A stretch of 64,000 nt of DNA from a virus (Duplodnaviria > Caudoviricetes), in the IMG/VR virus record IMGVR_UViG_3300012007_000001, positions 1 to 64,000 of that record, one strand, 5' to 3'. The translations under genes and the position numbers were made by a program. The notes beneath the pieces are model-generated. The model saw nothing but the letters and a program-made list of their open reading frames with translations. It had not been told where the DNA came from and did not search any database. Below are positions 1 to 64,000 of the stretch, piece after piece (positions within the stretch are counted from its first letter, which is position 1; each line of letters starts with the position of its first letter).

Positions 1-3000
1 TCACTGGCCATGTCGCCAATCTTATTCAATGCAGTGGTAGCATCGGCCTGCGCCGCATCTGCTAACTCCTTGGCTCTTTTCTGTATTGCCTTCAAAAGTA
101 AGGCTAACGCCGAATAATAGCTGTTCCACACCTGCCTGTAAATAACAGGAGATGGTATTACAGTAGTGGTCGAAAGGTCATCAAGCCATGCGGGTTCATC
201 CGTTCCGTTCAAGATTGCAGAATCCACATACAGGCTTTCCGACGTGGTATCGTCACCGTTCAGCAGGCGTGCAAGTTTCTTGAAAGCAGTATCATACCTG
301 ATATAGATATTCTCACTTTCACCCCAGTATGCAGCATCATTCAGTCCATAGTCACGCGCCTGTTCCGCATACTTGAGGTAGTCCTGCACGGCTTTCATCC
401 AGTCGATATACACACGGGTCTTTTCCGCGCCGCCTGTCAGCTTGCCGTCACTGGCCACATCCGAAATCTTCTCCAGCGCGTCGATGGTGTCTTTGTCGAA
501 TGTCTCTATCCAGCGATAGATAACCGTTCCGTCAACGGATATAGCCTCCCACCGCCAAGCCCTGCCACCTTCGGATGCAGGCTCGCGCATGGTGTCGTAG
601 AACAAATCCTGTGCATGTAGTGCTTTCAGTGCCTCGGTGTTCCATTCCGATGCGGGATAGTTGGCAGAACCATTGTTGTCGGTCTTGATATAGTATGTCT
701 TTCCGCTTACGGGCGATGTGTCCTGTGATACGGCATACATCTTATCGCCAGTGACTTCATACCATCCGCTTGATGCTGGATTGCCTACAGGATTATTGAC
801 AGCCGCAAAAATGATGTTAGGCATCGGAACATACGTCGCAAACCACATCTCCATCTTCTTGTCTGCCTGATTCTGAATGTCATTCAGGCGGTCAATCAAA
901 GCCTGCAACTGGTCTGCAATGGTATCACCTCCGCCAGTGGTCTCACTGTCAACGACGGAATGGAACTCACCATAGATGACGTTCTTTGTCGGCGAAAGCA
1001 GGAGATTCGGGTCAGGGATGACAAAGTGCAGACCGTCAGCACCGACCTTCGCATATTCCATGATAGCGGGTGAGCCAGCACCCTCCACCTGCAAGTATAT
1101 AAGACCCTGCCTTGCTTCGTTACTCCAGTTTCCGAACTGTACGATGGTATCTTCATCTTCGGGATAGTCACTGCCACCGTCGCAGTCAATCATTGAAATA
1201 TCCACGTAGTTGTAATCCGTGAATGCCTCATCGTCTGCTCCTCCGACGGGCGCATTACCAGCATTCACGGCAGCGATGGCAGCTGTACGTGCAGCGGCCA
1301 AGTCTGCAAGTGCCTGTTGCTGTGCCTGAATTTCCGCAGCCGTCATCACCTGCCTGTTATTCACTATCGCCACATCTGCCAAATACTGTTTCTCGACGGC
1401 CTCCAGCGCACGGGACTTGATGATTCCCTTTCCTGTTCCCGTAGCCCTTCTCCAGTAGTATTTGTTTGATACATTCTGATGCACACCCTCGTCAATGTTG
1501 AAGGTACGGCACATCACTTGGTCATCGACAGCCCATTTGTTGATGGTGGCAGTAGTACCGTTGTCGGAATACAGATAGCACCTGAACGTATATACGCTTG
1601 ATATGCTGCCGCCAGTCCTGCTTATCACGTTACCGTCAACATCCAGCCACTCCACATAGTAAATCTTGCTGCCAGCAGCAGAGAATATGTAGTTACCGCC
1701 AAGATACGATATTTCCCTGATTTCCAGCGATGCGAAGAAAGCCTTGATTCTGACAAACAACTCGTCAACCTCAAGCCTTGTGCGCGTATCACCCTGCGCA
1801 TTGGTCTGAGACACCAATTCAAAGCCCTTTCCGAAGAGGTTGCCCTCGTTGGTGTTCATCAGGTAGTCATCCGTCTGCAATCCACGTTTCTCACCATATC
1901 CATTCTTGAACGTCCAAAGCGACTTGATGACATCGTTCCTGTCCTTTCTTGCATACTGGTTATCGCTTCTAAGGGCAGAATAGACGTTTCTGTTCGATGC
2001 AGGAGTAGTGTCGCCAGTACCGATGATATACAGGCCACCGATACCGCCAATACCGCCGTTTTCGCCGCCTTGGTACAGAGTGCCGTCATAGACGATTGTA
2101 TCAACCTTTTCCGAAATCGAGCCAGTCTTTGAATACCGCAATGATTCGCCAACGATGAACTGAGGGCTGTCAGCGGGAATATCCAGCTTTATCTCATAGC
2201 CAATGATACGTGAACTTCTTGAACTTCCGACGATGGCGGGGTTCTGCAAGTTCACCCTGTCACCCAAGTCATAGGGCAGTGGCACATACTGGCTGTTGCC
2301 TACGTTCGTGTCCCTTCCGTACTTCACAGGCATACCCAACTCCTGCATCCTCTTTGAAATCATTGTGCAGGTGTACTCCGACGGGTCAACCATCGACTTT
2401 TTAAGGTATTTCCTTCCTTCCGTCACAAGTTCTGCCTCTGCCGACGTGATGAGGTTCGTTGATGCAATCTTTGTGGCATCCCAGCCATAGATTATGTATT
2501 TGTCGCCATCCTGCGGACAGAAATCAGACTTTGGCAGCTTTATTCCATAGTCTTCGTTTGCGATAATCTCAAAGCACTTGCCTATGCGCTGGTCATCTTC
2601 AACAAGGTTGCACTCAAAATCCATGCCGTTCAGTCGGCCACTGGTAAACCTTATATGGAAAGCCTCGCCATCCAGTCTGAGGTCATTGCTTATGGAGTCT
2701 ATGAATCCGCTTGAGTCGGAAACGCGGTAGAATGTCTCAGACGTTTCATTGCCATCTTCATCCGTACCCTTGCTTACATAGGTGCTTACGCCATTTGCAC
2801 CGACGGTACACTGTGTGCGGGGGAATATCTCATCAAGAATCAGCACGCCCTCGACGGCCTGCTCTTCCGTCAGGCCATCTACGGCATCCAAATAGGGTGT
2901 TCCCTGCGGGAGCATGAGTCGCCTTTGCACCACGCCGTTGACCACCAATTCCCCTTCATTCCGTCTGTAGTTGTGCGGAATGTTGCGCTCAGAGCCGAAC

Positions 3001-3665
3001 ACATAAAGGCGCGTCACATACTGCTTGCTGCCCTGTGCGCGTGACATTTCAGCCACATTTTCATTGATTGCGAAATTAGTAGCATTTGCTCCCTGTTCGC
3101 AACGGCCAAAATAGATGCAGTTGTCAACTACCCACCATTCACACTCCCATAATTCCGCATACCTGTTGAGGGCATCAATCAGTGAAATACTGTCGTATGT
3201 CACAGGCATCATCTTACGTGACACATGGTTGTAGTCTATGACATAGGTGAAATTACTGCTGCCGTTAAACAGATAGCTGCTATCCCTTGAGCCAAGATAT
3301 GTCAAGTTAGACATGAATAGTTCCATCTGCCCGTCAAGGTCGCGTGTCAGCGTAAACGACATCTCGCTCTGCTGGCTTGAAGGGATGAACTTCACAATCT
3401 TATTCTTCCACTTCATGTAGTAGGCATCCAGTCGAAGCTGATACCGAAAACCGCCTCTTTCAGAGTCGTATTCAGGCTCGTACAGGTCAACGAGTTCAAA
3501 TCTGCCATAGTCTGTTTCGCAGTAGTCACCCAAGCGGAAATACTGAGGCTCTGCCGTGTTGAACACCAAAAGAATATAGTGGTCTCCCATCAGTTCACGG
3601 TGAACCAGTGAACCTTCGTTAAGCGGTGCGGAATATATGCCGCCTGTTTTCTTTACAATATCCAT
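1..3665 (-). CDS. Large tail tip / host-specificity (Tal-like) protein, >1220 aa, runs off the left edge
   Basis: ATG at 3665 (MDIVKKTGGIYSAPLNEGSLVHRELMG...). The frame is the same at 1857 (MNTNEGNLFGKGFEL) and at the window edge (ALNKIGDMAS). Missing from the ORF track because no stop is in the window. Lies after TMP and Dit; contains YVTRLYVFGSERNIP, typical of Bacteroidetes phage tail proteins. Confidence 0.8.
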   Translation of the reverse strand, partial: MDIVKKTGGIYSAPLNEGSLVHRELMGDHYILLVFNTAEPQYFRLGDYCETDYGRFELVDLYEPEYDSERGGFRYQLRLDAYYMKWKNKIVKFIPSSQQSEMSFTLTRDLDGQMELFMSNLTYLGSRDSSYLFNGSSNFTYVIDYNHVSRKMMPVTYDSISLIDALNRYAELWECEWWVVDNCIYFGRCEQGANATNFAINENVAEMSRAQGSKQYVTRLYVFGSERNIPHNYRRNEGELVVNGVVQRRLMLPQGTPYLDAVDGLTEEQAVEGVLILDEIFPRTQCTVGANGVSTYVSKGTDEDGNETSETFYRVSDSSGFIDSISNDLRLDGEAFHIRFTSGRLNGMDFECNLVEDDQRIGKCFEIIANEDYGIKLPKSDFCPQDGDKYIIYGWDATKIASTNLITSAEAELVTEGRKYLKKSMVDPSEYTCTMISKRMQELGMPVKYGRDTNVGNSQYVPLPYDLGDRVNLQNPAIVGSSRSSRIIGYEIKLDIPADSPQFIVGESLRYSKTGSISEKVDTIVYDGTLYQGGENGGIGGIGGLYIIGTGDTTPASNRNVYSALRSDNQYARKDRNDVIKSLWTFKNGYGEKRGLQTDDYLMNTNEGNLFGKGFELVSQTNAQGDTRTRLEVDELFVRIKAFFASLEIREISYLGGNYIFSAAGSKIYYVEWLDVDGNVISRTGGSISSVYTFRCYLYSDNGTTATINKWAVDDQVMCRTFNIDEGVHQNVSNKYYWRRATGTGKGIIKSRALEAVEKQYLADVAIVNNRQVMTAAEIQAQQQALADLAAARTAAIAAVNAGNAPVGGADDEAFTDYNYVDISMIDCDGGSDYPEDEDTIVQFGNWSNEARQGLIYLQVEGAGSPAIMEYAKVGADGLHFVIPDPNLLLSPTKNVIYGEFHSVVDSETTGGGDTIADQLQALIDRLNDIQNQADKKMEMWFATYVPMPNIIFAAVNNPVGNPASSGWYEVTGDKMYAVSQDTSPVSGKTYYIKTDNNGSANYPASEWNTEALKALHAQDLFYDTMREPASEGGRAWRWEAISVDGTVIYRWIETFDKDTIDALEKISDVASDGKLTGGAEKTRVYIDWMKAVQDYLKYAEQARDYGLNDAAYWGESENIYIRYDTAFKKLARLLNGDDTTSESLYVDSAILNGTDEPAWLDDLSTTTVIPSPVIYRQVWNSYYSALALLLKAIQKRAKELADAAQADATTALNKIGDMAS

Positions 3666-3675
3666 TTTTCTTGAA

Positions 3676-4071
3676 TTAGCTTCTGTTGTTAGGGTTGGCT
3701 TCCTTGAATCGAAGGTTAATCTTCACGATTTTGCTGCATACCGATGACTTGTATGTGTTGCTTTTGCCAAGATAACGCAGATGGTAAACTGTACCGTTGA
3801 CCGTCAAATTGACATTACCAGCAGCCTCTATGCTTCTGACGAAAGTATTGCACAGAGAACGCGCATTCGTGCCACCGAATGCAAATGGCAGCATGATTTC
3901 TCGGCTGGCCATCCTCGGCGGGATGTCAAGTTCTATATCGCCGTGTTCCGTCCTTACCGAGTTCGACGGTACGGGTTTCATTTCAACACCGTTTTCCAAG
4001 TTGTCGAGGAATCCCTCGTCAATGTGGGCATCTCCTATTCTGTCGCCCGAAAGTGTTAGTGACAATGCCAT
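3676..4071 (-). CDS. Putative distal tail (Dit-like) protein
   Basis: 131 aa directly after the tape measure gene; ends F.EANP like Bacteroidetes phage Dit proteins. Confidence 0.55.
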   Translation of the reverse strand: MALSLTLSGDRIGDAHIDEGFLDNLENGVEMKPVPSNSVRTEHGDIELDIPPRMASREIMLPFAFGGTNARSLCNTFVRSIEAAGNVNLTVNGTVYHLRYLGKSNTYKSSVCSKIVKINLRFKEANPNNRS

Positions 4072-4074
4072 ATC

Positions 4075-7000
4075 CTAAATGTTTTTAGTGTTCTTTTCGA
4101 TTTTCTCCAGTGTCTTTTTGTTCTCCTTCATAATCGGGAGCATTTCATCAGTAGTCGTGCGAATCATGTTCAGTTCCGAATAGCATTCAACGATATTTGT
4201 CAGCATATCATCAGCCACTCGACCAATACCTTCAACCATGTCTGCCGTCCGTGAAGCGGAAACACCTATGCCATTAAGGATAGGCACTGCCACGTTCATC
4301 TGTGCAGACACATTCTCGCCAGCAATCTGAACAGCCGTAAACCTTCCGTTCAACTCCTCGCCCAAATCCTGTGACATGCCAGCAAATCCCTTCTTGTCTG
4401 CCTCCTGCTTGGCAGGGTCTGTTTCCCATCCGAATGTATCACGCAGGTTGTCGCGTTCTGCAATGGCCGCTTTCACAATTCTGTCATAGTCATCCTTGAG
4501 GGCTTTCTGCTCTTCCTTTGTCAGTTCGTCGCCACTATCCATCGCAGCCGCAAAACTTGAATACCATTCCTCAAGTTGTTTCTTATACTTGGCAAGCATA
4601 AGACTGTTAATGACGGCATTCTGCATGTACTTTTCAAAGTTATCCGCAAAATCCTCTGCTGTGGAATCCATCTTTGCCAAAGCCTGCTCAAAATCGGAAA
4701 CAACAGTATCAAACGATGTTGCCGTAAGCTGTTCACGCGCTTCCTGTTCCAGCTGCTTGATTTCATCCTCAAGTTCGATGATTTGTTCAAGGTACTTGCG
4801 TGCTTCCTCACTAAGCGACTGCCAAAACTGGCTGTTGTTATATTTTAGTTCTTTCAGCTGTTCTACAGGAAGGTTAAACAGATTACTGATGTCGCCATTG
4901 TCTATATACTTCAATTCGTCTATACCAAAAAAACTCTTTTCGCTTGCGCCCATCCGCTTTGCAAGTTCTTTGTCGTACTGCCAAAGATAATTCCAGTTGG
5001 CATCCCTGTTGGCCTCATAACCGTTAGAATGGCTAAACCATCCTGCACCGTCACTTGCCCATCCTCGGTACATCTGAGCAGCGGCCTGTTGTGACTGGCG
5101 CAGGTAGTCAACAGTCTTATTCTGTATTTCCGTCACCTTTGAGCCGTAGGCTTCTTTCATCAGCGACTTTTCATACTCAAGGTTTTCTTTCCATGTGTCA
5201 AGCAGGTAGCCCCACTTTTCAACGGCAGCGTCGAAGTTTTCAGTACCGCCACCGAAGATGCCGCTCATGTCGAATCCGAAGAGTTTACCTACACCGCTGA
5301 CAACGCCGCCGACGATGTTTCCTACACCTTCCACAATATTTGCAATAAGATTCGGGAGGTCTGCAAGTATCGTCTCGACAACCTTTGCAATCTTATTCAG
5401 CAGGTCATTGATGAACTGTGCAGGGTCATCACCCAAAGCGTCGATGATTTGTAGGATAGCACCGATGATGCCGCCAATCTTTCCACCAAGTTCATTCAGT
5501 GACTTGCCTACGCCATCAGAACCTTTCGCAAGGCTTGTCACAAGTTTGCTGATTCCGTTGGCAAAACCGTATAGGGAGCCGCTGGCCATCTCATTCACAT
5601 AGTTGGTAAAGTTTTGAATGCCGTTTGCAGCCTTTTCGGTATTATCTGCCAGTTTCTTCTTTGCCTCTTCCGACTTATCCTCTGCATCCGTCTGTTCATC
5701 AGAAGTGACATTCACCGCATCATTTGCGGCATCCAAAACAGCCTGTGCAGCTTCAATCTGTTTCTTTGAGCCGCTCTTCAAGGCCGTTTCCATATCACGC
5801 TCTGCATCACGCAAATCCTGAACGGCAGCATTGTGAGCCTCCTGCGCGGCCTTTAGCTTCTTAATGGAATCTTGATAATCCTTTACGTTTTTGGATATTT
5901 CGCCCCATATACTGAAATTGAAAGCACTGGTACTGTTGCCGCCTGTCTCTTTCCGCAGTTCGCTACGCAGGTCTGTGTATGACTTCTTATCCTTTGCGTC
6001 CAGTTTCTTGAACTCGGCGGTCTGCATGTATTCTTCGACCTTCTTCAAGGTTTCCTTTGCAACATCACTAAGAACATTGCCGACACCTTCAAACGCAGTA
6101 CTCCAGTCGATACCCATTGCCAAGTTCTGAGCATTGACGCTTGATAATTGTGACTGTTTCTGACGTTCCAGCATAGCTTTCTTGCTGGGGTCTTTCTCTT
6201 CTGCAATCTTCTTGTTGTATGACTGTTCGATGGCAAACATCTGCTGCTGAACCGTTCCGAACTCACGCAGATAGTCATACAGGCTCTCCAACCTCTGCTG
6301 GTTGATGTTGTTCAATCCTTCACGGTATTGTCTTTCCGCTTCTTCGACGAACTTCTTAGCCGCATCACCATCGCCCATGTCGGATGCTGCAATCGCAACT
6401 TCTTTGTAGGCAGATTCCAGCAACTCCATCTTTCTCATTGGTGCATCTGCACTGCTTTCAATCTTCTTGAAAACAGAAATCAGGTTATCAAAGTATTTCT
6501 CACTTTCAGAAATACGCTTTGAATTTACACCAAGCATATCTTCATCCGTAAGCTGCACATTCCTGTACTGCCCACTGGTATAGAATCCCTTTATCGGATT
6601 ACCTTTCTTATCATTGCTGGCGGCTTCAATCTTCTTATTCAGGACTTCGCGCTCCTCGTTGTCAAGTTCTGCCATGCGCTTTTTGTGGTTCAAACGCATC
6701 TGAGCCAGTTCCTTTTCAGCACCGTCATCCATTTGGTCGATGACCGCCTGCTGCTGTAGCAACTGGTTCTGTATTCTCGTCCGTTCAGCTTCCTGCTCCT
6801 GTTCAATCTGCCGTTTCAGGATTTCATCGGGTGAATTTCCCTTTGTCCTGTTACCGCTTCCAGCATTACCGCCCTGCCATTCTTGAACGCCGACGGCCTT
6901 AACCGCCTGCTCCTGCATTTTCACTGCCTGCTCAAGTCCTTTCGTGAGGTATCCGACACGCTTCTCCGTTTCCCTGTTCAGCGCATCTACATTGTCTTTC

Positions 7001-9531
7001 CACCGCTTTGCAGCATCCTGCGTCTCCAGTGAGTTCAAGTACGCGGCATTAGCGGCTGTAAGAGTTACGTCCGTCCGCATGAAGCCAGCAGCACCTCCAA
7101 GCCTTTCGTTTTCGGGTACTGTGCCACCGCCCATTGTCGCTTGTCTAAGGTTTATTCCATATCGCTTATTCAGCCTTTCCCTTTCGTCTTGCGAAATGAC
7201 CTCGCCCTCCTTGAAAACCCTTCTATAGCCGCCACCAGCTACAGTATTATCTATTTGGTCGCGCTTCTTAATTGACTTTGCGTATTCGTCTGCTATGGCT
7301 GTCTGATAAGCTGCTGCCTTTGCCCTTGCAAGCATGGCATTGATAACGGCCTGTGTGTTCTTTGTAAACAGGTTTTCCGCATCTGCAACGTTGTTGACAG
7401 CCCATCCCAAATCGTGAAAGGCATCCTTGTTATCGTCGATGAATTTTTTCTTGGCAGTCATGTCATTGCCAAGTTCTTTCCACTTCCTTCTAAGGTTTTC
7501 GTATGACGCTATCTGCTTGCCAGCAGAACTTGCAACGTCATTAGCCCATCTTTCATGTGCTTCACGCGCCTCCTTGATACGGGCTTCGCGTTCCTTCTGC
7601 AATCTCTTCTCTTCTTCGGATTCGGATTTCAGAACCTTTGTCAGCCCCCATATAGCACCGCACAGAAGACCGATTCCGCTGACCAGCAGAAGGTATGGAT
7701 TCATTTTCGCAACAGTGTTGAAGAATGCTTGTGCGGCAGCGGCTTTCATCGTCGCTATCGTTCCTGCTTCGGTTGCAATGGTCTCATACGTTTTTGCCTT
7801 TGCCAGTGCCAACGTCTGTACCTCAGAAATCAGCAACATGGCGTTACTCGTCTTTTTGACAGTGGCGTATGCTGTTTCCAATCCTACGATGATACCCAAA
7901 TACGACTGAATCTTTGTCTGTATTGCAGCCATCTTTTCGGAATTGGTATTGAACACACCCATAATGCCCGTGACAAGGCTTGCGGAACCAGCCACACCCT
8001 GTAAGGCCGATTTTAGCCCTTCAAGATGACGTGATGGATTAGCGAAATACTCCATTGTGGCATTTGCCAATGCCATCTGCTTTCGCATTTCGCCTGCCTT
8101 TTCCGAAAGTTGTTGAAATTCGGGCGTACCTGCCTTACCTTCAGCTATCATCTTCATCATTTCTTCACGGGTCTGCATTATCTGTGTTCGCATCCGCATC
8201 TGATGACCGCTGGCATCAACAATCTGCTGTTTGTATTGCTCTTGATATTTGGCAAGGTCGTTGTATTCCGTTTTCTGCTTTTCAAGTTCTGCTTCGCACT
8301 TTTCAAGTTCTGCCCTCGCATTTGCAAGTTCCGTGGCTGCATCCTGACCATTATTCAAGACGCTGGTATCGCCATTCTCCAGTTTGCTGATGTAGTCGCG
8401 GTATCTTTCGGCATCACCTTCAAGTGTGCGCATCTTATCAATGGCTTCGTCCATTTCCTGTGTAATACCGCGCAACATGGCTCTTGCCGAATCAAGGCGC
8501 AGTGCCTTTGATGCTGCATCTTCGGCCTGCTGCATCTGACGTAGCGGCGACAATGTTGAGTCAACGGAATCACGCAGTTCATCGACACGACGGCTACTTG
8601 AAGCGAACTGGTCGGAAAGTGCTTTCTCTTCTTTCTGTGCATCCTTGATTCTCTGCTTGAGTTCCTCAATCTTGCTGTTAAGACCAACAACATGCTGGAT
8701 GGTTGCATTATCAACCTCACCATTATTCGCTGCTGATGCGAACTGTGTTTCTCGCCACCACCTTTTCAGCCTTCCATCTTCGGGTTTCAGCTGCATAACC
8801 CTGTCATACGCAGCTTGATACTTTTGTAGTTCTGCTTGCAGGCTTTCAATCTCTGCCTTTTTATCCTCCCATGACTTTTTGGCGGCTTCATTCTTCCGTG
8901 TCTCTTCATCAATGGCAGCATTCATCCTTGCGACTGATTCCGCTGATGCCTGTGCCTGCTGATGCTGTGACTGTGTAAGTCCGTCAATGGCCTGCTTGTT
9001 TCCGCTTATGGTATTTTGGACTTGTTGCCATGCTGCCTGCTGGCGGTCAAGTTCCTGTTGGATTTGCTTAATCTGTTCTCTCAGTTCGGCATTCAGCCTG
9101 TTCAGTTCATCAATCTTTGCAAGGTTTTCCTCGTTTACTTTAATGTTATCTGCAATGGTTTTACCGTCACCAAGTACAGAAACCATATCCACCAACTTGC
9201 CTTTAAGCGTATCAAAGTAAGCATTTAGATTAGAACTCATCTTTTGCAGTTCATCATCGAATGCTTTCAGTTGACCCATAGGAGTTGACACATCAATAGT
9301 GATGCTTTTCTTGAAAGCACCATCCAGTTTTGCACCTTCTACTGCTGCTGCTTCAACCAACTCCGTAAGCCTTGTTTTTGCATTGGTAAGTTCACTGCAC
9401 ATCTTATCCAATACTTCCAGCGGGGCTTTTCCGTTGAACTGATTCAGCTGATTCTCCAGCCGCATTATTTCTGTTCGCAGCTTTACAACTTCTTCCCAAT
9501 CGCTTTTTACTTTGAAATATAACTCGGCCAT
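4075..9531 (-). CDS. Tail tape measure protein (1818 aa)
   Basis: Very long Ala/Glu/Lys/Gln-rich helical protein with Gly/Ile-rich hydrophobic segments, a C-terminal SQD.GEELNGRFTA motif, and the expected position upstream of tail-tip genes. Confidence 0.93.
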   Translation of the reverse strand: MAELYFKVKSDWEEVVKLRTEIMRLENQLNQFNGKAPLEVLDKMCSELTNAKTRLTELVEAAAVEGAKLDGAFKKSITIDVSTPMGQLKAFDDELQKMSSNLNAYFDTLKGKLVDMVSVLGDGKTIADNIKVNEENLAKIDELNRLNAELREQIKQIQQELDRQQAAWQQVQNTISGNKQAIDGLTQSQHQQAQASAESVARMNAAIDEETRKNEAAKKSWEDKKAEIESLQAELQKYQAAYDRVMQLKPEDGRLKRWWRETQFASAANNGEVDNATIQHVVGLNSKIEELKQRIKDAQKEEKALSDQFASSSRRVDELRDSVDSTLSPLRQMQQAEDAASKALRLDSARAMLRGITQEMDEAIDKMRTLEGDAERYRDYISKLENGDTSVLNNGQDAATELANARAELEKCEAELEKQKTEYNDLAKYQEQYKQQIVDASGHQMRMRTQIMQTREEMMKMIAEGKAGTPEFQQLSEKAGEMRKQMALANATMEYFANPSRHLEGLKSALQGVAGSASLVTGIMGVFNTNSEKMAAIQTKIQSYLGIIVGLETAYATVKKTSNAMLLISEVQTLALAKAKTYETIATEAGTIATMKAAAAQAFFNTVAKMNPYLLLVSGIGLLCGAIWGLTKVLKSESEEEKRLQKEREARIKEAREAHERWANDVASSAGKQIASYENLRRKWKELGNDMTAKKKFIDDNKDAFHDLGWAVNNVADAENLFTKNTQAVINAMLARAKAAAYQTAIADEYAKSIKKRDQIDNTVAGGGYRRVFKEGEVISQDERERLNKRYGINLRQATMGGGTVPENERLGGAAGFMRTDVTLTAANAAYLNSLETQDAAKRWKDNVDALNRETEKRVGYLTKGLEQAVKMQEQAVKAVGVQEWQGGNAGSGNRTKGNSPDEILKRQIEQEQEAERTRIQNQLLQQQAVIDQMDDGAEKELAQMRLNHKKRMAELDNEEREVLNKKIEAASNDKKGNPIKGFYTSGQYRNVQLTDEDMLGVNSKRISESEKYFDNLISVFKKIESSADAPMRKMELLESAYKEVAIAASDMGDGDAAKKFVEEAERQYREGLNNINQQRLESLYDYLREFGTVQQQMFAIEQSYNKKIAEEKDPSKKAMLERQKQSQLSSVNAQNLAMGIDWSTAFEGVGNVLSDVAKETLKKVEEYMQTAEFKKLDAKDKKSYTDLRSELRKETGGNSTSAFNFSIWGEISKNVKDYQDSIKKLKAAQEAHNAAVQDLRDAERDMETALKSGSKKQIEAAQAVLDAANDAVNVTSDEQTDAEDKSEEAKKKLADNTEKAANGIQNFTNYVNEMASGSLYGFANGISKLVTSLAKGSDGVGKSLNELGGKIGGIIGAILQIIDALGDDPAQFINDLLNKIAKVVETILADLPNLIANIVEGVGNIVGGVVSGVGKLFGFDMSGIFGGGTENFDAAVEKWGYLLDTWKENLEYEKSLMKEAYGSKVTEIQNKTVDYLRQSQQAAAQMYRGWASDGAGWFSHSNGYEANRDANWNYLWQYDKELAKRMGASEKSFFGIDELKYIDNGDISNLFNLPVEQLKELKYNNSQFWQSLSEEARKYLEQIIELEDEIKQLEQEAREQLTATSFDTVVSDFEQALAKMDSTAEDFADNFEKYMQNAVINSLMLAKYKKQLEEWYSSFAAAMDSGDELTKEEQKALKDDYDRIVKAAIAERDNLRDTFGWETDPAKQEADKKGFAGMSQDLGEELNGRFTAVQIAGENVSAQMNVAVPILNGIGVSASRTADMVEGIGRVADDMLTNIVECYSELNMIRTTTDEMLPIMKENKKTLEKIEKNTKNI

Positions 9532-9559
9532 CTGTATTGCGTTTTGTTATCAATTTCGG

Positions 9560-9632
9560 CAAAGTTACGTGCATTATTCCGCAATCAAAGATTTGACGGC
9601 CTTTATGTTTTCACAATATTTCTTAGGTGAAA
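9560..9632 (-). promoter_or_regulatory. Putative late promoter 1 (tape measure): TAACTTTG -7 box plus TTTCAC-N12-GTGAAA
   Basis: -7 box at 9560-9567, inverted repeat at 9609-9632, 41-bp gap; same geometry at 21774, 27180 and 45527. Confidence 0.75.
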
Positions 9633-9675
9633 GATTTATCTTTTAGGGTGCAGAAAAGTACCTGAATGGCACATG

Positions 9676-9770
9676 AAAAAGGCGCATATCGTTTCACAAC
9701 GACACACGCCCAAAACCATTTAGAATACTCCCTTTCAGGAGCACCAAATAGCCAAAAACGGCTATTCGCC
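9676..9770 (-). ncRNA. Putative small antisense RNA (~95 nt) carrying UUCUAAAUGGUUUU
   Basis: TACCTTTG -7 box at 9773-9780. Then hairpin GAAUAGCC/GGCUAUUU, hairpin UGCUCCU-GAAA-GGGAGUA, an unpaired 14-mer (9712-9725), and a 13-bp stem with a GUGA loop plus U5. G-U pairs fix the minus strand. Confidence 0.7.
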
Positions 9771-10140
9771 TGCAAAGGTACGATATTTTTCCGACATACC
9801 GCACCTTTATGTTATAAAATTGCTGTATCTGTCGGATTTACAGGCAATAAATCCTCGATATAGCACCATTTCTTGCATTTCCGCAAGTCGTACAGGCTCC
9901 AGTATGCCCGATATTTGCCGCCTGTCGTATGTTCGCAAGAAAAGACATCGTTACTTTGCACGACAACAACAATCCTGCTGTTATCTCTTGGCAGTTCCGA
10001 TACATCGTGCCAAAGACTATCGCGCTGCCACCCTGCACCATCCTTGAATGCTTTTTTCCCAGCATTGCGAAACCTAAAGTCTTTGTATTTCTTGACGTAT
10101 TCTTTTGCCGCCAGTTCAAGCCTTTCATTCATTTCTTCAT

Positions 10141-10518
10141 TCATAGCTTTATTTCTTTTTCGATTTCTAACTGTCTTAGGGCTTGTTGGAGTTGGTGAAC
10201 GTAATAGCACCGAGCAAGTTCGATTGTACCACGCCCCATCTTTTTTGCCGTTAAATGACTTCCATCCCACATAACATGTGTATGTTCATTTTTGTTGCTA
10301 ATTACCAACTCTGAATAAAATTGAAGGGCTGTAAATCCATTTCGTTTCAGAATTTCGGGTGTCAATTTCACAGGCTCTATCTCGTCGGCACTGTAGATGT
10401 CATTGTAATCCAGCATAACACCCGATTCCAATATCTGCTGCACCTGTTCGTATTTCTTATTGAATGTGTTATACACCCAATCGCCCACCATCAGACGTTT
10501 TAATTCTTTCAGTTCCAT
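10141..10518 (-). CDS. Hypothetical protein, L.vGD.V...EP..LT.E.L...GF...YVHQLQQ family
   Basis: Motif shared with 30292-30693, 30690-31115 and the N-terminus of 34765-35568. Confidence 0.6.
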   Translation of the reverse strand: MELKELKRLMVGDWVYNTFNKKYEQVQQILESGVMLDYNDIYSADEIEPVKLTPEILKRNGFTALQFYSELVISNKNEHTHVMWDGSHLTAKKMGRGTIELARCYYVHQLQQALRQLEIEKEIKL

Positions 10519-12355
10519 ATTATTTCTTTGATAACACTTGGTCTATATAGTTCTTACAATACTGTTCAATGTTAGCCTTGAAGATTTTATCACGCATCTT
10601 CACAAGTTTCCCATTAATGTAAAACTTTGCATGAAATCCTTTAGTACGGTTGCTATCTGCATAAGTAATGACTTCATACCCTTTGTAACGTAATGTGCGG
10701 ATATGCGGCCATCTCCAGCCGTTGCCAATAAGATGATTGAGCGTCTCACTGAACGAATAACGGGCATTCCTTTCAAAATCAGTCATAACGATTTAGATTT
10801 TATCGTTTGCTTCGCAGATTTTGTCATAGCACCCGCGCACCTTCTTAAACTCCGCATCTGTCAGCGGGTCGCCACCATACATCACGCCATCGAGTAAGTT
10901 CCTTGCATCCTTGAGCAACTCCCTTACCTTATTCAGATTATTCTCCTGTCTTGCTGTCATAGTTTCGCATCCTTTGATTTTAGTTGTTCCATACCTCCTA
11001 CTATCGTCCACACATGGGGGTCTTTTCTGTTCTTTCTCGCACAGTCTATCTTACCGCACAAACATTTGCCACCGTAATCTACCCAGTGAATATCAAGATG
11101 GCACTCAGTGCATGGGTCTGAATCATATACCCCTTGAAAATTCGGGAGCAATTTTGTTCGTTGAAATGTCATTCCATTTACCTCAACCGTTTCGGCCATA
11201 ATCAATCGTCTTTAAGTATATCACATTTGTATTCTACACCCTCATATTCACAGATGACCGCAACATCCTGCGCGATTCCGTGACACGCATCACGGCTTTC
11301 AGCCACCAGCAGAATCTCGTCATCAAACTGCGTATGAACGAACACCTTTTTATCACCCCTGAACTTTTTCCTGATGTATGTTTCGACCTTTCCGCATATA
11401 TCAGCTGGGATTGTGAACTTGTATGCTACCATATCCTATACGATTTATCCAACTCGCCATTCTTATAGTATTCTTTCGTTATCGACTGCAATACGCTTTT
11501 GTCAGTTTCATAGATGATAACATAGACAGCGGCCAGTCCTTTGTCGAGTTTGTCGGTTTCCGAAAAGTGAAAGCCCCTAACATTCTCCTCGCCCAAATGC
11601 TTAGAATAGTCTTTCGCTACCTTCGTCTTTCGCTGATAGCCGCTGCCACAATACACATCGACTAAAACGGTCTGAAAATCGTCATCTGCACCGCCTTTGA
11701 CATGCTGCTGGCAATGTACCTCGCTAACCCTTTTCATAGCCTGTTATAGATATATTGTTTCTTGATGTTTTCTGCTTTCTTGTTGGCCTCCTTTATTGCG
11801 TCGATGCCTTGAATACACACCCCTTCATGGGCTGCTATCGCAGCACGTTCAAACCAAAGGATATTACATGATTCAACATGCTTGTTTTCCTTTATGATGC
11901 TTTCGGCTTCATCAAGCATTTCGACATTGATGCCCATCTCGTTTGCCACCATAATGATGAGGGCATAATTCTGCTCCTTCGTTATCATATTTGCCATAAC
12001 ACTCTTCTTTAATGGTTGCTGCCAGTTCGACTTTTCATAGCCTGTAGCCGTTCCGTTTCCTGTATTTCACAATCTCACTACGGGCTTTATCTTCTGTCAG
12101 GCATAGCTTCTTTATCTCGCTATCCAGTTCATGCCGACATTTGAGGTATTTGTCGTATTCTTCATCTATTTGGTCATTATCCATGCCATGATACTTTCTG
12201 AGGTACATTTCAAATACCGTCATATCAAAAAGGCCGTTCTTTCTGTTCAGCTGTATAAGTCCATAGACGATATACAGAACGACCACAACCGAATAACAAA
12301 TACAAAACGCATCCATACACATACAATGTTTTTCTCGCGCTGTAGTGGCCTTTAT

Positions 12356-12703
12356 TTAGGCCACCACCTTAACGAGGTTGTAAGACTTGAAGCATCTGAA
12401 CTCCTGCTTCTGAATATCGAAATAGGTAATGCAATCCTTACCGCGCTTGTGATTTGCATCATTCTTGATAAGCGGGTTGATGATGCTGTCAATCATCGTA
12501 CCGAATGCCTGACGGGTCTCGCCTGTGCTCACCTTAACGTACCAAAACTCGACCATCTTTGTGCGCATCTTCAACTGCAACTTGATGACCATCCAAGCAT
12601 TCTTGAGAACCTCACTCCATGAACGTGTGCCTGCTGTAGCCTTATAGATGCTGTGTGCCATGTTCATCACCTGTCTCATCTGATTCTTTGCTGTTGTTGT
12701 CAT
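12356..12703 (-). CDS. SH3-fold / WYL-like (DUF2693-like) protein
   Basis: VEFWYVKVSTGETRQAFGT...TYFDIQKQEFRCFK pattern; has its own promoter, operator and leader. Confidence 0.65.
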   Translation of the reverse strand: MTTTAKNQMRQVMNMAHSIYKATAGTRSWSEVLKNAWMVIKLQLKMRTKMVEFWYVKVSTGETRQAFGTMIDSIINPLIKNDANHKRGKDCITYFDIQKQEFRCFKSYNLVKVVA

Positions 12704-12840
12704 AATCGTCGTGCCTGTATTTAATCTGTCGGCGGCAGTTCTAAATGGTTTGTTGTTCTTATTTCTGATGCAAAGATAAGCAATTTAATTTAATCTACCA
12801 AATTTTTCGGCGAAAAAATAAAGTTATTTGCTTTATTTAA
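12704..12840 (-). promoter_or_regulatory. Early-type cassette: operator + promoter + conserved leader
   Basis: Operator 12816-12838; TTTGGT/-33 and TATCTTTG (12771-12778); leader CCATTTAGAAC-TGCC-GCCGAC..AGGCAC..ATG. Confidence 0.8.
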
Positions 12841-12932
12841 CACTTTAAGTCTATTTTCAGCCCTTCATCACATTATTATTATATAAAACTGGCTTTTGAC
12901 CACCTTTTTGACCACCTTCATCAAAAGAAAAC

Positions 12933-12960
12933 AAAAAGCGGGTACAAACTATCACCCGCC
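12933..12960 (-). terminator. Rho-independent terminator
   Basis: GGCGGGT...ACCCGC hairpin followed by TTTTT at the end of 12952-13380. Confidence 0.6.
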
Positions 12961-13411
12961 CTTTGTAAACCGCTTTGCTTTATCATACAAGCCCTCTGCC
13001 AGTGTCTTGCCAAGCGTTTCAATACTGATAAACTCACAGATTTCATCATTCAACAAAGGCAAGCCGTCATCCAAATCCTCGACATAATCACTATGTTTCT
13101 TGCACCTGCGAATCTTTCCGAGGTCATCACGGATAAGCAACTCTTCACATGTATCAGGTATTTCGCTTGCATCCTGCCATAGCATCTCCAGCACCCAATC
13201 AACGCCCTTTTGGAAAATCTCATGGCCGTATTCATTCAGCGCATGGATGCGCCCAGCGTTTTCTGTCACCTCTTCATAGTCCATCGGCGGGAGTGTCTGT
13301 TCTATCAGGTCTATTGCGGCCTGTGCCGCCATTTTCATGTCCTTTTCCATAACCTTGCTATTAAAGAAATACCCGCCCATCCCGTGAGCGGGTCTGAATG
13401 ATTGTATTACA

Positions 13412-14086
13412 TTATGGCCATTCGCCGAGTGGCATCCCGATATAGGGAATCACGTCACCAGTCACAGCATCGACGGCGACGAGTCCATTCTTGGGATTTC
13501 CGAAGATGTAGAGCGGATGTGCCAGTTTCGTGTCGCCAACAGGTTTTCGCAGCACACAATATCTGCTGGCTGGCTTGTTGCAGTTGGCTTCCATCAGTCG
13601 TTTATAGGCATCCTTGAATGTCAGCTTCACCTCTTCGTCTTTAATCGGGTTGTTGCCGACATAGAACCCATCCATCTTCTGATAAACCGTTCCGTAGGCA
13701 TTTGTCGTTGCGTAGAATACATGAACATCGAATCCGACGGCCATATCCGTTACCTTCTGAAAAACGTTCCGCACCTGTAGAATCTCGTCGGTGCTTGTGG
13801 TTGCATTCAGACAGTCCTTAAAGATTACCTCGGTTTCAAAGTAGATGTACTCGCCGCCATAATGGTTAAACATCCATTGGCGGTCTGTACTGATAATATT
13901 CTCTGCCACCAGCTGCCCGCCTTGGTTGTCAGACTTAACAACAACGATGTCGCCCAACACATCCTTTGCGGTGGAAAGGTCATCACTCACTTCCTGCTTT
14001 GTGTTCTCGGACTGGCAGGAACCACAGCCCGTCGGCAAGATGCAGGCTATCGCCAGTACCAGCCAAAGAAGAATCGTTTTCTTCAT
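13412..14086 (-). CDS. Putative lipoprotein (start revised to MKKTILL)
   Basis: Basic N-terminus, hydrophobic core and PTG-C lipobox-like site; C-terminal VAVDAVTGDV resembles PepSY-like ends. Confidence 0.6.
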   Translation of the reverse strand: MKKTILLWLVLAIACILPTGCGSCQSENTKQEVSDDLSTAKDVLGDIVVVKSDNQGGQLVAENIISTDRQWMFNHYGGEYIYFETEVIFKDCLNATTSTDEILQVRNVFQKVTDMAVGFDVHVFYATTNAYGTVYQKMDGFYVGNNPIKDEEVKLTFKDAYKRLMEANCNKPASRYCVLRKPVGDTKLAHPLYIFGNPKNGLVAVDAVTGDVIPYIGMPLGEWP

Positions 14087-14568
14087 CTTGATATTGTTTT
14101 TGTTATTCGGCCACTTATTCGGCAGGCCGATTCTCCGTTTCCGCTTTCGGGAGCCTGTTCGCCATAGCGTTATACTCAAAAATGATTTCACTTGGTATCG
14201 GCCAGTTCGCAGCCGTGAACCTTCCGATGGCTTCTTTCAGTTCATTGAACCTACGCGCCTCCAGTACAAACTTTGGTGTAACGCCCAGCGGTGGCGTGTT
14301 GTCTCTTGTCATCTTTTCCATAATTCATGTGTGCCTATAATCATTTTACTTGTTTTCTCGTTGAACACCTTATGCCTGTTGCCATCTTTATCATAGAACA
14401 CAAAATGACCGTCAAATGTGTACTGGCCTAACTTCCACAGCATCGTAACACTTTCGGGCTTCATGGCCGCAAAATCCCATAATGCCACACCATCGGAATG
14501 TTTCACCAACACCTGTTTGGCATCGGGATTCTGCTTGCGCCATTCTTCCAAATCTTCATACTTTACAA

Positions 14569-15255
14569 TCATAATGCCGAATTGATAACATTCATCACAT
14601 CCCATACCTTATTAACGTCGAAAACGTCATTCGTCCTGACGCTGCTTTCCATATCAACCCAATACTGGCGCACAACAGGCGATTTCTCAAGAAAGGCTAT
14701 TGCCTTGACGATATTTTCAGCGGACAGGCCACCAGCATAGCCGACCTTCAGGGGAGTATCAAGGGCGTAGATGTCTGACACGATACCCCTTCCACCTGAC
14801 GCATCAAGCAACACAGACAATTTCGGATTTGGCAGGCCGCTCCTCCACAATTCAACGTCATCGACTGACTTCTGCTGAATGATGACCTCTTCCAGCGAAT
14901 CGGGAGCGTCAATACGCAACGTCGGCGGGTTATCCTTATATCCCGCAATGTTCAGCTGGCATCGCTTGAAGATGTCGAATCGGCCTTTGCACAAGTCCAC
15001 TACAGGATAGAAGTTATTCCGCACAGCAGACTTTGCAATAGAGCCGCACAGATGGCATGACAGGTTAAGACCTTCATGCGCAATCCTGTAAAGTGCATCA
15101 GGATTGAAATACCTCATTCCGTTCTCATACCAATGTGCAGACAAAAGCACACCAAACTCGACCATCGGCCACTGATTCTGTATAACTTTCAGGTCATACG
15201 GATTCGTCCACCCGTCTATGCCAGTGAACGTGACGCATTTAAGTTTCTTCATCAT
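14569..15255 (-). CDS. TIM-barrel, phosphoribosylanthranilate-isomerase-like protein
   Basis: LLDASGGRG, GYAGGLSAENI and WVDMESSVR motifs of TrpF-like phage proteins. Confidence 0.65.
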   Translation of the reverse strand: MMKKLKCVTFTGIDGWTNPYDLKVIQNQWPMVEFGVLLSAHWYENGMRYFNPDALYRIAHEGLNLSCHLCGSIAKSAVRNNFYPVVDLCKGRFDIFKRCQLNIAGYKDNPPTLRIDAPDSLEEVIIQQKSVDDVELWRSGLPNPKLSVLLDASGGRGIVSDIYALDTPLKVGYAGGLSAENIVKAIAFLEKSPVVRQYWVDMESSVRTNDVFDVNKVWDVMNVINSAL

Positions 15256-17461
15256 TGTCTATTTTATAACAGTTAATCACTATCACTTCGGGTTTCGTTC
15301 CGTCGATTACTCGGCCAGTCACGAAATACTCTACTGCATCCTCGTTATAGTCACCGAAATGCAGAATCACCGTATCACCGCCCTGTGGTATTTCACCCGT
15401 CCAGTTCGGCCACTGTTTTATGAACTTGCCACGCTCATAAAAAGATAACGTCTTTCCAATCATTGCCATAGCTATTCTTCGCTTATGTTTATGACTATCC
15501 TTTCCTTGATGATAGAATCAAGCACCTCGACGGCCTCACGCTGGCGCACCGTCTTGCAATATTCACAGGTACACAAATGTCTTTTGCTTGGCGGCACGTA
15601 GCAAATCAAAGCAATAAAGATGTGTCCTATTATTGTGCCTACAAAAGCACCGACAAAGAATCCTACAAACTTTTTCATATCACTTAAACCTCCATGCTTC
15701 CATGTAGTTGAATGGTTCGGGATAGCCTTCTACTTTCACAGGTGACAAAAAATGTTGCTCAGTCATATACGGTGTTCGCCATACCTTATCTATAGACTTG
15801 TCTTTTTCAAAAGACATGAACTCTTCTTCCGTGGATTCACGCACATCAAAATGCCGCTGAAATCCATATCCCTGTACGCTTTCACCCAAGATAGGCAAAT
15901 TCCTGTTTTTTACGCACCAATTCTCGACAATATCAGCATGACACCAATTCGTACTGTAAACCGCCACAAGCATTATGCTATCCAGCGTTCCTTTTTCAGT
16001 CAAGTCGGGATTGTGGTACACTCTGAAATACTTGATATTCTTTTTCAGTGCCAGCACTTCTTTCTCGTACTTTTCGCAATCACTCTTTTCTGTAAAGCGT
16101 TTGCCATCTTCCGCTATATAAACGGTTGTCGTTACTACTTCTTCTTTCATACTATTTCTCCCAAGGTAATTTCAAATCCAACCAATATCTGACACCGCCG
16201 ATATTCCAGCCGCCCTTATCGTAGGCTTCGGGTTCATATTCCTTCCCGTCAACAACGACCTTACGAGACTTATCGACGCGATGGGCAAAGCAAAGCTGAT
16301 GACACGTCTTTCCGTTTTCAAGGGGGAAAACATTAAACACTATCACCTCCCTGTCTATTTCAGGCAGTCTGTCACTTACGCGCACCCATGCTTTTTCTTC
16401 ATGCCACGCCACACCAGCCATAAATGCGTTCACGATGGCATCATCTTCCGTCTTGCTCGCTGCTTGAGCGAGTAGAATGAACTTCTTCGCAGCACGTTTA
16501 ACCATTGACCACTTCATACGGCTCAAACTTTTGCATCTTGAATTTCTTCACCTTCTCGAACTCTTCCGCACTAACCATCATTTTGATGTTTACATCATCA
16601 TCATTGTAGTCGGGTAGGCGCACAAGGCCATATTCTCGTTTTTCCGTCGGTGGCCATAAGCCCCAAATATCATCGCGGGTAAGGGATTCTGCTTCACCTT
16701 TCAACGGCTGCACAATGATTTCTTCTTCATCGAATATCCTACGCAGCTTGATATTCAGGAGTTCCGTAAGCCATTGCCTCAGTTGCCCATGCTGAATCGC
16801 ACACAGTTTCGCATCACAGGATTTTTCGACTTCCAAGCAGTGCTTGATGGCTTCTTTTATCCTGTCGGTTTCAGAATACACCTTGTCACCGTCAATCTCC
16901 AATCCGTTTACGTCGCAGTATTCTTGCAGGGCTTCGTCGCACCAGTCACCCTCACACGTTCCATTCCGTGACGTTTCGCCACGCATGTAAGGGCAGTATT
17001 CGCACAGACCATCACCCAGCTTTTCTTTTAGTTCTTTAGTCGTAGTCATATCATTAAATACATTTTCTGTCACACATATTCCGCAAAGAATGGTTAATAA
17101 ACGCCATCTTGATTTTCTTTGTGCCAAACGTATCAGAATGAAGGATTTTCGCACCAGCCCAGCCGATACCGTCACTAAGATAGATTCGGGTCGATGACTT
17201 CCCGTTTCTTACGACACAGTTAATGCCGTGTTGCTTTGCAGTACGTTCAATAATCATAAGACTTCCTTTTCGTTTGACAATGCCTCCAGTTCGCCGATTT
17301 CGCCGTTTATGTTTCGGGCTATGAATTGCAGCCTACGCAGCTTTTCACGCTGATACTTTGACATTGGCTGACGGCTTTTCGATGACCGCTTGCGAATATC
17401 ACGTATCTCTTCTGCCAGCGATTCAGCAGTCTTTTTCAGCAGTAACAGGGATTCCATATCA

Positions 17462-17986
17462 TCACTTCTTATAGACATTGCCGCTGCCTGTTGATACCAT
17501 GCCAAGCACATCACCACAATGCACGTCACCGCTTCCAGTATTGACATTGACGGCATTTTCGCACTGGACATCGCCGCTGCCAGTTTTGACATTCTGAACA
17601 TCGCCATGCACAACCACATCGGCCATCGTAGTGCAAAGGTTCTGAACTTCGCCAGTGATTTCTATGCTGACTACCTGCTGCTCATCGTACTTGCCGCCGA
17701 GTGTGTTCCAGTCCACTGCCTTGCCGTCAACATACCACTGGCCATTTCGCTTCTCGATACGGTCGCCTTTCAGCGTGTATTTCTTGCCGTTGCGGTTGAT
17801 AGTCACGCGGGCATTGTTGGTAAGCACGAAGCCGTCACCGACACCAAAAATCCGACTACTATGAAACGTATTGATGCAGCACCCGCCAATATTCTGCGTT
17901 CCGCACACATCCTCCAGCACTTCACCTTTCTCTTTCTGCTCCTTGATATAATCCTTCAAGGGCTTTCCGTTTATTTCTATACCCAT
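17462..17986 (-). CDS. Hypothetical protein with C-terminal beta-repeat (TGSGDV x3)
   Basis: Repeated V.TGSGDV.C units. Confidence 0.5.
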   Translation of the reverse strand: MGIEINGKPLKDYIKEQKEKGEVLEDVCGTQNIGGCCINTFHSSRIFGVGDGFVLTNNARVTINRNGKKYTLKGDRIEKRNGQWYVDGKAVDWNTLGGKYDEQQVVSIEITGEVQNLCTTMADVVVHGDVQNVKTGSGDVQCENAVNVNTGSGDVHCGDVLGMVSTGSGNVYKK

Positions 17987-20018
17987 AGTCCTATTTATTT
18001 GGTTTATAATTTGTCTGTTTCCATTCCACTATGCTGTTTACCATCTTGGCAGTATGCTCCAGCAGGTAGCCGTCATCCATTGCAGGGGTGATGCAGTCGT
18101 TTGCGAAAAGTTCCGCATCCGTCCACTTGTTGACCTTCATCATGCTTTCAACCGTTTTTTTCGCATTATCCAGTGTGTCAAAATTGGTTGTTACGGCACG
18201 TTTACGGCCTTTTCTTGATAATGTAATGATGTACTTCATATCCTATATGATTTTGCTTATTATTAATGCTGTAACTATTCCAACGGCCACCATATAAAGA
18301 ATGACCTTCGGGAGAATCGGAGCACCTCCCCATTTGTAGCCACATCCGTAGCAGAAGTGAAGATTAACTCCTTCATGTTCCGTATTCAGAATATCCATGC
18401 TGCCACATTTCGGGCATTTGAAAAAAATCATCATTCTTTCGTTACAACGACTAAATCCAAAGTATCTACGTAGTTTTCAATTTCATCTTTCTTTTGACCT
18501 TTACACACCGCCATGACCGCATTGTATTGTTCCTTATCATAGTCTTTCAGGTCTTGAAGGTCGCATTTGGATGCAAGCGGGCATGAAAACGCATAGCATT
18601 TCCCCTGTCGTGTTTTTGGCTTCGTCGGGTCATCCTCATAACCACGATGAGTATAACCTTCCTCATCCTTCCACAACATTTCATATTCTTCGTTGTCGGG
18701 ATGGTTGCATCCATAGCCATTGTTAGCGTCGGTCTGAACTGTACCATAACCGCACTCACTCATGAACTCGTCAATTTCCATTATTTCAATATTTGCCATA
18801 GGTCATCCCTCCTTTATTAAATCATTCACATATTCCGAGTAATGTCCTGCAAATCCGCGAATATTCTTACCCAAATGTGCAACATTGCCAGTAGTAAGTC
18901 TTGAACTTTTCTCCACGATGTCATCAAACCAGCTTTTTACTAATTCAAGTTCTTTGGAGAGGTCTTTCCGATTCTTTCGTTCAAATTCCCTACCATTAGT
19001 GAATCCGCGTTCATAAGCAGGACTTCCAAGGTCGGCATCTAACTTTCTTTGCCATTCAGCACCATAGATTACTGCATTCTTTATATCTGTACCTGTTTGT
19101 ATTGGTTCCGAATCGCAATCAAATCCTAATAACACAGAATGCTTATTTGCATAATCTTCTGCCACCTTCTCTAAATCATCGCTTACATGTTCTTTTTCTA
19201 AGGATTCAATGAAAGAAATCAGGTCATCACATACAGAGATAGGGGATGCGCACCCGCTTTCCTTTAGCCTTTCAACCTCGGCTTTGATTTTCTGCAATTC
19301 ATTCATATTCAGCACTCCTTTCTATATAGATATGTATCAATAGCTACATTCACACCTTCCTTAACCTTCGGCGTGTTTATTCGCGTAATAGCCTTTTTTA
19401 CGTGTATATTCTGATAGTCGGGATTTGCCGTGCAATAGTCATTCAGCAACGCATCCAACTGATTCAAAAATTCATCTTTTGTCATAGCCAGTACCTTATA
19501 TCGTTATTTCCACGCTGCCGTTATCCCATTCAAGGTCATAGCCTACAGGATTGTCAACTGCCATCTGCCCGTTAAGACCGACGGCAAACTCAACGGCCTC
19601 CTGTATCTCCTGTTCCGTAGCGTCATCTCTAACATCAATGACACCTTCAATGCGTACTTCTACTTTCATAGTCAGCCCTCCTATTTTAGTTTTTCAACTA
19701 TACGGCCATCATCGTATATTTGAGTTACATGTCCATCCTTCCGTGGGGTCAGCTTCTTTGTCAGTGCATTGCCTATATAAGTTACATACAATTTTTCTGA
19801 TAAATAATCGCTGTAAGTTCCACTGATACGTGTAACCTCAATTATTGTATCATTAGCCGTTATGATGTCACCAACCTTGTATTTGGCATTTTCATTAGCC
19901 CATCTGTCAAGAATCTGTTGCCGAGCGCGACGTTTCTCATTTTCCAGCTTTTCAATTTCATGCCTGTACTTGGCATTTGATTCTGACAGCAGTTTCAAAC
20001 ACACCTCATTCTGCATAG

Positions 20019-20123
20019 TCAATCCTCCTCCTTGCATTCATCAATGACCTTGCGCCACTGTGCGGGCGTTCTACCTGAAACGAATATGCCTATAATACAG
20101 GCGATAAGAAATAACTCAAACAT
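20019..20123 (-). CDS. 34-aa small membrane protein (below the ORF-track cutoff)
   Basis: MFELFLIACIIGIFVSGRTPAQWRKVIDECKEED*. Fills the gap exactly and is preceded by AACCATTTAGAA (20133-20144). Confidence 0.6.
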   Translation of the reverse strand: MFELFLIACIIGIFVSGRTPAQWRKVIDECKEED

Positions 20124-20150
20124 GATTCTATATTCTAAATGGTTCTACAA

Positions 20151-20468
20151 TCAATTCATCAACACAGTCAAGTCGTATGCGCTCATCGGGTCTGCAACCG
20201 TACCACAGAAAGAAGCTATAATCTGCATGTCGATGTCTTTGTCACATCCTGCGATTGTATAGCGGTACACCTTGCAATGACCATTCTTGCCAATCTCGCC
20301 CTCATAGCCAGCATTTTCAAGATACAGGGTAACACCCTTGTCAGTGCCTATAATGCTTTCTACGACATTCTTAACACCCTGCCAGCATTCATCGTAATAC
20401 TTCTTGCTGGTTGCATTCTGAATGGCTTTGTAAGCCCTGCGAATGAAAGTTCTTTTAGCTGTTGCCAT
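20151..20468 (-). CDS. Hypothetical protein (true start MATAKRTF, 105 aa)
   Basis: ATG directly follows the conserved leader; the longer track ORF reads through promoter and operator DNA. Confidence 0.7.
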   Translation of the reverse strand: MATAKRTFIRRAYKAIQNATSKKYYDECWQGVKNVVESIIGTDKGVTLYLENAGYEGEIGKNGHCKVYRYTIAGCDKDIDMQIIASFCGTVADPMSAYDLTVLMN

Positions 20469-20600
20469 GTTGTCTGTTGCCTGTTTGGTCAGTCGGCTCT
20501 TCTGTTCTAAATGGTTTTGTTTTACATCTGCAAAGGTAAGCAAATAAATTGAAACCGCCAAATATTTTGCAAATAAAATAAAGCAAATAACTTTATTTAA
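20469..20600 (-). promoter_or_regulatory. Early-type cassette (operator in orientation B)
   Basis: Operator AAATAAAG-CAAATAA-CTTTATTT 20576-20598; TACCTTTG 20531-20538; leader core 20504-20518. Confidence 0.8.
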
Positions 20601-20780
20601 CGTTTTAAAGACTGAAAACTGGCAAAAACGAAGCCACACCTTATATATAATATATGGCATGGCTGTTTTATTATGGTTTTGTCCTTTCATTGTCTCGCCC
20701 TTGTTGGTAGCCATTTTCAGACGCTTGCAATACGCTGGAACATAAAAAGTTATCTTTGTTTCATCCTTGTTGCTTGGATG

Positions 20781-21662
20781 TTACTGGCCTGTTTTCTCGT
20801 CATCTGTAAACAGGGCTGTAGTCTGTCTTTCAATCAAAGGCAGGATGCCAACCTCCTTCAATTTGTTGTAGAGGAACAGACGGCCTTTCTGCCGCCATTC
20901 GGTGTGCATGACCGTATCAGGTCTGCCGTCTGAACGGGTAATATCAATCGTCTTGCTTTTGATGTAGCCCTCGGAAATGTAGGGTGCATAAAGAATCCAC
21001 TGGCCGTTTACCTTACGCTGGATGCGCATTTTCTCCAGCTGCTTGTTGAATGCAACGGCTGACATTCCGTAGTCCTGCGCTATCTGAGTCGTGGTGACAG
21101 AGCCGACACTTGACAGGATGATTTCAAGGTAATCGGTCTTTTTCTTCATTTCCACAATCTCATCCGACATAGAGGCTATCTGCAACTCCTGCTGATGAAG
21201 GGCATCGGCCTGTTCGGATGCTTTCTGTTCCAGCTGGCGAATCTTCTCATCCCTGCGCTGGATGGTAGTCTGTGCCACCACCAAAGCCCGTGCCATGATT
21301 TCCTCATCGGTCATGTCATTACTGGCTGCAATGTAGCCTCCAGTCTTGCGGATGGATGGCAGGACTTCACCAGTAACCCATTTGCGGAATGCCTTTGCCT
21401 GCGGCTTTCGGCTGTCAAGGATGACATCATACAGGCCATCCTCGTTGATAAAGTTGGCCATCTGCTTTCTGCCGAGGCTGTCAACGATGGGGTCGGTTGA
21501 AACGACATCATCCGAAAGACGCTCTTTTACATGGCTTGCGGAAAGGTTCAACGCCTTGCATATATCTGCCAAGCAAAACGTCGGATTGTCAGGTGTGCCA
21601 GCAGTCCTGATGTCGCCAAACTGCGGGTTGTTGAAAATCTTGAGTCCATTCTTCGTTTCCAT
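20781..21662 (-). CDS. Phage antirepressor (BRO-N + ANT/KilAC)
   Basis: IFNNPQFGDIR...FCLADICKAL...INEDGLY..SRKPQAKAFRKWVTGEVLPSIRKTGGY, and C-terminal TTQIAQDYGMSA..WRQKGRLFLY; start revised to METKNG. Confidence 0.9.
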   Translation of the reverse strand: METKNGLKIFNNPQFGDIRTAGTPDNPTFCLADICKALNLSASHVKERLSDDVVSTDPIVDSLGRKQMANFINEDGLYDVILDSRKPQAKAFRKWVTGEVLPSIRKTGGYIAASNDMTDEEIMARALVVAQTTIQRRDEKIRQLEQKASEQADALHQQELQIASMSDEIVEMKKKTDYLEIILSSVGSVTTTQIAQDYGMSAVAFNKQLEKMRIQRKVNGQWILYAPYISEGYIKSKTIDITRSDGRPDTVMHTEWRQKGRLFLYNKLKEVGILPLIERQTTALFTDDEKTGQ

Positions 21663-21773
21663 ACTTACCTTCTTTAATGAAAGTGGGGCAGAAACGAGAC
21701 CGCACTTCCCGAATCCACCCCGAAAATATCCTAATTCCGTGCCGTGCGGCAGCACATCATTTCTTTTCTGATG

Positions 21774-21846
21774 CAAATTTACCGCTTTATTTCATATATT
21801 TGAAATAAATTCCTTTGCTTGCTTTCACCAATTCAGTTAAGTGAAC
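21774..21846 (-). promoter_or_regulatory. Putative late promoter 2 (antirepressor)
   Basis: TAAATTTG 21774-21781; TTTCAC-N12-GTGAAC 21823-21846; 41-bp gap. Confidence 0.65.
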
Positions 21847-21848
21847 AA

Positions 21849-22100
21849 CTACTTACTTTCAGTCTGCTGGTCAGGCTTCTTGAACGGGTTCGGCCTACCC
21901 ATAAGGCGGTAGTATTCTTCGGCAGAAACTTCCCTGTCAACTTCACCATAGACGGTATGCAGCTTGTCTTTCATCATTATCTGCAAGTTGCGGTACGGAA
22001 TCCTATATACCACATCATCATAGGTGAGATGCAGATTCTCCATGAACGTAGCTATCTGCCCCAACAGGCACTCGTTGCCTATTGTTGCTGTTTTTGTTTT
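21849..22100 (-). CDS. Tail assembly chaperone, C-terminal (GT-like) part, probably reached by a -1 frameshift; left boundary firm, right boundary approximate
   Basis: Open in the -1 frame overlapping the end of 22079-22492; IGNECLLGQIATFMENLHL. Confidence 0.5.
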   Translation of the reverse strand, partial: KTKTATIGNECLLGQIATFMENLHLTYDDVVYRIPYRNLQIMMKDKLHTVYGEVDREVSAEEYYRLMGRPNPFKKPDQQTESK

Positions 22101-22492
22101 GCTATCAGTTTTCCTACGTTCCGTGCTAAAGCTGATAGCATCGTAAAATTTTGGGTGTTGACCATGCTGTAGGCCGTGCATAAAGCGACGATGTTCTCGT
22201 CAAGTGTACCCTTTGCCAGTTCCTCGGCCAGCGATTCGTCACCCTGAATCATCCACGATAACGCCTTTGACACCATATTTATGTCCGTCATGGCCATGAT
22301 GATTTCGTCTATACTTTCCTTTCCGCTTCTGTCAAAGCGAGAAAGCCAGTATGCGCCACCTGCTATCTTGTCTATCGTAGGGGGCTTTATGACATACCTG
22401 TTCCCGTTCACCAGCACAACCTTTACATCAAATCCAAGTAACGCGCTGCTGACGGTCTTTGCCGCGTTGGGTATCTCTATGTTCTGTTCCAT
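22079..22492 (-). CDS. Tail assembly chaperone (G-like)
   Basis: 137 aa directly after the tail tube gene. Confidence 0.6.
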   Translation of the reverse strand: MEQNIEIPNAAKTVSSALLGFDVKVVLVNGNRYVIKPPTIDKIAGGAYWLSRFDRSGKESIDEIIMAMTDINMVSKALSWMIQGDESLAEELAKGTLDENIVALCTAYSMVNTQNFTMLSALARNVGKLIAKQKQQQ

Positions 22493-22507
22493 AATCCTGA
22501 TGAATTG

Positions 22508-22545
22508 AAAAAGGGGAGGATGCGGGATAACAGCACACCCTCCCC
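22508..22545 (-). terminator. Rho-independent terminator after the tail tube gene
   Basis: GGGGAGGGTG...CATCCTCCCC followed by TTTTT. Confidence 0.75.
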
Positions 22546-22568
22546 GATTAGAGTTTATTCTTTAGGAA

Positions 22569-22961
22569 TTAGCCAGCAGGCACGGTTTCGGGCGGATAGT
22601 CACACTCGATACACTGAACCTTCATCAAAACGGCGGTGTCCTGTGTCTCGCGGGTAGCGATGATAAGGGCTTTGTATGCCGCAATCTCGCCGCTCTTGAG
22701 CACTGCGGAAACCTGTGCGAACACAGGCATTCCATCAGAACCCTGCAATGTTGCAAGCTGGGCATCAGTATAATCACCGACTGAGAAGTTGATGACTTTC
22801 TTATAACCCTGCTTCAATACAATATAGTATGGCTTTCCCGTCACTTGGTTGATAAGTTCAACGCGCTCAGGCTCTTCCTCATGGAAATCCCATGTCTCAT
22901 TATGGACGTTGGTAAAGGTTGTGCTACCAATCGTCACACTTGAAATACCTACATGTACCAT
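22569..22961 (-). CDS. Putative major tail (tube) protein
   Basis: Beta-rich 130 aa between neck genes and chaperones, followed by a terminator. Confidence 0.55.
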   Translation of the reverse strand: MVHVGISSVTIGSTTFTNVHNETWDFHEEEPERVELINQVTGKPYYIVLKQGYKKVINFSVGDYTDAQLATLQGSDGMPVFAQVSAVLKSGEIAAYKALIIATRETQDTAVLMKVQCIECDYPPETVPAG

Positions 22962-22963
22962 AT

Positions 22964-23356
22964 TCAGTTGATATTAAATACTTTGAACAATAGTTTCACA
23001 TTCACATAGTGACATTCTGTTTCATCGTCTGCTATTTCGGACTCCGTGGAATAGATGCTATAGGTGTATTTCGTGCCGTCGAACTCACCGACGTAACCAC
23101 TATCCAACAACCGCCATGCAAGCCGTTCCAATTCTTCCAGCCTTGTTGTATCAGCTTCTCCGCTGATGTCGGGTACGCACAGGTTCACGTCAACGAAGCC
23201 CTTGCGCCACACCGTCTCGCCTTGCTGTCTTTGGACGCGGACAACCACTCTTTCGGATTTCGGGTCTATCTTCTCGTTCCCCTTTCGATAGCACTTGATT
23301 CCAAACCCTTCACAATCCTTGAAGATGATGTCGCCTACATTGCTTGATGTTATCAT
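22964..23356 (-). CDS. Putative tail terminator / completion protein
   Basis: Synteny; W.KGFV.VNLCVPD..G.A...RL.ELE pattern of Bacteroidetes phage neck proteins. Confidence 0.55.
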   Translation of the reverse strand: MITSSNVGDIIFKDCEGFGIKCYRKGNEKIDPKSERVVVRVQRQQGETVWRKGFVDVNLCVPDISGEADTTRLEELERLAWRLLDSGYVGEFDGTKYTYSIYSTESEIADDETECHYVNVKLLFKVFNIN

Positions 23357-23658
23357 TTGATTTCTTCCCTCAGTCGTTGTTCGGCATAAACTGCACCAGC
23401 ACCAGCCACCAAGTAGCCTTTTGATTCCACGAAACTCGCATAGTCTGCGGTATTCTTTATCGTCAATCCCGATTCATCGACATCAAAGCCGTTTGACCGT
23501 CGGAGGTTCCAAGTGTGATTCTTGTAGTTGCCCTCACGCCTGTTGAACTCTGCCGCCTCCGCACCGACCTCCGCCTCCTTCTGCATGACTTCCTGTTTGC
23601 CCTGCTGGATGAAAGCATCAACGTCGGAAAAGTCGAAGTCAACCTTGCTCATAGCCAA
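23353..23658 (-). CDS. HK97 gp10-like neck protein
   Basis: Y.NHTWNLRRS...NTADYASFVESKG motif. Confidence 0.6.
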   Translation of the reverse strand: MAMSKVDFDFSDVDAFIQQGKQEVMQKEAEVGAEAAEFNRREGNYKNHTWNLRRSNGFDVDESGLTIKNTADYASFVESKGYLVAGAGAVYAEQRLREEIK

Positions 23659-23975
23659 ATCTGCATGTAGTCGAGGTAATTGGTTCTGACCAAATCACCG
23701 ACTGTACCGCTTCCGCGTTCCGACAAATCATCCCTGTTCAGGCAGCGCACCTTATCCCCCATATTCACAGCCGATGACTTGTCACAGGCTATGCGGTAGC
23801 TGGAGCGATAGGTCTCGCCAGTCTCTGTTTTCAGCAGTTTGGAATGATTGTCGTCGCAGCGGCATCCGCACACGTCCACCCAACCGCCATCAGACACCTT
23901 GACGATTCGACCGAACTCGTCATGTTCCGTCTGCTCGCCGTGCCATACCTGCAATATGTGTGGTTCGTAATACAT
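23649..23975 (-). CDS. Putative head closure protein
   Basis: Synteny; DEFGR...W...CRCD pattern. Confidence 0.55.
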   Translation of the reverse strand: MYYEPHILQVWHGEQTEHDEFGRIVKVSDGGWVDVCGCRCDDNHSKLLKTETGETYRSSYRIACDKSSAVNMGDKVRCLNRDDLSERGSGTVGDLVRTNYLDYMQIWL

Positions 23976-23979
23976 CTGC

Positions 23980-24321
23980 CTACCATTTTGCCGAAGCGTC
24001 CTTAATCATATTGATTCCCAAAAGAGATACCACGTCATTATTCGGTGTAAGCCCGTACTTCTTGCAAAGGTACATATACAGCTTACCCAAGTCCGAATAG
24101 TTCCACGACATAGAGAATCCGCCCTCGTTGACTGATTCAAGACGCGGTGCAAGCACCTTCTCCTCAATGATACCGACAATGGCCTTGTTTGCAGCCAGTT
24201 GGTAAACACTGGAATATTCTTGGTTGACATCCAGCCCGTAGTCTGCGTTTATATCCGCAAACTGCGCCTCCGTCAGATTGAAGGAGGGCAGTTTTTGGGA
24301 TATGTATTCTCTTATCGTCAT
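23980..24321 (-). CDS. Putative head-tail adaptor
   Basis: SVNEGGFSMSW...LCKKYG motif; follows the capsid cluster. Confidence 0.6.
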   Translation of the reverse strand: MTIREYISQKLPSFNLTEAQFADINADYGLDVNQEYSSVYQLAANKAIVGIIEEKVLAPRLESVNEGGFSMSWNYSDLGKLYMYLCKKYGLTPNNDVVSLLGINMIKDASAKW

Positions 24322-24332
24322 AGCGTCAGATG

Positions 24333-24746
24333 TTACTCTTCGTCACCTTTCAGGGCATCCAGTTCCGACTGAGCCTTTTCAAGAGCCTCCTTCGCCTTGG
24401 CCAGTGCATCGTCAGCCTTCTTAGCTGCCGCGTCAGCCTTGGCGATTTCCTTCTCGTCGGTCAAACCCTGCTTGGCATTTGCGGCCTCGTCAGCCTTTGC
24501 CTTTGCAGCATTGACCTTTTCAGTGGCTTTCAGAACCTTTTCCTCTGCCTTGGCGATGGCGGCTGCTTTCTTGGCATCCTCATCATCCTTGGCAGGCTTC
24601 TCGTCGGCGGCTACTGCCAGCCCACGGGCGATAACGTCCTTGGCGCGTTCCACGTCGAAGTCAACCACCTCGTCGGGGTTGTAGAACTTCGATGCGTTGA
24701 ACTTGTCACGGAAACGCTTGATAACCTTAATCTTTGCCATATTCAA
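24333..24746 (-). CDS. Ala/Lys-rich small protein after the major capsid gene
   Basis: KVIKRFRDK...ERAKDVIARGLA N-terminus plus a coiled-coil tail. Confidence 0.6.
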   Translation of the reverse strand: MNMAKIKVIKRFRDKFNASKFYNPDEVVDFDVERAKDVIARGLAVAADEKPAKDDEDAKKAAAIAKAEEKVLKATEKVNAAKAKADEAANAKQGLTDEKEIAKADAAAKKADDALAKAKEALEKAQSELDALKGDEE

Positions 24747-24759
24747 ATCCTCCTATAAT

Positions 24760-25842
24760 TTAACCCTGCACGGTCTTTGGGTCGAGCGTGTAGATTTGGT
24801 CAACGTTGTGGACTACAGGAACGGCCATAGCCTGCGAAGAGGTGAACTCACGCAGCGGGTCATTCTTGGAATACTGACTGCAAAGGATGAAGCCCTCGAC
24901 GGTGGAATATGTCACGCCAGCCACGGGATGAGACTGCTCGGCAGTGTTTGTGTAAACCAAATCGCCTACAGTATCGTCACAGGTGAACACCATGCGACCC
25001 TCTGCCCAAGGCTTGTGATTCTTCTTGACACCATTCACCTCGGTCTTGATGGAACGGTTGATGCGGTGCAGCACCACGCCCCACTTACGCTGGAACACTT
25101 GCGACACTTGGTCGAAGTCGAGGTTGGGGATGTTGTTTCCGACAAAGTTCTGATTGAACGCGAACAGCTGCTTGAACTGCGTGTTCTTATACAGTGCGCG
25201 AAGCGCATAATCGTCGGTGAACACATCGGTAATGGTGTTTTGGTCTTCCAGTGCCTTGTCGAACACCTGCTCGATGTCATCAACGGCCAGTGCATCGGCA
25301 TTTTCTGCCCATGTCTTGACCTTGGCAACGAACTGGTTGGCATCAAGGTAGCCGACATTCACGCGAACGCCTGTTCCAGCATTGCGTGAACTGAGACCTA
25401 CGCCAGTAGAGAGCTCAGACAGGAACATGTCCTCAAGACGCTCAAAGATACCCTCGATACAACGGCGCAGATTCACGAAAATCTTGCCGATAATCTGTTG
25501 GATGGGCATCTGCTTTGCAATCATGTTCTCGATGTCCTTCATCTGCTTTTCGGTCAGATACAGCTTCATGCCCAACTTGGGAATCTCACCGTGGGCGACC
25601 TCGATGGTGTCGAGGCTCTTCAACGGCAGTTCCGCATCCAGCGCAACAACGTCAGCAGCGACGCGGGTGTACTGTGCAAGCACAGAAGCCCACATGCCAT
25701 CGGACGAATATTGCGGGGTGAGCATCAGCTTATAGAGATACGGCAACGACTGTTGACGCTTCTCGTTCAGCTTTTCCACGATGGAAAGAACCAGCAGCGG
25801 AAAATACTTCTCAGTGTATTGGAAATAAAGTGACTGTTGCAT
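24760..25842 (-). CDS. Major capsid protein
   Basis: 360 aa after scaffold and decoration genes; AADVVALDAELPLKS, GEIPKLGMK, DPLREFTSSQA.AVPV. Confidence 0.85.
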   Translation of the reverse strand: MQQSLYFQYTEKYFPLLVLSIVEKLNEKRQQSLPYLYKLMLTPQYSSDGMWASVLAQYTRVAADVVALDAELPLKSLDTIEVAHGEIPKLGMKLYLTEKQMKDIENMIAKQMPIQQIIGKIFVNLRRCIEGIFERLEDMFLSELSTGVGLSSRNAGTGVRVNVGYLDANQFVAKVKTWAENADALAVDDIEQVFDKALEDQNTITDVFTDDYALRALYKNTQFKQLFAFNQNFVGNNIPNLDFDQVSQVFQRKWGVVLHRINRSIKTEVNGVKKNHKPWAEGRMVFTCDDTVGDLVYTNTAEQSHPVAGVTYSTVEGFILCSQYSKNDPLREFTSSQAMAVPVVHNVDQIYTLDPKTVQG

Positions 25843-25845
25843 GGC

Positions 25846-26337
25846 TTACTCCTCCTCTTCTGCTTCGTCTTTGATGAATACTACGTGAGGACAGGCCGAT
25901 TTGAATGCCGACAGGATGTTTGTCATGGCGACTTCCAAAGCCTCACTGTTTACTTCTCCGTTGGTCATAATAGACGCGAACGGCTTTTCCTTCTTTACGG
26001 AACGGTACAAAACACCTGCATAGGCATAACCGCTGGGCAGAGAACCATAGATATAGACCTGATTTCCGTTCTCGTCCAGTACAGGAGTCGTAACGGCTGC
26101 ATCGCCTTCACCAGTGGTCTCAGTCTTGGCTACGATTGGCATGGGCTTGTAGATTCCGTTGCCGTCAGTGATGATGACATGGCCTGCATGAATCACTGCC
26201 AGCGGGAAATCGGCAGATACATCCAGCGAACGACCTCCCTTGATACCCGAAATGTACTTTTGGATAACAATGGAATCCTTGCCGAATACAATCTGCTCTC
26301 GATTTTGGTTTGCTAAATCAATCTTAGTTTGTCCCAT
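25846..26337 (-). CDS. Head decoration protein
   Basis: Lies between scaffold and MCP; GIKGGRSLDV..VIHAGHVII..YAGVL..ASIMTNGEVN. Confidence 0.65.
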   Translation of the reverse strand: MGQTKIDLANQNREQIVFGKDSIVIQKYISGIKGGRSLDVSADFPLAVIHAGHVIITDGNGIYKPMPIVAKTETTGEGDAAVTTPVLDENGNQVYIYGSLPSGYAYAGVLYRSVKKEKPFASIMTNGEVNSEALEVAMTNILSAFKSACPHVVFIKDEAEEEE

Positions 26338-26372
26338 TTTCGATGTTAATTGATAGGTTGAACACTCACGGA

Positions 26373-27152
26373 CTAACGAACCAATTCAGCTGCTATAGCG
26401 TCCACATCCTCCTTCTTGGGCTCACCGATGTTTGCCAAAGGATTCTGCTTCTCGTTAGGCAGATGACTTGTCTTCCAGTTGTTCGCCATAGCGGTCAGAT
26501 AGTTTGTTGTCTTGTCAGCATCCCAGTCGGCTGGAATGTTAAGCCCCAAATCAATCATTGACTGCGGTACGCCCAATTCTTTTGCCTGTTTGATGATTCC
26601 TTCCATGCGAACGCGGGCAGCTTCGGCAGCGTCGCGGTCTGAAAGTTGCTTCTTGAGGTCAGCGATGGTCTGCTCAGATGTCTTGTTGGCATCAAGAATG
26701 CCCTGCATCTTCTGCTCCCATTCCTTCTCGCGCTTGGCATTTTCAGCCTTTAGGTCTGAAAGAGCCTTTTCCCATTCAGACTTGCCCTCCAGTTCCTTCT
26801 TGCGCTTTTCCTCTTCGGCAGCGGCGGCGGCAGCAGCCTCCTCCTCTTCTTTCTTCTTTCGTGCAGCCTCTTCTGCATCCTTACGTTCCTTCTCCTTCTT
26901 CTGATACTCCTCTTCGGCTTTCTTGCGGCCTTTCTCGGTTGCGGATGTGCGCACAGTGTCTAACTGGCTTTGCATCTTCTCCAAGTAGGATTTCTGTGCA
27001 GGAGAATTAACCACGGTTTCCACGTTCTCGGCTGTTACCAAGCCCGATTGCTCAAGCATGATGGCATGTTGCTTGAGGACATCATCACCTAACCCAAGCG
27101 AAGAATACGCCTGTTTTAGCAGTGCAAAAATTCTGTTCTGTAATTCGTTCAT
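26373..27152 (-). CDS. Capsid scaffolding protein
   Basis: Highly charged coiled coil, first gene of the head operon. Confidence 0.7.
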   Translation of the reverse strand: MNELQNRIFALLKQAYSSLGLGDDVLKQHAIMLEQSGLVTAENVETVVNSPAQKSYLEKMQSQLDTVRTSATEKGRKKAEEEYQKKEKERKDAEEAARKKKEEEEAAAAAAAEEEKRKKELEGKSEWEKALSDLKAENAKREKEWEQKMQGILDANKTSEQTIADLKKQLSDRDAAEAARVRMEGIIKQAKELGVPQSMIDLGLNIPADWDADKTTNYLTAMANNWKTSHLPNEKQNPLANIGEPKKEDVDAIAAELVR

Positions 27153-27179
27153 ATTGTCGTTGAAATTTGATTCACAGGG

Positions 27180-27252
27180 CGAAGTTAGAGGTATTTTACT
27201 AAATTTCAGTGCTTAGTTTATTTTTAGGTTTCACCAAACTTTTTTAGTGAAA
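27180..27252 (-). promoter_or_regulatory. Putative late promoter 3 (head-tail operon)
   Basis: TAACTTCG 27180-27187; TTTCAC-N12-GTGAAA 27229-27252; 41-bp gap. Confidence 0.75.
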
Positions 27253-27508
27253 AAATAAACCAAATAGCATTCATTTTCGGGCATTTTCAAGGCTTTTTTG
27301 ACTGGCAGATGATACATTTATCAAGCAAAATTGTGAAACGCTGTCACAGGTCACGAAAACGGCAAAAAACAGGGTGTCGGCCATGCACCTTATTACGGCG
27401 ATTTCGCCATAGTTACAAAACATACCGATTTCGGTTTGTTTTATCAGATGTTCCGCAACCATGATTTTTCACGCTCACGAATGCTCTCCAGCTGTCATGC
27501 ACATGCAC

Positions 27509-27541
27509 AAAAAAAGGGGCGCACCCTTGCAGATGCACCCC
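27509..27541 (-). terminator. Rho-independent terminator of the amidoligase-GATase operon
   Basis: GGGGTGCATCT-GCAA-GGGTGCGCCCC followed by T7. Confidence 0.85.
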
Positions 27542-27567
27542 AACAAACAACTCCATTTAGAACGTGC

Positions 27568-28227
27568 TTAGACAACACGCCTTGCCGTTCGGCTGTGATT
27601 CAGTCTCCTTGCCCTGTACCAGTCATCGAAGCTGGCGAACTCGTCCCGTTCCGTATCGTCATCATCCAGCGTTGGCAGAAATGCCGTCTGCATGGGGCTG
27701 ACTGTTCGGTATTCGTAACGGTCGATGTGATTCAGGTTGGAGTACAGTCTGCCATTGTATCTGACGAACTGGCCAAACGTCCTGACGTTCCCGTTCTCAT
27801 CCATCATGGCGAACTTTGAATAGCCGATTATCTTGTCTATCACCCTCGTCACATACGATGACTTGAATCCGTACTTCTGTATGGCAGGGTAGATGATATT
27901 CTGAAATGCGGTCTCGCTGTCTGTCATATCCCCTTCGGGCATGATGTTCAGAATGCCGTTGTGGGCAAACCAAATGTTTCCGCGATTGAAGGGATGGCAG
28001 TTGGCCTTGCACTTGCTGCCGTGCGTTGCCAGTCTGAAATGTATGATACACGCCTCCTCCTTCGGCACTTTGTGTATGTACTTCAAGAAGGTCTCAAAGT
28101 TCATGCCCTTATAGTGGTGGCTCTTGCTGACGAATCCGCAACCATGCGGGTTTCTGTGATGGGCGTTTCTTAACTCTGTATCTGTTGGTAACTGCTGGCC
28201 TGCGGCCTTTATGATGATTACACACAT
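27568..28227 (-). CDS. Class II (Ntn) glutamine amidotransferase
   Basis: N-terminal MC, NPHGCG, HFRLATHG, NCHPF, FAHNG, DSE motifs. Confidence 0.88.
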   Translation of the reverse strand: MCVIIIKAAGQQLPTDTELRNAHHRNPHGCGFVSKSHHYKGMNFETFLKYIHKVPKEEACIIHFRLATHGSKCKANCHPFNRGNIWFAHNGILNIMPEGDMTDSETAFQNIIYPAIQKYGFKSSYVTRVIDKIIGYSKFAMMDENGNVRTFGQFVRYNGRLYSNLNHIDRYEYRTVSPMQTAFLPTLDDDDTERDEFASFDDWYRARRLNHSRTARRVV

Positions 28228-28321
28228 AATATTCTTATTTTAATTTGTTGATGATATGATAATGTTTGATTTTTGGCCGTTTGCGGCCTTTGTGCAGGGC
28301 TTTCGCCCTGCTTGCCTGTAG

Positions 28322-29236
28322 TTATTGTGCCTGTCTTGCAAACTCGCGCTGGCGACGCTTGAAATAGGTCTTTTCGTCGTTTGTCAAGAAAGGTATATCG
28401 TCGATGCTGGCGATGGGGTGGGTGAGTCTGTTGTCGCGTGACCAAACAACCAGCTTTGCACAGAATGAAATCCAGTTAGAAATCTTTTCGTAATCCGTGC
28501 TGCCCTGATGCTGGCGAAACTCGATTGTACGGTGGCGTGACCATGAACAAGCATTCACCTTGAAATATCTGTCATTGCCGAAAGCGTTGCAGACATCCTC
28601 CTGTGTGTGGCAGTTTGACAAACGTTTGCCGATGATTGACTCGCAATAGGTGTTGTTGTTTGCCCTGCGGCTTCCTGCCATGAAGCTGTCGATAAGGGTC
28701 TCAAGCATCTGATAGTTCACGAATACGCTGACATACTGCTCGCCTGTCAAGTCCTTTGCACCGATATGAACGTGCAAGCCCGTTGTCCTGTTGACCTTTG
28801 CACCAGCGGCATTCAATGTGGCGCAAGCCTTTTTCAGTGATGCCAAACCGTTACGGCCTTTAAGCACTGGAGTAACACATTCGATGCAGCCGCTGTCGCT
28901 GTAGCCCTGTGCGTTTCTGATGCTGCCGTCTGTCACGAACTTGAAAACGCTGTTGCTGTCGTGATGGTTGTAGCCCTGATATTCAAGGGGTAGGCCATTC
29001 TCCGCACCGATTCTCTGTATAAGACTGCGGTCAACGTTATAGGTCTCCATCTCGACTCCGAAAGTAACGGTGAACTTCTTCGTGGTGGCAGGTATGTATG
29101 CGCCTGCATCATTGCCAAGAATGATTGTGATTTCGTCACGGGTGATGCCCAGCTTCAGGAGTTCAATAACCTTTGCACTCTTTGCCATGCGACCGTTCTT
29201 AATCTCGCTTACCTGTTCTGAAAGTGACTTTGCCAT
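28322..29236 (-). CDS. Putative amidoligase (COOH-NH2 ligase type 2); start revised to MAKSLS
   Basis: TFGVEME, DGSI, ECVTPVL, TGLHVHIG, RYFKVN, TIEFRQHQGS. Confidence 0.85.
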   Translation of the reverse strand: MAKSLSEQVSEIKNGRMAKSAKVIELLKLGITRDEITIILGNDAGAYIPATTKKFTVTFGVEMETYNVDRSLIQRIGAENGLPLEYQGYNHHDSNSVFKFVTDGSIRNAQGYSDSGCIECVTPVLKGRNGLASLKKACATLNAAGAKVNRTTGLHVHIGAKDLTGEQYVSVFVNYQMLETLIDSFMAGSRRANNNTYCESIIGKRLSNCHTQEDVCNAFGNDRYFKVNACSWSRHRTIEFRQHQGSTDYEKISNWISFCAKLVVWSRDNRLTHPIASIDDIPFLTNDEKTYFKRRQREFARQAQ

Positions 29237-29375
29237 AATTCTGTGTGCCTGTTTGGTCAGTCGGCTCTTCTGTTCTAAATGGGTTGTTTTGTTGTTTGAT
29301 GTTGCAAAGGTAAGCAATTAAATTTAATCTACCAAATTTTTCAGCGAAAAAATAAAGTTATTTGCTTTATTTAAC
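29237..29375 (-). promoter_or_regulatory. Early-type cassette (operator in orientation A)
   Basis: Operator 29350-29372; TACCTTTG 29305-29312; leader core 29272-29282. Confidence 0.8.
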
Positions 29376-32017
29376 ATTTGAAGCGGTTTTTGCCCTTCAT
29401 ATACATTATTATATATAAATAGGCTGCAAATAAGACGTTCTAAGACGTTCTTTTCATTGCAGCCTATAGAATACCAAAGAAAGCGATTTGATTTATCTGC
29501 CGCCTGTTCTGATGCCATAGATAAGCCAAATTTCATCAATGGCCATCTCCAAGTCTGCAAGAAACTGGCGAAACTCAAAAGGCTTGATAGGTCTTTTTCT
29601 TCCTGTCAGAAAATCGACCCTGACGAACATGTTCACCAAATCGAACTCAGAAAGCGACCCTTCGGAATAGTTCAGGAGCGCACTGGCATACATCGAATAG
29701 TGCATCGTGGCCTCCTTCCTGAAACGCGGAAGTCTGCCGCCGTCGTACAGTGACTTGCAGAACGTTTCATAATCAACAAGTTCAAATGGATAGATGCCAT
29801 ACGACTGCAAGGTCTTGACAATTTCACGGAAATTCCCGTGCAGGTCGATATACTGGTTGCACATATCATCCTGTGACATCGGCTTTCTTTCAGGATTCGG
29901 GAACCCGTTAACCATCATGTTCAGGTTGAAATTCTCCACATCCTGAAACGATTCTCCAGTCATGGCCATCTGCCTGAAATCTTCCGCAGCAGACCATGAG
30001 CAGAAGGCCACCGTAAGTCCGCATCCGAGTATAAGCCGCGTTTTCCGAAACGCTGACACTTCATCCGTCGGCATCCGTAGCTTCTGAATGGTTGGTAAAC
30101 TGAAATGCTTCATCACTCCTTGCTTTCACACTTATGACAGGTCTTGTCATCCAACTTCTGATTCCAGTAGGTACAGAAACGGCCTGTAGGCTGCTGGATG
30201 TCAAATCTGCATCTGCCGTGCTTCTTCCGTCGGTCAATGCTTTTACCCTCTTGGAATTTGCGCTTCTGTACCATACCCGATAAAATTTTCATCATACCTT
30301 CAATTCCATTATACCGCCAGCAATCTTGTGGTAAGCCTGTTGCAGTTCATGGAGATAACCGATGCAGCCGTAACGCTTCCATTCGTTGCTTGGAGTCTTG
30401 ATAAAAACACTGTCAACGGTCTGCGACATCGTATAGAACACCTTGGCACGGTTTCCGTACAGTATGCAGCCCTGCGTCTCGTCATGCCTGAATCCGAATC
30501 GCTCCAGCAGCCGTACTTCCGTCAGGCTGATGCCCTCCAGTTTGTCAGGCTCAAAGTAGCCCTTCTCATCAAGATAGACGCTGTTCTGCGACAGTTCCAT
30601 CACACGGCCAATCCTGCTGCCGCTGACTGGCACGTTCACCTTAGTCCTGACAACATCCCCGATGTGCAGGTCTCTGATAGTCATTCCGTTCATTTCTTCA
30701 CCTTCTTTGGCTTCGGTACTCTGATTTTCAGTTCACCACGGCCATGCTTCCATGCCATCTGCTGAACAACATGCAGAAAAGCCCGCTTGGGATTCAGGTA
30801 CTCGACAAACTGGCCGTTTCCGTGGTTGATGGTAAGGTGTGCGCCGCCGTCATTCAGTAAATCGACACGCGCCGACACGCCATCACCTTTGAAGCTGATG
30901 ACATTGCCTGCCACCTTTGCGCCTACCAACTTCAACGCTTCCGTATCAGCCAGCGCGACAGGCTCAGACTCGTCCAAGTGTATGATGGTCATCGTGTTCT
31001 CGTCAAAGGCATCTGTACGCCCGATAGTTCCTATTTGATGCAGTTCGCCATTGAATCGCACCACGTCGCCAGCGTGTAAGTCACGGCCAGCCATTTTCAA
31101 TTTCTTCTGTTCCATTTTGATTCTTGTTTTTTCTTATTTGATTCGTTTTCACCTCACAGATTCTTCCTGTGATGATTCCTGAACAATCCGCACTTTGGGA
31201 AGTTGCATAGCAATCCGTCAACATGCGAACACCCCTCATCGCGGTACAGGGTGCAGAACTTAACAGGGTCATTATGCCCGATTAGGCGTTTCCGCGCCAG
31301 CCTGAACAATGCTTTCAGCTTCATAACCTTCTTTGCGGCTCGTTCTTTATGCAGTCACTAACATATTCGTCGATGTCGATTTCAAACATCGTCATTCCGA
31401 GAGAGTTGCAGCCGACTTGCGCCGTCTGATAGCCAGTCTTTGCCTTATCGCCATACTTATGGATTTCTTCAACAAACATCCTGTCAATGCTTGCAGGATT
31501 CGTAATATGCGGGTTCTGACGCTTGAACGTCTCTTTCCGCGATTCCACCGTAGCGGCCAACTGTTTGACAAGGCTAAGATTCTCGCGCAGTTCCTTGATT
31601 CCGTTCTGTAGCGTCATCAGGTCATACATGAACGCCTCATTTACCTCCGCTTTCATACTTATCCAAATTATGTTTCAGCCAATTCACGCATTCGATGATG
31701 TTCTCAAACAGCGTTCCACCGTCGAATGATTCAAGGTGCAAATCATAGTCGATACAGAAATACGTCACATCTTCACCGAATATGCAGCGGTCATAGACAA
31801 TACCATCTTCATCTTTCAGTGTCAGCGGCAAAAGGTTTAACAACCCTGCCAGCGACCAGCAAGGCTTCGCGTTTGTAGCCTTTTCCGTCGTAATCATGTA
31901 GCCGCCAACCTTCGGGATGCGATACATGTCTGCTGTTTCGGGCTTAATGCCCATCTCCAGCAATGCGGCCTCCTGTTGCACCGTAGTATAATACTGATTC
32001 TCTTCCATACGCATGAT

Positions 32018-32044
32018 GGCGGGGCTGTAAGAACAGCCCTCGCC
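32018..32044 (-). other. GC-rich hairpin just downstream of the variable region (DGR homing-type stem-loop)
   Basis: GGCGAGGGCTGT-TCTT-ACAGCCCCGCC, with no U-tract. Confidence 0.6.
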
Positions 32045-32049
32045 AAATG

Positions 32050-33069
32050 TTAAATGTTAAATGCGGCCACAGGACGAACAACGAAACTGTTAAACTTGCT
32101 GTAGCCGTAGACGTAACCAATGACGAAATACACGGTCCAAGCAAGGTTGCTGTTGAACTCAGTAACAGACCAGTAGTATTCTTCCATGTCGAATGGCTCG
32201 CCGCCAACAAATTTTAACGCTTCATTCAGACCGTTTTCGGCATAGTGACACATCAGCACCACCATAGGCAATGCAGGGATGCACTCTCCATCTGCCAGCG
32301 GTATGTCCGTTCCGATTTCCTGAATGTGCTTCGTGCGCTCCACACACTCCCAATCCAGCAGGGCATCGCATTCACGACGGCGGTACGATGGATGTTCCGA
32401 CGGGCATTTGTCGGTGTCCTGAACCAAGGCGTACTTGCCAAGGTCTTTCAGTGCAACGGCAAAAGGATGCCCGTCATGCACGATTCCGATGTACTTCACG
32501 CCCTCTGCGTCGGCCTTGTCATTCTCTCCAGTGTACGGCTTATAGCTGCCATCTTCATAGATAAGGTACAGGCCGTTAGGCACTACGTTTCCGCTGGCAA
32601 CTGCCACGGGTGCAGGATTACTTACTTCGCGCTTGTCACCGCCCATGATGAAATCGTAGGCTTTCTGCGCATCTTCTTTAAACTCGCGGTAAAGTTCCAA
32701 CCGCATTTTCTGATTCTCTGTCATAGTTCTATCGTTAATGAAAATTCTGTTCTTTGGCATACCGTTCATCACGTCTTTCAACTCGCCTAAACATGCAAGA
32801 TAGCTTCGTAATGCTATAATGTTCGGCTCATGGGTTTGTGGGCTTTCCACTTCGTCGATGACGTAGTTAGCACCAGCACGAAAGGCATCTTCAATTTCGA
32901 TGTCATAATGCTTTTGCCAGCCCCCATCAAGCTGTTTCCGCGCATCACTACTGATTTTTACCTTTTCGCAGTATTCTTGCGCCTTTTCTGTAATCGGTAA
33001 CTTAATCATTTCTTTATCTGATTTAACTGTTCGTAATACTGTTTGTTGGAGAATTGCGGGGTATTCCAC
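32050..33069 (-). CDS. Protein with a C-terminal CLec-like (DUF1566-like) DGR-type variable region; real start possibly ATG near 33008
   Basis: YYWSVTEFNSNLAWTVYFVIGYVYGYSKFNSFVVRPVAAF at the C-terminus. Confidence 0.7.
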   Translation of the reverse strand: MEYPAILQQTVLRTVKSDKEMIKLPITEKAQEYCEKVKISSDARKQLDGGWQKHYDIEIEDAFRAGANYVIDEVESPQTHEPNIIALRSYLACLGELKDVMNGMPKNRIFINDRTMTENQKMRLELYREFKEDAQKAYDFIMGGDKREVSNPAPVAVASGNVVPNGLYLIYEDGSYKPYTGENDKADAEGVKYIGIVHDGHPFAVALKDLGKYALVQDTDKCPSEHPSYRRRECDALLDWECVERTKHIQEIGTDIPLADGECIPALPMVVLMCHYAENGLNEALKFVGGEPFDMEEYYWSVTEFNSNLAWTVYFVIGYVYGYSKFNSFVVRPVAAFNI

Positions 33070-33593
33070 GCTTCGCGCTTCCGTGTCAGCTGCTTCTCCT
33101 TGCGCTGCTGATAGACCCTGTTCATACTACTTATTCTTTTTACGTTTCTTTTTCTTCTTAGGCGGGGTGTAGTTCGACCCCTTGCCCCATTTAGTGCCGC
33201 CACAAACAGCAGGCACAAACTTACGCAGTTTTTCAGCCCTGTCCTTTATCTTCATGCAGGTCTCATAGACTTGCGGGTGTTCCACCTTGCAGCATTCGCA
33301 TCCCATAGCTATAACAGTTGCTTGATTGTACCGTATGCAGCACGTATCTCTTCCGCATGTTCCTTTGCGAACCTGTCAAAAGCACCGTCGCCGCCAAAAA
33401 TCTTATCCAGTTGTGGCATGATGTCACCAGCAGGATTCAGCCAAGAGTCTGCCTTGCATTCTTCGGGTGAATAGATGGCTATCATACTTGCATTGTGGCC
33501 GAAATGCAGACACATTGCGAAATAAGCCGCCAGCTTGTTTTCCGCTTCGATTGAGTATTTGCTACTCATTGCACCATATTCAATAACCATAGC

Positions 33594-34136
33594 CTATGCC
33601 TTTAAGAAATCTTCCACGTCCAAATAGTCAATGCCGTAGTTCTCGGCACATTTCTTGTCAGAGTCATTAAACTGGCCATCCTTGCCACTGGCATCGCCAA
33701 TCATCAGCATATTAGCCTTGTCTTTCAGCCAGTTTGCACCGTATTTCAGTTTCCCGTCTATCAAATCCTCCAACATGCCAGTATTAGGCTTGCGCATGTG
33801 GTTGTTCTCATCCATAGACGCGCAATAGATAAACGACACTTCCACATCGCCATCATCGCTAACACACGCATCCTTGCTGTTCAAATAGGCTTGAATGAAT
33901 GAAGCGATACCCCACAGCTTTGTTTCAAAATCCTTCTTGGATATGTGCTGCGGTATTCCACCCTGATTAGTCACGATATGCAAGAATTTCAGTTTATCCA
34001 TGCACTTAATCTTATCCAGCACATCCTTTCTTATGCGAAAGTCCGTGCAATCTTCGGCAAATGTATTGCCGCTGGCCGTCTGAATCAGTGTACCATCCAA
34101 ATCGGCAAAAAGAATCATCTTTTCGTTAATGTTCAT
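33594..34136 (-). CDS. HAD-family polynucleotide 3'-phosphatase-like protein
   Basis: DLDGTLI, VTNQGG, RKPNTGM, MIGDASG..DSD. Confidence 0.85.
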   Translation of the reverse strand: MNINEKMILFADLDGTLIQTASGNTFAEDCTDFRIRKDVLDKIKCMDKLKFLHIVTNQGGIPQHISKKDFETKLWGIASFIQAYLNSKDACVSDDGDVEVSFIYCASMDENNHMRKPNTGMLEDLIDGKLKYGANWLKDKANMLMIGDASGKDGQFNDSDKKCAENYGIDYLDVEDFLKA

Positions 34137-34764
34137 ATTCCTGTTTTTTAATAACCGTAATAATGCCCTAATTCAACCTCTCTTCGACTTAGGCGATAGC
34201 GTTTGCCAACATTGAACTTGTAATAATCGTTTGCAGAACATTCAACAGGTCGCAAATCACCAGTTTCAGAATCCTTCATAACGACATAGTACACCGTTTC
34301 CACAACTTGTTTCTCGGTGAAGAAATTGTAGTGGGAGCCAACATCCTTAGACTTTTCCACCACTTCATAGACGCGCTGCTCCCTTTGGCCGTCACAATCA
34401 GAATTTGACATGCAGACCAGCGCAATAAATACAATGATAAATAAACGTTTCATATCCTATTACTTATTTAGTTCCTTCCATTGCAGTACGGCTTCATACA
34501 CCGTCTTTGCAGGTTCTATCCCTGCATCATGCAGGGCATCGTTCACTCCTTCCATGATTGCGTCCACATCCAAGTATTCATCGTATGGGTCAAAGAACTC
34601 GGCAACGGCATCGTTACAACAAAGGTGCATCCGCTGCTCATCCAAATCGCCGTCTGTGACAAAGACGTTATGCTGATATTTCTCGCCCTTCTTGATGACA
34701 GCACCGCAAAACAGACATCTGTGCTCCTTGCGGGCTACTGGCTTTTCCTGACGTAATACCTCGG

Positions 34765-35568
34765 TCATTCTGTTTGTCTGTTTTTAGTCTGCAATATCTT
34801 TACCATTGTAACATAATGCTCATCTTTCCGATGAAGCATATATCCCATCCTCACATACCAGTCGCAAAGCCAGTCAAAGTTACTACAGCTTTTATCTACG
34901 TCAAGCTGCATGAAAGACCTATTGTTTGTAATGGCTACCTTTTCGCATTTCTCCATCAGCATCTTTCCGATATTCTTCCTTCTTTGGCTTTCATCCACGA
35001 TAAGCCCCTTAACAAATGCCGTTGAAGGGCAGTCGTTTTCAAGCTGTAATTCCACCGACGCAATCCCGTTACATTCTATCAGTGTTATAGTCCTGCCCCA
35101 CCACCAATCAACCGATATTCTTGTCAAATTGTCATACTTCATAATTCTTCGCTTATGATTCTTTTCCTCGATTTCCCTTGATAACGCTGGCATGTCAGGA
35201 TTCAACTCTTCACCAGTCAAGTCACGGTAGATGTGCTGCAACTGATGAAGAAATTCAACCTTCCACGGTATCGGCCTGTAAGAAGGTGAGCCGAATCCTG
35301 TCACGCCGACCTGTTTCTCCAGCGGGTTGTAAGAAATCAGGTTGTCACCATTGAACTTGAACAGGCCAGCTTTGAATCCGCACAGTTCCAGCACCCTTTC
35401 AGAAAGTGGTACAGGCATCAACTCTTCGTGATTCACCTCTTCAATATTGTTGTCACGGTCAGCACACTTGCAATATGTCTGCACGGTTATGATTTTCAGC
35501 ACACCAAGACCATGCAGGTGGCAGAACCAGTCATTAACCCTTATATCCTGTAGATTCAGCAGTTCCAT
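34765..35568 (-). CDS. Fusion: phage paralog domain + C-terminal GNAT acetyltransferase
   Basis: [17 protein letters not shown] (acetyl-CoA motif A) and WYVRMGY. Confidence 0.7.
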
Positions 35569-35572
35569 AGCG

Positions 35573-36535
35573 TTACGAATTTGCGATTATACCCCGTGTG
35601 AATCGGTCATAGTACTCATCGACATTCATGCCGAAATAGAACCTGACACCGTGAACATTACTCATTGTATCAAGCAGGTCATCCAGTTCGCCCAAAGACT
35701 TCTTTCCGAAATTACGCTGCTTCAAGAGGTCTATCTTATTACACTTCACCAAATCACCGAAGGTCTCCAAGTCAGCGGCCTTTAGGCAGTTCAGCGACCT
35801 TACAGTAAGATTCATGTCAACAAGCCTTGTATTCAGAATCCCCAATATCTCCTTGTCCTGTTCCGACAACTCATCCATAGCCTTTTCTTCTGCGGTCTTG
35901 TGCTTGTCATGCTCGACCTTGATATTCAGTTTCTCACGCAATTCTGCCAGTTCTGCCTCCTGTTTCTTCAACAGACTGCGCATCATCAGGTTTTCGGCCT
36001 CTGTCTCATTGCACCTGTTCAGCACGTCGCCATAGGGCTCAAGGCTTCCCAGCTTCCGCATACCCTTCTCGATAATCTGCCTTGTGCGCTCACGGGTAAT
36101 GCCGTACTCGTCACCGATGGCTTCAAATTCCGAACCGTCCAAGTATTCTTTCAGAACACTTCGCTCACGCTCAGACATTATCTCGTTATCTACGCAGTCT
36201 ATCATCGTATGAATCATGCGAATCAGTCTTGACGGCCTTTCCATGCCGTTGACCATAGCGACATCAAGCATCCATTGGTCATTGGCCTGTCTCAGCTTGT
36301 GAACCATTTCGTAATTCTTCTGCTGCAAATCCTTGATGACCTTTTCCGATTCGGCCAAGTCTTGCAGGGAGTCAAACAGCTTAGTGATGGTGTCTCTGTC
36401 AACCATCAGCCACTTGCCGACCTGCTTTGCACGGAGTACACCCTTGCCGCACCAGTTCGTTATTGTCTGCGGGTCAACGCGGAGGATTTCCGCTGCCTCC
36501 TGCCTTGAAATCATTCTGCTTTCACTGCCCTTCAT
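35573..36535 (-). CDS. HTH - sigma70 region 4 - RNA polymerase alpha-CTD fusion protein
   Basis: ISRQEAAEILRVDPQTITNW; FEAIGDEYGITRERTRQIIEKGMRKL; LTVRSLNCLKAA...LLKQRNFGKKSLGEL. Confidence 0.85.
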   Translation of the reverse strand: MKGSESRMISRQEAAEILRVDPQTITNWCGKGVLRAKQVGKWLMVDRDTITKLFDSLQDLAESEKVIKDLQQKNYEMVHKLRQANDQWMLDVAMVNGMERPSRLIRMIHTMIDCVDNEIMSERERSVLKEYLDGSEFEAIGDEYGITRERTRQIIEKGMRKLGSLEPYGDVLNRCNETEAENLMMRSLLKKQEAELAELREKLNIKVEHDKHKTAEEKAMDELSEQDKEILGILNTRLVDMNLTVRSLNCLKAADLETFGDLVKCNKIDLLKQRNFGKKSLGELDDLLDTMSNVHGVRFYFGMNVDEYYDRFTRGIIANS

Positions 36536-36955
36536 ACCTTTATATTCATGTTTCGTTTAATCGTCTTTACTGCGGTTTCACGCTTTCCGTTCACCCACGT
36601 CTCTAACTTTGTGTCGTAGAACACCCCAAATTCGAGGTTATCATGTCGGCGCATATAGATGTCGCTGCCGCAACCGTCGAAGTCTGCCATGAACACCACG
36701 GCGAACCCTTCACCGTGAATGCCCCACAATCCTTTATATATGCCGTCGGGTATTGGCACACGCTCTGAATGTGTGTGCCGATAGTTCAACGCTTTCAAAA
36801 TGGCGTTCAGCCCTTCATTCGTCTGCATGTCATCCTCATGCCTGTGCTCGATGATGACCTTTGCGATGACCGTAAAACGCCCGTTCCAAAGCATCTTCTC
36901 GACGATTACCTCGTCTTTGGTGCTGTAGCTGATGCCGAATACCTTTGCCATAGTC

Positions 36956-37606
36956 TTATTCGTTGTCGCCCCACAATTTCTTTGCAAGGTCGAGATTCTT
37001 CTGTGCCTCGTTGACCGCTTTCTTCGCGTATGTCAGCGAATAGGCGTGTTCACGCGGGTATTTGCCGCTCTTCAAGCCCTGATGATACTCGGTAGCCTCT
37101 TCCAGCTTCTTAGCATAGTAGTCGATGCTTTCGGGCATTGACAGGTTGATGTCGTCGGTATGCTGCGCCCATCCTTCGGCCTTGTCACGGTAGGCTTCGG
37201 CCTTATCCATTTCTGCCGCCATCTTTCCAGTATTGCGCCAAGCGTCATCAATCATCTTGCGGTGTCTGCGCTCACTGTGATGCCCAACCTTGATAGGCTC
37301 ACCCAGCGAAAGAAAGTCTGCATCCTTATTCGACTTGTCAAAATACTCTTCTGCCCGCTTGTCTGCGTTTGCAGCTGCCTGTTCATAGCGTTCAGCCTTG
37401 CGCCTTGCCCGCTCCTGCATGTTGTAGCCGTCGGCACGGGTGATGGAGTAGTAATAGAACCCGTCACGCACAAAGATAAGGTTGTGAACGATGCTTTCAT
37501 TCTCCTTTCCGTACTTCGTCGTTACTGCGATAACCTCACCCTTTTCGTGCTTTGCATCGCACTTTGCCAAAAATACGTTTGGTGCAAACTTGTGATATGT
37601 ATTCAT
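36956..37606 (-). CDS. DUF3560-like protein
   Basis: LGEPIKVGHHSERRHRK motif; preceded by a leader copy at 37642-37655. Confidence 0.75.
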   Translation of the reverse strand: MNTYHKFAPNVFLAKCDAKHEKGEVIAVTTKYGKENESIVHNLIFVRDGFYYYSITRADGYNMQERARRKAERYEQAAANADKRAEEYFDKSNKDADFLSLGEPIKVGHHSERRHRKMIDDAWRNTGKMAAEMDKAEAYRDKAEGWAQHTDDINLSMPESIDYYAKKLEEATEYHQGLKSGKYPREHAYSLTYAKKAVNEAQKNLDLAKKLWGDNE

Positions 37607-37839
37607 ATTCTTTCTTGCCAGTGTTTTGTCTGTCGGCGGCAGTTCTAAACGGTTTGTTTGTTGTCTGATTCGTATGCGTATTCAAGTTCAGCGGCCATTT
37701 TGCCACTTGTAACGTCATCTGCATTGTATGCCCAAGCAAGATGCTCTGCCAAGTCATTCAGGCGGGAGAAATCACGCATGGCGTAAGCCACGACCTTGAA
37801 ATCCATCTTTGCCAGTTCTTTTAAAACTTTCTGCTTCAT

Positions 37840-37975
37840 TTCTTCTGTGCCAGTTTGAACAGTTGGCTCGTCTGCTTCTAAATGGTTTTGTTTCTATTTG
37901 TTGGTGCAAAGTTAAGCATTTAATTTTATATTACCAAATATTTTGCAAAGAAAATAAAGCAAATAACTTTATTTA
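37840..37975 (-). promoter_or_regulatory. Early-type cassette (operator in orientation B)
   Basis: Operator 37952-37974; TAACTTTG 37907-37914; leader core 37876-37889. Confidence 0.8.
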
Positions 37976-38005
37976 ACGTTTTGAGCGCATTTCTACCTAT
38001 TTAAT

Positions 38006-38058
38006 AAAAAGGTGCAAGAATAGAAATCAATACTGACACTATGATTCTACCTTGCACC
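38006..38058 (-). terminator. Terminator at the end of the packaging/portal operon
   Basis: GGTGCAAG...CTTGCACC followed by TTTTT. Confidence 0.6.
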
Positions 38059-38091
38059 CACCGCATTATGAACAACAAGAAATCATATCTT

Positions 38092-38508
38092 TCAGGTTTG
38101 CGGAAGTTCGGTGTCATACACAACCTTGCCCGCATAGTTGCTATCTTCTTCTTCGCCGCTGAGATGCGCTTTCAGCCAGTCGCAGCAGCATCCAGCCCAC
38201 CCGATAAGGTAGCAGAACGATTCGGAAGAGTCGCCACAAATGGGCTGGTCAATGTACTCAAAGACATCTATGCCCAAATGACCGCATTCATGCACGATGT
38301 TGATGGTCTTGATGGCCTTCACGTCGCGGAAGCGGAACAAAACGACATTATCCTGCGCATTCTTCGTGACACGGCAGGCCGTCATAGCAGGGCAGTTGGA
38401 CTCCAGCGGTTCGCAGTCAAGTTCAAAGAAGCCACGAATGGCATCCGTACCGACACAGGCCATGAGTCGGAACGGATAGAAGTGCTGTTCAAATTCGTAA
38501 ATCTTCAT
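38092..38508 (-). CDS. Hypothetical protein with an HExxH (zincin-like) motif
   Basis: IVHECGHL...ESFCYL. Confidence 0.55.
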   Translation of the reverse strand: MKIYEFEQHFYPFRLMACVGTDAIRGFFELDCEPLESNCPAMTACRVTKNAQDNVVLFRFRDVKAIKTINIVHECGHLGIDVFEYIDQPICGDSSESFCYLIGWAGCCCDWLKAHLSGEEEDSNYAGKVVYDTELPQT

Positions 38509-39926
38509 TATTCTGTAGGTTCGTTAGGTTGCTGGACTGGCTTCTGTAAAGCGGCCTTGCGCTCGGAATCGGCCAGTATCTTCTCTATTTCTTGCTGGGG
38601 CGCATCGGTGATGGCCAGCATCGTAACGGCTGTTTCCAGTGATACAAGCCCACGGTCATACAGTTCGCCGATAGACTTCCATAAACGCTCCTTATCCTCT
38701 GCAAACGGCTCTGCATATTCACCCTTAATCTTCAAAGCGTCGATTTCCGTCGCCATTTCGGGATGCAGCAGCTTCAGCAGCGCAAGTTTCAGATTCTTGT
38801 CACGGTCGAGCAGCGGGTCGTATGTTTCCTTCAAGTTGTCGCGCTTCATGTAGCCAAGTATCAACGCCCTGCGCAAAGCCTCTCCGCTTAGTGTTCCAAG
38901 CCCCTTCATCTTCTCATACGAGAAATCAGGCGTGAAGGTGTCATTCAGGATGGAATCATGCAGGTTGTCATGCTCATCCCTGCGCGAATCGCTGTCTGAC
39001 GGCGGGTTGACATAGCCGAAGCGTGATTTCTCTCCAGTCAGCTGAATCATCCTTCCGACGGTCTCGCCATTCTTGAGGTACTGCAAAACGTCTGCGGTTG
39101 CCTCTGCCAGCGGGTCGGCGAAATAGTTGTTGTTGTCAGCGTGCTTGGAATCGTTCATCTCCTCACGGCTGATTCTTCGCTCCGCGCCATCCCATGATTT
39201 ATTCTGATAGAAGTAAATCACTGGAATCTTGCCGAGGATGTTGTCATACACCGTGACCTGCCAGCCTACGGCAGAACGCTGGCACTGGAAATAGTAGTCG
39301 GCAGTCCAAATGTCATAGTGCTGCACATGGTTTCCGTTTTCCTTCAAGGTATATCCAAGCGCAAAGGCCACCATGTTCTCATACTGGTCAATCAGCGGAT
39401 GCAGCCTGTAGCCCTTGGAATACGCGGCCACGAAGTTATGGTATTTCAGCACACCGTTCTCTTGGTACAGCTGATAGACAAGTGCCGATTCCAGTTCCGA
39501 GCCTGCCAGTCGCTTGCACTGCCTCCACTTGGCATGAAAGCGCGTGTCATCCAGCATGTCCTTATACAGCTGGAATGCCCTGTCAGAGCCCTCCTTCTTC
39601 TGCCACTTCGGGGGATTGGCCAACAGGAAGAAGAGTTCCACCTCGTTGATGTACCTCTGACGGGTTCGCGGCAGCTTCTCCGTCTGATACGGCTCTTGCC
39701 CTTCTCTCCACTTGTTAGGGCGGTTCATTACATCGTGCGTCTGCCAGTTGTATTCACGAATGGCATTCGTCACAGCTAATTCGTGGTCTTGCATCAGGTT
39801 GATAGCGCGAGCCACATCATTCTCAAGAATGTAGGCGTACAGTTCACGCAATACGCCTGCACTGTTAAGTGTGACACCCCTAAACTGCGTCATCACCTGT
39901 AACTGATAATCGTCCAATAATGGCAT
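38508..39926 (-). CDS. Portal protein (SPP1 gp6-like); start revised to MPLLDD
   Basis: About 470 aa after TerL; N.LGKIPVIYF, TPDFS..GTLSGEALR, VSLETAV. Confidence 0.88.
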   Translation of the reverse strand: MPLLDDYQLQVMTQFRGVTLNSAGVLRELYAYILENDVARAINLMQDHELAVTNAIREYNWQTHDVMNRPNKWREGQEPYQTEKLPRTRQRYINEVELFFLLANPPKWQKKEGSDRAFQLYKDMLDDTRFHAKWRQCKRLAGSELESALVYQLYQENGVLKYHNFVAAYSKGYRLHPLIDQYENMVAFALGYTLKENGNHVQHYDIWTADYYFQCQRSAVGWQVTVYDNILGKIPVIYFYQNKSWDGAERRISREEMNDSKHADNNNYFADPLAEATADVLQYLKNGETVGRMIQLTGEKSRFGYVNPPSDSDSRRDEHDNLHDSILNDTFTPDFSYEKMKGLGTLSGEALRRALILGYMKRDNLKETYDPLLDRDKNLKLALLKLLHPEMATEIDALKIKGEYAEPFAEDKERLWKSIGELYDRGLVSLETAVTMLAITDAPQQEIEKILADSERKAALQKPVQQPNEPTE

Positions 39927-39939
39927 AGTTCTTTCCGTT

Positions 39940-41295
39940 TTATTTGATTGCAATCTTACTATTCTTCTTTGTCACCTTTAGATTCTTCACTATCTTACCC
40001 AGCAGCTTGCCGAGCGTGTAGTAGCGGGCAGCGTCGATGGCATGGTTCCACTTGTCAACTGGCACGTTGATATAGTTGCCATCCTTATCCTTATCCCAAA
40101 CGTAGTTGCGCAATTCCTCATGCAGGTCAACAGAATCTTCCGTAACGAAGATGTCATCATAACTCTGCATCTTGTCAATGCCAGCCACGATTGAGCCATT
40201 CGGCTTCTGAACGGGGTATATCATTATTCCACCAAGAGCGATTTCGTCGATGAGTCGCGGGTCTGCACTATCGGCGAACACCATCAATCCGCTATACGGC
40301 TTCAGGAACTCTATGATGTCCTTTGACAGCATTCCAGTCCTGTAGCACAGCAGTTTTATATAAAGCCTGTTATCCCATATTCCGCACATCACGATGGCCG
40401 TTGGGTCATGCGTATATCCGAAGTCGATACCCAATGCAACGTGCTTGCACTGCGTCGGGAACTCCTTCACGATGCCCCATTTCTTGAACACAGCACCTTC
40501 CGCAACATCAGCCCACTGCCCCATGACGATGTGCGCATATCTTTCGGGGTCTGTTCGCTTCATGGTTTCCACGTTCTCGATGAACTGCGGGGAAAGGTTC
40601 TCTATGTTGTCGAGGTATGTCGTATGGATATGAAGCACGTCGGGATGCGTCGAAATCTGAACTGGTACACCGTCGAAGTATTCAATCCTGTGCGTGTCCT
40701 TTATATATTTCTGATAGATGAAGTGTCCGCTGTCCGTCGGGTTCATCACGATGATGATGAGGTTCTGAATGCCCAATGTACGGATGGAAAGCATGATTTT
40801 CTCAAAGTCATCAAACGAAGTCCACTCTTCCGCTTCATCACAGACGAACACCGTCAGGCCGTGGATTGATTTCAGCTTTGCCGTCTGATTGCCCGATGAG
40901 GTCTTGATGCCTCGGAACATGATATGTGAGCCTGTCTGACGGTTGATGACATCCTTCTTTGTGGCACGGAAATACTTCTGCGTACCCTCCATCTCTATCT
41001 TCTCCAAAAATTCGGGGATGACAGAAATATCGGCTGACACCATCGTATAGCGGGCGCAAAGAATCTGATGTGCAAGCAATTTGGCTTCATCACGCGGACT
41101 CGGCACGGCTTCAAAGGTCAGGCGTTCCAAGAAGGTTTCGACATTGAAAGACTTACCGCTTCCACGACCTCCAGTGACAAGCACAATCATCTTTCTGCCG
41201 TTGTTCAGATAGAGAGGATGGTAAACAGGCTGCACCTTGATACCCTTGCGCACCTGCTTCCGTAATACCTTCCGTCTATCTGCTACCCTTGTCAT
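39940..41295 (-). CDS. terL: Terminase large subunit (PBSX-type)
   Basis: GGRGSGKS Walker A, VCDEAEE Walker B, GIDFGY..DPT, ADSADP, NHAIDAARY. Confidence 0.95.
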   Translation of the reverse strand: MTRVADRRKVLRKQVRKGIKVQPVYHPLYLNNGRKMIVLVTGGRGSGKSFNVETFLERLTFEAVPSPRDEAKLLAHQILCARYTMVSADISVIPEFLEKIEMEGTQKYFRATKKDVINRQTGSHIMFRGIKTSSGNQTAKLKSIHGLTVFVCDEAEEWTSFDDFEKIMLSIRTLGIQNLIIIVMNPTDSGHFIYQKYIKDTHRIEYFDGVPVQISTHPDVLHIHTTYLDNIENLSPQFIENVETMKRTDPERYAHIVMGQWADVAEGAVFKKWGIVKEFPTQCKHVALGIDFGYTHDPTAIVMCGIWDNRLYIKLLCYRTGMLSKDIIEFLKPYSGLMVFADSADPRLIDEIALGGIMIYPVQKPNGSIVAGIDKMQSYDDIFVTEDSVDLHEELRNYVWDKDKDGNYINVPVDKWNHAIDAARYYTLGKLLGKIVKNLKVTKKNSKIAIK

Positions 41296-42017
41296 TCTTC
41301 TTTCTGTACGTCTGATTCTACATTGTTCCAGTCATCCGTCATTTCCGCATCTATCCAGTGAGATACTGGTATGCCCTGCTTGACGTTCTGCGGCAATTCT
41401 TCTTCATCCTCGATTCCGCGCTGGATTTTCCTCCAGTTCGGGTCATGGTGAAACAGAAACGTCGATAGTGCCTGAATGTTCGGTGCAAGTTCCGATTCCG
41501 TCTCTTGAACTACGGCCTTATCCGTCAGTACCGTTATGCCAGTACCGCCGCACATTGGGCATTCCTTATCGTTTCCGTTACAGATGCAACGCGCCTGCAC
41601 ATACCTTGTTGTAACCGACTTAATCTTCCTTCCACCAATGGCCGCACGGTAGTATGCAGCCCTTGCAACACCGATGGCCTTTTCCCGCGCACGGGCTAAG
41701 ACGTGTGCGATGTGAGCGGAGCGCACGGCATTTTCTGATGCTGTCCACCTGTTGTAGCTTCCGTTTTTCATGTGGCTGAACACCTCGCGTGAAATGTCGA
41801 GTTGTGCCGCAATCTCTGTGTCAGTCATCCCCTGTCCTGCAAGCTGGTCAATCTTCTTGAAAAAGATTCCTTCGGGGTCGTCGTAGTCGTATTTGGCTTT
41901 GGAGTCGGGAACCTTGACGAGCGGCGCAGATGTCTTGCGTCGCTTCGTAGCTGCCTTTTTCACCGTTTTCTTCTTCGGCTTGGCTGCTGCTTCTGTCTTT
42001 TTCTTCCTTTCTGCCAT
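41292..42017 (-). CDS. terS: Terminase small subunit with a Cys4 insertion
   Basis: HTH (GMTDTEIAAQLDIS), ELAPNIQALSTFL..HDPNW, immediately upstream of TerL. Confidence 0.75.
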   Translation of the reverse strand: MAERKKKTEAAAKPKKKTVKKAATKRRKTSAPLVKVPDSKAKYDYDDPEGIFFKKIDQLAGQGMTDTEIAAQLDISREVFSHMKNGSYNRWTASENAVRSAHIAHVLARAREKAIGVARAAYYRAAIGGRKIKSVTTRYVQARCICNGNDKECPMCGGTGITVLTDKAVVQETESELAPNIQALSTFLFHHDPNWRKIQRGIEDEEELPQNVKQGIPVSHWIDAEMTDDWNNVESDVQKEE

Positions 42018-42023
42018 GATGCT

Positions 42024-42866
42024 TTACTCCAGTATGTCGATTTTATCCATAAGTTCGCGCCCGTCCACGAATTTGCTGTTTGGGTCGAATCCCAGCTGAA
42101 TGAGTGCGCCCTGTGTCTCTTGCGGGTTTGGGAACGATACGATGAAATACGACAACATGCCGCCGTCGTTGTTGGTGTCGGATTTCTTGTTTATGCGGTC
42201 TTTGACCTTCTGAATCTCGTTGTGGCGGGCTATCTGATTTTCGGGCGTGTCATTGTAGAAGTCAACGCTCCTGTCAATCTTCGTGTTTTCCTCACTGCCG
42301 TGTGTGTTGGCATCCACCTGTGCAAGATGCTCGTTGTCCTGTGTCAGATTGCCTTTGCGCCAGTCGTTAGCGGGGTCTGTCTCTTCGGGTATGTCGGTGA
42401 TGTTCCTGAACTCGTCATCGTCAATGGGCGTTATGCCAAGCATCTCCAAATCGAAGTCATTGAAGCCTGCCGCCGTATGGTCTATCTTCCTTAGTACGTT
42501 TCTTAACAGGTCATCGTCGAAGTCGCCCTGCACAGCCTTGTTGTTAAGGAACATGTTCTGCTCCATCTCCTCCTTTTCGGGCAGATGGACTACCTCCACG
42601 CGGATTTCATAGTCATTCTCCTTGGTGTCGGGATTGTAGCGGTTCACCTCGTCGATTATCTGCACCTTCTGATGACCGCCGACAAGGTTTCCTGTATCTT
42701 CGTTCCAAATGATGCCGCCCATAAGCCCCAGCCGTTTAAGGTTGGCTTTCAGAGCCTTTCTTGCATCTTCGGTAATCTTGCGGGGATTATACTCGGCCAG
42801 CTTTATCTGACTGCGAAGGATTACCCTGCTTTCCGCTTGTTGAATCTTGCTTTTCTTCACTGCCAT
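42024..42866 (-). CDS. ParB/Srx-like N-terminal domain protein
   Basis: LAEYNPRKI..LKANLKRLG..IIWNEDTGNLVGGHQ. Confidence 0.85.
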   Translation of the reverse strand: MAVKKSKIQQAESRVILRSQIKLAEYNPRKITEDARKALKANLKRLGLMGGIIWNEDTGNLVGGHQKVQIIDEVNRYNPDTKENDYEIRVEVVHLPEKEEMEQNMFLNNKAVQGDFDDDLLRNVLRKIDHTAAGFNDFDLEMLGITPIDDDEFRNITDIPEETDPANDWRKGNLTQDNEHLAQVDANTHGSEENTKIDRSVDFYNDTPENQIARHNEIQKVKDRINKKSDTNNDGGMLSYFIVSFPNPQETQGALIQLGFDPNSKFVDGRELMDKIDILE

Positions 42867-42870
42867 AACC

Positions 42871-43647
42871 TTACTCCTCCTCCAGTTCTATGTCATCCGA
42901 CTGCAAGTTTTCAGGCATTTCCGTCTTTGTGGCGATACCGTGCTCGTAGTCGAAAATAAGTTTTTCGCAATAGGGGAACTCCTGCAAGCACCGCTGATAG
43001 TCACGCGGGTAGTTCTTTCTGAGAAACAGCAGATGGTCGAGGTCTATAGCCAACCCCTGCGACACATTGCCCTTCACGTATTCCAGCGGCCTAATCAGAG
43101 ACTTCGCCTTGATGTACTGCAACACCTCGCCGTTAGTCCACACGGCCAGCGGGTAAACCATGCCCTTCTTGGTCATGTATGTACCGTTCTGCTTCTTGAA
43201 CATCAGCAGGCGCATACGCTTCATGTAGCCGTCCACGCCCTTCATGCCGCTAAAGGCATAGGGTACGCCCGTTTCCTGCCTTACCTGTTCCTCTATCTGT
43301 CCGATGGTACGCATACGCAGGTGGTTCGGGTCTTTCTTCGGCAGCAGATAGCGGGGGTCGGGGTCACAGAAGAATCCTCCTGCCTTGAATGCGTCATGCT
43401 GAAAGTGCAGGATTTTCCGTACCTCCACATTCCTGTAATGCTTCTCAGCCCAATCAATGTAAGGCTGAACATGGTCGCAGTTGTTCACAAGGTACATGTA
43501 ATAGCAGATGACCTTCGGGAATGTCGTTGCCAGCATCTCCAGCAGGGCGATGCCGTCCTTGCCGCCAGCCGAATAGAACAGTACGGCGGTGTCTGTCTTT
43601 TCGCGGATGCCCTTGATGATGGCAATTGTCTCTGAATACTTGCTCAT
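42871..43647 (-). CDS. PP-loop / PAPS-reductase-family protein
   Basis: LFYSAGGKDG PP-loop; GMKGVDG..RMR; YPLAVWT..EV..YI. Confidence 0.8.
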   Translation of the reverse strand: MSKYSETIAIIKGIREKTDTAVLFYSAGGKDGIALLEMLATTFPKVICYYMYLVNNCDHVQPYIDWAEKHYRNVEVRKILHFQHDAFKAGGFFCDPDPRYLLPKKDPNHLRMRTIGQIEEQVRQETGVPYAFSGMKGVDGYMKRMRLLMFKKQNGTYMTKKGMVYPLAVWTNGEVLQYIKAKSLIRPLEYVKGNVSQGLAIDLDHLLFLRKNYPRDYQRCLQEFPYCEKLIFDYEHGIATKTEMPENLQSDDIELEEE

Positions 43648-43667
43648 AGTTCCGTTTATGTAATTTT

Positions 43668-44336
43668 TTAGTTTGAGCCGCCCAAAGCTGTACGCAAGGC
43701 AGCTGCTATGGTGTTCCCGCTTCCTCGGCGCAATACCCTTTCGCGGTCACTCATCATCCTATCCCAATCATCGTATGTCTTAACCCTGTCAAGGTTGATT
43801 TCCCTGCTTGGGTTATAGCTTCGCATCATTGCCGACAATCCTTTTGGCAGGGTCATGGCAACGACGGGAAGGCGTGTGCGCCCATCCCAATCAGACGGTG
43901 CTAAATCGTCATCCCATTCTACTTTTCCGATGGCTTTAGCACCATATTTCGCATACATATTCTGTAATCCACCACCATAGCAATCCAGCTTTCGGCCACC
44001 CCTTGCAGAAGCAAATGCCATGATGTTGGGCATCCTTCCGCGTGTCCTGCTGAAAACGGCCTCTACATTGCCGTCACTTGTTATGGCGAGTCCTGTCTTG
44101 TGGTCTTTAGAAAGGTAATAAGCCGTGCCACTGTTACGGTTATTCCTGAACTGTTTCTTTGTATGGGTATCAACCATCCAGCCGTGCCTGTTTTTCTTCT
44201 TGGCATAGTTGATGGCGTTTTTGAAAGCCCTTGGCGTTGCACGCTCAAATTCTACGTGAGAATGCCGAATACCCTTTCTTGTTAGGGCATTCTCGACACG
44301 CTTGTTTGCTTTTTCAATATCGCTTATGTACCTGAC
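43668..44336 (-). CDS. 222-aa basic protein with a GNAT-like domain; proposed GTC start (VRYISDIEK...)
   Basis: The frame is open for 53 codons upstream of the track ATG (44177) to GTC at 44336, directly after an in-frame TGA; G.AI..DG....VF..GGRKLDCY..L..Y...W....AP.DW pattern. Confidence 0.65.
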   Translation of the reverse strand, partial: VRYISDIEKANKRVENALTRKGIRHSHVEFERATPRAFKNAINYAKKKNRHGWMVDTHTKKQFRNNRNSGTAYYLSKDHKTGLAITSDGNVEAVFSRTRGRMPNIMAFASARGGRKLDCYGGGLQNMYAKYGAKAIGKVEWDDDLAPSDWDGRTRLPVVAMTLPKGLSAMMRSYNPSREINLDRVKTYDDWDRMMSDRERVLRRGSGNTIAAALRTALGGSN

Positions 44337-44349
44337 TCAGCCGTTCCGA

Positions 44350-44547
44350 TTACATTGTCAAAATATCAGCCATCAATTCAGGGCTGCTATAATCCATGTC
44401 ACTATCCAGCGAATCGTCGCTTGGGCTGTCTGCCAGTTTTCTTGCCTCATCCTCTGTCAGGTAAGGCTTGCCGTTCTCCTTGATTTTGCAGAGCTCCTCA
44501 AAAAGACGCTGGCGATACTCAGCTATCTGTTCTTTTGTATGCTTCAT
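44350..44547 (-). CDS. 65-aa acidic-tailed protein with its own operator-overlapped promoter
   Basis: ORF track; TATCTTTG at about 44567-44574 and operator-like site 44570-44592. Confidence 0.7.
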   Translation of the reverse strand: MKHTKEQIAEYRQRLFEELCKIKENGKPYLTEDEARKLADSPSDDSLDSDMDYSSPELMADILTM

Positions 44548-44714
44548 TGTTGTTCATTTAATAGTGCAAAGATAAAGCAAATAAATTGATTTACCAAATA
44601 TTTCTCGTTATTTTTTGTTGCATATCACTTTATTTAACTCTTCCGCTAAATCAGAATGGCCACCACCATCATTTTGCTGACGGCGATGGCCATGATGTCG
44701 GCTCAAGGCAACCT

Positions 44715-44969
44715 TTAGCCCTCAGAGCCTGCGGCAGCACGAAGGGCGGCAGAGCGCAAGGCTGCACCACGAACACCACGCGCACGCATAGCGGCTACGT
44801 TCTGACGTGCTTGTCGGGCGAATGCCACACGAAGGTCTTGACGACGCTGTTCACGGTTTCCCCAACCTGCACGGCCTTCCGCATAGCGGCCACCATTTGC
44901 CAGTCGGCGACTACCTGCACCGTTCACGTTTGACGTGACACCAGTGATTCGATTGATTCTGTTTCTGAC
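44715..44969 (-). CDS. 84-aa Arg/Ala/Gly-rich protein; proposed GTC start (VRNRINRITG...)
   Basis: The frame is open for 14 codons upstream of the track GTG (44927) to GTC at 44969, directly after an in-frame TGA. Confidence 0.65.
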   Translation of the reverse strand, partial: VRNRINRITGVTSNVNGAGSRRLANGGRYAEGRAGWGNREQRRQDLRVAFARQARQNVAAMRARGVRGAALRSAALRAAAGSEG

Positions 44970-45001
44970 TCAGCATTCAAATTAAAGGGTTCTACATTAT
45001 G

Positions 45002-45412
45002 TTAGTTGTCTGAATGGGCTTCCTGTTCCCCGTCGAAGATTTCACAGTTCTCCGTCTGCAATACTTCGCCGAGTTCATACTGCATCTGCGTAACATAGTA
45101 GGTCTCGCCGTTGTCAACGAATGTAAGCGGCTCACCAGTCTTTTCGTCATCCATCTGAACGACCTTAATCCCGATGACCTGTACCAGCAGGCGGGGGGCA
45201 TTCTTCTGACGGCCATTGATAAGCTGCAAGGCATCATAGCCCACAACCTCGACATCGCTTGTGCCGTCGCCGTTGTCCTTTTCCACCAAATACTGCTTGG
45301 CGTTACGCGGGTAAACAAATCGGTGCTCGACCTTCTGCTCACCCTTCAAGATTTTCTTGAAACTGTCGCGCTTGATTTGTAGCGTCAGTACATCTAATCC
45401 TTCTAAATTCAT
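45002..45412 (-). CDS. ASCH (PUA-like) domain protein
   Basis: LTLQIKRDSFKKILKGEQKVEHR, a variant of the GxKxxExR motif, then YDALQLING. Confidence 0.75.
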   Translation of the reverse strand: MNLEGLDVLTLQIKRDSFKKILKGEQKVEHRFVYPRNAKQYLVEKDNGDGTSDVEVVGYDALQLINGRQKNAPRLLVQVIGIKVVQMDDEKTGEPLTFVDNGETYYVTQMQYELGEVLQTENCEIFDGEQEAHSDN

Positions 45413-45445
45413 TTTAATTCCGATTTAATTGTTACTATAATATTG

Positions 45446-45518
45446 TTGCGGGAGCAGGGCTCGAACCTGCGACCTCCAGTAAGTCAGACTGTTAAGCTAC
45501 CAACTGCTCCATCCCGCG
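45446..45518 (-). tRNA. Atypical tRNA: initiator (fMet) body with a GAC (Val) anticodon; CCA not encoded
   Basis: CGCGGGA UG GAGC AGUUGGUA GCUU A ACAGU CU-GAC-UU ACUGG AGGUC GCAGG UUCGAGC CCUGC UCCCGCA A; C1xA72, A11-U24, U37/U38. Confidence 0.88.
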
Positions 45519-45526
45519 ATTTTCGG

Positions 45527-45599
45527 CAAAGTTACACATATTACTTTTGTCATGTGAATCTATGCCTACATTATATTTCACCAATTTATATTAGTGAAA
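45527..45599 (-). promoter_or_regulatory. Putative late promoter 4 (tRNA-packaging operon)
   Basis: TAACTTTG 45527-45534; TTTCAC-N12-GTGAAA 45576-45599; 41-bp gap. Confidence 0.75.
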
Positions 45600-45651
45600 G
45601 AATCGCGGTATTTTGCAGCTGTTTCACTTCCAATTATTCAATCATCTTGCT

Positions 45652-45699
45652 TTATATTTCACCCAGCGGGCGCATTTCTTTCTGTATGACGTAGTACAT
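45652..45699 (-). CDS. 15-aa mini-ORF (MYYVIQKEMRPLGEI) or gene remnant behind a full early cassette
   Basis: ATG sits at the canonical distance from the leader motif (45736-45748); promoter 45756-45763; operator 45802-45824. Confidence 0.4.
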   Translation of the reverse strand: MYYVIQKEMRPLGEI

Positions 45700-45823
45700 A
45701 TTATATTCGCCTTTCTTTATCCTGTCGGCATCAGGTCTAAACGGTTTTGTCTTTGCAAAGGTACGAAATAATATTGAAACTACCAAACTTTTTTTGCAGA
45801 AAAATAAAGCAAATAAATTTATT

Positions 45824-46759
45824 TTACCATTCCGCAAAGATGTTATGACTGGCATCAACGACTTGCTCGGAGTACTGAACACGGCAATCCACCTTGTTTC
45901 TGATGCTGTCTTTCCAGTATATCTTAGACTTCGGGGCTTTCGCTGCCACAATCTCCTGCACGTCATTGACGAACTTCACTATGCCGTCAAGCGTGATGGG
46001 CTTCTTGTTGTGCTTCTTGCCGCTTTCCAGCCCTATCTTATAGACATCGCAGAATCCCAATGATTCTTTTATCATCTCCAGCGAATCATCCAAGTCTATC
46101 ACAGGCTCGATGCTGGCAAAGGTATGAACGCCGTATTCCGCGCTAATTCTCGCCATTGCATCCACACGCTGCATATTCGTTGACGCATTCGGCTCAAGGT
46201 CATCCCTGCCTGTCAGCGTGAAACCGACGCACAGGTTCTTACCGCCATTGACCAGCAGACGATGACCACCGATTCCGTACACCCACTCAGAGCGTTTCGT
46301 CAGCATGGTAACTGGCACTGGAGGCAAATCGTTTCTTCTGCTTCCGTCCTCGTTACATCCCAACGCGATATAGGCACACCGCATGAATGTATAGAAGGTG
46401 TCTAACGGCTGCTGTAGGCACGGGTCACTGCTGAACGTGAAGAAGATTCCACGGCCATCTACCATGATTCTATCCCTGTACCTGTTCAGTTCCTTCTCAA
46501 ACACTTGCACGGCCTTGTTACATCCGACAATGAATGCGAGTTTTCTTGAAGCGTCGCAGTCATTCTTGAATTTGACATCCTTTGCCGTCAGCTGAAACTC
46601 CTTTTTCAGTTGAGGGATTTTCTGACCCATTCCGTGACCTAACACACCTTTCTTGCAGTAGCAATACTCACAGTCATTTGAACACCCGACAAAGATATTT
46701 GCCGCCCAAGGAGCGTATTCACGGGCTTTGCCCGATGGCTGATAAATAATCTTTCCCAT
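45824..46759 (-). CDS. Radical SAM protein (start revised to MGKIIYQP)
   Basis: GCSNDCEYCYC (CxxxCxxC), SSDP, LTK, TLTG..LEPNA, SIEPVI. Confidence 0.85.
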   Translation of the reverse strand: MGKIIYQPSGKAREYAPWAANIFVGCSNDCEYCYCKKGVLGHGMGQKIPQLKKEFQLTAKDVKFKNDCDASRKLAFIVGCNKAVQVFEKELNRYRDRIMVDGRGIFFTFSSDPCLQQPLDTFYTFMRCAYIALGCNEDGSRRNDLPPVPVTMLTKRSEWVYGIGGHRLLVNGGKNLCVGFTLTGRDDLEPNASTNMQRVDAMARISAEYGVHTFASIEPVIDLDDSLEMIKESLGFCDVYKIGLESGKKHNKKPITLDGIVKFVNDVQEIVAAKAPKSKIYWKDSIRNKVDCRVQYSEQVVDASHNIFAEW

Positions 46760-47925
46760 ATTACTGAAACTTAGAAAAATCCTTCTTGAAAACGACAAAC
46801 TTACCGTCAGTCCGTGCCTTGCACTTGCCAATCTGCGCACGCACAGAATCTACTTCGCAATGCTTCTGCTTCCTGACCACCTTTCCGTGAAAGAAACATC
46901 CACGGCAGAACGAGTCAGCCTCCTGAACTTTCATACGAACACCGTCACAGGTGAACACATCATTAATCGGCCTTTCCATATCACTTACCTTTTTCATCAT
47001 AGGGCTTGCCGCAAAACGGGCAGAATTTCACCTTGTCATCCAAACCGATATAGCGGTTATGCTTTGAATAGTTCCCGCTCTTGGTCTTTGGCCTGAACCA
47101 TCCAGTTACATATATCCGACCGTCAGGCGATACATGTTCCACACCGCCGACACCGTACTGCTTGCACAGTTCAGCCTTAATCTTAGCTACACAATCACAC
47201 ATATTCTATTGTTTCTTAAATGGATTCTGAAACACTAACTTTGTCTTTTTTATAAAATCCCTTCCAGCAGTTCCTTTCGGTGCTGTCTCTTCATACCAAA
47301 CGACTCTCCGCAATAGGAGAGACTTTGAATTGATATGCAACCAGCACCGATGCTCCTTTGACGGGCTACAACATTCAAAGTCACAACAGCATTCATCACG
47401 CCAAGGGTTATGTATGGCGATTCCAAACACTTGCAAGAAAGACTGAATACGCGCAGAAAAAGCAATGTTTTTCCGAAACGCTGTCTTCCAATAATATTTT
47501 CTGTAATACCAAATCTTTTTCATACAATCTATTTCTTATGTCTGTTGGCATAGATTTTCATGGCCGTCTTTTTGTTCCGCGCCATGATTTTCTCGCCGTG
47601 GATTACAAACTCATGCTCTTGCATGTTCACACCATACATCTGATGATTCCGCGCCTTTTCCTCTTCGGTTAGTTCACGGCCTCCAGTTGCTCTATGCCTT
47701 CTGCGTGTGCCAGTATCAAATATTGACGTATCACCAGCACCAGCCACAGCCGCCATCATCAGCGTAGCGGCCATCAGTTTGCTAATCTTTCTCATTTCGG
47801 TTCCTCCTCTGCCTTTTCAGGTCGCCATTCATTGAAGAATCCGCATTCACGGGTGGCGTTTTCATGGTTGCCAAATCCCATCTTGTGCAAATCCAGTTCC
47901 TTGAACTCGACCATCTTTCTTACAT

Positions 47926-48555
47926 TCATAACCATTCGATTTTATTGTTTGTGATATAGTAGTGTGACTTGCAGGGAAATTCAAAGTTCCCTACAGACGG
48001 GCGCATCGTTACCGTTCCGTCATCGTTCTTTGTCAGACTCCAGCCGCCAGCCTTGAACGGCATGACCACCAACTCGCCACATCCACAGGCGCACAGGTGG
48101 GATGTCGTTTCAAACTTTTCGCTGATATACAGTTTTCCGTATTCAAGCTGATTCGGCAAATACTCCACAAAGACGGGCTCGATTCTTTCAAGTCGCTTCC
48201 CAAGCGTTTTCTCGTTGTGAAGTTCAATCCTGATGGCCTCCTGCAAGGGCGGCAGAATCTTCTCGGCAAACCGCTTGCACGATGCCTCGACCTTTCGGCC
48301 TGTTGCCGTGTATGCTATTCCGTTATACATCTTGTTACCGAAATAGTCAACACCGATATTAAGAATGAACTCGCGAAAATCATCCCTGCCTGTGCTGCCC
48401 CAGCAGAAATTGAAATTGCCATAGTCTGTGACAGCGAAGAAATAACCGTCGCCAGTCAGAATTACACGGCCAAGAAAGCCGCCAAACTCGTTGTGAAGAA
48501 TATACATCCACACAACAACACCGTTTCCGTGATTATTTGTTATTACATTTTTCAT
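47926..48555 (-). CDS. Two-domain hypothetical with a Cys/His-rich C-terminus (DUF6527-like)
   Basis: HLCACGCGE...W.L...TMRPSVGN..PCKSHYYI. Confidence 0.55.
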   Translation of the reverse strand: MKNVITNNHGNGVVVWMYILHNEFGGFLGRVILTGDGYFFAVTDYGNFNFCWGSTGRDDFREFILNIGVDYFGNKMYNGIAYTATGRKVEASCKRFAEKILPPLQEAIRIELHNEKTLGKRLERIEPVFVEYLPNQLEYGKLYISEKFETTSHLCACGCGELVVMPFKAGGWSLTKNDDGTVTMRPSVGNFEFPCKSHYYITNNKIEWL

Positions 48556-49469
48556 TTTAATTCAATTTATGATATACATGAAACCACCTGTTATCCAGTG
48601 TGCGCACCGTACCGATATACTCCAGCTTACCGCGCAACATCTGACGTTCCTCGTACATGATGACCTGAACATCTTCAAAATCATCATTACCCAAGTCTAT
48701 CTCCGCAAACAGGCAGATAGTCGGCAAAAGGTTTTCAACCGTCAGAATCCTGTAACCCTTCGGCATCGTCACCTTCTGCACGACGTTACTCTGCGCCTGT
48801 AGCGGATATTTCATTATTGTTTCCATTCCGCTTTGTATTTCGGTGCTGGTATGCCCTTTACACGGTTCAGCACATAATCATATACCTTTTTACAGAAATC
48901 ATCGTCGAGAAAAGCATCTGACTTTGCAGCAACATCCAGCCCGCACTCAAAGAACTGCGTCTTTGTGATTGCTGATACATGGTAACGCTTCTGAATGGCA
49001 CTCATTCCATTCAGGTTGCCGTTCTTTCTATACAGCATGACAACATCATTCAGATACCATTTGAAGTTATCCTGCTTGCGTTCCTTGTTGGTCATCGTAT
49101 GTGTGCCGCCCGTCTGCTTTTTCAGCGTGTCAACGGCAAACTCCAAGGCTGCAATAAGGGTATCAAGTTCACAATCACCGCCGAATGTCAGTTCAACGAG
49201 GCTTGCATCGTTAATTTCCACATCCTTATAGCTGGCATCATCCACAGAGTAGCCCTTCACCCTGCATCGCATATCGGTGCTGGCTTCATCCTTAATCTTT
49301 AGATAAGTACGGCCACCATGCCCGCTGTCGCCACCACAATAGCCAGTTGTTCCAACTTCTACCGTGATAATGTTTGCACTGACAATCTCCTGCGACAAAG
49401 TTTCAATCTTCGCGCCGTCAATTTCGACCTGACCCTTTACGGGTTCACCACTTCCATATTCAACCATAA

Positions 49470-49892
49470 TTATTCTGTTTTTGTTTTACTTTGATGACCT
49501 TCACAGCTATCTGTCTTTTCGATGCCGATGAATTGGCGCAATGTGCATTTCTTCCCAGCACGATGCAGACAACTTTCACACGACGGCTCAAACAGGATTT
49601 CCATTTCCCTGCCACCATCCTGCATACCCTTCGCAAAATAGTATTCGACATGTGCGCCGTTGCTTTTCAGCCAGTTCGCCAGCATATAGATACCGTCGCA
49701 CTTCCGCAGTTCCTCAAGGTCAACCATCAAGTAATCGTCAAACTCCTTGCAGTTGGTCTTGTCAAACTTCCACGGGTTCACAGGCTCATACCCCTGCTTG
49801 GCCAAATGCTTTTCAGCACGTTCAAAAAGCATCTGAGAATACATAGGAGGCAACCCCGCAATCTTACCTGATATATAGATTTTCTTCTTCAT
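49470..49892 (-). CDS. DUF4406 / nucleoside 2-deoxyribosyltransferase-like protein
   Basis: KIYISGKI..VNP..CDGIYML..W..S.GA.VE. Confidence 0.75.
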   Translation of the reverse strand: MKKKIYISGKIAGLPPMYSQMLFERAEKHLAKQGYEPVNPWKFDKTNCKEFDDYLMVDLEELRKCDGIYMLANWLKSNGAHVEYYFAKGMQDGGREMEILFEPSCESCLHRAGKKCTLRQFIGIEKTDSCEGHQSKTKTE

Positions 49893-51388
49893 TTCACACG
49901 CCTGTAAATCATACCATCACAACTACCCTTTGAATAGTCAGTTCCTTCACCATAGTAAGGATGCTTGCAATCTCTGCCTTTATGAAAACAGCAGCCTTCA
50001 CAGCACATCTTGCCCTTGCGTTCCGTCTGCTGGTAGGTCTTGCCGTCATGCGTAAACATGATGTACTTCTTTCGCCACGGTGCTTTACCGTTGATTTCGT
50101 CGGCTGCTTCATGCACGGCCTTATTCAGCGCAGCCAAAACGCCATAACCCAAAAGCCTGTTAGAATAACTTGTGACTTTAATGCTTCCGTCATCATTCTG
50201 AATGACCTCGCACTTATAGATTCTCCGCTTCATAGGCTATTCTTCAAATTTAGGCAATGGCATCCAGTGAGTAACCATTTCGCAACCTTCAACGATGAAC
50301 TTGCGCTCTTCCTTTCCACGGTTGAAATCAAGGCCGTCAACTACCTGTACGACGCGCACAGTGTCTCGCGGCATGACCCTCGCCAGCACAATGTCATCTT
50401 CGGGCTGTTCAATGGTAGCATCAACCCATCTGTTTCTACGTTCCCACTCAGCACCAGCCAAGAAGGTCTTTTCTGCCAGCCCACATGTCGGGTGAGCATC
50501 TGCATAGGCTTTTGCAGCCTGTTCAAGTGTTTGTCTCATTGTTGTCTATTGTTATTGTTCACTATTTAATATCTTATTCGTTCAAGCCCCGTTTTCCACA
50601 CTTTCTTGACATAGAAAGCCCATTTGCCCTTGAAACGCACCTTGACTACTTGAGTCGCAAATTCGACCAGTTCGTCTATGGTGTTCCATCGGCCTGTCAA
50701 GTCACCGACTTCTGCCCATTCAAAGTGAACATCAGCAGGGCATCGTGCATTCTTGTCTGCATCGAGGTCTGCCTGTGTCACTGGCCGCATCAGATTCAGC
50801 GTATAGAAATATTGTGAATAGGGATTGTTTCTCTCCCATTCTGATTCCGCTCTTCTGTCGTAATCATATTCCTCTTTGTTGTATGTCATTGAAACGCCCT
50901 GCACTTCCAGTTTGCCATAGTAGTGAATTGCATTTGCAGAAATGCCACTGTATGTCGTTATTTCAAGTGTTATGCGCCGCAGGGTGTTCGTTTTGCGATG
51001 CCCCCATGATGGCACAGCATGAAACTGGCCATTGTAGCCTGTCAAATCCAGCCCGCAGTCATCATTGAAGATGTCGGGGTACTCATACCGTTCAGACTGA
51101 CTTCTTTTTACTATTTCCTGTAGTTCCATATCATTCATGTCTAATTTCGCCATAGTTCTTTTGTCTGCTTAGTAACCAGTTCAATATGATACTTTTTGCC
51201 CTTCAAAGATGGCCGTTTCTGCTCCACATACTTCTTTACATCAGATTTTGACAAATTGAATACAGGCATATCGCCGTCATATCCTATCAGCTGATTCAAT
51301 CCGAGTGGCATTTGCATAGTACAAACATACCTGTCTTTCAGCATCACATCAAACTTGATAGCGTTATTCTTTACCATTGCATCCGATA

Positions 51389-51730
51389 TTAAAGATGAGT
51401 GTATAAACCTGTCATTTCTGTGAAAGTGGCCTGCACCATGTCGCAGTAAACGCCCTTTGTTTCAGCTACAATCTTCTCAGTCGTTTCAAAAGTCTTTCGG
51501 CTTGTAGTCTTGCGAATCAGCTGCATGATATACGAATCCATTGCAGAATCATATATCATCTTGAAGAAATTGGCAGAGGTCTTGTTTCTGCCTATATTCA
51601 TAGAAAGAATGACGTTGCCACCCTTGCAGTCATAAACGGCCATCTTAACGCCTACCATGTAGCGAAAACTGCTACCACCTAACTGCTTCATCATCTCGTC
51701 GGCTATTGCCTTAACTTGCTGCTTATCCAT
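51389..51730 (-). CDS. Hypothetical protein headed by an early cassette
   Basis: QLGG..F..M.G..GVYCD....FTEMTGLYTHL; leader core 51767-51781; TATCTTTG 51798-51805. Confidence 0.7.
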   Translation of the reverse strand: MDKQQVKAIADEMMKQLGGSSFRYMVGVKMAVYDCKGGNVILSMNIGRNKTSANFFKMIYDSAMDSYIMQLIRKTTSRKTFETTEKIVAETKGVYCDMVQATFTEMTGLYTHL

Positions 51731-51948
51731 GTTGTCTGTGCCTGTTTGTCATCAGTCGGCTCTTCTGTTCTAAATGGTTTTGTTCTTAAATCTGTTGCAA
51801 AGATAGTGATTATTTTCAGAACTACCAAACTTTTTCGTGAGTATTTTCAACCAAAATGCTTGTTTTAAGATTATTTAATAAATTAAATTGCTTTATTTAT
51901 TTAATAATGTGTATCTTTGCACTTGAATTACAAAACGGAAATAGAATT

Positions 51949-52254
51949 ATGCTACGACTGAAAGAAATTTTGAAGGAGAAAGGTATCACTGGAGTACAAC
52001 TTGCTGCACTTATCAAGAATGAAAAAGGCGAGCCAGTAACACCGCAGTACATCAATGGAATCGTCAGTGAACGTGGCAGCGTATCACTTGACAAACTCAA
52101 GGAGATTGCAGATGCCCTCGGCGTGACGATGGCCGAATTGTTTGATGACTACAGAGAGCGCGATGCAAGCGTCGTATTCTGTCCTAACTGCAATGAACGC
52201 TTGCGCCTTGTCAAAGACAATGACGCTTCCATCAAGGCAGTATCAGAGAAATAG
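51949..52254 (+). CDS. XRE-family HTH regulator with a C-terminal CxxC knuckle (candidate repressor)
   Basis: MLRLKEILKEKGITGVQLA..SLDKLKEIADALGV..ELF..FCPNC; plus-strand TATCTTTG at 51912-51919. Confidence 0.85.
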   Translation: MLRLKEILKEKGITGVQLAALIKNEKGEPVTPQYINGIVSERGSVSLDKLKEIADALGVTMAELFDDYRERDASVVFCPNCNERLRLVKDNDASIKAVSEK

Positions 52255-52280
52255 GGAGTACTACTTCCGCACACTCCCTA
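52252..52280. terminator. Hairpin between convergent stop codons
   Basis: TAGGGAGT...ACTCCCTA inverted repeat. Confidence 0.5.
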
Positions 52281-52901
52281 TTTTACCCTTTGGCCTAATG
52301 CTATCTTGAACACATCCTTATCAGGAGCACCCCATTCGGGATTACCCCTACCAGCAGATATATTGAACACTTCAAACAGCATCCTGCGTGACCAGTCATC
52401 ACGTTTCGGATAGCCAAGCGAGAACTCGACATGCGTATATGGTATCATAAAGGCCATAGGCGCAAATTCCATTCCACGGGGGATATACATGTAATCAACC
52501 AGCCTCTTATTCCAAAAAGCGTTGATTTCCCTGTATTCCTCCAGCTTGATTCCTGCCTCAATCATCCTGTACCATTCGGATTTCAATGACAGATGCAGGA
52601 TGCGCTCATCTTTCAGGTGCTCAAAAACGCACAGAAGGCCACGGTAATAGTTGTGTATTTGTTCCGAAGCATCATCCAGCAGGATTTCTTCTATTGTCTT
52701 ATCCGTACAGGTAGTGTTTTCGCTACTCAGCCATTCGTGTTGCTCGATTTCATCTTCCGTTTTCCAAACAGATTCATCAAGCGGTGTCAGCAGCCAGTCA
52801 TCATGCTTTGGCAGCATTCTTGTGTTGATGCCTACATATTCCACTTGGTCAACATTATCCAGCAGCACCATGTCTCTGACCGTCTTATACTTCATTTCCA
52901 T
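52278..52901 (-). CDS. Protein with a C-terminal ASCH domain
   Basis: LHLSLKSEWYRMIEAGIKLEEYRE..FSLGYP..G.PEWGAP. Confidence 0.75.
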   Translation of the reverse strand: MEMKYKTVRDMVLLDNVDQVEYVGINTRMLPKHDDWLLTPLDESVWKTEDEIEQHEWLSSENTTCTDKTIEEILLDDASEQIHNYYRGLLCVFEHLKDERILHLSLKSEWYRMIEAGIKLEEYREINAFWNKRLVDYMYIPRGMEFAPMAFMIPYTHVEFSLGYPKRDDWSRRMLFEVFNISAGRGNPEWGAPDKDVFKIALGQRVK

Positions 52902-53161
52902 AGACAGGCATTATAAATAAATGTTCGGGATTCAGGACAACAGGCAGCGCATAGGCATTCTGTTTCATCACCTCAATGCGCTTTTCCGCTTCCTTCGCTA
53001 CGGCTTCTTTATATAACAGTTCACCAACCCGCAAATCAGCAGACTTATAGGCAATGACCCTCTTCATACCTTCATTGTAGTCGAATCTGTCACAGCCGCG
53101 TTTCTTCGCTTTACGAATCCAGCGGACTAACTTTCCGATAGCCCGCCGTTCTTTCTTCGTT

Positions 53162-54007
53162 CTACCCTTCATGCTTCATTATTTCATGTAACAGATAATC
53201 GTCGTGCTTCCATTCGTGGATTCTCCCCATAGCGTCGATGTGCATGAGAATATAATCGCCATCATTACCACCTACAGGACACAGGATTTCGGGTACATAC
53301 CCGCTATACTTCCTGACACAATTTCCATTAACGTCTATCACATCAATGCAGCATCCGTCACAGACTTTGTAATGAATGGTCGCAACAATGCCTTTCTCCC
53401 AATTCTCAATCGTTCCACTCTTGATATTGATAATCGGTTGCCAGCGGTATTCGTCACTGACTTTCACGGCACACGGCATTTTTGGATTTATGGGGTCATC
53501 CTCTATACCGTTAAGCGTTCCATCTTCCCAATATCTTACACTTGCATCCAGCTTCAATGTTTCAAGATGGGTGTAAGTTTTCTTGCACTTCTGCTCCTTC
53601 CACCACTGATACTCCAGCATTTCAGGATTGTCATACTTGTTGCCGACAACCACAAATTCCTTGCCAAATTCACGCCACCAGTTATCAGAAGGTACGCCCC
53701 AAGGGTACAACCATTCACAATTCAAGTTCTGAATATTTGCAGTACAGAAAGCGGCACGGTCATCCTTGAACGCTACCAGCTTCGGGTATTCCAACCCTAT
53801 AGCGATAATGTCACCGTCAAAGATTCGCTTGCCGTCCTTATCCTTCAATCCGATGTACTGGCCTATGGTATCTTCGGCCACATCAGACTCCAGCCCGCTA
53901 CTTTCCTTGATGGTTACTTTCTCGCACCGTGGGCGGTTGTAGTGAATCAAGTCACCTTCTACCCACTGGCCATCATGTTCGGCCTTTGCCCTAAACAGTA
54001 TTTCCAT
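53162..54007 (-). CDS. YopX-family protein with a C-terminal extension
   Basis: ILFRAK..WVEGDL..TIGQYIGLKDKDGKRIFDGDI..VVGNKYDNPEML. Confidence 0.8.
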   Translation of the reverse strand: MEILFRAKAEHDGQWVEGDLIHYNRPRCEKVTIKESSGLESDVAEDTIGQYIGLKDKDGKRIFDGDIIAIGLEYPKLVAFKDDRAAFCTANIQNLNCEWLYPWGVPSDNWWREFGKEFVVVGNKYDNPEMLEYQWWKEQKCKKTYTHLETLKLDASVRYWEDGTLNGIEDDPINPKMPCAVKVSDEYRWQPIINIKSGTIENWEKGIVATIHYKVCDGCCIDVIDVNGNCVRKYSGYVPEILCPVGGNDGDYILMHIDAMGRIHEWKHDDYLLHEIMKHEG

Positions 54008-54629
54008 AATTACACCTTTTGTTTTGAATCATACTCTTTCATCAGCCAATCGGCTTCTTGCACGTATTTGCTTCCACATGCCATCAGAACCACATCAATA
54101 GTGTTTTCTGTCAGATGGTCAACTGCATCCATGAAACATGCAGGCTCAAGGTCTGAATGTATCAAAGCATCCTTTGCAATGATATAATTAGCTATTACCT
54201 GTTTGAGTATCTTCTTCTTTTGCTCTTCCGAGTCTTTCCTCATCCGAATCAAACCGAAAACGCCCAAAGCAATCAATGCCAATGACATCAGAATCTTAAC
54301 AACTGCTTCCATATCAATCATCTTTATTATTACTACCTGTATAATAGTTTATCGTCGGCCTTATTGCCTGTGCTATTATCACAAGGCCAAGCCAACACAA
54401 AATAGCCGTCATCGGATGTGATTCAACAGCCACAAAGAACTCGTTCATAATACCTCCTTCCCAAAAGTTAGTTTTACAGCAGTCTTTCGCATCATGTCGA
54501 AGAAAGTCTCCTTCGTGTCATCATCAAGTTCTACCGTCTCACCTTCATGTTCCTCGATGAACTTCTTCAACCTATCATTCGGTTGGATAGTCGCCTCGGC
54601 TTGCAGCCGTACTCTAAAAGTTTCTTTCA

Positions 54630-55337
54630 TTATTTTTCCTGATTATCATTTACTATTTCATAAATCGGATAAACTATGTCATTGCCCAAAATGCTTAAAT
54701 CCATGTCGCAACACGTTCCGTATCTCTTGCGTCCTGTATCATCAATCTTAGATGATTCAGCCCAAACACGGATTTTCTTGTTGCGCCCTTTTCCGACATA
54801 CTGCGCCACATATACATGACCTTTCACAGACATGCAGCCGTTGTCATACAAGGCACGAATGCGAAACTCACCATCCAGCAGCCCATTTTTGGGCGGCTGC
54901 GGTTTCTTCACTTCCAGCAGTTCGGGATTATCGTAGCGATTACCTACGACTACCAGCCTGTCACGCCATGCCGTTAGTCCGATGTACGATGAACTGCCGA
55001 CTTGTTTCCCACACATCCCACAATCATGCCAAACGACTACATAGAGAAAACCGTGCTCGCCATTGCGAACAATGTCACCCTCGTATATTGATGTTCCATT
55101 GGAGTCTTTCAGTCCTGTGTTCTGCCCGATTGTATCAGGGTCGCAGATAGCGACTTCCTCGTAGCCAAAGACAAGTGCCACGTTTTCAAGTTTATCCACT
55201 TCTTCATCAAATGTAAGGTTACGATTGGTGATGATAACAGGTGCTTTCTTGCCGTCATAAATGGCATTGTGCAAATCGCCATATTGCCAGTTGCCAGTCT
55301 TGACATCCTTGGCTCTAAATCTTACCGTTCTGTTCAT
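54630..55337 (-). CDS. YopX-family protein
   Basis: FRAK..YGDL..TIGQNTGLKDSNG..IYEGDIV..VVGNRYDNPELL. Confidence 0.8.
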   Translation of the reverse strand: MNRTVRFRAKDVKTGNWQYGDLHNAIYDGKKAPVIITNRNLTFDEEVDKLENVALVFGYEEVAICDPDTIGQNTGLKDSNGTSIYEGDIVRNGEHGFLYVVVWHDCGMCGKQVGSSSYIGLTAWRDRLVVVGNRYDNPELLEVKKPQPPKNGLLDGEFRIRALYDNGCMSVKGHVYVAQYVGKGRNKKIRVWAESSKIDDTGRKRYGTCCDMDLSILGNDIVYPIYEIVNDNQEK

Positions 55338-56265
55338 AGGATTATTTTTTTCTGCCTACATACAGTGTACCTACCACATGGATTTCGGGATAGAATTTTT
55401 CTTTTTCCACTTCTATATTGATGCACGTTTTGGCAGTTTTAAGAACTGCGTCCACACACCGCCTTGTCACATCTTCAACCATTCCATCCACGGTGTCGCG
55501 AGGTGGTATCATGTATTTTGAAACGCCACGTCTTTCAGCCTCATGCTCCATCATCCGCGCACGAAACAGTTCACCTTCACCAATCACCATGTGACTTTCA
55601 ATTTTATCCATGTCATATATGGTTTGAGTGACTGGTATAGGTCGGGCAAGCCGAAGCGTTTCCAGTTCATCTCGCAATGCCCTAACATCCTTTTTCGCTT
55701 TCCGCAAGCCGATATAGTTTCTACACCTTTCATGCTTGCAGTAGTCGATAGGCTTCAACTTGTCAGCATATCGCTCCAGCTTACCTCCAAGCCACCGTTT
55801 CCAAAGTGGCTTTACATCCTGTCCGTCTGCTATACAAGCCAGTAAGTACAGGATGCCCAATGTTATATAAATAATTGCAATCGTCATAATTAACAGTTTT
55901 TACAATCAACACAAATTCTATTTCCACAACAGGGGCAGGTTATATAATACTGCCATTCATACATGTGGCTCTGCTGGCGTTCACACTCTGATTCAGTGTA
56001 CTCCAGTTCCGCGCCGCATTTATAGCATTTAGTCTGATTCACGGCCACAGGCTGCATCCTGTAATGCTTTGGCGGTTTCACTACTCTTACCATTATTTTA
56101 TTTCGTTTTTATCAACAAACATTTCACACTTATCCCAAAAGGGCGATATATGAACACAATATTCATCACCCCGACGCTTGCCCTCTTCCGTCAGCCATGC
56201 ACGATAGCATTCATCCCGACGCGGGCAGTCCATAGTGTCGCAGTGGGCGACATCAGATATATAAA

Positions 56266-56703
56266 TCATAACTCCTGCTGTTGTTGACCGAGCCACACAT
56301 CGAACTTAATCAAGGCATCTTCCATGTCGTGCTGATTGCCGACAATTCGGGTCTTAGTGAAATCAAATCCCCTGCGAAGTGCCGTCTTGATGGTGACACG
56401 CTTTCCACGTTCAATCCTGCCTGATTCGTTCATCGGCGCAAGATACCAACCTCCCCATAAATCGAGATAGTTAATGATATATGGCTTTTTCTGACCTTCT
56501 ACAGCCAAGATGTCACGGTCAAAGATGAAATAATCATCTTTGTCGTGAAATCCCGTGTACTGGTCTATAGTGCCACGTTCCACCTGTATGACATTTGTAT
56601 TGTCAACACAAATCTCCATCGGCGCACGGTGCATCAGCAAGTCACCGTACACAAACTTTCTTGAAAGAATCGCCTTGCCGCGAAAAAGAATAGTCCTATC
56701 CAT
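56266..56703 (-). CDS. YopX-family protein
   Basis: ILFRGK..VYGDL..TIDQYTG..IFDRDIL..IVGN.HD. Confidence 0.7.
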   Translation of the reverse strand: MDRTILFRGKAILSRKFVYGDLLMHRAPMEICVDNTNVIQVERGTIDQYTGFHDKDDYFIFDRDILAVEGQKKPYIINYLDLWGGWYLAPMNESGRIERGKRVTIKTALRRGFDFTKTRIVGNQHDMEDALIKFDVWLGQQQQEL

Positions 56704-58476
56704 ATTACTTTTTGTTTATGATGAATCTTTGCCATGCACCGATATTCTCCATCAGCATACTGCCACCAACAATATTGAAGGTGTAGTAAGTTGTTCCGTT
56801 TTGACCGTTATAGGAGAAATTATACCTGCCATTTTCGGATGTCGTAACCACACATCTGCACAGATACGCACGATTCGATGTAGAAATGACGATATAAAGC
56901 TGGCCATTCTTCGGCAGTTCGCTTTCCATCAGGTCATCATCAAACATGATAAACCCGTTCTTATACTGAAACGTCATGCCAGCACGAAAGGCATCTGCAA
57001 CAACGGCGGCAAACTCTTTCTCTTGGTTAAAGTCGTTTTCCGCTTTCTTGCAGACTGCATCCAGTTCATTCACATATTTTTCTGTATATCCCATATTATT
57101 TGCCTTTTTTCTTGCATTTGATAATCAGATTGCCAGTCTCTTCATCATTGCAGGTCTGCAAGTTGTTCTCGCAGTTCCGACAGAAGTAACCGCCCATCAG
57201 AGGCTTGTCACCTTCAACATTCAGCACAGGGCATTCAACCCTTGCATTCGGTTTGATGACATACTGCTCATATTTTGGCTGTTCCACAGACTTTGTGCCG
57301 ACAGGTACGATTTCGCACTCCGTCGGCTCTTTGTCTATCCACTGCACATTGGGATGCTGGCTGTTATCCAACATTACCAACTGGCAGTTGTGCTTTGTTT
57401 TCCAGCTTCCGTTATGCTTGAACGGCTTCTCGTCAGTCACCAACAGAATCAGGTCATTGTTTTGTTCGCGTACTAAATACATATCCTTATTTCATTGTTC
57501 CAATAAATTTCAGATAAACAATATGTTTGCCGTCACAGACATCATGGCTGATGCAGTTGAAGCAATACACCTTTTCGTATTTCTCGCCCAAAGGCACTTG
57601 ACAGTCACAGTTTGGCTCCCTATTCGTTCCAAGCGTACCATCCTGTATGCCACTTATAACCTGCGCTTGCAGCGATTCAAATATTTGGTCGTGACGATAT
57701 GCGCCACACCGCTTTGCATGTGAGCGTTTGTGCAGGTCGATGACAAATTCATCTAACTCCTTGAAGTTGGCTATCCGCAAATCTAATTCCATCCTTCTGC
57801 TATTTCAATTCGTACTTTTCTTGAATATCTTCAGGAGTACAATCGTATTTGTTCCCTTTTTGTTCCTTTTCGGCCTTTGCTGGCTTATCCAGCGTCACGG
57901 CCACCCTTGCAAATTGTCTGTTCATGTTTCTTTTCAGTTCTTTCCATTTCTTGCAACTCTTGAAAGAATTAGCAAGAATTATCACATCACTTTATTATTC
58001 GACCTTACACCCACAGGCTATCATCCGCTGGTGCTCTGCCTTTACCTCCTTGATGAATGCGTCTAATAGCGTCTTGTTGTTTTTTACCGTATAAAAGGTG
58101 TAAATATTGAGATTGACAACAGCGAAATCCATTTTTCCATCGTCCTGCTCCACTTTCTTTGTCTGCGAGATAAAACAGGCGTTGACGGCAATGCAGCCAT
58201 CATCCTGATACTTGCGCAACCTGACTTCCAAATTCACTGTTTCCGCATACTTTTCCTGAATCGACTGCAATTTGCGGAGAAACTGCATCATCTTAGGTTT
58301 CTGTGCCATAATCCATATCTGTTTTGAATATCCGATTTACTAAATTCCGAACCTTGATACCCTTGAGTCGGGTTATCTTGCGGCTACGGTGGCCGCGCTT
58401 CTTTGCTGCACCCTTCACCTCGTCGAAATCCCACGAATGGCGAATCTGCATGATTTTTCTGCCTGTTATCTTCATA

Positions 58477-58749
58477 TTATTTGAATTGTTCTGTACCACA
58501 CACCAAGACATCACCGACAATCGCATTGGCCTTCCGTGCCATGAATGCAATCAATGAAGCCTGCTTGTTATATGGCAACTTTCTAATCAATCCCTCTTCG
58601 TTGACAATCATAATTTGGGTACTGCTTAGATGAATCACCTCGACATAGCCTCCGACGATTTTCTGTGCCTCTTCAAGGCTGAAATCCGTACCGTTCTTTG
58701 GCGTTATACCATAATACTCGCCGTTTGCATGTATTACTGTTGCTGTCAT
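58477..58749 (-). CDS. DUF3846-like protein
   Basis: FSLEEAQKIVGGYVE..VNEEG...LPYN..AS..IVGDV. Confidence 0.7.
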   Translation of the reverse strand: MTATVIHANGEYYGITPKNGTDFSLEEAQKIVGGYVEVIHLSSTQIMIVNEEGLIRKLPYNKQASLIAFMARKANAIVGDVLVCGTEQFK

Positions 58750-59121
58750 AATTCTAAAAGGTTAAAAATCACATTCAAATGAATATTGCTTTTTCAGTGT
58801 TTCCAGTGCCTTTTCAGTAACAAGATAGATGCCGTTATTCATTGGCTTTACCGAGCGATTTTGTTTCAGTTCTATAGGTCGCTTTATCCTGTTGCACCGT
58901 ATCTCATACCGTTCACCATAGACGGCTGTTATCAGAAAGTCAGCCTGTCTCTTGCGTTCATCTAAGGCAGTGGGCTTATATTCACCCTTCTTGATGAAAT
59001 TGGTATCTACAAAATAACCTCTTGCTGTCATAATCGAAATGCCTGTTTACTGTCGGCTCGTCAGTTCTAAATGGTTGTGATAAGGCCGCATGGCTAATAC
59101 AGCGGCCTTGTATGCTGTTTA

Positions 59122-59334
59122 TTATAATTCTTCGGGCTTGTGCATCCTGTCGTACTCCTCATCCCAAATGGCATCCAGTTCATCCTCTTCTGCATAGACA
59201 TCGGTATTGTCGTACTTCAAAATCAGTCGCTTTGCGAAATTGATATGGGTCTTTGCCATTGCGCTGTCTGCGTTCATTATTGTCTGAGCGTCTGAAAGGT
59301 GGCTCATGATGGCGATTTGAATGTTGACTTGCAT
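59122..59334 (-). CDS. Hypothetical protein (true start MQVNIQ, 70 aa)
   Basis: ATG follows the conserved leader; the track ORF reads through the leader. Confidence 0.65.
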   Translation of the reverse strand: MQVNIQIAIMSHLSDAQTIMNADSAMAKTHINFAKRLILKYDNTDVYAEEDELDAIWDEEYDRMHKPEEL

Positions 59335-59475
59335 AATCTTCTGTGCCTGTTTGTCATCAGTCGGCTCTTCTGTTCTAAATGTTGTTGTTTCTTTTTGTTG
59401 GTACAAAGGTAAGCAATTAAATTGAAACTACCAAATTTTTCAGCAGAAAAATAAAGTTATTTGCTTTATTTAACA
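59335..59475 (-). promoter_or_regulatory. Early-type cassette (operator in orientation A)
   Basis: Operator 59449-59471; TACCTTTG 59404-59411; leader core 59372-59381. Confidence 0.8.
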
Positions 59476-59553
59476 GTTAAAACGGCAAAAACAAAAGAAA
59501 AGGGGTGCAATATCGCTTTTGCATCCCTATAATATATATGTATGGCAGAATTA

Positions 59554-60015
59554 TCAAATATCGCTGAAATCCAGTGTGCAGTCAAGAGCCTGCGCAACAC
59601 TGAGGAGAAAATCGCAGTCAGACTTGTATTTACCGCGTTCCGCGCCGCATATTGCTGACCGCTTCGCGCCTATCATGTCTGCAAGCTGCTGTTCTGTAAG
59701 ATGACGCTGCTTTCGTTTGTTGGCTATCTTTCGGCCAAGACGGATGCGCTTAATCATCCTGTCTTTCAAAAGCAAATCCTCATCACCCTTTCGGGCTTCT
59801 GCCACAAAAGCAATCTCTGCCAGCACAGAACCATCACCATCATAGACGCGATACGCTGGAACCTTCACCGTGTTGAAGAAACTGACCTTCGGCGGCTGTG
59901 GGAAATCCTTACAATTATCGGCATAGAACGGCTCTATCTGACCGTTACCCTCGGAGGCAAGCATCTGTGCAAGTCTGCGGGCATCATCTTCGTAATATTC
60001 TGAATATCTTTCCAT
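59554..60015 (-). CDS. Protein with a C-terminal XRE HTH
   Basis: LGRKIANKRKQRHLTEQQLADMIG..SAICGAERGK; its promoter spacer holds an operator (60039-60061). Confidence 0.75.
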   Translation of the reverse strand: MERYSEYYEDDARRLAQMLASEGNGQIEPFYADNCKDFPQPPKVSFFNTVKVPAYRVYDGDGSVLAEIAFVAEARKGDEDLLLKDRMIKRIRLGRKIANKRKQRHLTEQQLADMIGAKRSAICGAERGKYKSDCDFLLSVAQALDCTLDFSDI

Positions 60016-60819
60016 GTGCGGTTAAATTTTTAGTGCAAAGATAAAGTTATTTGCTTACATTCCCAAATTTATATGCTGTTTTTTATATCAAAATAACATT
60101 TACGGCTTTATCAGTCCTGCATCTTCCAGTCTTTTGGAAATCTTATTATAGACAGCATCGACATCCGCATGAAATTCTGAATAGATATAATAATACATCT
60201 TCACGTTTTTGCAATTATGTGATATAAGCGTTTTCTTGCATCCTGTGACTTTGGCAATTTTGTCACGAATGCCACCTCTCTTCATCTTCCGACCACAAAA
60301 TGTTTCGGGAGAATACAGATACAGGATGATGAAAATGAACTTAGACCGCTGAATCGTGTTATTCAGTTCCTTGATATTCGGATGCAATTCACGCATCGCA
60401 GATAAGAACATGTCGTAGATGTTGCCTATCAGCGAAACGTCTGTCAGAATAGGGCATAGCAGTTTTCGCTCTTCTTCAAGTATTTGCTGCTTCCTTTTCT
60501 GTAAAGATTCCATTTGGATAATAATATTTTTCAGCATAAATTTGGATATTTGCGTTAAAACCAGTACCTTTGCAGCGTCGAGTAATTCGGGGTGTGGAAT
60601 GTGCGAGCATCTGCCCCCTTTTTTATTCTTCGCTGCTTTCGTTCTTTAATTCTTCACAGTCACCTTCCCGATAGGTAAAGCAAACCTGTATGTCATTACT
60701 CTTGCATTCTTCCCTGTACTGGCGGAGCAACTCAGAACGTGTTAGTTCCAAGTTGTCCGTCAGAATATCAGTGTGGCGCACCTTTCGCAGTGTGCCGTTT
60801 TCTGTCACCCGTATTCTCG

Positions 60820-61575
60820 TTATTTTGAACATACTCCAAGTTTTTTCTTTTCAAGTTCCATCAATGTCAGTATGCAGTAGTTGGCCATATCCATCAATGA
60901 GTCATTGATGCTTTCTTGTTTGACCTGCCCCTCTGCCTCGGAAAGTACCTCGACACGGTTCAGCTTTTCTTCAAGGTGCATCCTTGCATACTTCATTCCA
61001 TATTTCTCAAACAGCTTGGCAAACGAGTTGCCGTAGTCGTGATTCTTGGCCTTGAATGTGTCGGCCATCCATTCGGTGATACGCTTGAATCGGTCTGCAT
61101 CGGTCATGTTCAGTTCAAAGTCGCGGATGTTCTTTTGCACCAGCTTTGCAATCTGACTGCTATGGAAATAGGGGATGACCTTGTTATCACCTTTCAGCTG
61201 CGGATATTTCTCCATGTACTCCAGTGCTGCATCCTTGCTGTTAAACAGAAGAACGGAAAGGTCATGCGCACCGCCCATGTGCATTGCACCTTTCTCGTCA
61301 ATACGCTGGAATACATAATCGTACATGTTCTTTCTGTAACCTATCACCCATGCGTCAGGTCGAAGGTCGCCGATTCTGATGATTTCCTCGTCCTTTGCGT
61401 AGTGCCGTGCGTCATCGCGGCTTATGAACTTGAACGCCAGTTCGATGTCATTTGTATAGCTACCTTGAGACTGCATGAATGCCGTCTTGCAGCGTTGTGT
61501 TTCCGCATCAAACTGGCAGTCAACAACAACAAATAAATTGTCTAACAGATATTCTTTCTTTTCCATAAACATCAT
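60820..61575 (-). CDS. Protein with a C-terminal DUF1599 (nucleotide-modification-associated) domain
   Basis: KNHDYGNSF..KLNR..ESINDSLMDMANYCIL. Confidence 0.75.
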   Translation of the reverse strand: MMFMEKKEYLLDNLFVVVDCQFDAETQRCKTAFMQSQGSYTNDIELAFKFISRDDARHYAKDEEIIRIGDLRPDAWVIGYRKNMYDYVFQRIDEKGAMHMGGAHDLSVLLFNSKDAALEYMEKYPQLKGDNKVIPYFHSSQIAKLVQKNIRDFELNMTDADRFKRITEWMADTFKAKNHDYGNSFAKLFEKYGMKYARMHLEEKLNRVEVLSEAEGQVKQESINDSLMDMANYCILTLMELEKKKLGVCSK

Positions 61576-62204
61576 TTTGTACCTGTACTGCCAAAGCCGC
61601 CGTCACCGCGCTCACTTTCATCCAGCTTATCTACCAATATAAGTTCTGTATTGGGTACTGGAAGAATTGCCATCTGACCAATCTTGTAGCCTTTTGCCAA
61701 CGTCACGGAAGACTTGTCAACCTTGCCGTTTTCGTCAATCCTGCTTGGTGTGGGGTGGTGATTATCGACAATACATCCGACTACACCACGGTAGCCTGCA
61801 TCCACGATGCCAGTCTTTACTTCCGCATCTATGCGCTCGCCGTTTACATTCTCAAGCCCTTTCGACATATTCCCGCTTCGTGAACGGATGTATGCACAAT
61901 AGCCTTGCGGCAGCTGTATGCAGAATCCCAATGGTATCTGCTGACGGCCATGTTTCAATACCGTTTCCGATGGCAGATACAAGTCATAGCAGGCATCGTC
62001 ATCATGTGCCTTTACTGGCATAATCCCACCTTCACGCAACACTATCTTGATGTCAACAGGAGCGTCATGCTCCACTTGCCACCAGTCAAGTTTTGCTACC
62101 ATGAAGTTAAAATACAAGAAGATTGCCAAGAATGAAAAGGCAATGACAATTAACAATCCGATATTATTCAGTTCCATTTTCGATAATTGATGTTTTTGTT
62201 TCAC
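61572..62204 (-). CDS. dut: Trimeric dUTPase with an N-terminal hydrophobic extension
   Basis: ACYDL, RSRSG, GIVDAGYRG, KIGQM, RGDGGFGSTG. Confidence 0.9.
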   Translation of the reverse strand: MKQKHQLSKMELNNIGLLIVIAFSFLAIFLYFNFMVAKLDWWQVEHDAPVDIKIVLREGGIMPVKAHDDDACYDLYLPSETVLKHGRQQIPLGFCIQLPQGYCAYIRSRSGNMSKGLENVNGERIDAEVKTGIVDAGYRGVVGCIVDNHHPTPSRIDENGKVDKSSVTLAKGYKIGQMAILPVPNTELILVDKLDESERGDGGFGSTGTK

Positions 62205-62514
62205 TAAATCTTTCCTTCAATTTCACGCAGAAGGATTTCGCGTCGTAATACACGGATTCGACATACCAAAGCGACTGCCTGAATCCGTTTCTTAACTGGA
62301 TGGTATCAAACGGATAGCACACCCAATCGTTATTGTTATGGAAACACTCCCAGCATTCCTGCCTGTCATGTACCAAACACATATCATGCGGATTCGTTGT
62401 CTTTGCGCTGTAGCATAGACGCTTTATCCAGTGTGCATTGAACGGGATGCGTACAATCCCACCAGCCTTGATGGAATCGTACTCACCCTTTGTCATTTGA
62501 TAATAGAGCCGCAT
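62164..62514 (-). CDS. Degenerate ASCH-like protein
   Basis: YDSIKAG...HWIKRL...FDTIQLRNGF. Confidence 0.4.
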   Translation of the reverse strand: MRLYYQMTKGEYDSIKAGGIVRIPFNAHWIKRLCYSAKTTNPHDMCLVHDRQECWECFHNNNDWVCYPFDTIQLRNGFRQSLWYVESVYYDAKSFCVKLKERFSETKTSIIENGTE

Positions 62515-62792
62515 TGTTCCGAAATCTTTTGTCTCACAACCTTGTCTATTGCCCTATTCATAAACACAGTAAACATCCTGTCTGCAATCATAAGAATTGC
62601 CGCATAGGATGACATGAAAGCCGCCAATCCGTACTTCCAGCCATAGAACCACGTCACAGCCACACCGATAACGCCAGCAAGCATCAGCAATATGGCTGCA
62701 AGCATGAATTTTCTGTGATAGGCATAGATATAGATTCCCAGCTTATCCTCGTCTGTGATTTCGCACTTTAGTTCGTACATCAGTTTCATCTG

Positions 62793-63278
62793 CTACTGTT
62801 CGTATTCGGGCTTATCGTCCTGTTCTTTCTTCTTGTACTCAAACACGTCGATTATGTTGGTTTCCGATACAGATGAGATAACATAGTCTATCATCGTACC
62901 ACCCATGATTTCTTCGATGCCCTTTACAGCACTTTGCAGCGTACCAGCCTGCACAAGATAGCAGCAGTTCGTCCGTTTCTCCTTTTCCGTCTTTTCATCA
63001 ATAGTGATGAATTGCAGCTTGGCCTTATACCAGCGGTCTGCCATTTCATCGTCATTGAAGAAAATCTCCTTGAATGGGCATTTCTTCATGTCATCAACCG
63101 TGAACTCGCCGCTGATGTACGCGGACATTTCCTCAATCATGCGACCTTCGCCCTCGGTGAACGAAAGCGCATCGACAACGTAGTTTTCAGATACTTTCTT
63201 CTGTAAACCATCTTCCATTGTCTTTTCATACCGAATCTTTACATTAAACCATTCGGCTGTTCTACTTCTGTAAGCCAT
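62793..63278 (-). CDS. DUF4494-like protein
   Basis: WF..KIRYEK.MEDG.QKKV.E.Y.VDALSFTE.E..WYKAKL.FIT.DEK. Confidence 0.8.
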   Translation of the reverse strand: MAYRSRTAEWFNVKIRYEKTMEDGLQKKVSENYVVDALSFTEGEGRMIEEMSAYISGEFTVDDMKKCPFKEIFFNDDEMADRWYKAKLQFITIDEKTEKEKRTNCCYLVQAGTLQSAVKGIEEIMGGTMIDYVISSVSETNIIDVFEYKKKEQDDKPEYEQ

Positions 63279-64000
63279 AATCTTTAATCTTCTTTTTTGT
63301 TAGACTTCATGTATTTAATTCTCTCGTTTACATAGTATTCCAAATCCACGTCTTCCGACTTAGCCCAACTGATAATGAATCCCGTCATCATAATCACGCG
63401 CTTTTTGATGGGTACTACGGACATTACCAGCTTCGCAAAGGAAAAGCAGTTGTTATTGAACGTGAACTCCGTGAAATTGCGCTTAAATTCAGGCTCCAGT
63501 GCCTCAAAGTTCATTTCTTTTGCAGCGGCCAAATCCAAGACACCCAACATCAGGTCTGCGAACCGTTCTTCTGTTGACAATCGGATATATTGCCTGTAAT
63601 TCCTTACGGGATTTGGCTTCTTGAACAGTCTGCGTTCATTATTGTAATGCTCGTAACTTCCACGGTCTGCAATCCGCTTCAACTTCACTGCGATTCGCAA
63701 GGCTGTAAGATAATCCAGCAGCCTGACCAATCCCTCTCCGATGTCTGATTTGTCCCATAACCCAGCATTTAGGGCATGTATCTCTTTTGAAACTCTTTCA
63801 AGTTGTTCCTTTGTCATGGATTCATAATTTTTTTGATGTAGGCATCCCGCAGATGTTTGATGACATCGCCAACGTCACTTGCCTTGACATTCCACTGCCC
63901 CTCAATGTTAGACACATGAAACAGCGGCATACCACACACCACAATTTCGTTGATTAACTCGCCGTTTTCAACCCTGCATGTAGGATAAATCTCGGTCTCT

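Follow-up and report, generated by a model that had tools for sequence, protein, structure and literature searches.

To our knowledge, the experimentally known antisense RNAs of phages (c4, CI, OOP and sar) each act within a single operon, at one or two sites, and we know neither of an experimental description of a multi-target anti-leader RNA in a phage nor of any described small RNA in a Bacteroidetes phage; a literature search for the latter found none. In the c4/CI family two short motifs presented in loops have their two pairing sites in the leader of the same operon, and the CI RNA of P4, a relative of c4, shares its operon arrangement and its mode of control. Rfam 15 holds a C4 model. 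The damping of many phage messages via a short shared sequence is known from RegA of T4, a protein repressor which binds at the ribosome-binding site. DapZ represents a 3'-UTR-derived sRNA with an internal promoter, and pairing between the 5' and 3' ends is known from icaR of S. aureus. The closest functional analogues in the host phylum are GibS and FopS from Bacteroides thetaiotaomicron, trans-acting sRNAs with extended open seeds. Bacteroides possesses neither Hfq nor ProQ and uses extended single-stranded seeds, as in GibS (PMC7366714, where the class of 3'-UTR-derived sRNAs is also defined), and the FopS sRNAs target the 5' ends of many polycistrons, which they repress (PMC11697453).

The locus described here belongs to an IMG/VR virus record of 119,237 bp which has direct terminal repeats; its first 64 kb were analysed as the window. 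The minus strand carries nearly all genes up to ~89 kb, among them those for the large terminase, the portal, the major capsid protein and the tape-measure protein (4075-9531). Judged from its sequence the phage, like its host, is of Bacteroidetes type; its promoters follow the pattern TTTG...TAnnTTTG, in line with the Bacteroidetes consensus (PMC7366714), and the TTTG at -33 is present in most of them. Upstream of the tape-measure gene, at 9675-9780, lies a unit with a putative sRNA, whose single-stranded seed is antisense to a tag found in the leaders of many other transcripts of the same phage. We read this unit as encoding a trans-acting anti-leader sRNA and assign a probability of about 0.6 to this reading.

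The two-loop design of the c4/CI family is absent from this RNA, as it has one linear seed between its hairpins and the loops are UUUU, GAAA and GUGA. Furthermore, c4 acts at one or two sites in one immunity operon, whereas a dozen dispersed candidate targets are found here in a phage with a Bacteroidetes-type host, and no link to an antirepressor as in c4 is seen, the ANT gene (20781-21776) carrying no tag. The cmscan of the window against Rfam (E<=5) gave no C4 match. The original prediction had called the RNA conceptually like c4 and CI but multi-target, a fair description of an RNA which has no Rfam match and is not a member of that family. What it has in common with c4 from the immI region of P1/P7 is that both are structured phage RNAs with a short complementarity upstream of their own regulated genes and that both are physically part of an operon carrying a target (PMC12197685).

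GibS and FopS are chromosomal and target host metabolic and PUL genes at the translation start, whereas the RNA described here is phage-borne, its predicted targets are the phage's own leaders and the predicted site is 33-39 nt ahead of the AUG; the cmscan of the window revealed no relation to them in sequence or in Rfam. As in DapZ-type RNAs and icaR, the seed lies just upstream of a terminator that is probably common to the upstream operon, but the unit has its own 5' hairpin, is located past the stop codon (9812) and matches many other transcripts. The likeness to T4 RegA consists in one phage factor and a short common sequence near the starts of many messages, but here the factor would be an RNA binding upstream of the ribosome-binding site.

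Anatomy and conservation of the RNA unit

The unit is read from the minus strand and begins with the -7 promoter box TACCTTTG(CA) at 9773-9780 (-), which is identical to the -7 boxes of the leader promoters and, as the extended box TACCTTTGCA (9771-9780 (-)), is correctly placed ahead of the first hairpin. There is no TTTG at -33, in agreement with the weak -33 element of the original prediction. Hairpin H1 (9745-9768 (-), 10 bp, UUUU loop) is seen by folding as well as by compensatory changes in relatives and forms, or lies near, the predicted 5' end of the RNA. It is followed by hairpin H2 (9725-9744 (-), 8 bp, GAAA tetraloop), identified by folding, and by the seed UUCUAAAUGGUUUU at 9712-9725 (-), which comprises the 13-nt linker between the hairpins and the last base of H2 and corresponds to the 14-mer AAAACCATTTAGAA on the plus strand. 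The seed is the exact complement of the leader tag and the only long single-stranded stretch of the unit, with an unpaired probability >0.9 and an opening cost of 1.6 kcal/mol in the folding model. The unit ends with the intrinsic terminator H3 (9675-9711 (-), stem 9680-9711), whose 14-bp stem with a GUGA loop is followed by U5; it was found by folding and also recovered by a separate terminator scan, and a rho-independent terminator at this position is a feature by which trans-encoded sRNAs are recognised. The predicted RNA (9768->9675 (-)) would have a length of about 92-95 nt. Folding of 9772->9672 gave an MFE of -46.7 kcal/mol (z -7.8), and none of 200 shuffled sequences was as stable. This MFE fold reproduces the predicted two hairpins plus terminator, the two GNRA loops (GAAA and GUGA) and the unpaired 14-mer. 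The description as a promoter-to-terminator unit is correct with respect to its own -7 box and terminator and incomplete in that an operon of ~3.1 kb, discussed below, probably ends in the unit as well.

Assembled (Logan) contigs from four sequencing runs (ruminant or other animal gut, small shares) were aligned to the unit. Contig ends at 9672/9675 were considered as the RNA 3' end and rejected, as they coincide with a mosaic junction. In the RNA library X3 two short contigs join the sRNA promoter segment (9764-9799) to a different downstream sequence, so that this promoter module may be used elsewhere too.

Homologues were collected by searching relatives of the WYL_2 protein, the product of the first gene of the upstream operon, taking their contigs and applying a covariance model built from two sequences. 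The close relative G001, with ~93% identity in the shared parts, keeps the RNA unit as an island with non-homologous sequence on both flanks and differs in it by four one-sided, pair-preserving substitutions and one loop indel. The covariance model matched L143 (E 3e-14), L144 (E 2.5e-13) and L145, which is identical to L146 (E 4e-11), the E-values being computed over the searched loci. Thus homologues exist in four more phage lineages (G001, L143, L144 and L145/L146), always at the end of a WYL_2-headed operon. In the alignment of all five lineages 97.9% of the cells are paired compared to 37-54% in slid controls, and co-variation as observed was reached by 0/500 shuffles; the alignment is model-fitted and the row of L144 is shifted by one column in register, which inflates the co-variation count of H1. 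Double changes in H1 turn A-U into G-C at two positions and C-G into A-U at one (alignment columns 7-26, 10-23 and 13-20), and those in H3 turn U-A into C-G twice and G-U into A-U or G-C once (columns 69-88, 72-85 and 76-81). The examination of related phages that had been proposed as a check of the unit has therefore revealed a conserved secondary structure with compensatory changes in both H1 and H3, as known for genuine sRNAs. H2 has the loop GGAA in L144 and is completely absent in L145/L146, indicating that it is dispensable; in addition, the two bases of its closing pair, 9732 and 9737, have both been lost in one metagenome contig.

All five lineages have an unchanged -7 box cgTACCTTTGCAG while the sequence upstream of it diverges, and the 18-nt block TCTAAATGGTTTTGGGCG holding the seed is identical in all of them. 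As the stems change around it, the seed is the slowest-evolving part of the RNA. The conservation, the structural co-variation and the invariant -7 box and seed block together make a real RNA gene very probable, and they support the view that the unit is discrete, conserved, structured and non-coding and that it has a conserved -7 box and a terminator of its own.

The RNA family is, as far as these comparisons reach, narrow. When the whole window was scanned against Rfam, with the gathering score and with E<=5 as cut-offs, a tRNA and one chance snoRNA match were the only results, and no family fitted the sRNA or the leaders. A blastn search of 9000-10600 against GenBank phages gave no match, and no relatives in IMG/VR were reached with the N-terminus of the tape-measure protein as protein anchor. 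With seed-agnostic and leader DNA patterns, only G001 and the near-identical contig L103 were recovered from IMG/VR and JGI metagenomes, and the same patterns gave 15 single matches in genome contigs of unrelated taxa, which is chance level. The tag is absent from 50 phage records at ~65% TerL identity, a k-mer comparison with five TerL relatives showed no equivalent pair of tag and anti-tag, and the sRNA is absent from 26 searched TerL relatives except for an H3-like terminator in G003. In this ~49-kb terminase relative (L124:1521-1585 (+)) two -7-like boxes lie directly before a terminator homologous to H3, which has a GUGA loop and is accompanied by neither H1, H2 nor a seed.

Such a narrow family would also be expected if the unit were a conserved structured 3'-end or terminator module serving mRNA stability or the insulation of genes further downstream, in which case the complementarity of seed and tag would be a recombination relic with no antisense function. 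Promoter-leader cassettes are indeed repeated at 76-86% identity and located at mosaic junctions, the sRNA promoter resembles a leader promoter with the -33 part deleted, and G003 possesses a -7 box directly before its H3-like terminator without any seed. However, in a relic the linker would be expected to drift no more slowly than the stems, and the 18-nt seed block stayed identical while the flanking stems changed compensatorily and H2 was lost. An exact 14-nt antisense match is, by our estimate, expected only ~3-5e-4 times in the intergenic DNA, and we regard this explanation as rather unlikely.

The WYL_2 operon upstream of the unit

No strong minus-strand terminator is present between the leader at 12739 and the sRNA terminator (9680), and therefore the unit is probably also the 3' end of a ~3.1-kb operon starting at this leader. 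It lies wholly downstream of the stop codon (9812), with the candidate promoter 32 nt after the stop, and the terminator is likely to be common to the sRNA and the upstream operon. In every lineage the WYL_2 gene (12356-12703 (-) in this phage) heads the operon that ends with the sRNA, while the genes in between vary. WYL_2 is an Sm-like SH3 barrel (PF10902), and it is conceivable that it serves as a phage-encoded RNA-binding partner of the sRNA. The leader of this operon (12704-12752 (-)) carries a tag at 12739-12752 to which the seed is complementary at 13 of 14 positions, so that the operon mRNA could pair its 3' end with its own 5' tag. In the WYL_2 leader of L145 (L145:9880-10000 (+)) 11 additional nucleotides separate the tag from the hairpin, and yet the core CCATTTAGA is kept, showing that the tag is separable from the pseudoknot-like element.

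This arrangement suggests an effect in cis only, with the anti-tag being nothing else than the 3' UTR of the WYL_2 operon which, as in icaR, pairs with its own 5' tag and tunes the stability or the translation of that operon alone. The lack of a strong terminator between the leader at 12739 and the sRNA terminator and the linkage of WYL_2 leader and sRNA in five lineages agree with it, as does the operon for amidoligase and GATase, which also begins with a tag (29273) and has a 10-nt anti-tag just before its terminator. The invariant -7 box right upstream of H1 in five lineages suggests separate transcription instead, the 5' hairpin H1 fits a discrete stable RNA, and the seed matches the leaders at 20505, 37876 and 51768 better than its own (13/14, with 10-11 contiguous nucleotides in the relatives); the second anti-tag in a 3' UTR could be due to chance (~0.2 expected). 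As the sole function, pairing in cis is thus quite unlikely, but 5'-3' pairing in cis or a 3'-UTR origin of the RNA is possible in addition and would be compatible with a role in trans.

The possible second anti-tag, UUCUAAAUGGAG at 27549-27562 (-) with 10 complementary nucleotides, lies in the GATase 3' UTR, where a strong terminator comes 7 nt later, and is identical in G001. As ~0.2 such 10-nt anti-tags are expected per genome by chance it is only suggestive, and, with the operon starting at leader 29273, it could reflect 5'-3' end pairing or else a second anti-leader RNA. The cassette itself, with Amidoligase_2 and a class-II glutamine amidotransferase (27568-29236 (-)), is a self-contained unit of promoter, leader and terminator among structural genes.

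Within the 3' end of the gene upstream of the sRNA a hairpin of 7-8 bp, GGAUUUA...UAAAUCC (9826-9846 (-)), was observed, which is kept in G001 and L103 with a change from U-G to C-G. With the short U-run that comes after it, this hairpin may act as a weak terminator before the sRNA promoter is reached.

The leader tag and its predicted pairing with the seed

The tag occurs with at most two mismatches 15 times on both strands of the window, compared to 0.73 expected matches, and 0/100 shuffles reached 15. It is the commonest 11-mer in the genome, and among the copies of this 11-mer the sRNA copy alone runs antisense to local transcription. Exact sense copies on the minus strand were located in the leaders at 20469-20518 (tag 20505-20518), 37840-37889 (tag 37876-37889) and 51731-51781 (tag 51768-51781), precisely the three for which exact complementarity to the seed had been predicted, and beyond the window at 87545(-) and 89493(+). 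Further leaders, all on the minus strand, are that of the amidoligase/GATase cassette (29237-29286, tag 29273-29286, ~10 nt of contiguous complementarity), a promoter-less internal one with a CCGTTTAG variant (37607-37656, tag 37643-37656), one with the tag CCGTTTAGAC (45700-45748, tag 45735-45748), a promoter-less one after a hairpin (59032-59078, tag 59065-59078) and one with a diverged tag (59335-59386, tag 59373-59386), in which only 9 contiguous nucleotides match and pairing is weak. A short-form intercistronic tag is found at 20133-20146 (-), 9 nt ahead of the ATG.

The leaders have a common layout of tag, 3-5-bp hairpin, A-rich linker, GGCA, 8-11 nt and ATG. The stem of the leader hairpin co-varies (CAG/CUG, CUG/CAG, GCGG/CCGU and UGCUG/CAGCA) around the loops GCCGA or GCCAA, and in the MFE folds of the leaders the tag is unpaired. 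The distance of the tag to the -7 box is variable (7-18 nt) and that to the ATG nearly fixed (33-39 nt); promoter-less internal tags exist at 37643 and 59065, and short-form tags lie directly ahead of start codons at 20133 and 87545. The variable promoter spacing, the nearly fixed ATG spacing and the promoter-less copies favour a role of the tag at the RNA level. The leaders of the relatives keep the CCATTTAGA core as well. Neither the seed nor the tag changes in any of the relatives found, so that no co-variation between seed and target is seen. Taken from the side of the sRNA, the seed is conserved, accessible and complementary to targets elsewhere, a combination typical of sRNAs acting in trans.

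Most tags are 7-18 bp past a -7 box, in the right place for a roadblock repressor, which would also suit a double-stranded DNA site such as an operator or a recombination site, of which the copy at 9712 is merely inverted. Against this, there are also internal and intercistronic tags without a promoter, and the tag is in fixed phase with the leader hairpin and the ATG and not with the promoter, is not palindromic, is sense to transcription in all but one or two copies and has its inverted copy precisely in the open linker of a co-varying RNA. We consider a DNA site to be very unlikely.

The genes behind the leaders encode WYL_2, amidoligase and GATase, DUF3560 and small unknown proteins and are scattered among structural genes. 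From their sequences they look like accessory cassettes, and the designation of the targets as early transcripts in the original prediction finds no support. Behind the leader at 45735 (45652-45748 (-)) only a 15-codon ORF is found, followed by an unusual tRNA (45446-45518).

For an anti-leader sRNA the seed offers an exact complement to five leaders and a complementarity of 9-13 nt to the others. Good pairing, with hybrid energies of -15 to -20 kcal/mol, was predicted for 12739, 20505, 37643, 37876, 45735, 51768, 89493, 87545 and 114673 and poor pairing, with total energies of -1 to -5 kcal/mol, for 29273, 59373, 89307 and 115033. From these models the regulon probably comprises 7-10 transcripts. 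About ten leaders had originally been proposed as targets, which applies to the 7-10 that pair well and has to be restricted for 29273, 59373 and 89307 with their weak pairing. As had also been proposed, the CCGTTTAG variants at 37643 and 45735 can pair by G-U. Positions 1-5 of the tag vary between A and C, which is not compatible with G-U pairing.

In the genome-wide duplex scan, a check that had been suggested together with the sRNA, the leaders come out near the top, yet GC-rich chance sites are not clearly set apart from them, and the hybrid energy of the AU-rich duplex of seed and tag is barely above that of the best chance sites. Duplex energy alone is therefore not discriminating. The predicted pairing site, 33-39 nt upstream of the AUG, is outside the normal ribosome footprint, which counts against the trans reading, as do the modest duplex energy, the promoter without a TTTG at -33, the lack of co-variation between seed and tag, the poorly pairing leaders and the A/C variation in the tag. 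At two sense sites beyond the window, 76936-76964 (-) and 114673-114697 (-), the complementarity extends into the 5' arm of the terminator (ACGCCC plus tag). One of them is inside a 302-codon ORF and the other between two small genes, the latter having a total energy (hybrid plus opening) of -13.1 kcal/mol, the lowest of the 16 tag sites compared.

Possible mode of action and place in the genome

For the trans-acting sRNA we infer transcription from the sRNA promoter, pairing in vivo as well as the sign and the mechanism of control. The RNA of ~92-95 nt, with its 5' hairpin, an optional GNRA hairpin, an open seed of 13-14 nt and an intrinsic terminator, would originate from its own promoter of the sigma-AB type, of which only the -7 box is present, or from the 3' end of the WYL_2 operon, with transcription reading into the unit. 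The tag AAAACCAUUUAGA(A), which opens the leaders and adjoins a small co-varying hairpin or pseudoknot, would be the target with which its seed pairs in trans. This tag is 33-39 nt away from the start codon, on its upstream side, and tagged leaders of this kind appear to head about a dozen accessory-gene cassettes. Bacteroidetes mRNAs have no Shine-Dalgarno sites and depend on unstructured A-rich upstream sequence, and for this reason a duplex of 9-14 bp next to the leader hairpin would most likely lower translation initiation. It might block an upstream standby or enhancer region, or it would expose the mRNA to a double-strand RNase. If the stable RNA accumulates during infection the whole tagged set would be damped together. 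The complete picture, in which a master antisense RNA controls a dozen cassettes via their leader tag without Hfq or ProQ and maybe with WYL_2 as a partner, has in our opinion an even chance of being correct.

If it is correct, scattered accessory cassettes would carry a common 5' address and be governed by one small RNA, the RNA counterpart of T4 RegA, which would also be a simple explanation for the conserved leader tag. The system would then represent a compact and testable model of Hfq-independent riboregulation in Bacteroidetes and, with the tag and the sRNA as a portable pair, might be used for the engineering of gene control in gut and rumen Bacteroidales.

As the unit lies directly upstream of the tape-measure gene (4075-9531), and as the -7 box and terminator of G003 lie ahead of a scaffold-like gene, it might be taken for a short terminated leader of a late operon like the 6S RNA of lambda PR'-tR', with antiterminator read-through into the tape-measure gene; this is hardly credible, because the terminator in G001, L143/L144 and L145/L146 faces one or two convergent genes and not a gene on the same strand, the tape-measure gene has its own TTTG/TAACTTTG promoter at ~9560-9595, and the seed would be left unexplained. 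A peptide of 16-27 residues (MVLG-V/A-CR...), for which an ATG-started frame of 16-27 codons is open in all five lineages (27 codons here, from the AUG inside the seed through the terminator), deserves just as little credence, since this frame falls within the terminator hairpin and ends only at or past the U-run, so that a transcript stopped at the terminator would have no stop codon for it. Neither its length nor its C-terminus is conserved, and its substitutions are those needed for the maintenance of base pairs.

In G001 (L003:6181-6192 (-)) and in L143/L144 (L143:10971-10990 (+)) the sense core CATTTAG(A) of the tag is found directly after the U-run of the sRNA terminator, where it overlaps the stop codon of the convergent gene and may be a coincidence.

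Follow-up and report, generated by a model that had tools for sequence, protein, structure and literature searches.

In a 64,000-nucleotide stretch of Caudoviricetes DNA (the window), we found a module, now defined as a four-gene unit of ASCH-fold, small basic, PP-loop and ParB-like proteins, that heads the late packaging-side operon in a large family of Bacteroidota siphophages. Comparison of loci shows the module to be independent of the odd tRNA at the head of the operon. That tRNA, judged from its sequence and those of its relatives, is probably charged with valine and acts as a private initiator of the small protein and, in the window, of a GNAT-fold protein. By analogy with known systems, the role of the module is most likely packaging-linked DNA modification or processing. 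The account as a whole, in which the module is independent of the tRNA, the PP-loop and ParB-like proteins act on nucleic acid at packaging and the tRNA is a private initiator, has in our judgement an even chance of being right.

Gene order and proteins of the module

Every gene named in an earlier reading of the sequence alone was found on the minus strand in the order given there, and its family assignments (ASCH, PAPS-reductase-like and ParB-like) hold. An initiator-like tRNA with the anticodon GAC is followed by the ASCH-fold gene, a first ORF that opens at GTC, a small acidic ORF, a second GTC ORF encoding a GNAT-fold protein, the PP-loop gene, the ParB-like gene and the genes for the terminase small subunit (TerS; 41292..42017; phrog_309, 1.2e-16), the terminase large subunit (TerL, Terminase_3; 39940..41295) and an SPP1-type portal protein (38508..39953), the last two assigned by family profile matches. 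Eight nucleotides before the 5′ end of the tRNA (45445..45518) lies a promoter-like box, TAACTTTG (45527..45534, minus strand), which on reading of the sequence fits the Bacteroidota -7 box TAnnTTTG, the consensus of Bacteroides promoters; relatives keep the same arrangement of box before tRNA (TACCTTTG). The box may act as a promoter. The acidic ORF (65 residues, ATG start; 44350..44547), which has its own -7-like box (TATCTTTG) in front of it, was seen in no phage but this one and L001, its 98% relative.

The first protein gene of the module encodes a 136-residue protein with an ASCH/PUA-like fold (45002..45412). Its AF2 model had a pLDDT of 88.8, and its top Foldseek matches were ASCH proteins (probability 0.95–0.99), with VIA Z values of 7.8 to 3iuw (rmsd 3.3, 78 residues aligned), 5.8 to PH0355 and 5.5 to ZmASCH. 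The Pfam search with the window protein gave no match to ASCH (PF04266); the positional orthologue in locus L146 scored 24.5 bits against a cut-off of 21.2, and other orthologues scored 16–19 bits. The window protein carries the motif G-x-x-K-x-E-x-R; compared with the ASCH signature GxKxxExR, the sequence reads G-E-Q-K-V-E-H-R here and G-K-K-T-x-E-x-R in relatives.

The 258-residue PP-loop protein (42871..43647) is an ATP-pyrophosphatase of the PAPS-reductase/CysD/DndC superfamily, scoring 30.3 bits against PAPS_reduct (PF01507; cut-off 22.5 bits); the L146 protein scored 45.9 bits. The window protein carries the motifs S-A-G-G-K-D, at the place of the PP-loop motif SGGxDS, and G-x-K-x-x-D-x-x-x-x-R, and the PP-loop and Asp/Arg motifs are invariant in the alignment, as are S26, G29, K30 and D31. 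No cysteine is invariant in the same alignment, C48 being so only within the Bacteroidota set and absent from the proteins of Lactobacillus phage LR1 and Pasteurella phage Pm86. A true PAPS/APS reductase (CysH) was rejected, as the catalytic C-terminal cysteine (ECGLH) is not conserved, and so was membership of DndC, BrxP or SspD, given that the window protein matched none of these PADLOC models at E <= 0.01 (the L146 protein matched only QueC, weakly) and has no conserved cysteine pair. The lack of a conserved cysteine argues that the chemistry is neither PAPS reduction nor Fe–S-based sulfur insertion. In gut phages, PAPS-reductase-like genes are commonly interpreted as sulfur ‘auxiliary metabolic genes’. 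The present family, with 1614 clusters at 50% identity, has no redox cysteine and is tied to the terminase and a ParB-like gene; a role as a nucleic-acid enzyme is more likely than a metabolic one.

The ParB/Srx-like protein (280 residues; 42024..42866) matched phrog_9353 (1.7e-68) and phrog_620, ‘ParB-like partition protein’ (6.6e-18). Its N-terminal domain, with the motifs Y-N-P-R and G-(G/S)-H-Q-(K/R), matched the N-terminal parts of the phage ‘DNA methyltransferase’ family phrog_498 (2.7e-19) and of PADLOC MTase_II (9.3e-10 and 8.9e-14). Pfam ParB_N did not match the window protein and gave 15–22 bits in relatives, below the cut-off of 26.3, and a profile matched solved ParB, Spo0J and Noc weakly over the N-terminal domain (E 0.02–0.3). 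A canonical CTP-binding partition ParB was rejected, since the second motif replaces GERRxR and no HTH family was detected.

Both GTC frames open directly after a TGA, and the 119,237-bp genome contains exactly two copies of the 10-mer GCTGAGTCAG, one at each of these starts. The first frame (44715..44969, GTC at 44967-44969) encodes a small Arg/Gly-rich protein of 84 residues, compared with 47–70 residues in most relatives, to which family searches assigned no family. Among 112 distinct relatives, the median content of arginine plus lysine is 21% and 89 end in glycine, most often as SGG. In almost all loci, whether they have the tRNA or not, its ORF is found after the ASCH gene and before the PP-loop gene, and the protein belongs to the core of the module. 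The second frame (43668..44336, GTC at 44334-44336) encodes a 222-residue GNAT-fold protein. Its AF2 model had a pLDDT of 84, and the roughly 50 Foldseek matches listed were all GNAT/GCN5-type acetyltransferases or their complexes (probability mostly 0.9–1.0, lowest 0.63; E 1e-3 to 1.5e-2); a Pfam search gave no match. Alignments with phrog_2563 and with relatives that start at ATG extend to residues before the first ATG (residue 54), and the homologue in phages with an AAC tRNA starts at GTT. The GNAT is an accessory member, placed elsewhere within the module in other phages.

The module with and without the tRNA

The core of ASCH, small basic protein, PP-loop, ParB-like, TerS and TerL genes is common to about 240 phage and prophage loci, all from Bacteroidota, and the position of the module directly upstream of TerS and TerL is constant over these loci. 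It was present at every locus found through the tRNA alone, and in nearly all tRNA-bearing loci the tRNA lies 12–40 nt upstream of the ASCH gene. Of 80 prophage loci retrieved by way of the PP-loop protein, again all from Bacteroidota, about 41 have the tRNA just upstream of the ASCH gene, and about 30 have no tRNA and only the promoter-like box, the small ORF then usually starting with ATG. Riemerella phage RAP44 carries an ASCH-like gene, a small basic ATG ORF and the PP-loop, ParB, TerS and TerL genes in a genome with no tRNA, and an ENA contig (L198) shares this layout, also without a tRNA; the ASCH gene is found in tRNA-less loci as well. In phage LR1 a PP-loop/ParB pair, and in phage Pm86 a PP-loop gene, lies beside the terminase, and neither site has an initiator-like tRNA close by. 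About 20 changes in the state of the tRNA fall on the PP-loop tree, with 9–11 independent contrasts of presence and absence, and one locus (L250) keeps a tRNA remnant together with a small ORF that starts with ATG.

The sequence-only reading had proposed, as one option, that the ASCH, PP-loop and ParB-like proteins mature or modify the special tRNA. This proposal did not hold up: the module is common where both the tRNA and GUY starts are missing (the 30 or so prophage loci, RAP44 and L198, and in part LR1 and Pm86), an observation that the reading itself had named as contrary evidence. As repeated loss or change of the tRNA has left the module in place, the three proteins do not appear to be maturation or modification factors for it.

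The tRNA and the start codons of the operon

The tRNA scored 49.8 bits against the Rfam tRNA model and was called Val(GAC) by ARAGORN; its anticodon loop is CUGACUU, with U37 present. Two initiator traits are seen, an unpaired 1:72 position (C1xA72) and, on reading of the sequence, an A11:U24 pair. The 1:72 mismatch is retained in relatives with other bases (C1xU72, C1xC72 and U1xU72), and some tRNAs of the CAU/AAC lineages (L215, L217 and L018) have U at the start opposite A72. Compared with a bacterial initiator, the window tRNA has GAC in place of the CAU anticodon and lacks the three G:C pairs of the anticodon stem, where its pairs are A-U, G-C and U-A. Initiators in E. coli need these three pairs, and their absence counts against reading the tRNA as a private initiator; the CAU relatives L215 and L217 retain them.

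We counted anticodons against small-ORF start codons over 241 loci (155 distinct PP-loop sequences). The anticodon GAC occurred with GTC in 159 loci and with GTT in one (L275), AAC with GTT in 26 and with GTC in none, CAU with ATG in two, and CGU with ACG in one (L253, in which both small ORFs start with ACG); a further 18 loci had no tRNA and an ATG start. The PP-loop tree contains five independent contrasts between GAC and AAC, of which four or five show the start codon changing along with the anticodon and none the reverse, a number of pairs for which the P value of a sign test cannot fall below about 0.06. Four phages with an AAC tRNA have a small ORF that starts with ATG (L014, L175, L230 and L251), and these exceptions, together with the GAC–GTT combination in L275, count against a private initiator. 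U37 and U38 of the tRNA face a conserved GA ahead of the start codon, and the start context GCUGA-GUY-R could pair with most of the anticodon loop.

The co-variation points to a natural private initiator tRNA with clients inside the module. The earlier reading was right that the special tRNA is tied to the trio, as the tRNA heads the operon and its anticodon co-varies with start codons inside it, but the direction is the reverse of the one proposed. These sequence comparisons strongly support an initiator-derived tRNA whose anticodon pairs with the start codon of the small protein and, here, of the GNAT. We consider it likely that the operon hosts a natural, evolving form of orthogonal initiation, in which a non-CAU (GAC, AAC or CGU) initiator-derived tRNA that is transcribed at the 5′ end of a late operon starts only the small basic protein, and sometimes the GNAT, at GUC, GUU or ACG, probably with (formyl-)valine or threonine. 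As these codons would be read by the phage’s own tRNA, synthesis of the small protein and the GNAT would be gated on that tRNA.

In E. coli, an engineered tRNAfMet(GAC) starts translation at GUC with valine. An E. coli initiator tRNA engineered to have the anticodon AAC begins proteins with (formyl-)valine at GUU codons (bioRxiv 10.1101/2021.05.25.445580). Like the phage tRNA, both combine an initiator body with an AAC or GAC anticodon. By contrast, the phage tRNA is natural, does without the three G:C pairs, has one or two client genes and evolves, with GAC, AAC, CGU and CAU forms and 8-nt loops. It seems to be the first counterpart in nature of the non-AUG initiator tRNAs that have been engineered. 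If so, a private initiator would be a new viral way of controlling which messages get read, and would explain two genes that standard gene callers shorten or miss.

Possible roles of the module

DNA modification is our best reading of the module, on the basis of analogy and synteny. The PP-loop enzyme and the ParB-like protein would work as a pair on phage nucleic acid, probably DNA, at about the time when it is packaged. Recruitment of the enzyme to DNA would be the task of the ParB-like N-terminal domain, as in its fusions to phage DNA methyltransferases. The enzyme would adenylate an oxygen to activate it, and the modified nucleic acid would be bound or trimmed by the ASCH protein; the GNAT, and FGase-type amidohydrolase genes in some relatives, would be optional extras.

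Precedents for pairing a ParB-like protein with a nucleic-acid-modifying enzyme are DndB/DndC and DpdB/DpdA, and BrxP, an enzyme of the PAPS-reductase family, makes phosphorothioate DNA (PMC10853773, PMC12839542, PMC12914056). DndB/DndC, BrxP (BREX type 4) and SspD likewise use a PP-loop ATP-pyrophosphatase of the PAPS superfamily, in Dnd next to a ParB-superfamily gene, and act on DNA (same sources). Unlike DndC, BrxP and SspD, the phage module has no model match and neither a conserved cysteine dyad nor Fe–S cysteines, and unlike Dnd, BREX and Ssp its genes are phage-encoded and lie beside the terminase with an ASCH gene and a small basic protein. DpdA/DpdB (7-deazaguanine in DNA) and the phage ParB–methyltransferase fusions resemble the module in having a ParB-like unit with, or fused to, a DNA base-modifying enzyme, whereas here a stand-alone PP-loop enzyme, and not a TGT or methyltransferase, is the catalytic partner. 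Adjacent PAPS-reductase-like and ParB-like genes of mobile-element origin are also found in prophage regions of E. coli as IbrA and IbrB; IbrA is larger than the phage protein, with an extra domain, and its context is regulatory and not beside a terminase. An NCBIfam search with the PP-loop protein gave no IbrA-type match.

It is possible, although unlikely, that the module is a packaging accessory without chemical modification, in which the ParB-like protein binds or nicks pac/cos or loads TerS, the PP-loop protein is its ATP-driven partner and the small basic protein condenses or escorts DNA. The module always adjoins TerS and TerL, and identity remains at about 65% for TerL but drops to 30% for the PP-loop protein, which implies that the block and the packaging genes are passed on as one; DNA nickases and NTPases also occur among ParB/Srx proteins (PMC12839542). 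However, PP-loop enzymes are adenylating synthetases or reductases and not motors, their catalytic motifs are invariant here, and the ASCH and GNAT/FGase accessories suit modification chemistry better. The substrate could instead be the small basic protein and not DNA, because that protein is as conserved as the enzymes and mostly ends in glycine. The PP-loop enzymes NAD synthetase and QueC adenylate carboxylates, and a related activity might adenylate the C-terminal glycine, which could then be amidated or joined to DNA or some other acceptor. The place of the small ORF, between the ASCH and PP-loop genes whether or not the tRNA is present, and the prevalence of Gly-ended copies agree with this, but in LR1 and Pm86, which have the PP-loop gene, no homologue of the small protein is evident, an E1-like or ligase partner is absent and no fold could be assigned to the peptide, and we regard such a role as rather improbable. 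The suggestion in the sequence-only reading that the enzymes attach the GUC-start proteins is a version of this idea.

Two readings direct the module at RNA. Action on rRNA, mRNA or host tRNAs to take over translation late in infection would fit the RNase ZmASCH and the ac4C amidohydrolase YqfB among the ASCH fold matches, the presence of a GNAT and the tie of the operon to a translation device; we think it very unlikely, as the ParB-like N-terminal domain is otherwise fused to DNA methyltransferases and the module sits in the packaging block. Least probable of all is TilS- or TtcA-like maturation or modification of the special tRNA at its anticodon loop. TilS, TtcA, MnmA and ThiI are all PP-loop enzymes, binding of tRNA is common among PUA-like folds, and the tRNA lies close upstream of the ASCH gene in all but a few tRNA-bearing loci, so that a PP-loop ATPase gene near a tRNA is found here as for TilS/TtcA-type enzymes. 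Yet Pfam assigns the phage protein to PAPS_reduct and not to ATP_bind_3, it has no CxxC motifs and no cysteine for thiolation, the module is frequent without any such tRNA, and engineered GAC and AAC initiators function in E. coli without added factors.

The same module is present, annotated but uncharacterized, in two cultured phages, Bacteroides phage BS-TP2 (gp52–gp55) and Riemerella phage RAP44 (gp34–gp32), which make it open to knock-out on Bacteroides salyersiae and Riemerella, respectively. In the BS-TP2 record the tRNA is unannotated and the start of gp53 is placed at an internal ATG; in that of RAP44, which has no tRNA, the small ORF is unannotated.

Gene order and protein families of the module

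The phage genome is 119,237 bp long and the window is its first 64 kb; the module genes lie on the minus strand in exactly the order, from tRNA to portal, that the sequence-only reading had described. On that strand, a -7-type promoter box, TAACTTTG (45527-45534), and the special tRNA (45445-45518) are followed by an ASCH-like gene (45002-45412), an 84-aa Arg/Gly-rich ORF (44715-44969), a 65-aa acidic ORF (44350-44547), a 222-aa ORF with a GNAT fold (43668-44336), a PAPS_reduct-family gene (42871-43647) and a ParB-like gene (42024-42866), downstream of which come TerS, TerL and portal. A radical-SAM-like gene (45824-46840, minus strand; CxxxCxxC, under the Pfam cut-off) lies directly upstream of the tRNA; it was found only in the window phage and its 98% relative L001, and thus falls outside the conserved module. 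Many loci carry a conserved 165-aa gene (L226:3615-4127 and homologues), often just upstream of the tRNA (~700 nt), which begins M-C-I-I, a start reminiscent of the N-terminal Cys in Ntn hydrolases or amidotransferases.

The family assignments made from sequence alone for the ASCH, PP-loop and ParB-like proteins were borne out. Pfam did not recognise the ASCH-like protein of the window, and an ASCH profile run against PDB sequences gave no meaningful match. Its AF2 model (pLDDT 88.8) nonetheless placed ASCH proteins at the top of the Foldseek list (probability 0.95-0.99), an independent all-against-all structure aligner matched the model to 3iuw (Z 7.8) with YTH and YqfB scoring lower, and the positional orthologue from a divergent clade cleared the Pfam ASCH cut-off. 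The PP-loop protein cleared PF01507, with an invariant PP-loop and downstream Asp/Arg motif. We found no conserved cysteine in the PP-loop family alignments, which excludes both a true PAPS reductase and an Fe-S enzyme of the DndC/TtcA type. Models of DndC, BrxP and SspD did not match it, and a search for longer, fused PP-loop forms found none, which is weak evidence. The ParB-like protein matched PHROG ParB families, and its residues 1 to ~150 matched the N-terminal part of phage DNA-methyltransferase profiles (phrog_498; PADLOC MTase_II); matches to Pfam ParB_N and to solved ParB structures were weak, and the GERRxR position reads G-(G/S)-H-Q-(K/R). For the 222-aa ORF, the ~50 listed Foldseek matches were all GNAT/GCN5-type acetyltransferases or complexes thereof. 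A search of ESM Atlas gave no named relatives for the GNAT-like protein or the small protein.

RNA-library contigs from three studies extend from the tRNA into the 5' end of the PP-loop gene. Since starts, strand and level cannot be read from contigs, they were not counted as proof of expression. One 2452-nt contig from a bovine-gut RNA library (depth 33; window 43427-45902) spans the 5' end of the PP-loop gene, the GNAT gene, the small ORFs, the ASCH gene and the tRNA, with a flanking depth of 5 or less, a hint that this 5' part of the operon may form a single transcription unit.

Distribution of the module and its tRNA

Three independent samplings gave the same picture of the module. All 80 IMG/VR loci retrieved through the PP-loop protein (58-98% identity) showed ASCH, small ORF, PP-loop, ParB and TerL. 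Searching IMG/VR with the tRNA pattern alone gave more than 104 loci, and all of those with enough downstream sequence had an ASCH-like gene, or an ORF of ASCH size, 12 to 40 nt downstream of the tRNA and then PP-loop (identity as low as 30%), ParB, TerS and TerL genes. Because every sufficiently long locus of this kind has the module, the tRNA is never seen without it. The third sampling, of prophages in species-representative genomes, yielded 80 loci, all in Bacteroidota (Bacteroidales, Flavobacteriales and Sphingobacteriales); the few MAG labels from outside this phylum are probably misbinned. A profile search extended the PP-loop family to 1614 clusters at 50% identity, the contigs encoding distant representatives being mostly very short. 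Megablast with the region as query found no match among 50,697 phage records.

The cultured carriers of the module are Bacteroides phage BS-TP2 and the Riemerella phages. Beside the terminase, Lactobacillus phage LR1 has a PP-loop/ParB pair and Pasteurella phage Pm86 a PP-loop gene; a tRNA-like fragment upstream of the LR1 PP-loop gene, with a GAA loop and no D-arm, does not belong to the initiator type. Pairs of PP-loop and ParB-like genes beside terminases are already annotated in cultured phages, as yet uncharacterised. The four-gene module, its lack of cysteine and its breadth, as now defined, are a new form of Dnd/Dpd-type logic.

The module is also frequent without the tRNA. Among the prophage loci, the tRNA lies directly upstream of ASCH in approximately 41 of 80, and only a promoter-like box is found there in approximately 30; whole-genome pattern searches of three hosts of tRNA-less loci found no special tRNA. 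Riemerella phage RAP44, whose genome has no tRNA, retains an ASCH-like gene, a small basic ORF that starts with ATG and lacks annotation, and genes for PP-loop, ParB, TerS and TerL proteins; in the PP-loop tree it nests among tRNA-bearing clades. Its PP-loop protein retrieved only three IMG/VR loci as a query, and contig L198 shares its layout, with a module lacking the tRNA. Homology between the ASCH family and RAP44 gp34 is supported only by a weak Pfam ASCH match (E 0.0056) and a common N-terminal motif; hhalign with the ASCH profile gave a probability of 1%. On the PP-loop tree, a quick, single-gene tree, tRNA state changes ~20 times. In locus L250, a decayed tRNA remnant is kept and an ATG has been gained.

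Anticodon and start codon change together

The tRNA has an initiator-type body, with an unpaired 1:72 that in most lineages is C-A, C-U, C-C or U-U, an A11:U24 pair and a CGCGGG acceptor stem; the anticodon arm is remodelled. Its exact 50-nt pattern had no match in IMG/VR, because the nearest relative, L001, has one anticodon-loop base changed. Four variant tRNAs (L019:7240-7320; L020 and L021, upstream of ASCH; L238:4360-4435) retain both the acceptor and the anticodon arm, but their D and T loops are rebuilt, without GG and TTCGA, and ARAGORN missed them. Three further loci carry initiator-bodied tRNAs with 8-nt anticodon loops at the same operon position (L225:4331-4407, loop GCGGCAUU; L226:4310-4384 and L248:4358-4434, both with loop GUGGCUUU on different, compensated stems), and their small ORFs have ATG. 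The complement of the L226 loop falls inside an ATG-started gene and was taken as chance. Loci L215 and L217 hold, in the same spot, an ordinary-looking CAU initiator with three G:C pairs and an ATG-started small ORF, an arrangement that is probably ancestral.

The conserved N-terminus of the small ORF lacks a canonical start: the frame begins with GTC in phages whose tRNA has a GAC anticodon and with GTT in AAC phages, usually straight after TGA. In some lineages CGA or AGA replaces TGA, showing that GA, rather than a stop codon, is the conserved element; these replacements, together with the difference in frame, also rule out that the ORF is a read-through extension of ASCH. We compared anticodon and start codon at 241 loci (155 distinct PP-loop sequences), in counts that contain redundant contigs. 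GAC tRNAs occurred with GTC at 159 loci and with GTT at one (L275); AAC tRNAs occurred with GTT at 26, GTC at none and ATG at 6; CAU occurred with ATG twice and CGU with ACG once. Loci with no detected tRNA had ATG (18) or GTC (8); all of the latter but L200 are accounted for by a tRNA of non-canonical form, a tRNA encoded elsewhere in the genome or a cut contig. Across five phylogenetically independent GAC/AAC contrasts, the start codon followed the anticodon in four to five and went in the opposite direction in none. The L016 phage, whose tRNA is GAC, has a second small basic ORF, a paralogue, with a GTT start (2275-2460); this pairing, like that of L275, would need G:U wobble.

The start of the GNAT gene shows the same GTC/GTT switch, and ATG-started GNAT homologues align over the 53 residues ahead of the first ATG in the window gene. 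Alistipes prophage L253 provides a third pair: its tRNA (4063-4135) has a CGU anticodon, and two small basic ORFs downstream (about 4580-4970) both begin with ACG, within ACACGAG, which is complementary to 6 of 7 anticodon-loop bases, and AUCACGAG. The consensus of 43 distinct start sites is GCUGA-GUY-R, with G(-2) in 41, A(-1) in 42 and a purine at +4 in 39; in the loop UURACUU, U38, U37 and U33 are possible pairing partners for these bases. The two GTC starts are the only sites of GCTGAGTCAG in the window phage genome, and the remaining GAGTCR sites are all on the non-coding strand. The GenBank record of BS-TP2 (PQ571275) leaves the tRNA (4280-4352) unannotated and begins gp53, the small basic protein (region 4812-4997), at an internal ATG, 24 nt downstream of the GTC at which the conserved frame opens.

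Engineered E. coli initiators with an AAC anticodon start at GUU with valine, and the formyl-valine stays on the protein (bioRxiv 10.1101/2021.05.25.445580), making private initiation chemically plausible without helper proteins. The comparative tests strongly support the idea that the module apparently houses client genes of a natural private initiator tRNA, which is its surprising part, and the loci support extending this idea to two further pairs, AAC/GUU and CGU/ACG, and to lineages that have lost the tRNA and reverted to ATG. One branch of the module carries an N-formylglutamate-amidohydrolase-family gene between the ASCH and GNAT genes (L231:1936-2616; PF05013, 2.5e-24; alike in L234, L240, L266 and L279), of interest because valine-initiated proteins keep the formyl group in E. 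coli.

Candidate functions of the trio

The sequence-only reading had proposed that ASCH, PP-loop and ParB-like proteins mature or modify the special tRNA. This proposal did not survive the frequency of the module without the tRNA, where the small ORF usually starts with ATG, an outcome that the sequence-only reading had itself set as its refutation, and we consider the tRNA, like any other RNA, a very improbable target. Our preferred reading, held tentatively and at somewhat below even chances, is DNA modification or processing. The four genes form one conserved unit ahead of the terminase. The PP-loop protein has kept its catalytic motifs and has no redox or Fe-S cysteine, and the N-domain of the ParB-like protein is one carried by phage DNA methyltransferases. 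The ParB-like protein would target DNA; the PP-loop enzyme would adenylate either an oxygen of DNA (in a base carbonyl or a phosphate) or a carboxylate, for amine transfer; the ASCH protein would read or trim the product; and, in some relatives, the GNAT and amidohydrolase genes may add or remove acyl groups. DndB/DndC, DpdB/DpdA and BrxP are precedents for such a role.

A non-chemical role in packaging for these terminase-adjacent genes is unlikely, and that the small protein is itself a substrate of the enzymes, as the Gly at the end of most copies would allow, is slightly less likely again. Complex prediction for the PP-loop and ParB-like proteins (score 0.08; mark 0.32) made no call either way.

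Past the window, the whole contig carries two more tRNA genes, Gln(UUG) and Glu(UUC), at 78157-78228 and 78448-78520. Its bases 1-50 are repeated at 118347-118396, ~890 bp before the contig end, which points to terminal redundancy, or to overlapping assembly ends, of a circular or permuted genome. Public runs holding the phage are animal-gut metagenomes, partly ruminant.

What the first reader, a model, noticed from the sequence alone, without database searches (positions are those of the whole stretch)
43668..45599. Phage-private translation initiation system: an initiator-type tRNA with a GAC anticodon and two cognate GUC-start genes
Seen in the sequence: the tRNA at 45446-45518 has an fMet body but the anticodon arm ACAGU-CUGACUU-ACUGG. 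Within 1.2 kb downstream, two ORFs (44715-44969 and 43668-44336) each open immediately after an in-frame TGA with the same GCUGA|GUC-AGR (Val-Arg). Their first ATG/GTG/TTG comes only 14 and 53 codons later. The tRNA segment 5'-U31 CUGACUU A39-3' is complementary to mRNA 5'-UGAGUCAGR-3' over 9 nt (allowing G-U). That would explain the abnormal U37/U38. I found the motif only at these two starts by eye. Established knowledge: C1xA72, G2-C71, C3-G70 and A11-U24 are formyltransferase/initiator determinants; A35, C36 and A73 are ValRS determinants. Inference: the phage supplies a dedicated initiator, possibly formyl-Val, so these genes are translated only when the tRNA is present. Extended pairing might replace the missing three G-C pairs. 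I know of no description of this arrangement but could not search.
Basis: partly seen in the sequence, partly recalled or inferred. Interest (0 to 1): 0.96.

Follow-up and report, generated by a model that had tools for sequence, protein, structure and literature searches.

The report
Phage initiator tRNA for GUC starts
This 119-kb gut phage carries a start-of-translation (initiator-type) tRNA whose anticodon reads the valine codon GUC instead of AUG, and two nearby genes open on GUC; related phages show the same pairing of tRNA and start codon, so the phage seems to bring its own private start codon, which has no published natural precedent that I could find.

Summary
The tRNA at 45446-45518(-) has the host initiator's acceptor, D and T arms (1:72 unpaired, G2-C71, C3-G70, A11-U24) but the loop CUGACUU (anticodon GAC, U37 U38).

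Two ORFs (44715-44969 and 43668-44336, both on the - strand) open at GCTGA|GTC. Their first ATG/GTG/TTG lies 14 and 53 codons in. Homologues and a fold model show that the upstream codons are real protein.

The main support comes from relatives:
- More than 100 viral contigs and Bacteroidales prophages carry the same tRNA type, with compensatory stem changes.
- GCTGAGTC lies only on the tRNA strand (66 against 0). It stands at the in-frame 5' end of several unrelated ORF families.
- In one prophage the PAPS-reductase orthologue has GTC exactly where this phage has ATG.
- Phages with anticodon AAC use GTT starts and no convincing GTC start. Phages with GAC use both. This is what wobble rules predict.

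The in-frame TGA, the palindrome and the 9-nt pairing are not conserved. Only G(-2)A(-1)GUY is, which fits U37/U38.

Charging with valine, formylation and initiation itself are inferred, not shown. Earlier notes of this scan report the same system on other genomes. I found no publication of it.

The parts
45527..45534 (-). Bacteroidota-type -7 promoter box TAACTTTG, 8 nt upstream of the tRNA 5' end
   Evidence: Pattern TANNTTTG and sequence. A like box (TACCTTTG) precedes the tRNA in L006. The consensus is from my own knowledge of Bacteroides promoters. Function is not tested.
45446..45518 (-). Initiator-type tRNA with anticodon GAC. Its acceptor, D and T arms are those of Bacteroidales tRNAfMet. 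Its anticodon arm is ACAGU-CUGACUU-ACUGG.
   Evidence: Host tRNAfMet for comparison. Alignment and pair counts: (1:72 unpaired 15/15, A11-U24 15/15, all anticodon-stem and T-stem pairs covary).
45481..45487 (-). Anticodon loop C32 U33 G34 A35 C36 U37 U38 (anticodon at 45483-45485)
   Evidence: U37 U38 is invariant in all 13 variants aligned. No initiator-like GAC/AAC tRNA with another base at position 37 or 38 was found. Elongator tRNA-Val(GAC) genes have a purine at 37.
45002..45412 (-). ASCH-like gene (136 aa, ATG start) between the tRNA and GUC-start ORF1. It is a syntenic neighbour and probably not part of the mechanism.
   Evidence: Pfam ASCH matches 8 of 15 family members. The fold search puts ASCH structures at the top, weakly. 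It is also present in relatives without the tRNA.
44967..44974 (-). Start motif 1, GCTGA|GTC (GTC = 44967-44969)
   Evidence: The same motif heads the orthologous ORF in all tRNA-bearing relatives.
44715..44969 (-). GUC-start ORF1: 84-codon Arg/Gly-rich protein (VRNRINRITGVTSNVNGAGSRRL...)
   Evidence: tblastn homologues in 73 loci align from residue 1. The R-x-R-I-N-R..GPRRN peptide upstream of the internal GTG/ATG is conserved, with synonymous changes. The L084/L167 homologue has no canonical start until codon 46 of 55.
44656..44693 (-). Terminator-like hairpin (16 pairs) followed by TCTGATTT. It ends the unit tRNA - ASCH - ORF1.
   Evidence: It is conserved in L002 and L004.
44567..44574 (-). 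Second -7 box, TATCTTTG, ahead of the 65-aa gene
   Evidence: It is conserved in L002, L004 and L005.
44350..44547 (-). 65-aa ORF (ATG start) whose stop lies 13 nt before GUC start 2
   Evidence: In relatives that start the next gene with ATG, this gene overlaps that ATG by one base.
44334..44341 (-). Start motif 2, GCTGA|GTC (GTC = 44334-44336)
   Evidence: It is kept in L001 and L002. L004 has GCCGA|GTC and L005 has GTGA|GTT.
43668..44336 (-). GUC-start ORF2: 222-codon protein with a GNAT-like fold
   Evidence: Homologues starting 'MA..' align to within one residue of V1. Codons 5-14 show synonymous changes against L002. AlphaFold model: pLDDT 85, with helix 2-20, strand 29-32 and helix 34-47 all upstream of M54. 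All top fold matches are GNAT acetyltransferases, weakly.
42871..43647 (-). PAPS-reductase-like gene. It starts with ATG here, but its orthologue in a Dysgonomonas prophage starts with GCTGA|GTC at the same residue. It serves as the comparison gene.

Best explanation
The phage encodes a derivative of the host's initiator tRNA. The acceptor, D and T arms are kept, so the features used by formyltransferase and for P-site entry remain. The anticodon arm is replaced, giving anticodon GAC and U37 U38.

Host ValRS most likely charges the tRNA with valine, because A35, C36 and A73 are present. Host formyltransferase most likely formylates it. It then most likely starts translation at GUC (and GUU by G-U wobble) where the codon is preceded by G(-2)A(-1).

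In this genome two genes use it. ORF1 (84 aa, Arg-rich) lies in the same transcription unit as the tRNA. ORF2 (222 aa, GNAT-like) lies in the next unit. These proteins can therefore be made only when the phage tRNA is present. This gives the phage a private gate on translation that host ribosomes cannot open alone.

Shown here: the tRNA anatomy and its conservation, the motif, the real coding of the N-terminal extensions, and the coupling between anticodon and start codon across phages. Inferred: valine charging, formylation, P-site initiation, pairing of A(-1)/G(-2) with U37/U38, and the regulatory purpose.
For: 1. The tRNA body matches Bacteroidales tRNAfMet. The first 24 nt are identical to the Dysgonomonas gene. 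In 15 of 15 aligned sequences 1:72 is unpaired (CxA, AxA, UxU, CxC), and G2-C71, C3-G70 and A11-U24 are invariant. All 10 anticodon-stem and T-stem pairs covary.

2. At least 108 IMG/VR loci carry this tRNA type, as do prophages in Bacteroides mediterraneensis, Bacteroides sp. OM05-12, a B. ovatus MAG, Dysgonomonas macrotermitis and Lepagella muris.

3. In 1.05 Mb of these loci GCTGAGTC occurs 66 times on the tRNA strand and never on the other. In every distinct context GTC is in frame with the only long ORF. With a wider motif the figure is 43 of 52, against a null of 1/3, p = 3e-13.

4. Orthologues show V(GTC) in place of M(ATG). The window's PAPS reductase MSKYSETIAII.. aligns from residue 1 with L167 VSKIQIANRII... 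There the first canonical start, at codon 34, would delete the FYSCGKDS loop. The 'MA..' starts of the ORF2 family fall within one residue of V1.

5. ORF2's N-terminus is real protein. Synonymous changes begin at codon 5. The ATA at codon 4 is not conserved (AGA in L002). L004 and L005 have no near-cognate start nearby. The modelled helix 2-20 and GNAT strand 1 and helix 1 lie before M54.

6. Start codon and anticodon are coupled. In 51 non-identical loci the tRNA-proximal ORF starts with GAGTC when the anticodon is GAC (45/45) and with GAGTT when it is AAC (6/6). The neighbour-gene tree needs 3-4 switches. Across all special starts, GAC phages have 35 GTC and 18 GTT, while AAC phages have 2 doubtful GTC and 18 GTT, p = 1.6e-5. 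This is the asymmetry expected from G34 against A34 wobble.

7. Relatives whose ORF2 homologue starts with ATG have no such tRNA within 10 kb.

8. GA at -2/-1 precedes every special start, but only 6 of 145 ATG ORFs of this genome. In those ATG ORFs -1 is T in 76 of 145, which complements A37 of the host initiator. Pairing between tRNA position 37 and mRNA position -1 has been shown in E. coli, including for an A37U mutant (PMC10018350).

9. There is an engineered precedent. E. coli tRNAfMet G34C36 (anticodon GAC) is charged by ValRS, formylated, and initiates at GUC (PMC2268962).
Against: There is no direct evidence of translation. The RNA libraries available are assembled contigs without ends, and there is no proteomic or Ribo-seq data.

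The three consecutive G-C pairs of the anticodon stem, a hallmark of initiators, are absent. This window has A29-U41, G30-C40 and U31-A39, and five other variants have C30-G40. A middle G30-C40 pair alone can suffice in E. coli (PMC5389676).

ORF1 keeps a conserved in-frame GTG/ATG at codon 15, so a shorter product from a canonical start is possible as well.

U37/U38 and G(-2)A(-1) never vary, so their pairing cannot be tested by covariation.

The loci are related, and many are near-copies. Counts were de-duplicated by sequence, not by phylogeny.
Confidence: 0.78

Rival explanations
1. The GUC/GUU starts are weak non-canonical starts read by the host's ordinary tRNAfMet, as at the GTC start of Streptomyces sigR. 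The phage tRNA would be an unrelated elongator or a decoy.
For: A natural GTC start without a dedicated tRNA exists, repressed by IF3 (PMC5472188). The phage tRNA lacks the 3 G-C pairs.
Against: The start's third base follows anticodon position 34. AAC phages have GTT starts and no convincing GTC start. The tRNA and the motif co-occur, while tRNA-less relatives use ATG. An unpaired 1:72 and A11-U24 are not elongator features. True elongator tRNA-Val(GAC) genes in the same collection look different, with paired 1:72 and a purine at 37.
Confidence: 0.07
2. The tRNA does read the GUY starts, but not as a classical formylated 30S initiator. For example, ribosomes that have just terminated on the upstream ORF (2-50 nt away) might re-initiate, or 70S ribosomes might scan, with or without formylation.
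For: Every special start lies a short way downstream of another ORF's stop: 32 nt and 13 nt here, and 2-30 nt in relatives. The 3 G-C pairs needed for the IF3 checkpoint are missing. The engineered GAC initiator works in re-initiation in E. coli (PMC2268962).
Against: The formylation determinants are strictly conserved, which would be unnecessary without formylation. ORF1 follows an A/T-rich spacer typical of independent Bacteroidota start sites.
Confidence: 0.1
3. The ORFs really start at the downstream canonical codons (GTG 44927, ATG 44177). The upstream open frames would then be untranslated leaders, and GCTGAGTC would be a DNA or RNA signal such as a protein-binding palindrome, a processing site or a methylation site.
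For: CTGAGTCAG is a palindrome in this window. ORF1 has a conserved internal GTG/ATG.
Against: The palindrome is not conserved: GCTGAGTCGG, GCTGAGTCGC and GCAGAGTCGC also occur. The motif is always in frame. The upstream codons evolve as protein and align with the N-termini of ATG-start homologues. M54 would remove GNAT strand 1 and helix 1. In L167, codon 34 would remove the PP-loop. The AAC lineages have GAGTT, which is not a GANTC site.
Confidence: 0.03

Closest known systems
Engineered E. coli initiator tRNAfMet G34C36 (anticodon GAC), RajBhandary/Schulman laboratories
   Same: It has an initiator body with anticodon GAC. It is charged by ValRS, formylated, and initiates at GUC. It also works in re-initiation, in mammalian cells and on an archaeal leaderless mRNA (PMC2268962).
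   Different: It was made in the laboratory. It keeps the three G-C pairs and A37 A38. The phage tRNA is natural, has a wholly different anticodon stem, has U37 U38, and comes with a conserved mRNA context, G(-2)A(-1).
Bacteroidales initiator tRNAfMet (host)
   Same: The acceptor stem, D arm, variable loop and T loop are nearly identical. CxA at 1:72, G2-C71, C3-G70 and A11-U24 are all present.
   Different: The host arm UUGGG-CUCAUAA-CCCAA (CAU, three G-C pairs, A37 A38) is replaced by ACAGU-CUGACUU-ACUGG (GAC, one G-C pair at 30-40, U37 U38).
GTC start codon of Streptomyces sigR
   Same: It is a natural gene that starts at GTC, used as a translational control point (PMC5472188).
   Different: It has no dedicated tRNA. 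The ordinary initiator reads it poorly and IF3 represses it. Here a cognate tRNA is supplied and co-varies with the codon.
Phage-encoded suppressor tRNAs that recode stop codons in late genes of gut phages (from my own knowledge: Borges et al. 2022; Peters et al. 2022)
   Same: A phage tRNA changes how a codon is read, so that certain phage genes are translatable only during infection.
   Different: Those act in elongation on TAG/TGA. This one acts at initiation on a sense codon.
Quadruplet pairing of initiator tRNA A37 with U(-1)
   Same: Base 37 of the initiator pairs with the base before the start codon. An A37U mutant favours A(-1) (PMC10018350). Here U37 goes with an invariant A(-1).
   Different: Here the context is obligatory (100%) and extends to G(-2) opposite U38. 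In E. coli the effect is modest.

Membership tests
Bacterial initiator tRNA (tRNAfMet type) | No Watson-Crick pair at 1:72 | tested here: met
   C1xA72 in the window. Unpaired in 15 of 15 aligned sequences (CxA, AxA, UxU, CxC).
Bacterial initiator tRNA (tRNAfMet type) | G2-C71, C3-G70 and A11-U24 (formyltransferase and initiator determinants, from my own knowledge of E. coli work) | tested here: met
   All three are invariant, 15 of 15.
Bacterial initiator tRNA (tRNAfMet type) | Three consecutive G-C pairs at 29-41, 30-40 and 31-39 | tested here: not met
   The window has A29-U41, G30-C40 and U31-A39. Across the family, 30-40 is G-C in 10 of 15 rows (two of them the host tRNAfMet genes) and C-G in 5. 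The middle pair alone can suffice in E. coli (PMC5389676).
Bacterial initiator tRNA (tRNAfMet type) | Anticodon CAU, charged with methionine | tested here: not met
   The anticodon is GAC. Relatives have GAC or AAC.
Bacterial initiator tRNA (tRNAfMet type) | Formylated, and used in the ribosomal P site to start proteins | not testable with these tools
   This is inferred from genes that lack canonical starts and from the coupling of codon and anticodon.
Elongator tRNA-Val(GAC) | Paired 1:72, pyrimidine11-purine24, purine at 37 | tested here: not met
   The window tRNA has CxA, A11-U24 and U37. The 22 elongator tRNA-Val(GAC) genes from IMG/VR show G1-C72-type stems and A/G37.
Elongator tRNA-Val(GAC) | ValRS identity set A35, C36, A73 (from my own knowledge of E. 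coli) | tested here: met
   A35 and A73 are invariant columns. C36 is present in all phage variants. Variation is confined to position 34 (G or A).
GNAT acetyltransferase fold (product of ORF2) | beta1-alpha1-alpha2-beta2-4-alpha3-beta5-alpha4-beta6 core that matches solved GNATs | tested here: inconclusive
   The model has pLDDT 85. All top 30 Foldseek hits are GNATs, but with E about 1e-3 and TM 0.4-0.5. There is no Pfam hit.

The most novel reading that the evidence does not exclude
These phages use a five-base start signal rather than a start triplet. GA-GUY would pair with tRNA positions 34-38 (G/A-A-C-U-U). The two extra pairs to U37 and U38 would take over the P-site stabilising role of the lost three G-C pairs. 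Together with formyl-valine, this would make a fully orthogonal natural initiation channel that host mRNAs and the host initiator cannot enter. The phage would use it to lock small basic, probably toxic or packaging-related, proteins until the tRNA is made.
Probability: 0.4. Interest if true: 0.95.

Novelty: categorically new. Interest (0 to 1): 0.93.

Why it matters
All known cellular and viral translation starts with a methionine initiator tRNA reading AUG or near-cognates. Initiator tRNAs with other anticodons are known only as laboratory constructs.

A natural virus-encoded initiator for a valine codon would be the first private start codon. It would be a start-site counterpart of stop-codon recoding by phage suppressor tRNAs.

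It would matter in three further ways:
- Gene callers truncate or miss such genes. Here ORF2 is called 169 aa instead of 222, and ORF1 70 aa instead of 84.
- Evolution would have supplied a ready-made orthogonal initiation pair for Bacteroides synthetic biology.
- It would allow a direct test of how much of initiator function lies in the acceptor end and how much in the anticodon stem, and whether bases 37/38 can extend the start codon.

Cultured lysogens exist, so the idea can be tested now.

Tried and rejected
1. Nine-nt pairing of tRNA 31-39 with UGAGUCAGR. Rejected as a conserved feature. Position -3 is T, A or C, and +4/+5 vary (AG, GG, GC, GT, CA, AC, AA). Position 39 is A, G or C, with no compensation.

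2. The in-frame TGA as part of the signal. Rejected, because GCAGAGTC is the commonest form in the largest lineage.

3. A palindromic DNA site or a GANTC methylation site. Rejected.

4. ATA or ATT near-cognate starts in ORF2. These are not conserved.

5. Frameshift or read-through from the 65-aa ORF. The frames differ between phages, and two TGA codons intervene here.

6. A leaderless mRNA beginning at the motif. Site 2 has no promoter box nearby, so this cannot be general.

7. ASCH as an obligate partner of the tRNA. Rejected, because ASCH is also present in tRNA-less relatives.

8. Phage-encoded deformylase, formyltransferase or IF3. None was found in the complete genome.

9. RNA evidence. 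Runs from bovine and sheep gut RNA libraries hold the stretch at 95-99% identity, but only as assembled contigs. They give no information on ends, strand or expression.

10. Predicting an AAC tRNA for the GTT-start L005 lineage. The contig is too short, and no relatives were found in the viral or metagenome contigs.

11. Other anticodons on the same body. One GAU case (L131) had no matching CTGAATC motif in 13 kb. The UAC and CAC searches gave no initiator-like tRNA.

12. Literature. Five searches found engineered GAC initiators and the sigR GTC start, but no natural initiator tRNA with a non-CAU anticodon.
Full report
**Observation**

The window is the first 64 kb of a complete 119,237-bp virus record with direct terminal repeats. 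ARAGORN finds one tRNA in the window, 45445-45518(-), Val, anticodon GAC. Rfam's tRNA model scores it at 49.8 bits.

Read directly, the tRNA has these parts:
- acceptor stem CGCGGGA/UCCCGCA, with C1xA72, G2-C71 and C3-G70;
- D arm GAGC..GCUU, with A11-U24;
- anticodon arm ACAGU-CUGACUU-ACUGG;
- variable loop AGGUC;
- T arm GCAGG-UUCGAGC-CCUGC;
- discriminator A73.

The whole genome has only two more tRNAs (Gln-UUG and Glu-UUC, near 78 kb) and no CAU initiator.

Two minus-strand ORFs downstream open right after an in-frame TGA with GCTGA|GTC-AGR. ORF1 is 44715-44969, 84 codons. ORF2 is 43668-44336, 222 codons. Their first ATG/GTG/TTG lies at codon 15 (GTG 44927) and codon 54 (ATG 44177).

Exact CTGAGTCAG occurs only at these two places in the window. 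Genome-wide, GCTGAGTC occurs three times on the minus strand and never on the plus strand. The third copy lies out of frame inside a gene.

**Anatomy of the locus**

- A Bacteroidota-type -7 box (TAACTTTG, 45527-45534) lies 8 nt before the tRNA.
- The tRNA is followed by an ASCH-like gene (45002-45412).
- ORF1 comes 32 nt later.
- A 16-bp terminator-like hairpin follows (44656-44693).
- A second -7 box (TATCTTTG, 44567-44574) opens the next unit. That unit holds a 65-aa ORF, ORF2 13 nt after its stop, and then PAPS-reductase-like, ParB-like, small terminase and large terminase genes.

**The N-terminal extensions are real protein**

ORF2 has homologues at 38-85% identity.

- Eight or more of them begin 'MA' followed by a basic stretch. 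This aligns with the window's V-RYISDIEKANKRVENALTRKGI to within one residue.
- In L002 (85% identical) the region reads GTC AGA AGG TAC AGA AGC GAC ATA GAA AAG GCC. It has six synonymous differences from the window between codons 5 and 14. The window's ATA at codon 4 is AGA there.
- L004 (52% identical) reads GCCGA|GTC AGT TTA CAG AAA GCA. It has no near-cognate start for 13 codons.
- L005 (47% identical) reads TAG TGA|GTT GGG AAA.
- An AlphaFold model (pLDDT 85) places a confident helix at residues 2-20. It also places the first strand and first helix of a GNAT-like fold at residues 29-47. All of these lie upstream of M54.

ORF1's homologues in 73 loci align from residue 1 by tblastn. They keep R-x-R-I-N-R...G-P-R-R-N upstream of the internal GTG/ATG, with third-position changes. 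In the Dysgonomonas prophage the homologous 55-codon ORF has no canonical start before codon 46.

**The tRNA type is widespread and under selection as a tRNA**

A pattern for the D-stem, loop and variable region with loop YTGACTT found at least 108 viral loci. Almost all of them are initiator-like tRNAs.

The same tRNA type sits in prophages of Bacteroides mediterraneensis, Bacteroides sp. OM05-12, a B. ovatus MAG, Dysgonomonas macrotermitis and Lepagella muris.

I aligned 13 distinct variants with two host tRNAfMet genes. The pair counts show:
- 93.7% of cells are paired, against 75.6% when shuffled;
- all ten anticodon-stem and T-stem pairs have compensatory changes;
- 1:72 is unpaired in 15 of 15;
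- G2-C71, C3-G70 and A11-U24 are invariant;
- the loop is YU-[G/A]AC-UU in every phage variant.

The first 24 nt of the window tRNA are identical to the Dysgonomonas tRNAfMet. The tRNA is therefore a host-type initiator with a replaced anticodon arm.

Elongator tRNA-Val(GAC) genes from the same collection look different. They have a paired 1:72 and a purine at 37 (22 cases). No initiator-like GAC/AAC tRNA with another base at position 37 or 38 turned up.

**The motif marks start sites**

In 1.05 Mb of tRNA-bearing loci, GCTGAGTC occurs 66 times on the tRNA strand and never on the other. In every distinct context GTC is in frame with the only long ORF (52-228 codons), and the other two frames close within 27 codons. 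With the looser motif G[CT]NGAGTC, 43 of 52 distinct contexts are in frame, against a null of 1/3 (p = 3e-13).

The ORFs belong to several unrelated families: the Arg-rich family, ORF2's family, three or four families of 55-120-aa basic proteins, and PAPS reductase.

The clearest case is PAPS reductase. The window's protein MSKYSETIAIIKGIREKTDTAVLFYSAGGKDG aligns from residue 1 with L167 VSKIQIANRIIETVSQKADRVILFYSCGKDS (E = 2e-55). There the V is GTC after GCTGA. The Pfam domain starts at residue 21. The next canonical start, at codon 34, would delete the nucleotide-binding loop.

**Codon and anticodon are coupled**

Earlier notes of this scan said that sister phages have anticodon AAC and GUU starts. 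I tested this claim.

A search for loop YTAACTT found the same initiator-like body with anticodon AAC in several lineages.

Among 51 non-identical loci, the ORF next to the tRNA opens with GAGTC in 45 of 45 GAC loci. It opens with GAGTT in 6 of 6 AAC loci. On a tree of the adjacent ASCH gene the anticodon label changes four times, and well-supported branches force at least three changes.

A wider count changed my first impression of a one-to-one rule.
- GAC phages also have bona fide GTT starts, such as GCCGA|GTT AGA AGA in the 'VRRK..' families. They show 35 distinct GTC and 18 GTT N-termini.
- AAC phages have 18 GTT and only 2 doubtful GTC. This is after removing five artefacts that lie inside the tRNA gene itself.
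- Fisher's exact test gives p = 1.6e-5.

This is the asymmetry expected if the tRNA reads the start codon directly. G34 pairs with C or U, and A34 pairs only with U.

Variation in the anticodon is confined to position 34. That keeps the ValRS identity bases A35 and C36.

Relatives whose ORF2 homologue starts with ATG carry no such tRNA within 10 kb.

**What is and is not part of the signal**

Across lineages the bases before the start are G(-5), C/T(-4), T/A/C(-3), G(-2) and A(-1).
- The TGA is not conserved. GCAGAGTC is the commonest form in the largest lineage.
- The palindrome is not conserved either.
- The pairing to positions 31-33 or 39 is not conserved. +4 is A, G or C, and position 39 is A, G or C.
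- G(-2)A(-1) is constant.

In this genome's 145 ATG ORFs, GA occupies -2/-1 only 6 times. In the same ORFs -1 is T in 76 cases, which complements A37 of the host initiator. Pairing of initiator base 37 with mRNA base -1 has been shown in E. coli, and an A37U mutant favoured A(-1) (PMC10018350).

U37 with A(-1), and perhaps U38 with G(-2), is therefore a reasonable extended codon. It cannot be tested by covariation, because neither side varies.

**Mechanism proposed**

*Shown here:* a host-derived initiator body with a Val anticodon, a strand-specific in-frame start motif, genes that cannot be made from canonical starts, and coupling of start codon to anticodon by wobble rules.

*From established knowledge:* an E. 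coli tRNAfMet with anticodon GAC is charged by ValRS, formylated, and initiates at GUC (PMC2268962).

*Inferred:* the same happens here with host enzymes. The phage genome has no deformylase, formyltransferase or IF3 of its own.

The lost three G-C pairs are the main difficulty. The window keeps G30-C40, which can suffice in E. coli (PMC5389676), but some lineages have C30-G40. The extra pairs to U37/U38, or re-initiation after the closely preceding ORF, may compensate.

The purpose is unknown. The most likely one is a translational gate. ORF1 shares a transcription unit with the tRNA, and the products are mostly small, very basic proteins encoded beside the packaging genes.

**Comparison and novelty**

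The nearest things known are:
- the engineered GAC initiator;
- the host tRNAfMet;
- the IF3-repressed GTC start of Streptomyces sigR, which has no dedicated tRNA (PMC5472188);
- by analogy, phage suppressor tRNAs that recode stop codons (from my own knowledge).

Five literature searches found no natural initiator tRNA with a non-CAU anticodon. Earlier notes of this scan describe the same system on other genomes. Those are notes by agents like me, not independent evidence.

**Verdict**

The details on the TGA, the 9-nt pairing and the palindrome are not supported. I put 0.78 on a dedicated initiator for GUY starts.

Noticed in passing
L131:4250-4340 (IMG/VR contig 3300034103_000711): An initiator-like tRNA (U1xU72, G2-C71, C3-G70) with loop CUGAUUU, so anticodon GAU (Ile) with U37 U38. 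No CTGAATC-type start motif was found in the 13 kb held. It may be a second reassigned initiator (AUC/AUU starts) or a dead end.
   Followed up: partly
L115, L117 and L249 (about 2260 nt downstream of the tRNA): A lineage has an AAC initiator-like tRNA with an E. coli-like D loop and T loop. Its GTT start is preceded by a Shine-Dalgarno sequence (AAAGGAGG-CTGA-GTT). The system therefore seems to exist outside SD-less Bacteroidota hosts.
   Followed up: no
whole genome G000 (window 1-64000 and beyond): Among 145 ATG-start ORFs, the base before ATG is T in 76 (52%) and position -3 is A in 79. The T at -1 complements A37 of the host initiator tRNA.
   Followed up: partly
window 45002-45412 (-): An ASCH-like gene follows the tRNA in almost all of the loci examined that carry this tRNA (tblastn hits in 105 loci). 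It is also present in related phages without the tRNA (L126/L127), so the linkage may be plain synteny.
   Followed up: yes
window 43668-44336 (-): The product of GUC-start ORF2 models as a GNAT-like acetyltransferase fold with an extra N-terminal helix. It has no Pfam family and matches only PHROG 2563 (unknown function).
   Followed up: partly
window 44350-44547 (-) and its homologues in L002, L004 and L005: The small ORF before ORF2 ends in ...T-M-stop (ATG directly followed by TAA or TAG) in every relative. In relatives with an ATG start it overlaps the next gene's ATG by one base.
   Followed up: no
L008, L026, L030, L052, L069, L076, L078, L090, L099, L108, L109, L112 (GAC lineage): These loci hold arrays of paralogous small basic genes (53-118 codons) that open V-R-R/K-K/R... 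at GCCGA|GTT or GCTGA|GTC. Some have no ATG/GTG/TTG anywhere in frame (for example the 53-codon ORF in L109).
   Followed up: partly
window 45824-46840 (-): The 338-aa ORF upstream of the tRNA has a weak radical-SAM match, below the Pfam cut-off. It is conserved in L001 and L002.
   Followed up: no
genome G000 position 78157-78520 (outside the window): Two further phage tRNAs, Gln(UUG) and Glu(UUC), lie 220 nt apart.
   Followed up: no

Follow-up and report, generated by a model that had tools for sequence, protein, structure and literature searches.

A probable phage-encoded alternative initiator tRNA reading GUC start codons in Bacteroidota phages

Introduction

Why would a phage carry a tRNA that has the body of a bacterial initiator and the anticodon GAC, and how are two conserved genes (here called A and B) within 1.2 kb downstream of it translated when their N-termini offer no ATG, GTG or TTG? 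Both questions are raised by a locus in the window, that is, the whole stretch of 64,000 nucleotides that we analysed, which forms the first 64 kb of an IMG/VR phage genome, complete at 119,237 bp. This genome has direct terminal repeats, and nearly all genes lie on the minus strand. Related tRNAs are present in prophages of Bacteroides, Parabacteroides, Prevotella, Muribaculaceae and Chryseobacterium, which identifies the hosts as Bacteroidota, and 14 metagenome studies of animal gut and rumen contain the stretch or 95-97% relatives of it; the source is a gut phage of Bacteroidota. A megablast search of the region against phage records gave no match. RNA libraries (metatranscriptomes) of three studies hold contigs, again 95-97% relatives, that span positions 43600-45600, although these are assemblies that may contain DNA and are no proof of transcription, RNA ends or CCA addition.

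The answer for which we argue with good confidence, on the basis of comparative sequence analysis, is that the tRNA is a phage-encoded alternative initiator that reads GUC, which would thereby serve the phage as a private start codon.

Results

The tRNA combines an initiator-type body with a remodelled anticodon arm

The elements from which the analysis starts are the following:
45446-45518, minus strand: initiator-type tRNA with anticodon GAC (ARAGORN, Rfam, sequence, family alignment and pair counts).
45527-45534, minus strand: TAACTTTG, a match to the Bacteroides -7 box TAnnTTTG (sequence and family motif count).

The only tRNA that ARAGORN detects in the window is a Val(GAC) at 45445-45518 on the minus strand. 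The Rfam tRNA model RF00005 matches from 45518 to 45446 over its full length (model positions 1-71), scoring 49.8 bits (E 1.1e-7) against a gathering threshold of 29 bits. The acceptor stem, CGCGGGA/UCCCGCA, has a C1xA72 mismatch followed by G2-G5:C68-C71, and the discriminator base is A73; the D stem GAGC/GCUU yields A11:U24, and the T arm is GCAGG/CCUGC. The anticodon stem, ACAGU/ACUGG, consists of four pairs and an A27.G43 mismatch, and the loop CUGACUU holds the anticodon GAC followed by U37 and U38.

In Escherichia coli, the determinants recognised by Fmt are an unpaired 1:72, G2:C71, C3:G70 (and G4:C69) and A73, whereas a paired 1:72 together with Y11:R24 makes an elongator tRNA a substrate of EF-Tu; the identity elements of E. 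coli ValRS are A35, C36 and A73. Measured by these features, the phage tRNA has the unpaired 1:72, G2:C71, C3:G70, G4:C69, A73 and A11:U24 of an initiator, but its anticodon is GAC instead of CAU, and the three G:C pairs of the initiator anticodon stem (GGG/CCC) are replaced by A29-U41, G30-C40 and U31-A39. It lacks the paired 1:72, the Y11:R24 and the purine 37 of an elongator tRNA-Val, and the ValRS identity bases A35, C36 and A73 are all present.

These observations bear out the description in the initial annotation of this DNA, which had reported, leaving the strand unstated, an acceptor, D and T body of the initiator type, had pointed to U37, and had reported that GGG/CCC was replaced by a paired CAGU/ACUG stem, the four pairs of which are indeed found in the sequence. 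It had also warned that a plain tRNA-Val label would be misleading, with which the initiator body, the 1:72 mismatch and A11:U24 agree. The gene is directly followed on its 3' side by CAA, so that CCA is not encoded, as had been noted; as a distinguishing mark, however, the missing CCA does not hold up, since the two other tRNAs of the phage (Gln and Glu, near 78.2-78.5 kb and hence outside the window) and many tRNAs of Bacteroidota hosts likewise lack an encoded CCA.

The closest tRNAs in 50,697 phage records, at ~83% identity, are annotated as tRNA-Met or tRNA-fMet and belong to Erwinia and Salmonella phages. We also read all 72 tRNA matches in the genome of a Bacteroides host (L169). The tRNAfMet of this host has the CGCGG acceptor, C1xA72, A11:U24, GGG/CCC and the anticodon CAU; its own tRNA-Val has the anticodon UAC only, and the sole GAC tRNA in the genome is the initiator-like one of a prophage.

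The box TAACTTTG, whose end is 8 nt ahead of the first tRNA nucleotide, matches TAnnTTTG, which we take to be the -7 promoter element of Bacteroides. Of 65 distinct family members, 40 have this motif in the 45 nt before the tRNA, compared with 2.3% of background 45-nt windows. The box is likely to be the promoter of the tRNA.

The tRNA family is maintained by selection

Almost all relatives of the large terminase gene in IMG/VR have a tRNA of the same kind 3-4 kb upstream. For the family alignment and the pair counts we used 43 distinct sequences from Bacteroidota phages and prophages, in which the initiator-type body is conserved; apart from the CCA, every feature listed in the initial annotation recurs in these relatives. 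In this set, 94.9% of cells are paired, versus 77.7% in shuffles, and compensatory double changes occur at every pair of the anticodon stem and of the T stem, five pairs in each. Every one of the 43 has the acceptor pairs 2-5 (G2-G5:C68-C71) and A11:U24, and A73 hardly varies. U33, A35, C36, U37 and U38 are invariant as well, so that the anticodon loop varies at wobble position 34 alone, which is G or A. The pairs 29-31:39-41 are A-U, C-G and U.G in most relatives. This pattern of substitution indicates that the unpaired 1:72, the Fmt determinants and the ValRS identity bases are kept by selection and that the GGG/CCC pairs are not. On the same evidence the tRNA is under selection and is no decayed copy, in line with the earlier proposal that the anticodon arm is selected rather than decayed, which the compensatory changes in its stem support.

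The alignment also bears on the possibility that we are dealing with an ordinary elongator tRNA-Val(GAC), which would supplement a host that has UAC only and allow faster reading of GUC and GUU. The ARAGORN call, the tRNA-Val(UAC)-only complement of the Bacteroides host that was examined, and the bases A35, C36 and A73, which fit ValRS identity, all speak for such a role. Nevertheless, we regard it as very improbable. An elongator would profit from a 1:72 pair, which a single mutation could create; still, 42 of the 43 relatives leave this position unpaired, in six different forms (C.A, C.C, C.U, U.C, U.U and A.A), and the Fmt determinants, A11:U24 and U37 are invariant. Moreover, an elongator would leave unexplained the genes without a start codon, the GA-GUC context, the AGU/ACU class and the use of ATG in relatives that lack the tRNA, all of which are described below. 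It should be noted that an initiator may still bring some benefit as an elongator, the tRNA-Val of the host being UAC only.

A second alternative is that the tRNA takes no part in decoding and acts as a decoy, sponge or guide for a toxin or factor that recognises initiators (a VapC-type nuclease, Fmt or IF2, for example). The acceptor and D arm are initiator-like, as this would require, and phage tRNAs that evade anticodon nucleases are reportedly known. The part cut by tRNAfMet-specific nucleases is the anticodon arm, however, and this arm is unlike that of tRNAfMet; furthermore, the loop varies at position 34 only, the ValRS identity bases remain constant (A35 and C36 never vary), and the covariation between anticodon and first codon described below is not predicted. 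We consider this alternative the least probable of the three that we discuss. Neither role proposed in the initial annotation is supported: a decoy for tRNA-fMet-targeting toxins would be expected to retain the anticodon arm of tRNAfMet, which this tRNA has lost, and the guide RNA found no support, the anticodon instead changing together with the first codons of nearby genes.

Two other readings of the element were rejected. The anticodon loop does not serve as a -35 or -7 promoter box, because the stems covary as RNA, including U.G pairs. Nor is the element the remnant of an attP site, as it is a whole tRNA with a mismatched 1:72 in a lytic-type genome of 119 kb with terminal repeats.

A second, abundant family of initiator-like tRNAs was also found (L087:7534-7606 and L244-L323, for example L246, L247, L304 and L323). 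Its members have U1.U72 and G37, retain GGG/CCC and carry the loop UUAGUGU, which corresponds to the anticodon AGU. About 19 of the 80 matches to a 15-mer of this AGU tRNA had no tRNA acceptor upstream and were set aside as probably due to chance. Scans of IMG/VR with exact patterns of the anticodon arm and T arm of the GAC tRNA returned one true relative; the remaining matches were chance or unrelated, L003-L005 being coding DNA and L007 a tRNA-Asn.

Another tRNA-like gene, designated 'tRNA-???(ca)' by ARAGORN, was observed at L185:5557-5627, L192:9565-9634 and L199:1606-1675, and also in L197 and L198. It has normal acceptor, D and T arms, and its anticodon arm is a 5-bp stem with a 4-nt loop and no anticodon. 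It is located near lysozyme and terminase genes in phages of ~100 kb that belong to the class with anticodon AAC.

Two genes downstream of the tRNA open on GTC

The two genes and their start motifs are the following:
44965-44974, minus strand: start motif GCTGA-GTC-AG of gene A, with the GTC at 44969-44967.
44715-44969, minus strand: gene A, an Arg-rich protein of 84 aa, GTC opening directly after TGA.
44332-44341, minus strand: start motif GCTGA-GTC-AG of gene B, with the GTC at 44336-44334.
43668-44336, minus strand: gene B, a phrog_2563-like protein of 222 aa, GTC opening directly after TGA.
44350-44553, between genes A and B: an acidic ORF of 67 aa with a normal ATG and no match in PHROGs or Pfam.

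The 10-mer GCTGAGTCAG heads both genes. It has two copies in the window, both on the coding strand, compared with 0.05 expected from shuffling, and these two sites are the only occurrences of TGAGTCAGR in the whole 119-kb genome.

In gene B, the first ATG, GTG or TTG is codon 54, and several observations indicate that the preceding codons are coding. The match to PHROG 2563 reaches residue 33 once the N-terminal extension is included, and the N-termini of full-length homologs align to residues 1-30. Compared with the 85%-identical relative L183/L184, codons 1-53 have a dN/dS of 0.07, and the gene as a whole has one of 0.09; most of the changes in the extension are synonymous, and an in-frame indel of 3 nt lies beside the GTC. 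In contigs of other relatives, 7 of the 8 listed differences in the extension fall at third codon positions. Within the first six codons, GTC is the sole plausible start that the window phage and L183 have in common. Among the terminase-derived loci, a gene B HMM recognised members of the family in the closest relatives only. The domain of gene B is also seen inside giant phage proteins of 1,400-3,400 aa (L200-L232).

Gene A, whose first GTG is codon 15, has a dN/dS of 0.23 relative to L183 and belongs to a family of small basic proteins that follow the ASCH-like gene (described below) in most of the tRNA-bearing loci; like the 67-aa ORF, it had no match in searches of PHROGs and Pfam. We screened the tRNA-bearing loci for conserved ORFs that have no canonical start in their first 15 codons and lie outside other ORFs. 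The highest-ranking cluster was the gene A family, with members in 36 loci that begin with TGA-GTC-AGA or AGC-[C/A]GA-GTC and have a Gly-rich motif at the end; in one member, 49 of 53 codons lie ahead of any canonical start. Further clusters, consisting of small basic proteins and of the gene B family, behave in the same way. An earlier screen for GTC at the consensus ATG columns of conserved genes found none, and this screen is blind to families that wholly lack a canonical start. A more permissive scan, which accepted any GTY following a stop, produced too much noise to be used alone.

The proteins with a GUY start (43668-44336 and 44715-44969 in the window, and homologs in L016-L124) have an Arg/Lys-rich N-terminus, and most end in GLSGG, GLSNG or ALGG. 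The Gly-rich ends, the basic N-termini and the embedding of the gene B domain in giant proteins suggest that they are virion-internal or ejected proteins. In addition, AGGAGG, a strong SD-like sequence, is present 8 nt upstream of several GUY starts (L034, L035, L048, L059 and L084), which is unusual because Bacteroidota make little use of SD pairing.

The first codon of these genes follows the anticodon of the tRNA

We counted first codons over distinct homologous gene contexts, according to the anticodon of the initiator-like tRNA:
Anticodon GAC: 46 GTC, 10 GTT and 2 apparent ATC.
Anticodon AAC: 15 GTT and 0 GTC.
Anticodon AGU (with G37): 14 ACT.

These sequences are related, and the independent switches of anticodon and codon behind the counts are few, amounting to at least three classes plus one recent switch. 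The recent switch is that of a Bacteroides prophage (L122/L331), which lies outside the 15 AAC contexts: its tRNA has a GAC-type body with a recent G34A change, and its gene A homolog opens on GTT. One apparent exception to the rule was noticed in L058, where a homolog of the small basic family ~12.5 kb downstream of the tRNA is headed by GCTGA-ATC-AAA, with ATC where relatives have GTC.

The bases upstream of the first codon follow the tRNA as well. Positions -2 and -1 are GA in 71 of 71 GUY starts, the tRNAs of which have U37 and U38, and position -1 is C, complementary to G37, in 14 of 14 ACU starts. In three loci (L022, L031 and L041) a covariance-model search found no tRNA although the region was covered, and there the homologs begin with ATG-GCA, after which the same basic residues follow. 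An initiator-like tRNA was present in 159 loci, and in 127 of them the fetched DNA contains one or more homologs with the cognate start; many of the others are truncated. Taken together, the joint change of anticodon and first codon points to initiation at a private start codon.

A third alternative is that the host tRNAfMet starts these genes, either at GUC as a near-cognate codon or by coupling and re-initiation, and that the phage tRNA has another task, for instance as a processing signal for RNase P/Z at the head of a late operon. The tRNA does occupy a fixed place at the head of the module that runs from the ASCH-like gene to the terminase genes and has its own promoter box, and many of the GUC starts come directly after TGA. 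However, initiation by host tRNAfMet leaves it unexplained that the first codon (GUC, GUU or ACU) follows the phage anticodon and that the -1 base follows position 37, and an invariant loop sequence is not expected of a mere processing signal. We therefore judge this alternative very improbable. Fusion to the upstream gene by frameshifting or read-through is excluded, since the in-frame TGA lies downstream of the stop of the previous gene, and in many homologs the codon before GTC is AGA or CGA rather than TGA, the nearest stop being located a few codons upstream.

The neighbouring module uses canonical start codons

The remaining genes of the module are the following:
45002-45412, minus strand: phrog_625 protein of 136 aa, weakly ASCH-like, ATG start (homology).
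42871-43647, minus strand: PAPS-reductase-like gene, canonical start.
42024-42866, minus strand: ParB-like gene, canonical start.
41292-42017, minus strand: small terminase gene, canonical start.
39940-41295, minus strand: large terminase gene, canonical start.

The tRNA is directly followed by the phrog_625 gene, with a gap of 4-45 nt, in 68 of the 69 loci that were analysed first. Its likeness to ASCH was seen only in a homolog (L087), which scored 20.6 bits, below the Pfam cut-off of 21.2, and searches of Pfam and of PDB sequences with the protein of the window gave nothing usable. ASCH is a PUA-like RNA-binding fold, so that the phrog_625 protein could act on or with the tRNA. Non-canonical starts were sought in the ASCH-like, PAPS-reductase-like, ParB-like and both terminase genes, all of which proved to be canonical.

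Discussion

If the tRNA is an initiator, the following sequence of events can be proposed. The tRNA would descend from a Bacteroidota tRNAfMet, of which it has kept the initiator marks of the acceptor and D arm, and would be transcribed from its own TAnnTTTG promoter and receive its CCA from the host. The host ValRS would charge it with valine by way of A35, C36 and A73, after which Fmt of the host would formylate it; EF-Tu would be excluded, and IF2 would deliver the tRNA to the P site of the 30S subunit. There it would pair with the GUC starts of a few phage genes, which in the window are gene A (44969) and gene B (44336). Through U37, and probably U38, the helix would also take in the A at -1 and the G at -2 of GA-GUC, giving four to five base pairs. 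The start codon would thus be legible to the phage alone, and the Arg-rich proteins would presumably be made only once the tRNA is present.

The main difficulty for this proposal is the absence of GGG/CCC from the GAC and AAC classes. In E. coli, the three G:C pairs of the anticodon stem are needed for selection in the P site and for proofreading by IF3. The extended pairing through U37 and U38 may compensate for the missing pairs, perhaps with further help from the SD-like AGGAGG or from a phage factor. Another point to be considered is that valine is a poorer substrate of Fmt than methionine in E. coli (bioRxiv 10.1101/2021.05.25.445580).

Several known systems resemble the proposed one in part. 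The tRNAfMet of the Bacteroides host L169 and the CAU copies of Erwinia and Salmonella phages share with the phage tRNA the unpaired 1:72, CGCGG, A11:U24, A73 and similar D and T arms; the phage tRNA differs from them in having GAC instead of CAU, no GGG/CCC and U37 instead of A37, and its amino acid is presumably valine, not methionine. With an elongator tRNA-Val(GAC) it has the anticodon, A35, C36 and A73 in common, and it differs in its mismatched 1:72, A11:U24 instead of Y11:R24, pyrimidine 37 and initiator body; the loop of E. coli tRNA-Val, for comparison, begins UUGAC. Phage suppressor tRNAs recode stop codons in late genes, so that there, too, a viral tRNA changes the meaning of a codon for a subset of phage genes. 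Suppressor tRNAs act in elongation at stop codons, whereas initiation would be the step served by the GAC tRNA, which would establish a new start codon.

The closest analogues are engineered initiators, which combine a changed anticodon with a cognate non-AUG start and an N-terminal valine and are orthogonal to normal genes. The RajBhandary laboratory reportedly made GAC and CUA mutants of the initiator. An engineered E. coli i-tRNA(AAC) initiates at GUU, and the resulting formyl-valine N-termini were detected by mass spectrometry (bioRxiv 10.1101/2021.05.25.445580); in another study, 31 anticodon mutants of the E. coli initiator were described (PMC11744186), and many other anticodon mutants work in vitro. 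These initiators are laboratory-made and keep GGG/CCC and A37, whereas the phage tRNA is natural, virus-encoded and conserved in many phages, and has a remodelled stem, U37/U38 and a GA context upstream of its codon. A37 of tRNAfMet has been shown to pair with a U at position -1 of the mRNA, and A37G and A37U to favour the complementary -1 base (Hollerer and Jeschek 2023, PMC10018350). This effect is a modest modulation of AUG starts, while in the phages the -1 base is invariant and changes from A to C when position 37 changes from U to G. The published AAC initiator and the published pairing between 37 and -1 make the proposed mechanism feasible. In a full-text literature search we found engineered non-AUG initiators and no natural, virus-encoded one.

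Extending the argument from this tRNA to its relatives, and with somewhat less confidence, we think it likely that phages of Bacteroidota have a natural form of orthogonal initiation, in which initiator tRNAs with the anticodons GAC, AAC and AGU are used at GUC, GUU and ACU starts, positions 37 and 38 read the bases -1 and -2, and the products are small Arg-rich proteins that are probably late or virion-associated. If this is true, a virus would have reassigned a start codon in nature. Few features of the genetic code are as constant as the codon used for starting, and initiator tRNAs that read codons other than AUG have so far been known as laboratory constructs only. The tRNA would then be a switch that ties the synthesis of certain phage proteins to a tRNA of the phage itself, and it would imply that the bacterial ribosome can use an initiator without GGG/CCC, given extended pairing of the loop. 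It would also have practical implications: ready-made orthogonal pairs of initiator and start codon would be at hand for synthetic biology in Bacteroides, and gene callers would be expected to miss or truncate genes systematically in phages and prophages that are widespread in the gut and rumen.

Finally, some observations were made on genes around the locus. Upstream of the tRNA, a protein of 338 aa (45824-46840) has a weak match, below the cut-off, to the radical-SAM CxxxCxxC motif, and a protein of 209 aa (47926-48555) has a C-terminal DUF6527. The large terminases of eight loci (L035, L044, L046, L056, L062, L086, L185 and L188) are 600-820 codons long, and the gene calls of L185 and L188 have Pfam matches to inteins or homing endonucleases.
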